26,163 nt of DNA, taken from positions 1-26,163 of IMG/VR virus record IMGVR_UViG_3300025103_000135; one strand, written 5' to 3'. This DNA comes from a virus. Taxonomy: Duplodnaviria > Caudoviricetes. The notes beneath the pieces were generated by a model, which ran no database searches, was not told where the DNA came from, and saw only the letters and a program-made list of their open reading frames with translations. A program made the position numbers and the translations under genes. Below are positions 1-26,163 of the stretch, in pieces. How positions within the stretch are numbered: position 1 is the first letter of the stretch; the number at the start of each line of letters is the position of its first letter.

Positions 1-1
1 T

Positions 2-301
2 AACGGACAGCAAGAAAAAGTCGTGGAAACTTTAGTAGCTGGAATGACAGCAGTTAGTGATGACGGCTATTCGGCCTACATCGACACTGCTATTTCCTGC
101 CCACTCGACCCAGACAACTTCGTGTCCTTTAACGACATCGACGAGGCTTGGGCGATTGCAAAGGCCGAAGCTGTTGCTGAAGAGAAAGGCTGGAAGGATT
201 CGTTGGACAAGCAGATTGAAGCTGCTCGTACACGGCCCCTCCCTGCCAAGTTCAAGTTTCAGGAACCAGTAGTGGAACCAGTAGTGGAACCCGCTGAATA
301 A
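2..301 (+). CDS. 5'-truncated small tail/tail-fibre-associated protein
   Basis: Frame is open from base 2 (NGQQEKVVETLV...), so the GTG at 23 is probably not the start. The pattern ...FVSFNDIDEAW...SLDKQIE..RP resembles small acidic proteins that follow tail fibre genes (from memory). Ends in an EPVV repeat. Confidence 0.55.
   Translation, partial: NGQQEKVVETLVAGMTAVSDDGYSAYIDTAISCPLDPDNFVSFNDIDEAWAIAKAEAVAEEKGWKDSLDKQIEAARTRPLPAKFKFQEPVVEPVVEPAE
262..291 (+). repeat. 12-bp tandem repeat GGAACCAGTAGT x2.5 (EPVVEPVVEP)
   Basis: Read directly from sequence. Confidence 0.9.
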
Positions 302-322
302 TAGGATACTTCGGGTGGAGTA

Positions 323-484
323 ATGATGAATGACTTGGAATGGATGAAGGTGTTCGGGGTTAATGGAGGCGTGCTTGCCACTGTTTCACTCTCGGACTTT
401 GAGTTAGTTCTGAAAATACTAATGCTGCTCCTTACTTGTATTTGGACAGCCGTAAAAATAGTTAAACTACTAAAAGAAGAATGA
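323..484 (+). CDS. 53-aa membrane protein, holin-like (not in ORF track)
   Basis: Hand translation MMNDLEWMKVFGVNGGVLATVSLSDFELVLKILMLLLTCIWTAVKIVKLLKEE; GGAG just upstream; hydrophobic helix with charged tail; stop overlaps next ATG (ATGA 481-484). Confidence 0.7.
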   Translation: MMNDLEWMKVFGVNGGVLATVSLSDFELVLKILMLLLTCIWTAVKIVKLLKEE

Positions 485-702
485 AAGAAACTATAAAGAC
501 CAAGATCGTCAGCCGAAAACTCTGGGTAGCCATTGGTGGTCTATTGACCGTGGCTGCAACTGAATGGCTGAACCTATCACCCGAACTAACCGAGCAGATT
601 GTCGGTGCAATTATCATCATCGTCCCGGCTTACGTTGGTTCGCAAAGTATTGTGGACGCAATGAAGGAGTATTCCAGGAAGGATAACCCACCAACCAGCT
701 AG
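481..702 (+). CDS. Holin-like protein, two TM segments
   Basis: SRKLWVAIGGLLTVAA and IVGAIIIIVPAYVG hydrophobic segments, basic N-terminus, charged C-terminus. Confidence 0.7.
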   Translation: MKETIKTKIVSRKLWVAIGGLLTVAATEWLNLSPELTEQIVGAIIIIVPAYVGSQSIVDAMKEYSRKDNPPTS

Positions 703-879
703 ATGTGGGCGGGGATAATCAAATCATTGCTAGAATGGTTTTCAGGATTCCTGAAGGCCGAGATAAAACAGGATGTTAAGGGAAGCGATGCAGAGACTGA
801 GCCTGAGATTCGCAATCGTATGCGGTCTTCTTTTCGGAGGAGGCTGCGGGACGACGAGAGTCGTGTTCGTAAAGACTGA
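703..879 (+). CDS. 58-aa protein, possible i-spanin-like partner (not in ORF track)
   Basis: Hand translation MWAGIIKSLLEWFSGFLKAEIKQDVKGSDAETEPEIRNRMRSSFRRRLRDDESRVRKD; starts right after holin stop; amphipathic N-terminal helix; overlaps the lipoprotein gene. Confidence 0.5.
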   Translation: MWAGIIKSLLEWFSGFLKAEIKQDVKGSDAETEPEIRNRMRSSFRRRLRDDESRVRKD

Positions 880-1018
880 CTCTGACGTTGTAAGAATCGG
901 TCCAAACGTGAGCGGCAAGGTTTACTTCCGCAAGGGAGGCGAATGGGTTTTGAGCAAGAACAAGGTGAAGCTACCAGAAGGCTGGTACGCTGGATCATTG
1001 GGTGACGAAGAAGAGTAA
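788..1018 (+). CDS. Small lipoprotein, o-spanin-like
   Basis: MQRLSLRFAIVCGLLFGGGC: basic n-region, hydrophobic h-region, lipobox-like GGC. Alternative start at 773. Confidence 0.6.
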   Translation: MQRLSLRFAIVCGLLFGGGCGTTRVVFVKTDSDVVRIGPNVSGKVYFRKGGEWVLSKNKVKLPEGWYAGSLGDEEE

Positions 1019-3189
1019 TGCCAAGGGACGCACAGCAACAGGTAGACGGAGACACCCAGTTCACGGGTATCTCTCCCCGCCTTGATCCGGGCAGCTTACC
1101 TGCTGGCATGGCAAGTGAGGCGCGTAATATGCGCTTCCGCAATGGGGTCGCTGCGACTCGCAAGGGCGTTTATAAGCCAAGCTGGATAAACAATCTGACG
1201 CCCGAAATCGATAACAAGGTTCGCCCGTTTGGCGAGGTGCATGGTGTTGGCGTATTCCGCAACCCTGACACCAACTTGGAGTTTGTGGTCATCGCAGCAG
1301 ACGGCAAGGCGTACTACACACGGCAGGGCAACAACCCAATCGAGTTAGCCCTACCGACAGGCGTGGCACTGGTTGGTGAGGTAAACTTTACGCAGGCGTT
1401 CAACAAGCTAATCATGTTTCGCGGCGAAAACTTCGCGCCACTGGTGATGTCGAGCGAGGACACTGGCTTTGAGGACATGATCGAGCAGTGGGATTCCGCA
1501 GAGGCTTATGCTGTGGACGATGAAGTTGCCTTCGGCCCGTTGGGGTCTGTTAGCGGGATTGCATTCAGCAGCGGCACAGCAACCGTGACCACAGGTGCAG
1601 CACACGGCTTCATTACTGGCGCAGATGTCACAATCGCCGGGGCGAATGAGTCTGAGTTTAACGGACGCTTTTCCATCACAAAGACAAGCGACACTACATT
1701 CACTTACACGACCACTAGCAGCAACTCTACTGCAACTGGAACGATTACCGCGACTAACAATAAAGAGTATTATAAGTGTTCCACAATTACCTCCGCAGGC
1801 GAAAGCCCAAGTACCGCCTCTTCAAAGTGGACTCAGCTTTCAACCATCATGCCAAACGCATCGCATGGCGTTCACGTTGCAAACCGAATCATCGTGCCTA
1901 CGAAGTACGATGCCAGCAGCATAGCGTATGGAAACAAGCGTGACTTTATCGCAGTCAGTGACGCACTCGATCACAAGCACACTTTCTTTAATCAGCTATT
2001 CCGAATCAACTTTGGCTCCAATAGCGAGGTGGTTGATCTTTTGGTCTTCGACGAAAACCGAGTCCTTATTATGAAGGACTTGGACGTTCATATGATGACC
2101 GGGTTTATCGTAACGGATACCAACGGTACACTGACAAGCAGTGCGAGTGTGCAGCCGGTCATTCAGAACTACGGTACGCCGAATCGCGGGGCATCCGTAG
2201 TGGTGGGCGGTAACGTGTTCTTCTACGCCTCACGCCGAGGCATCGTGAGCATGGCTCAAACGGAGCAGTCAAAGGTGCGCGGTGTTGACTTGCCGTTGAG
2301 CGAAGCAATACAGCCACTCATTGACCGCATCGATGCCCGTAACGAATCTAAGATTCGCTTGGCGTACTGGGACAACAAGCTGTGGGTGGCTTGCCCAATC
2401 GATGGTGGCAACAACGGCGAAAACAATGCGCTGCTAGTTTATGATTTCCTAAGCCAAACATGGGTTAGTCACGACAACGGCACTGCGATCAAACCCAAGG
2501 AGTTCTTTATTGCAGAGTACAACAACGCACAACGCCTGTTTTACATCGGTACAGATGGATTTATTAATCTGGTGGAGGAGAATTATGAAGGGGACGATGT
2601 TGCTGACCTGACCCAGGAGGATGGTTTATCTAATGAGGAGATTAGTAGCTACTTGCTAACTCGTGGCTACGGTCAGCCGGGTGTTGACCATAAGACATAT
2701 CGCACAGCCTCGTTAAACATCAGCGTCTGGAATCCAAAGTATACTGTCAAAGCGAAGTGCGATGGAGTAGAGGAGTCTCAAACACTTTGCACTGACCGAA
2801 CGAAGAGCAGGACTAACTACTATAGACCATTTGACGCATTACCATTTGAGCAGAGTAACCGTGATGACGATATTGCGAACCCGTATCGTGAGGACTACAG
2901 TGTTACGCTTGACGTAGACTTGGATGCCATCCTCACCGAGGCGGGAGACACGATTGTTTCAGAAGCAGATGAACCGATACTTCAGGAGGCATCCGTCAGT
3001 GGCTTCTCCCTTGGATCGAACGGAGTTCGGCTGGACCGTATGCAGCAGACGATGGAGCCGTTTGCGTTGACCCCAAAGACAGGTCGTTACACACAACTAG
3101 AATTAACCAACTCGCAGGGTCGTATTGAAATTACCCAAGCAAATCTAACAAGCAACCAAGGTGATCGCACGATCACCGTTAAATCATAG
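1018..3189 (+). CDS. Tail tubular / head-tail stabilisation protein (P22 gp10 / T7 gp12-like beta-propeller)
   Basis: 723 aa; N-terminal F-x-G...DP..L....ARNMRF..G...RKG pattern, beta-rich body, LLVYDF...W motif; sits before internal virion genes. Confidence 0.7.
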   Translation: MPRDAQQQVDGDTQFTGISPRLDPGSLPAGMASEARNMRFRNGVAATRKGVYKPSWINNLTPEIDNKVRPFGEVHGVGVFRNPDTNLEFVVIAADGKAYYTRQGNNPIELALPTGVALVGEVNFTQAFNKLIMFRGENFAPLVMSSEDTGFEDMIEQWDSAEAYAVDDEVAFGPLGSVSGIAFSSGTATVTTGAAHGFITGADVTIAGANESEFNGRFSITKTSDTTFTYTTTSSNSTATGTITATNNKEYYKCSTITSAGESPSTASSKWTQLSTIMPNASHGVHVANRIIVPTKYDASSIAYGNKRDFIAVSDALDHKHTFFNQLFRINFGSNSEVVDLLVFDENRVLIMKDLDVHMMTGFIVTDTNGTLTSSASVQPVIQNYGTPNRGASVVVGGNVFFYASRRGIVSMAQTEQSKVRGVDLPLSEAIQPLIDRIDARNESKIRLAYWDNKLWVACPIDGGNNGENNALLVYDFLSQTWVSHDNGTAIKPKEFFIAEYNNAQRLFYIGTDGFINLVEENYEGDDVADLTQEDGLSNEEISSYLLTRGYGQPGVDHKTYRTASLNISVWNPKYTVKAKCDGVEESQTLCTDRTKSRTNYYRPFDALPFEQSNRDDDIANPYREDYSVTLDVDLDAILTEAGDTIVSEADEPILQEASVSGFSLGSNGVRLDRMQQTMEPFALTPKTGRYTQLELTNSQGRIEITQANLTSNQGDRTITVKS

Positions 3190-3197
3190 GACTTATT

Positions 3198-4313
3198 ATG
3201 GCCGTATCAGCAACAGTAACCCCCGGCACTCTCCTTAGCGAAGGGGAAGCAATTACAATCAGCAAACTTAATGCACTTGGCACACCAACCGTTGACATCT
3301 CAGGGGCGGTTGGATCGTTGTCGATTGCCAACAACTCAATAGCCAATATCCACGTTCAGTCAGGGGCTGCTATTCAGGTTTCAAAACTGGAGTCACTCAC
3401 CACAGGGCAGCTAATTGTTGGAAACGCAGGCACACCAACCGCTGCGACTCTCAGTGGTGATGCGACTATAAGTAGTTCAGGTGCGTTAACTATTGCTTCA
3501 AGTTCAATCGAGACTGCGATGATTGCTGATTCAACCGGCGCATCTGATGGAGTGACCACCGCGAAGCTCGCAACAGGTGCAGTTACCGGCCCCAAGATTG
3601 AGATGGGTTCAGACGCACAAGGTGATGTGCTGTATCACAACGGAACCTCCTATGTCCGACTCGCTGCCGGGACATCCGGTCAGTTTTTATCTTCAGGCGG
3701 TGCGGGGGCTAACCCTTCGTGGATTGATGCTCCTCCAACGATTAGCACCACGGTTTACCGAGCCGACACAACATGGACTAGACCTTCTGGTGTAAGTTTA
3801 ATCCATGTCATGGTATTCGGCGGGGGTGGTGGGTCTACTGCGGAAGACCCCGGCGGTTTTGGAGGTATAATCTCAGACTACATTGATGTTAGCGGCACGC
3901 TGGGGGGCGATGGTCTTGAGGATGATGAAATTGCAATCGTGGTCGGCGCAGCAGGAACAGCAGGCCAAGGTGTCGGTGGGCTGACTGGCGGGTTTAATGG
4001 AGGCGGCGGAGGAGACACAACTTTTGGCGGTCCAAGTTCTGCTTACTACCTGAAGGGAAGTGGTGGAACAGGAGGAACTTCCCCCGGCGGCGACCCCGGT
4101 GCGGCGGGCGAGGGTACTTCGACCAGCTACACCGCGATAACCCACACCGCACCCAATTGGGCCGCCGTCGGCATCGACGAAGAGCTGGGCGACTTTGGTT
4201 TAATTAGCACCGCATTTTACGGAGCAGGCGGTGACGACCCCAGCGGGTCTGGTAATTCTCAGCCCGGAAATGTGGGTGTAGCAGGAGCAGTGGTTATTAG
4301 AATAATAGGATAA
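3198..4313 (+). CDS. Tail fibre/spike-like protein with C-terminal glycine-rich domain
   Basis: VTTAKLATGAVT repeats, QGDVLYHNGTSYVRLAAGTSGQFL...ANPSW fibre motif, TWTRPSGV...VMVFGGGGG...GAVVIR Gly-rich domain. Confidence 0.75.
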   Translation: MAVSATVTPGTLLSEGEAITISKLNALGTPTVDISGAVGSLSIANNSIANIHVQSGAAIQVSKLESLTTGQLIVGNAGTPTAATLSGDATISSSGALTIASSSIETAMIADSTGASDGVTTAKLATGAVTGPKIEMGSDAQGDVLYHNGTSYVRLAAGTSGQFLSSGGAGANPSWIDAPPTISTTVYRADTTWTRPSGVSLIHVMVFGGGGGSTAEDPGGFGGIISDYIDVSGTLGGDGLEDDEIAIVVGAAGTAGQGVGGLTGGFNGGGGGDTTFGGPSSAYYLKGSGGTGGTSPGGDPGAAGEGTSTSYTAITHTAPNWAAVGIDEELGDFGLISTAFYGAGGDDPSGSGNSQPGNVGVAGAVVIRIIG

Positions 4314-4660
4314 TGTTACCGTGGCAGGCAGCAAAGAAATGGCAGGAGGAGCATTCACCGATACCGTTCGAGGTGGTGCTTGGGGAGTATTTGAAGAATG
4401 GCTATGTGTGGTCATCGCCCGGAGAGTTTGTGCTTGGGCGAACGGCTTTTTGGGATGGGGAAGACATGATCTTCGAGGGCAACAATCACAACTGTTGGGT
4501 GGTTCAGTTGGCGGCAGGGTTAAACCCGATGAAGAGGTTTTTGAAGGTGACACCGATGAAGCTGGAGTTCGTTTCTTGGCAGCGAGATGGCGAGGAGCGG
4601 TGGCACGTTTGGGAGTGGAACAAGTTTAAAAAGAAGGTATACAATAATGGGAAGCACTAA
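4313..4660 (+). CDS. Hypothetical protein, possibly GNAT-fold tail-assembly protein (T7 gp13-like position)
   Basis: 115 aa, Trp-rich, coupled to upstream gene (TAATG); function inferred from position only. Confidence 0.45.
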   Translation: MLPWQAAKKWQEEHSPIPFEVVLGEYLKNGYVWSSPGEFVLGRTAFWDGEDMIFEGNNHNCWVVQLAAGLNPMKRFLKVTPMKLEFVSWQRDGEERWHVWEWNKFKKKVYNNGKH

Positions 4661-5522
4661 GATTCAACAACCGGCTCCAAGGGATTACGGGGATGACATG
4701 GCCAGCACACTTCGCGCACAGGCCGAGGCCATGAGCGGCACAGGGAGGTTTGCGGACATAGGCCCGTTGGCTGACATTGAGGCGGCACAAAGACCGAAGT
4801 GGACTAACCTTGAATTACAGACATTGTCCGACACGATGCGCGGCACAGAGGATCAGCCGGGAGTGCTGTCGTTATACCGCGACTACATTACACCGAGCTT
4901 ATCTGAGACGGAGGCTGGTGCTAACCGTTACCGACGAATGCAGGACTTAGCTGATGTCCGGTCTATGGGTCAGGACGCGACCAGCGCGTTCCTTGATGCT
5001 GATCCGTTGAAACGTGAGGCGAGTGATGCTTTGCTTGAGGGTGCAATTTCTGATTACAAACTGGGGGCGAAGCTAGACCCGTCATTAGCGAGGGAAGTAC
5101 AGCAGGGTTATAGGAATGCTGCCACAGCGCGTGGAATGGCCTACAGCCCGTATTCAGCGTCAGAAGAGGCTTACTGGCAGGGCTTGCAGGCTAACCAGCT
5201 TAAACAACAACGGCAGGCTGCACTGAGCAGTTTACTTGGACAACGCCAGCAGATGGTTGGTGATCCGTTTATGCAGGTGCTGGGTCGGCAAGGTCAGGCG
5301 TTTGGTGCTGCGGGTGGATACGGCCAACAAGGTCTTGGGATGGGTCAGGCATTGGGGCCACGCATCTTCCAGCCAGAATCGCAAATGGCGCAAGATTTGT
5401 ACGCTGGGAATCAGGCTACGCAGCTTGCTGTGGCGCAGGCTAATGCGGCTAACAAGAGTGCGTTTAGCACCGGTATGATGGGCATGTTTGGATCGATTGG
5501 TCGCGGAGCGTTTATGGGTTAA
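4647..5522 (+). CDS. Putative DNA ejection / internal virion protein 1
   Basis: Probable start MGSTKIQQPAPRDYG at 4647 (track start 4587); Ala/Gln/Gly-rich helical protein with hydrophobic Gly-rich C-terminus, like P22 gp7/T7 gp14-type proteins. Confidence 0.65.
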   Translation: MGSTKIQQPAPRDYGDDMASTLRAQAEAMSGTGRFADIGPLADIEAAQRPKWTNLELQTLSDTMRGTEDQPGVLSLYRDYITPSLSETEAGANRYRRMQDLADVRSMGQDATSAFLDADPLKREASDALLEGAISDYKLGAKLDPSLAREVQQGYRNAATARGMAYSPYSASEEAYWQGLQANQLKQQRQAALSSLLGQRQQMVGDPFMQVLGRQGQAFGAAGGYGQQGLGMGQALGPRIFQPESQMAQDLYAGNQATQLAVAQANAANKSAFSTGMMGMFGSIGRGAFMG

Positions 5523-5538
5523 CTAGGAGATAATTATT

Positions 5539-7842
5539 ATGGCGATATTTGGGCAGTACACAGGGCAACGGGTGAGTCCACTTCCGAGTGGATTCTTGGG
5601 TGCGGCAATGCAGCAGGCTGCTCAAACGCAAAAGGGTTTGGAGCGGGTTGGCGACACAATTGGTGATGCGTTGAAATCGTATGCTGCACGCAAGGAAGAG
5701 TCTGAGACGGTGGATGGATTGATCCACGGTCAGGCGCAAAAGGCTATTGAGTTAAAGACATTTCTTGAGGGTGATAAACCTGTCCAGTCCTTCGAGGAAG
5801 GGCCGCTACCTGAAGGCGCGTCTGTGAACCCTGAACTCACTGGTCAAATGAGAGAAGGGGGTCGGCTTGCTCAAAATGAATCAATGGCAACATGGGACAG
5901 CGGTGACGCGGGTAGCGTTGTTACTACACCCTCACCCTTCAGCCAGAAGACTGAACTGCTTTATGAGATAGCCGGTGATAAGAAGCTGGTAGACAAATTC
6001 CTTTCTAATGACGCGACTCTTGCACAGAAGAAAGGGTTGCTTGCCAATCTGCAAATGTATAATTCCAAGCTGGACGATTACTCCAAGCGTGCGGCTATTG
6101 AGGAGCATCGCTTTAGGAAAGGTCAGCGTGATGCGTATGCATCATCTTACGGTGCAGGTCAGAATTTACAGCCAACGCAAATACCTGCAAGAACGGTTGA
6201 GGATACGACTACAACAGAGTTAGCTACCAAGGAAGAGATGGATCGGTTGAGGCACATGCAGGAAACTGGGATTAATCCGGTGACCGAGCGTGACGCAATA
6301 GGTTATGATGACGCTAAGTTTAGCCCTGAAGAATTTGATAAGCTGGAGAGGTACTGGGCTGGCGATCCTACAGAAGTCCCTCAACAGCGACCGCCCGACC
6401 TATCGAACTTTGATCCTGTTGCGGCAGAAAGATCAATAGTCGAATTACCTGAAGCAGAGGCTGCCGAGATTGCCAAGAAGCTCGATTACTATAACGCAAA
6501 GGTTAAGCCTGTGCATGACGACCGGCTGGCCGTACACGCTGCCCGAAGGAATGAGATTGATGGTGTTATTGAAAAGTTGGAAAAGAGAAAAGTTGAACAG
6601 GATGTTAAGCTGTTAGTGTTTAACAGCAAACCTGAAGTTAAGAAGTTACAGGGCTTAATTGATAATGCGAATAAGTACATTAATAACCCAGACATAGCCG
6701 CCTCCACCAAAAAGAATCTCAATATTGTTAAGAACGCTCATCAGAAGAAGCTCGATGCTCTGAAAAAGGATGCAGGCGTTATTGCCCCACTTGATTATAG
6801 CCGTGGGGTTGAAGAGATGATAGGCAAACTTGCGAATCATTTGAATGCTAAACCAAAGTTAGAGGACTCCGCCAAGCAGGTCACCGAGGAGGCAGATTAC
6901 AGCCTGCCTGAAGGCGGCTACGCGACAGGGCCGTTGGTGGAGACTGAAACGACTACCCGCGAAATACCTGCTGAGACTATCCCTGCTGAACCTGTTGACC
7001 GTAAGGCTGCACACATGAAAGCGTTCATTGAGCAGCGTGGTCAGATGACACCTGAGTATCAGCAGATGTTTGATAAGCTGTATCCTGAAGCGGGTATTAT
7101 TAGTCAGCCTGTTCCGGGTGTTCCGGGTGCTACGGCCTTATTTGATACCAAAGGTAAGTTCCTTCAGGTTGTTGCACCTCCAACACTGTCAGCGACAGAG
7201 AGGGCCGCTGTTGCTGCAATCACCTTCACGCCGAACACAGGCTTTACGGGAATTGCTCCTTCAAAAGAAGAGGCTGTTAAAATGCGTGATTTAATTGCCA
7301 CATCCAATGAGGTTAATGAAATGATGGATGACCTTATGGAAATGGCTAAAGAGGGGGAGGTTGAGTGGGTCGGCCCGAAGAAGGCAAGGGCAAAGGCAAT
7401 GATTGCTACTCTTGTGGGCAAGATGCGTATCCCGTTAACGGGCGGTGGGCCGCTTACTCTTGAGGAGCGTAAATATATACAGGAAAATTTATTTACTGAT
7501 CCGTATGATTGGAAGACATGGGCTTCTACGAGCAAGTCACAAATAGAGACAGTTAAGTGGATGATGACTAACTCCGTTTCTAAAAAAGCTAAAGTCCTTG
7601 GCCTGACACCTGTTGGCACCCAATCCGCCCAAGCCGGTGGTGCGCCTACTCGCCGTGCTTACACTGGAACTAAATTCACTTCACCTCGCGCAAGCAGCCC
7701 TGCACCTGCGCCTGTTGCCCCTGCGCCTGTTGCACCTGCACCTGTTGCACCTGCACCTGTTGCACCTGCACCTGAAAGGGATTGGGATGCGCTGGAAAGG
7801 CAGTTAAATATTATCCGTGATATGTTGAAGGACAAGAGATAA
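5539..7842 (+). CDS. Putative internal virion / ejection protein 2 (767 aa)
   Basis: AGGAG upstream; helical/coiled-coil composition; middle gene of the small-medium-large ejection trio. Confidence 0.6.
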   Translation: MAIFGQYTGQRVSPLPSGFLGAAMQQAAQTQKGLERVGDTIGDALKSYAARKEESETVDGLIHGQAQKAIELKTFLEGDKPVQSFEEGPLPEGASVNPELTGQMREGGRLAQNESMATWDSGDAGSVVTTPSPFSQKTELLYEIAGDKKLVDKFLSNDATLAQKKGLLANLQMYNSKLDDYSKRAAIEEHRFRKGQRDAYASSYGAGQNLQPTQIPARTVEDTTTTELATKEEMDRLRHMQETGINPVTERDAIGYDDAKFSPEEFDKLERYWAGDPTEVPQQRPPDLSNFDPVAAERSIVELPEAEAAEIAKKLDYYNAKVKPVHDDRLAVHAARRNEIDGVIEKLEKRKVEQDVKLLVFNSKPEVKKLQGLIDNANKYINNPDIAASTKKNLNIVKNAHQKKLDALKKDAGVIAPLDYSRGVEEMIGKLANHLNAKPKLEDSAKQVTEEADYSLPEGGYATGPLVETETTTREIPAETIPAEPVDRKAAHMKAFIEQRGQMTPEYQQMFDKLYPEAGIISQPVPGVPGATALFDTKGKFLQVVAPPTLSATERAAVAAITFTPNTGFTGIAPSKEEAVKMRDLIATSNEVNEMMDDLMEMAKEGEVEWVGPKKARAKAMIATLVGKMRIPLTGGGPLTLEERKYIQENLFTDPYDWKTWASTSKSQIETVKWMMTNSVSKKAKVLGLTPVGTQSAQAGGAPTRRAYTGTKFTSPRASSPAPAPVAPAPVAPAPVAPAPVAPAPERDWDALERQLNIIRDMLKDKR
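7699..7773 (+). repeat. 15-bp tandem repeat encoding (PAPVA)x4 linker
   Basis: CCTGC(A/G)CCTGTTGC(A/C) units read directly. Confidence 0.9.
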
Positions 7843-10800
7843 TGCCTGAAATATTCCTGCCTCACAGGAACGTGATACTTGAGTTTCCCGATGAAATGGG
7901 AGACGACGAAATTAAGGCTGCCATCGATAAGGAATACCCGATGACCGGCGAAGAGGTTGCCGGTCACATGATGTTAGACCCGGATTGGTTTAACAACGAC
8001 ATGACGCTTGACGAGTACAAGCGTTACCGGGAATGGAAGAATGAGCAATCGATGGGGGTTTCTGAATTTGCCTCGGCTGCCGGTGGTGCTTTTAAGCAGA
8101 TTGGTGGTGAAGTTGTTGGTGCGTTAGGTGAGTTGGCCACTTCGCCACTTGAATTCGCTAGGTCAGTTCCTTCTGGGCTTGGGGTAGGCACTCTGGATAT
8201 GTGGCATTTAGGGAAGCAGATTGTTAACCACTTTAGTAAGGCTGAAGACACTTACGATGATTTTCTCTCTGGCCGAAAAGACACTGAAGCCCGAAGGGCT
8301 GAGTACGATAAGCAGCTTGAAAAAGACATGGCTGCGGAGCGTGATAAAATTCAATACTTCAGCCAGATCAGGGAAGAGCTAATTGAGGAGTCACCTAACC
8401 CAGAGGCGACAAGAGGGCAAGCCAACGTCCTAGACCCTTCACTTCCTTTCGGCGGTTTCCTCGGTAAATCATTTACTAAAGCAGCCTCGAAGGTCGCCGC
8501 AACTGCAACCGGCAAGGCAGCTTCTAAGGTTGGCCGAGGCATGTATAGGGCAGGCGACACACTGGGCGAGATTGGTGAAGGCGCACGCGATGTCACGTCA
8601 AGAGCCTTTACCGGGGCAACAGGAGTGACACCTGAGACAGGTCGTGCGCTGGCTGTTGGCGCAGGATTAGGTGGTGGCGTTATGGCTGCTGGTGCGCCTG
8701 TCGTAGCCGGTGCCTACGGTGCCACTAAAGGGCTTCAGGTTGGCGGTAGAGTGCTTGCAGAGGCTGGCGAGGGTCTTCAGAGGGGGCTGGGCCGTGAAGG
8801 CTTCTTTGGCGGTGCTGCGGCCCGTTTAGAGGGCAAGCAGGGCTATGGCCTGGCAAGGACTCTTAGCTACGGCGACCCACTGCTGGAGCTAGGTGCTGGA
8901 GCAGCCGGTGGCATGGCTGCCGGTGGTGTAGTAGGTATGGGCCTCGGTGGATTAGCAGACGGCTGGGAAGGTGCTGCCAGTGGCCTCGGAGGGGGCATAG
9001 CACTAGGTGGATTCGGTGGAGGCATCGCAAGGGGCGTAGAGGGCGTTACAGGGGCCGCTATGAGGGCCAAGCGAGCCAAGGATGTGGACTTTTATATGCG
9101 TAACCTGAGTGACTCTGATAGAGCCATGATGCAGGGTTACATTGACAAGTACGGCAAGGATCAGGCTGCCACTATATTTGATGTTACTAGGATTTTCAGA
9201 GGGCCGCTTGGTGATGCCAGCGTTAAGTTTATTAATGATCCAAAGGCTGAACGGGGATTTGTCCCTGACATGAAGTCAGCCGAAGGAATACCAACTCTGG
9301 TAGTTAACCTAGCAAAGGCTGATAGTCACTACACAATCGGCCATGAGCTATGGCACGGCCTTACAAAGATCGAGCAGTTGCAACCGATGGCTGACGCGAT
9401 CCGAACAGAGATTGCAGGTATGTGGTCTGAAGGAAAGCTGTTGCAGGAAGGATTGATACCCGAAGCCCAGCTTGAAAATTTTTTCAATGATTACGTTAAA
9501 AAGCTGAAGCCGAGTGACCGGCCATCGGAATCTTCTGTTGCTACAAGAGAAGGCAGGGCTAAATACATTGTTGATGAAATTGCTGGTGATCATATGGCAA
9601 TGGTTATTACGGGTAAGAAGGGTAAGAAGTATGACCGTATGATGCGCGGCTTCGATACCCCTCTTCGCAAGGTGATCGATGAGCAGGTAATGAAGCAGAC
9701 CGGCGGTGCGATTAATAATGCCATTGCGAAGTTAAGCCAGATAGGCGTTACACCCGGCAAGTCGATGCTCTTCCCTGACATGGACAAGACCAGCCCGGTA
9801 GTGGGGGCCATGCTGCGTGACATGGTTCGCAGCAGAAAGAACCTTGGCGAACTGGTCGAGGCAACTGACAAGACGATTACTACCGCCATTAAGAAGAAAG
9901 ACTTTAAACATCATCAAGTAGAACTTGAGCGGCTTAACATGCTGAAGGATGACGGCAAGGGTGGTCGTGTGATGAAGAATGACAAGGACATTGCCGCCGA
10001 GGAGGCTGCAAGTGATTCTGCCATGAAGAATATTCTGGAGAAAGGGGGGCCAGATGGAATGCGGATTGAAACGGAGACGAAAGACGGGACTACGGTCGAG
10101 GTTATTCGAGGCACCCGGTTCAGCCCGGAACAGATCAGTGAGATTCAGGCTAACTCTACGATCCTTCCGACCACTCGTCAGAATGTGGAGGCGTTTAATA
10201 ACGCTGTTGAGAATGGACTGATCACAGACATGACGTACTACGCTGCTACCACCCGGCGTAAGAACAGGCTGACCGGGCTTTTCACCAGCAAGTATTCGTC
10301 AGGCATCAAGAAGAGTAAGCGTGCTGTGCTGCCTTATACGATTGAGGTATCAAATGCCGGTAACATATTTGTGCGTGCAATCGATTGGACAAAGCTCTGG
10401 ACTGACACAGCTAACATGTCTTTCGCCAAGAAGTTGGGCCTCTGGGATAATGATCATGCTGCATTCATTCACGAGTTTCAGGAGTACCTGACTAACCTTG
10501 CTTCTGATGATCCGGTTAAAAGCAAAAAACTTTTCGGGCAAAACAAGGCTGACTTCTTTCAGGAACTTTTGATGAAGAAGGAAAAGGGTGGAGGTAAATA
10601 CACCAAGAACTTTCGCTTGGATCGTATGGACGGCTTACAGCCTACCGGCGAGAGGGCCAAGATGAGTGAGGATGCCTACCAGTTAAGCAAGGATCGCTTC
10701 ATGGTTGATGTGGGTGATGCAATACCGGACAAGGTTTCAGTTGAATTTATACCGGGCAAGGCAACAGGGTTTTTAGAGAGACTGATCGGTGCGCCAATGT

Positions 10801-13800
10801 TAGTGCGTGAGCAATATCATAACGACATGATTCAGGCACACATCAATCCTGAAACAAATAAACTGCACATACTAGAGGAACTAAAGATTGAACATGAAAT
10901 TGCCACACGTCCATCAGCCTATTTAAATTCTGCTGGTCAACTTGAGATTAATCCATCGATGATAATCAAGTTAGCCAAGGGTACTACCCGTTCGGAAGCG
11001 TTGGTAGCCTCCAACCTATTTGGCCTGTACGCTCATCAGGAGGGGGTTGGGGGTTATAAGCCTGCTTACAAGCGAAGCAAAGGGGCGAATGCGTTCCGCA
11101 TAGACATTGGCCGTGAGCTTACAGAAAAAGACATTGACGTGATCCTCAAAAGGGTCGAGGCTGACCAATCAGGAGGGGCAGGTGACATTGCCCTTTTCCC
11201 GACAGAAACTGGCGTGGACATTGTTCATCTCGGTTTCAACGATGCTATAAAATACGGTAGCGTGTATGAGTCACTATGGGCTGCCCTAGAAACGGAGAGT
11301 TACGCAGGTTCTGCTATAGATAAGTTTAGGGCAGGCGATACAATTTACGAAACTAATAACTGGAAAGAAAATCGAAATGGCGAAAATTATAAGGAAGGGG
11401 CGTTACTGCACGGCGAGAGAGTTGGAGGAGTCCGACCCGATATATTCCGAAGGGTGGACAGTCGGATCGGTGACCCCATTAGGGACGTCTACCGAAAGTG
11501 GGAATCAGAAGGGTACGGCGACTCCCCCAGAGAAGGCAGAAGGCACGGAGCCACCGAACTCCAGCCAGTAACTGCCAAGTCGAAGAACGGTTATGATGTA
11601 CCCGTGCTGCGTGTTAACAACGCGACACACGATGGGGTGCCAAAACCTAAAGACTCTTCAAAGTGGGGGGAGGCTCAGTGGCGCGACTATCTTGAACGCG
11701 AGCAATTAGCTGACCAGCTTCAATCAGAATCACCCAACAAAGGCGTTAGCCCTGATGAATGGGTGCAACAACTTCAGACGCGCCTTGACGGGGTGTCGAT
11801 GACAGAACTTCCACCTCACCCATCTCGTTTGCATGAGTGGGTGCAAGACCCCAGCAAGTTGGCTGAGTATATAAGTGATGCCTATGCGAAGAACCCTGAT
11901 CTGGTTTTAAAGAGCAAGGAGGGTCTTGAGTCTGTTCGCCAGATGCACGAGCTTGCTCGTCAAGGCAAGCTGCCAGTTGAGGCGACTGCACTGAATTACT
12001 TCTGGGGATTCTTATCAAGAATGCTTGGCCCATATGATCAGGAGGCAGGCTGGATTCGCATGGTTAGCAACCCGAAGTTCATGGAGCAACTTTACAAGTC
12101 TATTGATGGCGAGTTCAGTATGCCACGAGGTGAATACTGGACACCTGAAAAAGTTGTGGCTGCGGAGGGCTGGAAGAATGTTAGAGGCAAGCAAAGTGTC
12201 AGCGATAAGCGTTGGAAGCTGGCACAGGATATGGCAGATCGCCGTAACCGTGAGCAGAAAGGCACATGGGTTGAGTTGGTTTACCGTGTGACAAAAGGTC
12301 AGCAGGCCCGGTCACATGAATCGGCTGGCATGAATGCACTCCAGAACATAAACGGGTTTCACTCGATGCTGGCTAGATGGAACGGGAGATGGAATGACGT
12401 TAACAGGGTTTTAAATGATTCAAGATTGACCGGGCCACAGATGCGCGAGGCGATGTGGTCGCAGGGATTATTATCAGCAGGCATTCACGACAAGGTGAAT
12501 AGCTTCGTGATACTGACGCTGGCTCGTGATGATGTGGTTATTGTTGACCGCTGGCAGATGATTAATTTCTGGGAGGCGCAGTTAAAGGCTGCTGTCGAGG
12601 CCAAGGAGGGGCCGGGGGCATCTCTTTACATAACCAAGAAAGGGGATGTTCCGGTTGAGAAGACGGGCTGGTCGGATACTGTGCAGAAACAACTGAGCGG
12701 CATGGCTGGCTCACATGCCCTGTATCGCGTCCTAGAAGGTGCCTTGGGTGATGTTTCAAGCCGAATGGATGCTCATCTACCTGCTGAGTTGCAGGGTTCG
12801 TTTAACAGCGTCTCAGGCACGCACTGGGTGACATGGAATATTGCCAAGAATGAGCCGGTGGGGCATAGCTCGCTGGATGTGGTTAATCGTTTTGCACTGG
12901 AGCATGGATTCCCTGATACACCCAAGAAGCGGAAGGAATTTATTAAGCGATTCACTGTAGCCAAGAAGTTTACTGAGCAGGCACGATCCGAGGGAGGGTT
13001 TAAGCGTTTTGAAGTTGAGAAAGGTAAGCCGACTGTCACTACCCGCTTCATGCCTGACGTAGGCGGCCAAGACGCCTTGGGCATGTTCAGTGCAGCCGAG
13101 CGTGCCACTGTTGACCTGAAGCAGGAGAAGGGTAGTGCCTCGCAGATGCTGGCGATGATCAAGAAGGCTGGCGTTAAGGATGAGGAGTTGCAGGCACTTG
13201 GTCTGGACAAATTCCTTGAGGGCAATCGTCGCGTCACCAGGGACGAGATTATCGATCACCTCGTGGAGAATAGTATTACTGTTGAGGAGACGGTGTTGGG
13301 GGGTGGCGAGGCAGTGCCGCGTTACGAGTCTGGGGTGAGAGAGGATACAAACGTATGGGTGGTTCACGACGGAAGCGGCGGGTTTGTTGATGTGCCAAAG
13401 AGAATTGCCTCAAATGCCGCAGAGGCACAGTCCTACGCTGACGCTCACCCCGAACTTACCCGTCACCGAAGCATGATGCGGCCAGAAACCAAACACTCCT
13501 CCTACGTCGAACCCGGCGCAGTCGAGGGCAGCTACCGGGAGTTGTTGCTGCGGTTGCCGAAGAATGACCCGCCACTTCTTTTGGCGAAAAATACCGACGG
13601 AAATATTATCTCCACAATGAGGCTGCCGAACACTGATCCACAGACGAAGGCAGAATACATTTCAGAAGCGTCATCATCCGACCTTGCGCGAGAAAACCCC
13701 GGCCTTACGTTTGAGTATATTGAAGGCAAGGCCGACTACAAGGGAGGCCACTACGGCGACACCCCGAACACCCTCGCCCATGTCCGGTTCAACGACCGCA

Positions 13801-14951
13801 CATCTGAGCATGGTAAGACGCTATTCATCGAGGAGATACAGAGCGATTGGCATCAGGAGGGGCGTAAGAAGGGGTATCAGGGTGATGCGCTTGAATTGTT
13901 CAGAAAGAGGGTTATGGACGCAGCTAGACGGGACGGTGGAACAGATATGGCGGTGGTCGAGAAAGCGTTCAATCATTTGTTAGAAGAACCACGAACCACT
14001 GACGCAAGGCCAACTACTAGGGAGTGGCAAATCCTGCAAAATGCTATTGGTAAAGAGGGTAAAGAGCGGATTGATCTTAACTTTTTCCATGACCGAAACG
14101 ATTCTAACCTAGTCCCAGACGCACCCTTCAAGACCTCGTGGCACGAACTGGCGATGAAACGCATGATCAAGTATGCCGTTGATAATGGTTACGATGCCAT
14201 CAGTTGGACGAAGGGTGAGACGCAGTTTCAGCGGTACGGTTCCTCAGAGATTGCATGGGTGAAGGACGGTGACGGTTGGAAGGTCAAGGCTACTGAGCAA
14301 CGAGGTAGCGAGGCAGACGGCATTAACATTGAGGCTGCTGCCCGTGCAGAAGGTATACTCAAGGAAAGCGGCGACACGATCACCAGCAAGGAACAGTTAC
14401 ACGCCCTAATCAAGGAGACGGTGATGGAGCGTGAACGCGGCCAATGGTCACCGGAGAATTTCGAGAAGCAGGTTGATAAGCTAACCGACCGCACTTGGGA
14501 GAGAATGCAAAACGAGGATGCCGGGACATCGCTACCGCGCAAGGAAGGCATGAAAGGTTTCTACGACCGTATGCTGGTCAAGATGAAGACGTGGAAGAAG
14601 CTGGGGCTAAAGGTGGAGACGGGTGAGATTAGCAAGTTAACACCTGAACAGAAGGAGTTCCTAGAGGGTGTTGACCTGAAGCCCCTCCCCGTCCACATCG
14701 TCAAGCTCACCCCGGAGGTTAAAGCGAAGGTGCTGGACACCGGCATTGCACGCTTCATGCCTGATGCCGCAGTACCGGGTGCCGAGCGTAACAGTATAGG
14801 CTGGTCGATGCTGTTGACCAAGGCAGGCAACTGGAGGGTGTACGGCCCGGACGGTGTACTGGCTGGGGTTGCAGGCAGCAAGCAACGTGCTGAACAAATC
14901 TTTAAGACCAAGTACAAGCGGGAGTTGCGGAAGAGGGAGAAGGCCAAATGA
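7842..14951 (+). CDS. Giant modular internal virion (polyvalent-type) protein, 2369 aa
   Basis: Gly/Ala-rich hydrophobic stretch (~aa 265-400), HELWH zincin motif (aa 501-505), HhH-GPD-like motif (aa 1547-1571), FIEEIQSDWHQEGR module, three RFMxD linkers; last of the ejection trio. Confidence 0.8.
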   Translation: MPEIFLPHRNVILEFPDEMGDDEIKAAIDKEYPMTGEEVAGHMMLDPDWFNNDMTLDEYKRYREWKNEQSMGVSEFASAAGGAFKQIGGEVVGALGELATSPLEFARSVPSGLGVGTLDMWHLGKQIVNHFSKAEDTYDDFLSGRKDTEARRAEYDKQLEKDMAAERDKIQYFSQIREELIEESPNPEATRGQANVLDPSLPFGGFLGKSFTKAASKVAATATGKAASKVGRGMYRAGDTLGEIGEGARDVTSRAFTGATGVTPETGRALAVGAGLGGGVMAAGAPVVAGAYGATKGLQVGGRVLAEAGEGLQRGLGREGFFGGAAARLEGKQGYGLARTLSYGDPLLELGAGAAGGMAAGGVVGMGLGGLADGWEGAASGLGGGIALGGFGGGIARGVEGVTGAAMRAKRAKDVDFYMRNLSDSDRAMMQGYIDKYGKDQAATIFDVTRIFRGPLGDASVKFINDPKAERGFVPDMKSAEGIPTLVVNLAKADSHYTIGHELWHGLTKIEQLQPMADAIRTEIAGMWSEGKLLQEGLIPEAQLENFFNDYVKKLKPSDRPSESSVATREGRAKYIVDEIAGDHMAMVITGKKGKKYDRMMRGFDTPLRKVIDEQVMKQTGGAINNAIAKLSQIGVTPGKSMLFPDMDKTSPVVGAMLRDMVRSRKNLGELVEATDKTITTAIKKKDFKHHQVELERLNMLKDDGKGGRVMKNDKDIAAEEAASDSAMKNILEKGGPDGMRIETETKDGTTVEVIRGTRFSPEQISEIQANSTILPTTRQNVEAFNNAVENGLITDMTYYAATTRRKNRLTGLFTSKYSSGIKKSKRAVLPYTIEVSNAGNIFVRAIDWTKLWTDTANMSFAKKLGLWDNDHAAFIHEFQEYLTNLASDDPVKSKKLFGQNKADFFQELLMKKEKGGGKYTKNFRLDRMDGLQPTGERAKMSEDAYQLSKDRFMVDVGDAIPDKVSVEFIPGKATGFLERLIGAPMLVREQYHNDMIQAHINPETNKLHILEELKIEHEIATRPSAYLNSAGQLEINPSMIIKLAKGTTRSEALVASNLFGLYAHQEGVGGYKPAYKRSKGANAFRIDIGRELTEKDIDVILKRVEADQSGGAGDIALFPTETGVDIVHLGFNDAIKYGSVYESLWAALETESYAGSAIDKFRAGDTIYETNNWKENRNGENYKEGALLHGERVGGVRPDIFRRVDSRIGDPIRDVYRKWESEGYGDSPREGRRHGATELQPVTAKSKNGYDVPVLRVNNATHDGVPKPKDSSKWGEAQWRDYLEREQLADQLQSESPNKGVSPDEWVQQLQTRLDGVSMTELPPHPSRLHEWVQDPSKLAEYISDAYAKNPDLVLKSKEGLESVRQMHELARQGKLPVEATALNYFWGFLSRMLGPYDQEAGWIRMVSNPKFMEQLYKSIDGEFSMPRGEYWTPEKVVAAEGWKNVRGKQSVSDKRWKLAQDMADRRNREQKGTWVELVYRVTKGQQARSHESAGMNALQNINGFHSMLARWNGRWNDVNRVLNDSRLTGPQMREAMWSQGLLSAGIHDKVNSFVILTLARDDVVIVDRWQMINFWEAQLKAAVEAKEGPGASLYITKKGDVPVEKTGWSDTVQKQLSGMAGSHALYRVLEGALGDVSSRMDAHLPAELQGSFNSVSGTHWVTWNIAKNEPVGHSSLDVVNRFALEHGFPDTPKKRKEFIKRFTVAKKFTEQARSEGGFKRFEVEKGKPTVTTRFMPDVGGQDALGMFSAAERATVDLKQEKGSASQMLAMIKKAGVKDEELQALGLDKFLEGNRRVTRDEIIDHLVENSITVEETVLGGGEAVPRYESGVREDTNVWVVHDGSGGFVDVPKRIASNAAEAQSYADAHPELTRHRSMMRPETKHSSYVEPGAVEGSYRELLLRLPKNDPPLLLAKNTDGNIISTMRLPNTDPQTKAEYISEASSSDLARENPGLTFEYIEGKADYKGGHYGDTPNTLAHVRFNDRTSEHGKTLFIEEIQSDWHQEGRKKGYQGDALELFRKRVMDAARRDGGTDMAVVEKAFNHLLEEPRTTDARPTTREWQILQNAIGKEGKERIDLNFFHDRNDSNLVPDAPFKTSWHELAMKRMIKYAVDNGYDAISWTKGETQFQRYGSSEIAWVKDGDGWKVKATEQRGSEADGINIEAAARAEGILKESGDTITSKEQLHALIKETVMERERGQWSPENFEKQVDKLTDRTWERMQNEDAGTSLPRKEGMKGFYDRMLVKMKTWKKLGLKVETGEISKLTPEQKEFLEGVDLKPLPVHIVKLTPEVKAKVLDTGIARFMPDAAVPGAERNSIGWSMLLTKAGNWRVYGPDGVLAGVAGSKQRAEQIFKTKYKRELRKREKAK

Positions 14952-14958
14952 ATTTCGG

Positions 14959-15363
14959 GTGGTGGCAATTACGAAGTACAAACAGCAGGGCAACTGCCAT
15001 GAACTAGCGGTAGCCCTGAAGGTAGCTGAATTGGGCGGGACAGTCTTGTGGCCATACGGCGATGGGCAGGCTTACGATTTGGTCGCAGACTTCAATGGTA
15101 AGATCAGTAGGATTCAGGTTAAGGGTACATGCCAGATCGCTAAGAATGGATCAGCCTCAGTTAACCTCCAGAAGGGAAGCCGAAAGCACACCCCGTACAA
15201 CCTCCGAGACTGTGACCTTGTGGTGGCTGTGACGCCGCTGGGCAACTTCGTCATCCCGGTGAAAGTGTTACGCACCTACCGTCTGGTAGCTTGGCCGGTC
15301 GGCGTTAAGAAGAAGCTGCCAGTTTACGAACCATTCAAGGAGGCTTGGCATTTATTAAAATGA
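14959..15363 (+). CDS. PD-(D/E)XK endonuclease (group I intron-associated / homing type)
   Basis: KQQGNCHE...PYGD...YDLVAD...RIQVKG; likely GTG start at 14959 or 14962 just after the upstream stop. Confidence 0.75.
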   Translation: MVAITKYKQQGNCHELAVALKVAELGGTVLWPYGDGQAYDLVADFNGKISRIQVKGTCQIAKNGSASVNLQKGSRKHTPYNLRDCDLVVAVTPLGNFVIPVKVLRTYRLVAWPVGVKKKLPVYEPFKEAWHLLK

Positions 15364-15611
15364 AGCGGCTTCCACCAGTAGGAACTAGGGTCAGGTGCCT
15401 ATGGCAGGACATCGTAGGTTATATCAACCAGCCACTGAAGGATGTTAAGATTGCCGACGTTTGGACGGAAGGAAAATTGGTAAAGGCCGACAAGGAATTT
15501 TTGGTAATAGCGACCAGCCAATATATCGATGACGGGCCAGTTGATGAGACGCTAGGAGACTACACCGCCATCCCGCGAGGAGCAGTAAAGTCGATCAAAC
15601 CCCGAAGGTGA
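15360..15611 (+). CDS. Hypothetical phage protein (small beta-barrel, W-x-D...G.L...IP.G.V..I pattern)
   Basis: ATGA overlap with upstream stop; pattern common among phage hypotheticals (from memory). Confidence 0.65.
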   Translation: MKRLPPVGTRVRCLWQDIVGYINQPLKDVKIADVWTEGKLVKADKEFLVIATSQYIDDGPVDETLGDYTAIPRGAVKSIKPRR

Positions 15612-15613
15612 TT

Positions 15614-15632
15614 TTGGACAAATTTTGGACAA
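15614..15632 (+). repeat. attP left arm: tandem integrase arm-type sites TTGGACAAATTTTGGACAA
   Basis: Identical 19-mer also at 15853-15871, same orientation, on the other side of the tRNA fragment. Confidence 0.8.
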
Positions 15633-15641
15633 GTCAGTGCT

Positions 15642-15659
15642 TCTAATATGTCTAATATG
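15642..15659 (+). repeat. TCTAATATG x2 tandem repeat, candidate Xis/accessory-factor sites
   Basis: Read directly; lies between left arm sites and core. Function is inference. Confidence 0.45.
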
Positions 15660-15736
15660 AGGTGTTTTGGAGGGTGAGTGATTTACAGTTTATGCCTGTG
15701 AATGAGGATGAATGACTGTGTGAGCAAAGAAATTTA

Positions 15737-15785
15737 CAGATTGTGATTCTGGTTGTCGCCGGTTCAAGCCCGGTCGATCACCCCA
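15737..15785 (+). other. attP core: 3' half of tRNA-His(GTG)
   Basis: CAGA-TTGTGAT-TCTG anticodon arm, GCCGG-TTCAAGC-CCGGT T-arm, CGATCAC acceptor strand, C discriminator, CCA; no D-arm or 5' acceptor strand upstream; 172 bp before integrase. Confidence 0.92.
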
Positions 15786-15852
15786 TTTTTTCTTCTGTTA
15801 TACCGTGCTATTCTGCACATCAGCTCTAAACGCTGCCCCTCGGAAATAGCCC

Positions 15853-15871
15853 TTGGACAAATTTTGGACAA
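15853..15871 (+). repeat. attP right arm: tandem integrase arm-type sites
   Basis: TTGGACAAATTTTGGACAA, identical to 15614-15632. Confidence 0.8.
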
Positions 15872-15957
15872 ATTAATGCTTGGCAGTAAGGGTGGTTAAG
15901 GTGTAAAACACCAATGTCCTGCGGGACATCTAAAAACAAAATCAGGAGCTACTAAAA

Positions 15958-17220
15958 ATGAAGATCGAAAAATACATAGGCCGCAACGGCAAGCCGGTTG
16001 ACAGCAAGCGCAAGGTGTCTGCGAAGGACGGCACCACCGCAGTGATCGAGTTGCGCGGTAAGAACTGGCGCACCCGCTTCGCTGCCAACGGCAAGCACCA
16101 CCAACTCAACCTCCGCACCACGGATGAACGTACAGCAGCAGCCACTGCTCTGGACAAAGTCCGGGCAGCCTCCCGCGAACAATGGGACTTCGTTCATGCC
16201 GGTCAGAACAAGAAGGGTGTCATCACGATTGGTCAGTGCATTCAATTATTTATCGAACAGGATGTGCCGACTCAGACCAAGCGCGTTTCTCGTGAGGCCA
16301 GCAATCGTTTACGCACGCTGATTCGTACAGCCCTCCAGATTGAACGGAAACAGGTTAAGGATGCTGAGTCAGGGGAATGGGTTGAGCCAGCGATTGACAA
16401 GCTACCTGCTACAATCCTCGACCGTCAACTGGTTAAGAAGTTTATGAAGAATAGGCTCTTAGGTTACCCGGAAGCGGGTGAGGCACGCGAGAGTCGTATT
16501 CGTGGTGCAAACAGTTTGCTAGGGGATGCGAAGAGTTTATTTTCCAAGCGAAACATCGTGGACAAACTCTATCCCGGCCTGCCTGACATAAGCACATTCG
16601 TTGAAGCACCGCACCAGAAGTGTACTCCCGTTGAATTCCTGTACGAGAAGATCGATGGCCAGGTGGAGACACTGAAAGCTAACCTCCCTGCGTTGAAAGA
16701 GTCAGACCCCTCGGCCTACTTGTTATTCCAGTTGGCTGCGGGGTGTGGCTTGCGGAGGACAGAGGCTTTACAGGCTCGGAAGGAATGGATCACCTTTTAC
16801 AAGGGGAAACGGGTGCTTTACGTTCAGCCCACTGAGACGTGGGTGCCGAAGGGTCGTAAAATTCGCCGGGTGCCGTTAAGCGAATCGGTGTATGATCAGA
16901 TTCTTTTACTCAGTGATGACTCTGAGTTCATCATCCCTGCATACAGTGGTAATGATCGCAAGCAGGGGATTGGCAGAAGACTGTGTAAGTGGTTCTTGTC
17001 TATCGGGTGGACTGAAAAGAAAAAGACGCATGAGTTGCGGAGGTGGTTTGGCAGTGAAGTAAGTCACCAGATTAAAGACCTGTTCGCGGTGCAGCGTTTA
17101 CTGGGTCATGCATCTATTACCACTACCGAGAGTTATTACGCTGATATTGTTAAGCAGCCTGAGTACGAAATTAACCTGACCGCCGAGCAGCCTGTTAACA
17201 AACAGGCGGCGGTTGGGTAA
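15958..17220 (+). CDS. int: Tyrosine integrase
   Basis: GCGLRRTEAL (R), PKGRKIRRVPL (K), THELRR (HxxR), LLGHASITTTESYY (H, Y); AGGAG upstream; next to attP. Confidence 0.95.
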   Translation: MKIEKYIGRNGKPVDSKRKVSAKDGTTAVIELRGKNWRTRFAANGKHHQLNLRTTDERTAAATALDKVRAASREQWDFVHAGQNKKGVITIGQCIQLFIEQDVPTQTKRVSREASNRLRTLIRTALQIERKQVKDAESGEWVEPAIDKLPATILDRQLVKKFMKNRLLGYPEAGEARESRIRGANSLLGDAKSLFSKRNIVDKLYPGLPDISTFVEAPHQKCTPVEFLYEKIDGQVETLKANLPALKESDPSAYLLFQLAAGCGLRRTEALQARKEWITFYKGKRVLYVQPTETWVPKGRKIRRVPLSESVYDQILLLSDDSEFIIPAYSGNDRKQGIGRRLCKWFLSIGWTEKKKTHELRRWFGSEVSHQIKDLFAVQRLLGHASITTTESYYADIVKQPEYEINLTAEQPVNKQAAVG

Positions 17221-17290
17221 GCTGATCTTGTCATCAGCGCAACAAATCTTGTTGCGAAAAACTTGTGTCATAACTTTTTCTGGTTTTCTG

Positions 17291-17340
17291 ATAAAGGGGG
17301 GGTAATGTTCTGTTTCCCAACAGGAAAACCCCCTCTTTGT
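17291..17340 (+). promoter_or_regulatory. Long stem-loop downstream of int
   Basis: AAAGGGGGGGT (17293-17303) pairs with ACCCCCTCTTT (17328-17338); inner TTCTGTT/AACAGGA stem with TCCC loop. Confidence 0.55.
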
Positions 17341-17341
17341 T

Positions 17342-17485
17342 ATGGAAAAGAATGTTTACGTTGAAGTTGAGCTTGACGTGATGACAGCCGATAAAGTTGT
17401 CGAGGTGTATGATACCGATCTGGAGGCCGCCATTGGTGACCAATTGCCAGACCTTGATCCGGTAGACAACCCAATAAGTAAATAG
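17342..17485 (+). CDS. 47-aa acidic hypothetical protein (not in ORF track)
   Basis: Hand translation MEKNVYVEVELDVMTADKVVEVYDTDLEAAIGDQLPDLDPVDNPISK; 13 D/E; no clear SD. Confidence 0.45.
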   Translation: MEKNVYVEVELDVMTADKVVEVYDTDLEAAIGDQLPDLDPVDNPISK

Positions 17486-17526
17486 ACTTATAGGCTTTTG
17501 TTGTGTTGATAAGTAGTATTTGTATT

Positions 17527-17543
17527 ACACTGTGCTACAGTGT
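17527..17543. promoter_or_regulatory. Operator-like palindrome ACACTGT-GCT-ACAGTGT
   Basis: Perfect 7-bp inverted repeat 19 bp upstream of the RHH start at 17563. Confidence 0.55.
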
Positions 17544-17562
17544 GTGTATTGGTTTTAACGCA

Positions 17563-17748
17563 ATGCCATTTCGCGATCCATCAATGAAGAGAGTCGGATT
17601 CTGGGTTACCGGCGACTTCCGCAAACGCCTCGCCAAGGAGGCCAAGAGGCGGGGCGTGAGTGTCTCGGACTTAATCAGGAACATGCTCAAGGATGAGATG
17701 GGGGAGTCTGACGATATTGGCAGTCAGAAAAAGAAGCCTTCTAAATAA
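17563..17748 (+). CDS. Ribbon-helix-helix (CopG/Arc-like) regulator 1
   Basis: KRVGFWVT strand, DFRKRLAKEAKRR helix, G-V-S-V-S-D-L-I-R turn/helix B signature; ATG 17563 preferred to GTG 17503. Confidence 0.85.
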   Translation: MPFRDPSMKRVGFWVTGDFRKRLAKEAKRRGVSVSDLIRNMLKDEMGESDDIGSQKKKPSK

Positions 17749-17780
17749 TAACCTGTTAACAATATAGTCTACTATTGTAC

Positions 17781-17833
17781 TTTACTTCTGGGCGGAGTCC
17801 GCCTTATAAGTAGCTCACCGGGCGGAGTCCGCC
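17781..17833 (+). promoter_or_regulatory. Candidate sigma70 promoter with two identical palindromic operators GGCGGAGTCCGCC
   Basis: Palindromes at 17791-17803 and 17821-17833; TTTACT (17781-17786) and TATAAG (17805-17810) flank the first with 18-bp spacing; strong SD (AGGAGAAAAGGAG) follows. Confidence 0.7.
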
Positions 17834-17862
17834 TGAAACTAATAGGAGAAAAGGAGCTAGTT

Positions 17863-18552
17863 ATGGAGAGTGTCAGTTTAATCATTTCAAATGCGTCTGC
17901 CCGGAAATTTGGGCATTTAAACTCCGAATCAAAACGCTACCTGATGGATGAGGTGGATAAGATTATATCGGATATGCCGATGGAGTGTGACACAGAAGAC
18001 CCGTGCCAGACCAACGCGCAGAACATAAAGCATTGCTCGCAGCATGGCTTGATAAACGAATCCTCCTTGCACTTCGCAAAGAGGCTAAGTCTGCTGGCCT
18101 TACTCCTGCTGAGTACGTTGAGCGGATTTTCTGCGAAGCCAGCGGCACCAAGCCGAGTCAACGCAAAGCTAATCGAAGCGGTATGCCAAGTGGAGTCGAA
18201 CGGGCGAGCCACGGCGATTGGAGACGGCGGTAAGGCTTCAGGCGCATTTCAATTCTGGCAGCCTACATGGCAGCACACCACGCAAATCCGTCAACGTGAC
18301 GGACTTCCCACCACATCCTACAAGGAGGGGTCTATAGACATTAAGTGGAGTCGCCTGTACGCTGTCAGCTATTTACAGTGGATCGAGAAATACATTCGTG
18401 ACCGAGGTGTAAAATACCCCACGGCAGGCCAGATATACATGGGCTACAACTGGGGTGTTGGTAATGCACGCAAGGTTAAATTCGATGTAAGCAAATCCCC
18501 GGCAACAACTCAACGTGCGATCCGAAAGATTGAGGCATGGTTGAAGAAGTAA
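17863..18552 (+). CDS. Lytic transglycosylase (SLT/lysozyme-like) with internal signal/TM segment
   Basis: Motif I VCQVES (E111), motif II GAFQF, motif III GYNWG; hydrophobic KRLSLLALLLLSTLSGFSA precedes the domain. Start uncertain (ATG 17863 with SD, or TTG 18049/18067). Confidence 0.75.
   Translation: MESVSLIISNASARKFGHLNSESKRYLMDEVDKIISDMPMECDTEDPCQTNAQNIKHCSQHGLINESSLHFAKRLSLLALLLLSTLSGFSAKPAAPSRVNAKLIEAVCQVESNGRATAIGDGGKASGAFQFWQPTWQHTTQIRQRDGLPTTSYKEGSIDIKWSRLYAVSYLQWIEKYIRDRGVKYPTAGQIYMGYNWGVGNARKVKFDVSKSPATTQRAIRKIEAWLKK
18003..18233 (+). CDS. Ribbon-helix-helix regulator 2, nested out of frame in the transglycosylase ORF
   Basis: Aligns with RHH1 using one gap: MP..R.........W........L.KEAK..G...............G (11 identities over 48 aa); GTG start, weak SD. 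Confidence 0.65.
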   Translation: MPDQRAEHKALLAAWLDKRILLALRKEAKSAGLTPAEYVERIFCEASGTKPSQRKANRSGMPSGVERASHGDWRRR

Positions 18553-18716
18553 CATTCAAAGTGGGCGACCGGGTGAAGCACAAGGATAACCCGGCAATTA
18601 AGGGACGCATTGTGGGCGATGCCTTTGGCAAGCCAGAAAAGCGAAACGTCAGGCTGCAATTAACTAACGGGCTACTCTTCGACGTGACCCCATACGCATT
18701 AAAAACATGGAAATAG
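18537..18716 (+). CDS. 59-aa SH3/KOW-like hypothetical protein (not in ORF track)
   Basis: Hand translation MVEEVTFKVGDRVKHKDNPAIKGRIVGDAFGKPEKRNVRLQLTNGLLFDVTPYALKTWK; fills the gap between neighbours. Confidence 0.65.
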   Translation: MVEEVTFKVGDRVKHKDNPAIKGRIVGDAFGKPEKRNVRLQLTNGLLFDVTPYALKTWK

Positions 18717-18907
18717 ATAAACAATTAGAAGCAATGCAACTCGTCTCCCGCAAACATGCGGCTGAGTTGATGGATTGCAGTATCCCGCACATCGACACTT
18801 TATTGAAGCGAGGCGACCTTGAGCCGATCCGAATAGGTTCGCAAGGGGTACGCATAACACTCGCTTCCCTCCAGCGGTTCATCGGCACCCCCACACCCCG
18901 CCGATGA
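18707..18907 (+). CDS. xis: Excisionase-family helix-turn-helix protein
   Basis: LVSRKHAAELMDCS..HI..LLKRGDLEPIRIG...VRIT...L..FI matches the Xis/HTH_17 pattern. Confidence 0.8.
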   Translation: MEIDKQLEAMQLVSRKHAAELMDCSIPHIDTLLKRGDLEPIRIGSQGVRITLASLQRFIGTPTPRR

Positions 18908-19281
18908 GCCGCATTAATTCCAGAGCGAAAGGTGCCAGAGCCGAGAGGGCTTGGTGCCTGTACCTCAAAGACATTGGGTTCAACAAGGACGGCACCCCAA
19001 TGTTTGATGCAAAGCGCGGCTGCCAGAATGCTGGCCGTGATCAGTTTGGTCAGGACTTCCCCGATGTCGTTTGCCCGTCACTGAATTACATCCACTGGGA
19101 GGTGAAGGCAGTGGAACGCCTGAACATCCATGACGCAATCGATCAAGCCAAGCGTGATTGTGAAGGAACAGGTAAGGTGCCGATTGTGGCGCATAAAAAG
19201 AACCACAGCCCGTGGCTGGTCACGATGCCAGCCGATGAGTTTGCTAAGTTTTTACGAGGCGATTTGCCTCCAGCAGAATAG
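18904..19281 (+). CDS. Holliday junction resolvase (Hjc-like PD-(D/E)XK)
   Basis: NSRAKGARAER, PDVVC, HWEVKAVERLN, QAKRD, PIVAHKKN..PWLV motifs. Confidence 0.85.
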   Translation: MSRINSRAKGARAERAWCLYLKDIGFNKDGTPMFDAKRGCQNAGRDQFGQDFPDVVCPSLNYIHWEVKAVERLNIHDAIDQAKRDCEGTGKVPIVAHKKNHSPWLVTMPADEFAKFLRGDLPPAE

Positions 19282-19348
19282 TTATTTGGTGGGACAGCGT
19301 TTGTCCTACAGGAGGTGTAGAATACCTGCACTATAAACAAAGGAGCTT

Positions 19349-19501
19349 ATGAGAATGCAAATTAATTACCCGCAGAACATGCGGAACGAAACCCAAGACA
19401 ATAAAGAATTTGGCTACTGGCTGGAGGCGTTAGCTGACACTCAGTCCCGAAACGAACAAACCGAAACAACCGAACAGAAGGAAAAAAATGATATTGAGTG
19501 A
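19349..19501 (+). CDS. 50-aa hypothetical protein (not in ORF track)
   Basis: AGGAG at 19341-19345; MRMQINYPQNMRNETQDNKEFGYWLEALADTQSRNEQTETTEQKEKNDIE. Confidence 0.45.
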   Translation: MRMQINYPQNMRNETQDNKEFGYWLEALADTQSRNEQTETTEQKEKNDIE

Positions 19502-19955
19502 AGCGAAGCAAGAAGAGTGGGAGAAGCCCACGGTAGGAATACACCCGGCAGTCTGTGTTGATGTTATTGAGCTTGGCCCAAAAACAAGCACCTACGAGGG
19601 TAAGACACGAACGACCAATGAGATTAAGATCGTCTTTTGCATTGGCGATCAAGTTACGAAGGATGGTGATCCTATTTACCTCGGAGCTTGGTTCAACGCT
19701 ACCTTGCATCCGATGGGCAAGTTCAGGGAGGCACTTATAGAGTGGCGCGGCCAAGACCTGTCGAATGAAGAGAAAAGTAACTTCAACACCGAGCAACTGG
19801 TAGGCGCACAAGCCAGTGTGAACGTGATCGAGAAACAGAAGCAAGATGGGTCCGGGGTATCAATTAGGATAAGTTCAATAATGCCCCCCGCAAAAGGTCA
19901 GGACGTTAAAGTACCTGATTCGCACGAGAGAGTAACTGCTGACCCAGGTTGGTAA
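19488..19955 (+). CDS. Phage single-stranded DNA-binding-like protein
   Basis: G.HPAVCVDVIELG...TLH...FR..L..WRG..L...E...F....LVG....VNV pattern; adjacent to exonuclease. Confidence 0.6.
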   Translation: MILSEAKQEEWEKPTVGIHPAVCVDVIELGPKTSTYEGKTRTTNEIKIVFCIGDQVTKDGDPIYLGAWFNATLHPMGKFREALIEWRGQDLSNEEKSNFNTEQLVGAQASVNVIEKQKQDGSGVSIRISSIMPPAKGQDVKVPDSHERVTADPGW

Positions 19956-19957
19956 TC

Positions 19958-20743
19958 ATGGCATCTCTATTCGTTAAACCAGACGGTGGCGGCCATTGGT
20001 ATACAGCCGATGGTGAGCCAAGGTATGATGCTAACCTGCGTGATGCACGCAAGGAACAACTCTTACCCTCACCTACTTCAATCCTGTCGATTGTCCGATC
20101 TGATGGCTTAGAGCGATGGAAGCTCAATCAGATGGCGGTTGCTGCCGTGGAATTGCAGCGCGGGGCAGCCGAGTCAGGTGACGTTTTTGGTAGACGATTA
20201 GTCGAGCGTTCTGAGTCTCTCCGCAATGAAGCGGCGAGGCTTGGGACGCTTGTCCATGATGGCATTGAGAGAATGATCGGCGGCAGGCTCTGGGATGAGT
20301 CCTGCCCTATCCTGCAAAAGTTTCACGAGTGGAGCCAAGGAAATATCAAGGCACATGAGTGGAGTGAAAGGGTACTGGTTAACCGCAGCCTCGGTGTAGC
20401 CGGTAAGGCTGATGCGATGGTCTACTTCAAGGGCAAGGCAGCCGAGCTTGTCGGTGATCAGCCAGTGTTGGTCGATTGGAAGACTCAGAAGATGAAGCTG
20501 AGTAAAGCCAAGAAGCCGGTGTACAAACCAAACTATTATTCCAAATGGGTCATGCAGTTGGCGTTCTACCAGAGTTGCCTGATGACCAAGGTGCCGGTGG
20601 TCAGTGTTGCAATCAATACGACTGAGCCAATGGAACCGATTATCAAGCTGTGGACACCTGAAGAGGTGAGTGAAGCGATGGAAGCATTCGAGGCAGCACT
20701 GCGCCTCTGGCAGTACGAAAAAAACTACAAACCAAAACTATGA
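19958..20743 (+). CDS. PD-(D/E)XK exonuclease (RecB/Cas4-like phage family)
   Basis: HWY...G, LPSPTSIL, GTLVH, GVAGKAD, LVDWKT, QLAFY motifs. Confidence 0.85.
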   Translation: MASLFVKPDGGGHWYTADGEPRYDANLRDARKEQLLPSPTSILSIVRSDGLERWKLNQMAVAAVELQRGAAESGDVFGRRLVERSESLRNEAARLGTLVHDGIERMIGGRLWDESCPILQKFHEWSQGNIKAHEWSERVLVNRSLGVAGKADAMVYFKGKAAELVGDQPVLVDWKTQKMKLSKAKKPVYKPNYYSKWVMQLAFYQSCLMTKVPVVSVAINTTEPMEPIIKLWTPEEVSEAMEAFEAALRLWQYEKNYKPKL

Positions 20744-21072
20744 ATTATTTTAAACATCAATTTGAGGGGATTGTCCGGGGAGTAGCTGAAGTTTACCGGG
20801 TCACGCCCGAAGAGATACTTGGCCGCTCACGCTTTGAGCCGATTGCCGAGGCGCGTCAGGTTGCGATGGTGATTACATGGAAATCGCTTTCCAGTAACAA
20901 GGGGGCGTTGAGTCGAACTGGCCGTTTATTTAAACGGTGCCACGGCACGGTCATGCACGCTAAATCGGCGGTCGAAAGGCGAGTCCTCTCAGACCCACGT
21001 TCGCTTGAAAAGTGGAAGGTTGCCAGATGGTTAGTCGTCAAGGAGCCAATCGATTCCGATTACCAGATATGA
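20740..21072 (+). CDS. Stand-alone DnaA C-terminal (domain IV) HTH protein
   Basis: VAEVYRVTPEEILGRSR...AEARQVAM...LSRTGRLFKRCHGTVMHA mirrors DnaA domain IV (ARQIAMY...IG..F.RDHTTV.HA). Confidence 0.85.
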   Translation: MNYFKHQFEGIVRGVAEVYRVTPEEILGRSRFEPIAEARQVAMVITWKSLSSNKGALSRTGRLFKRCHGTVMHAKSAVERRVLSDPRSLEKWKVARWLVVKEPIDSDYQI

Positions 21073-21284
21073 GCAAAGGAAGTGTGCCGAGAAATAATTT
21101 CTCAGACAAATTCAGAAACAACTACGACCTAATATTCAAAGGAGGAAAGAACAATGGGAGTACCAACACTAGCCGACTACGAACACATCAGTCACATCCA
21201 GACGGAGTTCGACGAACTCGTAAACACAAAGTACCTGCAAGGGATTCAGGAACACGGAGGACACCTGTGGGAGAAGCCACTTGA
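21069..21284 (+). CDS. Small hypothetical protein (KGS.PR....F..NYD.IF pattern)
   Basis: ATGA coupling at 21069; N-terminal pattern common in phages; C-terminal part overlaps next gene. Confidence 0.5.
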   Translation: MSKGSVPRNNFSDKFRNNYDLIFKGGKNNGSTNTSRLRTHQSHPDGVRRTRKHKVPARDSGTRRTPVGEAT

Positions 21285-21531
21285 GCGTGAAGCAATCAAC
21301 GAGGCTGTTGATCAAGTTGTCTACCTAATCACACTCCGCGACCAAATCGATGAGGTGTGCAAGCTCGCACTCAAGGGGTTGGATGAGGAGATGGATGCAC
21401 GCACTGCCTGCTTCCACATTATCCAAACACTGGGCCGGGTCAGCGATCACGAGAAGCCAGAGGATGATGGAATGAGCAAGAAGCAACTCCGCAAGGAGAT
21501 GGAGAGGTGGAAGGAGATTGCTAAATCGTGA
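21154..21531 (+). CDS. Hypothetical protein, possible all-alpha nucleotide pyrophosphohydrolase-like
   Basis: GGAGG upstream; KY..G..EHG.......EAINEAVD..VYL resembles ExxxExxD helices of MazG/dUTPase-like folds. Confidence 0.5.
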   Translation: MGVPTLADYEHISHIQTEFDELVNTKYLQGIQEHGGHLWEKPLEREAINEAVDQVVYLITLRDQIDEVCKLALKGLDEEMDARTACFHIIQTLGRVSDHEKPEDDGMSKKQLRKEMERWKEIAKS

Positions 21532-21710
21532 AGAGGAAAAATTCAGGTAAATTTAAAATGTGCTGGGGTACACCAAAACGGAAGGGTCACTTCCATTCCA
21601 AGAAGGGGACGTATGTGTCTCTAAGTGACTACCAGCGAATCAACGATAAGAAGTGGCTCAACCCGCCTTCGCTCAAAAATGAAACCCAAGGACTACAGCC
21701 TGATAATTGA
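21528..21710 (+). CDS. Basic hypothetical protein
   Basis: GTGA coupling; GGAG upstream. Confidence 0.5.
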   Translation: MKRKNSGKFKMCWGTPKRKGHFHSKKGTYVSLSDYQRINDKKWLNPPSLKNETQGLQPDN

Positions 21711-21734
21711 TTTTATTGTAGTGGGCTTATTAGT

Positions 21735-22226
21735 ATGGCTGCTGATTTACATCCTGCTATGACCGTCAAACTCTCCGCATCAGAGTGCGCTGTCGCTCAA
21801 ATGCTGGCCAGTATGAGGACTCTGGTGAGCCGTGCAGCCGGTATCACGAACCAAAAGCAAGGAAAGCAGTCACAGCACAAGACCGAGGTGGAAGGGATGG
21901 CCGCTGAACTGGCCTTTGCGAAGCATTTCAACATCTGCCCTGTCATGGAAGTAAAACCCGTTTCAGGCGGCTCAGACGGCATTCTAAAGGGCAAAACAAT
22001 CGATGTGAAGGTAACAGCCTACCCGGATGGCCGCTTACTCGCTCACCCCAACAAAAAGAAGCACCCCAGTGACGTGTTCGTGCTGCTCATAGGTGAGATG
22101 CCTAACTACCGGATCGCCGGGTACGCACTGGCCGCTGACCTGATCCACCCGGACAACCTGACTGATCTAGGGCATGGCCCGGTGTACGCACTTAACCAGG
22201 ATCAACTGAAACAATTTAAGAAATGA
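21735..22226 (+). CDS. Putative PD-(D/E)XK-fold nuclease
   Basis: EGMAAELAFAK...GGSDG.....IDVKVT...DVFVL pattern. Confidence 0.6.
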   Translation: MAADLHPAMTVKLSASECAVAQMLASMRTLVSRAAGITNQKQGKQSQHKTEVEGMAAELAFAKHFNICPVMEVKPVSGGSDGILKGKTIDVKVTAYPDGRLLAHPNKKKHPSDVFVLLIGEMPNYRIAGYALAADLIHPDNLTDLGHGPVYALNQDQLKQFKK

Positions 22227-22406
22227 AAAGCATAGATGAAAATTTAGTGAAGATGGGTAAAGGGGATGCATTCAGGCCAATGTTTGGGGCTGCGTCAGGT
22301 TCCTGTTATCGGATTACGCCTGACTCAAGGAGGGTCAGGAGAAAGGCAGACAGGATGTTGAAGGCCGAGTTGCGTAGGGAATTTAAAAAACAATTTAAGA
22401 AATGAA
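22209..22406 (+). repeat. 19-bp direct repeat AAACAATTTAAGAAATGAA at 22209-22227 and 22388-22406
   Basis: Read directly; each copy spans a stop/start junction. Confidence 0.9.
22223..22405 (+). CDS. Basic hypothetical protein bounded by direct repeats
   Basis: ATGA coupling at both ends. Confidence 0.6.
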   Translation: MKSIDENLVKMGKGDAFRPMFGAASGSCYRITPDSRRVRRKADRMLKAELRREFKKQFKK

Positions 22407-22662
22407 CATAACAACTGTAGAACTAAAAACACTCGAAGCCTGTCAGTCGCCTCAAGATTGGCGCAAGGCGTGTGACGCAATCAAGGCAGTCCGTAATCAG
22501 GAGTATCCTGATGACTGGTGGAAGCGCGTTAAGCAGACCGGCCTGATGGATCGCATCATGCAACGGTGGGAAGGTTCATCCGAACTAGAGGTGATTCACC
22601 CTGAACCATCTCCAGAGGATTATGAGCCGAATCCGTATCACGGAACCTACTCAGAAGAATGA
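22402..22662 (+). CDS. Hypothetical protein
   Basis: ATGA coupling at both ends; ends EPNPYHGTYSEE. Confidence 0.65.
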   Translation: MNITTVELKTLEACQSPQDWRKACDAIKAVRNQEYPDDWWKRVKQTGLMDRIMQRWEGSSELEVIHPEPSPEDYEPNPYHGTYSEE

Positions 22663-23411
22663 GTCTTAAAGCATCAGCATGGGCATGGGATATGCCAGTT
22701 AACGGATTAACCAAGCTCGTGCTGCTTGCTATTGCCGATTACGCCGGGAGGGATAATGACTCCGCTTGGCCCTCAATGGACACCCTCGCAACCCGCTGCG
22801 GCATCAGCCGAATGACCGCCGTTCGGGCTATCCGTGAGCTTCAAGATAAGAAGCTGCTGGAGGTCGAATCCAGAGCCAATCGCACCAACTTATACCGCCT
22901 CCCAGTAGCCGATCCAGAGGGGTATCACAGTGATAGGGGGTATCACACAGATACTACGGTAGTACCACACAGTTACTCCGGTAGTACCACACAGATACCC
23001 AAACCAGTAAAGAACCAGTTAAGAACCAGTCATATACCAGAAAGTGAAGTTGAGGCTATCTACGATGCCTACCCTCGGAAGGTCGGCAGGCCGAATGCGC
23101 TGAAAGCAATTCGCAAGGCACTCAAACTCGAATCAGCCAAAAAGGAACACGGCTTGTCTTACCAAGCCTTGGTTGAAAAAACGAAACTATGGGCCACGGC
23201 CTGCGAACAACGAATTGCCGCAGAACCCGACTCCGCAAAATACATCAAACACCCAGCCACTTGGTTCAATCAGCAGTGCTACCTCGAACCCGCTACAGAG
23301 TGGGGCATCAAGGCAGCAGCCAAAACCGGCTTCGACCGGGACGCAGAACGAATCGCAGCCCAAGCCGACGAAGCGCACAAACGCATCATGGCAGAAATCG
23401 ACAATCTATGA
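22659..23411 (+). CDS. Phage replication initiator (N-terminal winged HTH)
   Basis: KLVLLAIADYA...AWPSMDTLATRCGISRMTAVRAIRELQ...NLYRL; C-terminal YPRKVG...YIKHPATWFNQ; iterons in the linker. Confidence 0.9.
   Translation: MSLKASAWAWDMPVNGLTKLVLLAIADYAGRDNDSAWPSMDTLATRCGISRMTAVRAIRELQDKKLLEVESRANRTNLYRLPVADPEGYHSDRGYHTDTTVVPHSYSGSTTQIPKPVKNQLRTSHIPESEVEAIYDAYPRKVGRPNALKAIRKALKLESAKKEHGLSYQALVEKTKLWATACEQRIAAEPDSAKYIKHPATWFNQQCYLEPATEWGIKAAAKTGFDRDAERIAAQADEAHKRIMAEIDNL
22922..23030 (+). repeat. Replication origin iterons inside the initiator gene
   Basis: GTA(T/C)CACACAG(A/T)TAC at 22940, 22962, 22984 (22-bp period), variant at 22922; then AACCAGT at 23002, 23013, 23024 (11-bp period). Confidence 0.85.
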
Positions 23412-23755
23412 TCAAAGACCATCAATGCCCCCACTGCCATACCGCCCTACAGGTCGAACTGCCTCACACTGACCCATACGGTCTTAACAGGCTCCATAGC
23501 ATCATTCACTGTGATACATGCTCCGGGCTAAAAGCTAAACTCATCAAAACGAACGACTACATCACAAGCATTACGAACGAGTTGCGTACAGCCGCCGATA
23601 CCGTAGCAATCGAAAAACTCTCAGGCAGCCTCAAGGCACACTACAGCGGCAGACAACGAATCCAAAAAAAACTCGATGACCGATTGCACACAAGTCGTCA
23701 AACTAGTGAGCAAAACAAACTCGACCAAAAGCCCCAAGGTCAATTACCTTGGTGA
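23408..23755 (+). CDS. Zn-finger protein, possible helicase-loader/replication accessory
   Basis: ATGA coupling at 23408; CPHC...CDTC then coiled coil; role inferred from position. Confidence 0.6.
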   Translation: MIKDHQCPHCHTALQVELPHTDPYGLNRLHSIIHCDTCSGLKAKLIKTNDYITSITNELRTAADTVAIEKLSGSLKAHYSGRQRIQKKLDDRLHTSRQTSEQNKLDQKPQGQLPW

Positions 23756-24107
23756 GGTAGGTGTAGAATACCTCGTTAATGTTGCGAGGATGGCTCCTAA
23801 GAGCCGCAAAGGAGAAGGAGGACAAATCATGCTAAGGGGAAATAGAAACGCTGTACGGCCAAAATCTGGCCAGTTGCACACATTCATTACAGCATCCGAA
23901 TGCGAAGGGTGCGGATGTCACGCAGTTTACAAGGAAACAGTGCGCGTAACCGCTGAACCGGGGCCACAACTTGAAGGCGCATTAGAAGCCTTCAGAGGTT
24001 CAATGCTGCTGCTACTACAGGAAGACTCAATCTGCGAAGAGTGCGAGGCCGAAAACCAAGAACAAACAGGCCAAGGCATCTGGCCGTGGGAGGCAGACGA
24101 ATTATGA
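23676..24107 (+). CDS. Zn-finger hypothetical protein
   Basis: CEGC...CEEC; true start probably later (ATG 23790 or 23829). Confidence 0.5.
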   Translation: MTDCTQVVKLVSKTNSTKSPKVNYLGEVGVEYLVNVARMAPKSRKGEGGQIMLRGNRNAVRPKSGQLHTFITASECEGCGCHAVYKETVRVTAEPGPQLEGALEAFRGSMLLLLQEDSICEECEAENQEQTGQGIWPWEADEL

Positions 24108-24637
24108 GCGAGGAGGTGTCTCTCGGCCCTGCCGCTGACCTAGCTGTCGTCGATAACGAAGGTCAAGCCATTCAGGTCGTGCAGCCTGACCGTGGATCAG
24201 GTAGCAGGATGCCATACGAGACGTACAGGACGGTCGTGCTGCTCTTACGAGAAGGCGTGCCTGTCGTGAAGGTGTCTGACCGCTTCGGAGTCGCCACAAC
24301 GACGATACACGAGATTAAAGCACGGCACGCTGAAATCATCCCGTCACACAAAGACCTGATGGCGCGTAAGTCCGAGAATTTGCGGGAGGTGCTGTCGGAT
24401 AAGATGGTTGAAGCTGTTGAATCTGGTCGCATGTCTCCTAATCAATATGCGTTCACCTACGGAACCGTTTCCCAGCACTATCGGGAGGAGACTGGGCAGA
24501 GTTCGACCAAATCTGAAAACATCCACCTTCACTTGGACAAAAACGACCTCGGTGAGCTACTTGGCGGCCTAAAATCTGGACAAACAGACGAAAAGTCTGT
24601 GTGTGTTGACGTAAATCCCCCAGAAAAACAGGAGTGA
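24104..24637 (+). CDS. HTH protein, probable terminase small subunit
   Basis: GVPVVKVSDRFGVATTTIHEIK HTH, helical middle, low-complexity tail; upstream of terL; ATGA coupling at 24104. Confidence 0.55.
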   Translation: MSEEVSLGPAADLAVVDNEGQAIQVVQPDRGSGSRMPYETYRTVVLLLREGVPVVKVSDRFGVATTTIHEIKARHAEIIPSHKDLMARKSENLREVLSDKMVEAVESGRMSPNQYAFTYGTVSQHYREETGQSSTKSENIHLHLDKNDLGELLGGLKSGQTDEKSVCVDVNPPEKQE

Positions 24638-24760
24638 AATGAAAAACCGTACAAATTACGGACAAGATGCCCCACAGAAGGGGGCGGGGGGGGTGCCTCG
24701 ATTTCCCCGGCGGCGGTTTGCGACGGATAAGGGGGGAAATTTAATTTTACCAATAGCGCA

Positions 24761-25171
24761 ATGACGGCAATGACGAAAGAAGCGGCAATCGCGGCATCAA
24801 CAGGTTTATCGCGTGAGGAACTGAGGCGGCACCGCCAGAGCGGCCAGTACGAGGGTAACGTGGATTGGCTGATGTTTGGTCGGTCGATGGTATGGACTGA
24901 GTGTGGTTTGCGGAGGTTAGCGGCAGACCTGAAATTCGATGTGAGCGAGTTACTGCCTGATGGGCCTGTTACGAGGGGTGCGGAGGTATTGAAGGCGCGA
25001 ATATTGAACACGCGCTTGGTGCGATGCTTGATTGATGGTGAGAGTGAGCCGCAGATTGTTAACGTGGGTGATAACCGGCTGTACAAGCCGGGTTTACGGG
25101 TGACGGTATGGAAGGAGGGTAATGGGTGGAAGGGTTACAGGCGGCCGAGGCGACCGGAGGGCGATGGATGA
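24761..25171 (+). CDS. Hypothetical protein, N-terminal winged-HTH-like
   Basis: EAAIAASTGLSREELRRHR...GNVDW...GR..VWT..G. Confidence 0.6.
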   Translation: MTAMTKEAAIAASTGLSREELRRHRQSGQYEGNVDWLMFGRSMVWTECGLRRLAADLKFDVSELLPDGPVTRGAEVLKARILNTRLVRCLIDGESEPQIVNVGDNRLYKPGLRVTVWKEGNGWKGYRRPRRPEGDG

Positions 25172-25380
25172 AGTTGGGGCGACACGAGCCAGTCCCGGCA
25201 GGGCAGGGGCCAAGAAACACGACTTACTCTGATCTGCGTGTGAGCGAGTCTGGTGAGGGGTTTCCGGGTAAGATACCTACGGTGAAGGAGTGTGAGGCTT
25301 TTAATCGTCGAGCTAGTGCTTGGCTGGCGGAGCGGGAAGGGCCACAAGTTCGACAAAAACGTAAACAGCCGATACGATGA
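25168..25380 (+). CDS. Hypothetical protein
   Basis: GGAGG upstream, ATGA coupling at 25168. Confidence 0.55.
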   Translation: MKLGRHEPVPAGQGPRNTTYSDLRVSESGEGFPGKIPTVKECEAFNRRASAWLAEREGPQVRQKRKQPIR

Positions 25381-25547
25381 AAACGCTGACAGGGAATAGA
25401 GCCGCGAGAGAGTCGTGGACTTCCGGTTTAACTTCATGGCCTTCTGGGCTGCGTAGCTCCACCGGGATAGTGAACACCCTGTTGGCTTTTCTTTTGATCG
25501 ACAAAACGGGTTGCCGATCATTTCCCGGCAATTTTGATTGGCAATGA
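25377..25547 (+). CDS. Possible 56-aa protein (not in ORF track)
   Basis: Open frame with ATGA overlaps at both ends; translation is not recognisable. Confidence 0.35.
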   Translation: MKTLTGNRAARESWTSGLTSWPSGLRSSTGIVNTLLAFLLIDKTGCRSFPGNFDWQ

Positions 25548-25729
25548 ACTGTTGGCATTGCAATTCGGAATTGATTTGGGGTGGTGACCATGATTACGAG
25601 GATTATGGTTTTGAAGGTGAAGGGATAGTGACGAACCTGAGTTGCACGAATTGCCCAGCAGAAACGTATGTTCATCTGCCGATTGATGATTTGTCGCACT
25701 CAAAGAACCTGGACTTGGTGGATCAATGA
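25544..25729 (+). CDS. Small Zn-ribbon protein
   Basis: MNCWHCNSELIWGGDHD...IVTNLSCTNC, a pattern common in aquatic phages (from memory). Confidence 0.7.
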   Translation: MNCWHCNSELIWGGDHDYEDYGFEGEGIVTNLSCTNCPAETYVHLPIDDLSHSKNLDLVDQ

Positions 25730-26163
25730 ACCTGCAACCTAAAACCCCGGAGGAACTGCTGGAGACATGTTTAGCGTGGCCGCCTTCGCGGTTTGTCGGG
25801 TTGACGAAGGAGTATTTGGCGGAGCAGGTTGAGGAGCAGGGTGTTGAGAGGGTGCAGGAGTGGCTGCATGATTACTTCTACAAGAAACTGAGGCCGAGCT
25901 ACGTTGACCCGTATCGGCACTGTGTCATTCCTGAACACTGGAAGGACGCTGCTGCGCTTTTGGATGAGAATGATAGGTTGTTAGTCTCTGGGGGCAACCG
26001 GAGTGGTAAGAGCTATTTCTCGGCGCATTACGCCATGCAGATGATGATGGAGCGGGAGGGCAGCAGGGTGGCTATGTTTAGCATGACTGCTGCGAGTAGT
26101 ATTCGTGACCAGCAGCCGAGTGTGTTTTCGCATATCCCGTTGGAGTTTAAGGGGATTAAGAAG
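25726..26163 (+). CDS. terL: Terminase large subunit, N-terminal part (runs off window)
   Basis: Hand translation MNLQPKTPEE...DPYRHCVIPEHWKDAAALLDENDRLLVSGGNRSGKSY...; Walker A GGNRSGKS; frame open to the window end. Confidence 0.88.
   Translation, partial: MNLQPKTPEELLETCLAWPPSRFVGLTKEYLAEQVEEQGVERVQEWLHDYFYKKLRPSYVDPYRHCVIPEHWKDAAALLDENDRLLVSGGNRSGKSYFSAHYAMQMMMEREGSRVAMFSMTAASSIRDQQPSVFSHIPLEFKGIKK

What the first reader, a model, noticed from the sequence alone, without database searches (positions are those of the whole stretch)
17863..18552. RHH regulator gene overprinted inside a membrane-anchored lytic transglycosylase ORF
Seen: ORF 18003-18233 lies wholly inside ORF 17863-18552 in another frame and aligns with the upstream RHH (MPFRDPSMKRVGFWVTGDFRKRLAKEAKRRGVSVSDLIRNML vs MPDQRAEHKALLAAWLDKRILLALRKEAKSAGLTPAEYVERIF). 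The bases encoding the RHH helices also encode the signal/TM segment LSLLALLLLSTLSGFSA, and the SLT motifs ES/GAFQ/GYNWG are intact. Inference: dual coding ties a transcription factor to a periplasmic wall enzyme in the lysis-lysogeny region; possible roles are a SAR/secreted endolysin, superinfection exclusion or wall remodelling.
Basis: partly seen in the sequence, partly recalled or inferred. Interest (0 to 1): 0.75.

Follow-up and report, generated by a model that had tools for sequence, protein, structure and literature searches.

The report
Phage repressor hidden inside exported lysin
In a group of marine phages one stretch of DNA is conserved in two reading frames: one gives a small ribbon-helix-helix protein that likely represses transcription, the other gives the likely export signal of a cell-wall enzyme that is probably the phage's lysis enzyme, so the enzyme and its predicted brake share the same bases.

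Summary
The dual coding is real. The nested ORF 18003-18233 keeps its start position and an open frame in 10 of 11 distinct related loci that cover it (outer proteins 41-89% identical). Within one clade 18 variable sites are silent in the inner frame but change the outer protein, 3 do the reverse (p=0.0015). The inner protein belongs to a family of small, apparently stand-alone RHH proteins and is modelled as an RHH-type homodimer (0.48, best control 0.00). The outer protein is an SLT-family enzyme with invariant Glu111. The late cassette has a holin-like gene and spanin-like pair but no endolysin, so the best reading is an early-made exported endolysin whose transcript is capped by the nested repressor (0.45). 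One sister phage lost the RHH by an in-frame deletion, so the link is not obligatory. No expression data; host unknown.

The parts
17863..18552 (+). Outer gene, 229 aa: N-terminal domain, linker, internal signal segment, SLT-family domain
17863..17979 (+). N-terminal ~39-residue two-helix domain of the outer protein, no family match; kept in frame with the SLT in all relatives but L017
   Evidence: pN<pS (0.33/0.83 window vs L002; 0.29/0.64 L003 vs L015); helices 10-18, 21-36; no Pfam, PHROG or Atlas hit
17980..18075 (+). Outer-frame linker, predicted disordered, sequence dictated by the RHH frame from 18003 on
   Evidence: pLDDT<50 at 40-77; 9 of 9 variable sites in inner codons 1-29 are inner-silent, 8 change the outer residue
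18076..18135 (+). Internal signal segment of the outer protein (basic residues, Leu-rich core, likely cleavage site near Ser90/Ala91), written on RHH codons 25-44
   Evidence: cleavage inferred
18142..18480 (+). SLT (PF01464) lysozyme-like domain; invariant Glu111 at 18193-18195, invariant Gly120-Asp121
18003..18233 (+). Nested gene, 76 aa, GTG start without SD: RHH core (to ~18143) plus conserved, predicted disordered tail over the SLT's first motif
17563..17748 (+). Second, free-standing RHH gene, present only in the window's clade (window, L001, L008)
   Evidence: RHH_1 E 2e-4 above cut-off
17790..17834 (.). Two identical palindromes 30 nt apart just upstream of the outer SD; RNA hairpin or operator
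15958..17220 (+). Tyrosine integrase, directly upstream of the outer gene in most relatives
15743..15786 (+). attP-like core: 3' half of a tRNA (His-type anticodon read by eye), shared by six other lineage loci; L002 has a different core
   Evidence: (tRNA E 0.87, below gathering)
18707..18907 (+). Excisionase-like HTH_17 gene heading the recombination/replication genes that follow the overlap
323..1018 (+). Late lysis-like cassette without an endolysin: single-TM ORF, holin-like 481-702, overlapping spanin-like pair 703-879 / 773-1018
   Evidence: phrog_9987 holin E 3.6e-4; other three have no lysis family hit, spanin reading is inference

Best explanation
One stretch of DNA is conserved in two frames, encoding a CopG/Arc-type RHH protein that likely represses the early promoter upstream and, one frame over, the linker and likely cleavable signal peptide of an SLT-family wall enzyme that probably serves as this phage's exported endolysin. 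Shown: both frames are conserved and selected; the RHH frame dominates the shared bases; T at RHH third positions supplies the Leu core of the signal. Inferred: ribosomes start at 17863 (strong SD), Sec exports the SLT domain through the internal signal, and it would wait in the periplasm until the late holin collapses the membrane potential; a weaker SD-less start at 18003 makes small amounts of RHH, which would dimerise and damp the same transcript (enzyme, excisionase, resolvase, recombination and replication genes), capping the dose of a toxic enzyme. Likely history: two older genes slid over each other, the enzyme taking its signal from the RHH's other frame and the RHH extending its tail into the enzyme.
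For: Inner ORF intact with the same start in 10 of 11 loci; openness P 0.0008-0.004 per sequence; 18 vs 3 sites, p=0.0015; L003 vs L013 core pS/pN inner 0.31/0.01, outer 0.03/0.08; 4 of 4 variants seen inside the overlap core and first tail codons in the window clade are inner-silent. RHH: profile finds RHH antitoxin VapB26 first in PDB (E 0.0076, 27); 5 of 39 family members pass an RHH-type Pfam cut-off, among them overlap-type P0014, 29 of 39 hit one at E<=0.05; homodimer score 0.48, best control 0.00, with antiparallel pairing of residues 10-17. Signal selected: T at inner position 3 in codons 27-41 is 8/15, 10/15, 7/15, 6/15 against 0.13-0.26 background; hydrophobicity exceeds synonymous recodings at P<=0.001 in 4 of 4 lineages. 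SLT fold, invariant Glu, pS 0.09-0.18 vs pN 0.02-0.03. No endolysin beside the holin-like gene in the window, G002 or G004, none among 79 proteins scanned. Precedent: Lys44 and early-transcribed Tgl (PMC6116005, PMC7150955).
Against: No expression, activity or binding data. No operator common to all lineages was found; the window's palindromes may be RNA hairpins. L002 keeps integrase, an att-like site and the enzyme but has no RHH in 31.5 kb, and run X7 carries the same allele junction, so the RHH is dispensable for export or lysis control there. The gene sits among early genes far from the holin. The 2369-aa virion protein has a PHROG 'endolysin' match (no muralytic PDB match), 22402-22662 a weak one (E 0.041, 83), and an unrecognised endolysin cannot be excluded; all records are incomplete (39-80%). 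Openness of the outer linker alone is weak evidence (P 0.35-0.84 per lineage). P0017 and P0018 keep an RHH tail that cannot encode the ES motif in register.
Confidence: 0.45

Rival explanations
1. Same dual coding, but the exported enzyme is a lysogen-expressed or early accessory wall remodeller (superinfection exclusion, or loosening the wall early in infection), and lysis uses another enzyme; the RHH sets a low steady dose.
For: Position between integrase and excisionase among early genes in every relative covering it; a distant 148-aa signal+SLT gene also lies among small early-type genes next to an integrase-like ORF (L018, 35); no HTH_3 repressor in G000-G002 (117), so the RHH could be a lysogeny regulator.
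Against: Leaves a holin-like and spanin-like cassette without any recognised endolysin; the RHH-less sister phage still looks temperate.
Confidence: 0.3
2. The RHH works as an antitoxin-like partner: its conserved, disordered tail binds a protein (the outer N-terminal domain, the unexported enzyme or a neighbour) rather than only DNA.
For: Tail is selected in its own frame (9 vs 1 sites, p=0.02; a Ser codon-family switch at codon 72); best PDB hits are RHH antitoxins; tail pLDDT<50.
Against: L002 has the N-domain without RHH and L017 has the RHH without the N-domain (18, 54, 87); the catalytic domain is likely exported away from a cytoplasmic RHH. No heterocomplex was modelled.
Confidence: 0.12
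3. The segment is an uncleaved anchor, giving a membrane-tethered protein with a cytoplasmic N-domain that senses or recruits partners, or a SAR endolysin.
For: The segment is internal, after 45-75 residues in most lineages; the N-domain is conserved.
Against: Best 19-residue hydropathy 0.9-2.5, only 1.46 in the window; Leu-rich with 3-8 small residues of 19; small-x-Ala followed by polar residues in most lineages. Distant relatives are plain signal+SLT proteins (L018, P0007).
Confidence: 0.1
4. The inner ORF is a shadow of the outer gene, an assembly artefact, or one half of a frameshift fusion.
For: No SD at the inner start; the window's own inner protein has no significant Pfam hit and no single-sequence homologue was found.
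Against. ATG/GTG exchange at the same codon; L013 has an in-frame stop directly before the inner ATG, which blocks an upstream fusion.
Confidence: 0.03

Closest known systems
phiX174 genes D/E (PMC8227390, section 2 read)
   Same: Nested gene; T at third positions of one frame becomes second-position T of the other and yields a Leu-rich membrane segment tied to lysis.
   Different: E is a wholly new peptide; here both partners have old folded domains, and only a signal/linker and a tail are new.
lambda Rz/Rz1 nested spanins (PMC6116005, passages)
   Same: Fully embedded gene in a phage lysis function.
   Different: Both are envelope proteins that work together; here a cytoplasmic DNA-binding protein is nested in an exported enzyme, in the early region.
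Exported endolysins Lys44 (fOg44) and Kayvirus Tgl (PMC6116005, PMC7150955, passages)
   Same: Signal-peptide wall enzyme; Tgl is a lytic transglycosylase with an AXA site transcribed from an early promoter.
   Different: Their signals are N-terminal and single-coded, hosts are monoderm; here the signal is internal, preceded by an extra domain, and dual-coded; activity untested.
CopG/Arc-type RHH proteins (PF01402, PF07878; VapB26, AvtR, CopG, Arc)
   Same: Strand-helix-helix pattern, predicted intertwined dimer.
   Different: Own subfamily with an N-terminal basic arm and Trp-x-Asp strand end, plus a 28-residue tail imposed on the SLT; target unknown.
Engineered alternate-frame insertions, OAFI (10.1101/2024.11.07.622342; abstract and introduction)
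   Same: [quoted passage not shown]
   Different: Natural, and the inner gene's bases supply a needed part of the outer protein.

Membership tests
SLT-family lytic transglycosylase (PF01464) | Profile score above curated cut-off | tested here: met
   29.9 vs 21.3 bits; relatives 29.7-31.9
SLT-family lytic transglycosylase (PF01464) | Catalytic Glu and lysozyme-like fold | tested here: met
   Glu111 invariant in 19 of 19; top folds phiKZ gp144, Slt, MltE, prob 1.0 but E>0.001 in PDB; E 5.6e-6 to phage SLT models
SLT-family lytic transglycosylase (PF01464) | Non-hydrolytic cleavage giving anhydro-muropeptides | not testable with these tools
   Invariant Asp121 leaves a muramidase reading open (inference)
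RHH DNA-binding proteins | Profile match to an RHH family | tested here: inconclusive
   Window protein itself below cut-off; 5 of 39 relatives pass, one of overlap type; PDB profile E 0.0076 (27)
RHH DNA-binding proteins | Homodimer with antiparallel inter-chain ribbon and two helices | tested here: met
   Predicted only: score 0.48, best control 0.00; mark reached by 20 of 30 solved pairs and 1 of 23 single chains; runs agree in >=96% of contacts, pLDDT >=71; may pass by likeness to solved RHH dimers. The monomer model showed no strand (55).
RHH DNA-binding proteins | Sequence-specific binding to an operator | not testable with these tools
   No common operator found
Exported (signal-peptide) endolysins | Sec signal with basic, hydrophobic and cleavage regions | tested here: inconclusive
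   Hydrophobic core selected, small-x-Ala sites by eye; internal position; no SignalP available
Exported (signal-peptide) endolysins | Holin present and no other endolysin | tested here: inconclusive
   Holin-like hit E 3.6e-4; none found among 79 proteins scanned, genomes incomplete, two doubtful PHROG hits
Exported (signal-peptide) endolysins | Needed for lysis, activated by loss of membrane potential | not testable with these tools
   needs culture
SAR endolysins | N-terminal, uncleaved, Gly/Ala-rich segment (feature partly recalled) | tested here: not met
   Internal and Leu-rich; 6 of 19 Gly/Ala/Ser in the window, 3-8 across 19 sequences
De novo overprinted gene (RHH as the new frame) | New frame has no homologues outside the overlap and is the less constrained | tested here: not met
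   33 weaker hits, nearly all short and matching only the first ~50 positions; RHH frame is the more constrained

The most novel reading that the evidence does not exclude
A self-limiting lysis fuse: the phage's only endolysin is made early and exported by a signal peptide that is the other reading of its own repressor's helix B, so one transcript makes the wall enzyme and the factor that caps it, and frameshifts that destroy the brake also destroy export.
Probability: 0.3. Interest if true: 0.82.

Novelty: new variant of a known kind. Interest (0 to 1): 0.66.

Why it matters
Nested phage genes known from lysis modules pair envelope proteins or add a new short peptide. Here two old folded families, a transcription factor and a wall enzyme, are interlocked over 231 nt and kept so across proteins only 41-50% identical, with natural loss variants on both sides (no RHH; no N-domain) as ready controls. 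It shows how a signal peptide can arise from a regulator's third codon positions, gives a candidate for the missing endolysin and regulator of an uncultured temperate marine podovirus clade, and warns that gene callers list only one of the two genes.

Tried and rejected
Single-sequence search with the inner protein: nothing. INPHARED phages: no match to the outer protein; integrase hits only ~30%, no host information. Genome collection: two short SLT-motif matches in Acidimicrobiales, not this locus; host unknown. Viral scan with P0010: nothing. PDB sequence search with the outer profile: only chance-level hits, E>=0.09. Foldseek with the inner monomer: RHH proteins on top but E>=0.54. Atlas: no usable hit for the N-domain; the inner protein was not searched. 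No RNA holder listed, so expression is untested. Promoter scan: one antisense site, 2.0 expected by chance. No conserved structure at the inner start (only L015 has a strong hairpin). Internal outer starts 18049, 18067 and the L003-clade Met in the linker are not conserved. Frameshift fusion rejected. Earlier scan notes: nothing in three look-ups. Dropped before the 10-of-11 count: L001/L007 (identical to the window), duplicates L009, L011, L020, L023-L026, L016 (does not reach the overlap), distant SLTs L006, L018, L019, L021, L022. L014 was left out (outer gene cut off); P0036 (711 aa) was left out.

Full report
Observation. ORF 17863-18552 (229 aa) contains ORF 18003-18233 (76 aa) at an offset of 140 nt, so the third base of each inner codon is the second base of an outer codon. 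The outer protein has an SLT domain at 94-206 (PF01464, E 4.3e-7, above cut-off). The window's inner protein alone gives only weak hits, so the case rests on relatives.

Context. The window is part of a temperate podovirus-like genome with nearly all genes on one strand: SU10-type capsid and portal in sister records, a 2369-aa virion protein, an att-like tRNA 3' half at 15743-15786, integrase, then (window clade only) a 47-aa ORF and a free RHH gene, the overlap, an excisionase-like gene, a RusA-like resolvase, exonuclease and replication initiator. The six runs holding half or more of the words are marine metagenomes, two of them possibly the source. The host is unknown.

The inner frame is a gene. 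Scans gave 11 distinct non-identical loci of the close family that cover the region. Ten have the inner ORF, 74-80 codons, starting at the same position with ATG or GTG; one (L002) lacks it. They form four deep lineages (window, L003 clade, L015, L017) with outer identities of 41-50%. Given each outer protein and random synonymous codons, the inner frame would be open with P 0.0008-0.004 (0.03-0.08 for the first 48 codons); the third frame has 5-9 stops. Among seven L003-clade sequences there are 31 variable sites: 18 inner-silent but outer-changing, 3 the reverse, 7 changing both, 3 silent in both (18 vs 3 p=0.0015; sites in one codon are not independent). In inner codons 1-29 all 9 are inner-silent. 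Four variants in the window clade from laid contigs are inner-silent and outer-changing too. Seven further outer proteins without DNA (P0002, P0004-6, P0008-10) can encode 39-45 of 45 RHH columns in register against a shuffled maximum of 31-35, and in P0009 and P0010 the outer residues force ATG or GTG at the inner start (some alignment rows may be their own partners). Contigs X3 and X6 bridge the overlap without gaps.

The inner protein is an RHH. Its profile finds the RHH antitoxin VapB26 first in the PDB (E 0.0076) and 38 proteins among 1.84 billion representatives, 5 strong overlap-type and 33 weaker, nearly all short and matching only the first ~50 positions. Their DNA was not seen, so 'stand-alone' is inferred from length and the missing tail. 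Of 39 members scanned, 5 pass an RHH-type Pfam cut-off and 29 hit such a family at E<=0.05 (that NikA, ParG, RepB-reg, CcdA and RelB are RHH folds is recalled). The monomer model had two helices and no strand, but two copies of residues 1-55 gave score 0.48 against a best control of 0.00, with residues 10-17 paired antiparallel across chains; this mark was reached by 20 of 30 solved pairs and 1 of 23 single chains, runs agreed in at least 96% of contacts, pLDDT at least 71, and the pass may reflect likeness to solved RHH dimers.

The outer frame is a gene too. The SLT part is under purifying selection (pS 0.09-0.18, pN 0.02-0.03 in the L003 clade), Glu111 is invariant in 19 of 19 and the model matches lytic transglycosylases. 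The hydrophobic segment is selected on top of the RHH: T at inner position 3 is 6-10 of 15 at codons 27-41 against 13-26% background and 1-4 of 21 at codons 2-22, and the segment is more hydrophobic than synonymous recodings of the RHH at P<=0.001 in 4 of 4 lineages. This is the mechanism described for phiX174 D/E (PMC8227390, section 2). It is short and Leu-rich, follows basic residues and mostly ends in small-x-Ala before polar residues, so I read it as a cleavable signal; this is inference, no predictor was run. That translation starts upstream of the RHH is inferred: openness of the linker is weak evidence (P 0.35-0.84), but no internal start is conserved, the N-domain shows pN below pS, distances to the inner start differ by multiples of three, and L002's loss of 30 codons keeps N-domain and signal in frame. 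L003-clade and L015 also have an SD-led Met at residue 28-29, and L017 appears to use only that start, with a relic of the N-domain upstream.

History. Plain signal+SLT proteins exist (L018, 148 aa; P0007, 156 aa; 145-150-aa models), as do short RHHs. The RHH core lies on the enzyme's linker and signal, the RHH tail on the enzyme's first motif: each gene's extension is written on the other. L002 and P0007 fall inside the window's clade in the SLT tree (97/100), and L002 does so in the N-domain tree (97/99), so absence of the RHH is most simply a loss; run X7 carries the L002-type junction. L002 keeps a full integrase and a different att-like core and has no RHH core hit. Conversely P0017 and P0018 have tails that cannot encode ES in register, possibly enzyme decay.

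Function. Window 323-1018 holds a holin-like gene (E 3.6e-4) and an overlapping spanin-like pair but no endolysin; the same holds for G002 and G004. Window, G001 and G002 together close the gene order into a circle (one tail-gene segment seen only in G002), and no endolysin family was hit among 79 proteins scanned apart from a PHROG 'endolysin' match in the virion protein (no muralytic PDB match) and one at E 0.041. Exported endolysins that wait for the holin, and an early-transcribed secreted transglycosylase, are described (PMC6116005, PMC7150955; passages read). No HTH_3 repressor was found in G000-G002. Hence the best reading: exported endolysin plus nested autorepressor (0.45). Against it: early position, no operator shared by all lineages, the RHH-less sister phage, and no expression data.

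Novelty. Seven full-text searches listed no paper describing an RHH nested in a transglycosylase; the two aimed at it directly returned none. The library lacks most subscription papers and no supplements were read. PMC5810103 and PMC8850804 (search listings only) report antisense overlaps in bacteria. Verdict: real, a new variant of nested phage genes, interest 0.66.

Noticed in passing
window 703-879 / 773-1018: Second overlap in another frame: spanin-like pair, the second with a lipoprotein-type signal (motif recalled); no family hit.
   Followed up: partly
window 15612-15632 and 15851-15871; L002 1520-1545, 1765-1785: Repeats flanking the att-like core, replaced together with the core in L002 (which has a different tRNA-like anticodon loop); likely integrase arm sites with switched specificity.
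   Followed up: partly
window 17820-17834; L002 3955-3977: Hairpin just before the outer SD is kept in L002 with changes on both arms and a different loop length, favouring RNA structure over an operator; the window has two copies.
   Followed up: partly
L003 3685-3696; L005 518-529: Palindrome ATTG-N4-CAAT over a -35-like hexamer in the short integrase-SLT gap of the L003 clade; candidate RHH operator; outer ATG there has no SD.
   Followed up: no
window 17526-17544 and 17759-17779: Further inverted repeats upstream of each RHH-containing gene in the window clade.
   Followed up: no
window 18214-18240: An 18-nt in-frame insertion/deletion in the SLT near the inner stop segregates among close relatives (L008, X5, X6) and shifts the inner stop by one codon.
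   Followed up: partly
window 22659-24637: Replication initiator followed by several strongly overlapping ORFs (23173, 23189, 23676, 24041) with zinc-ribbon and HTH hints.
   Followed up: no
window 7842-14951: 2369-aa virion protein with a PHROG 'endolysin' match at 1963-2148 but no Pfam or muralytic PDB match.
   Followed up: partly
L015 1609-1625: Strong hairpin covering the inner start codon (z -3.5), not seen in other lineages.
   Followed up: partly
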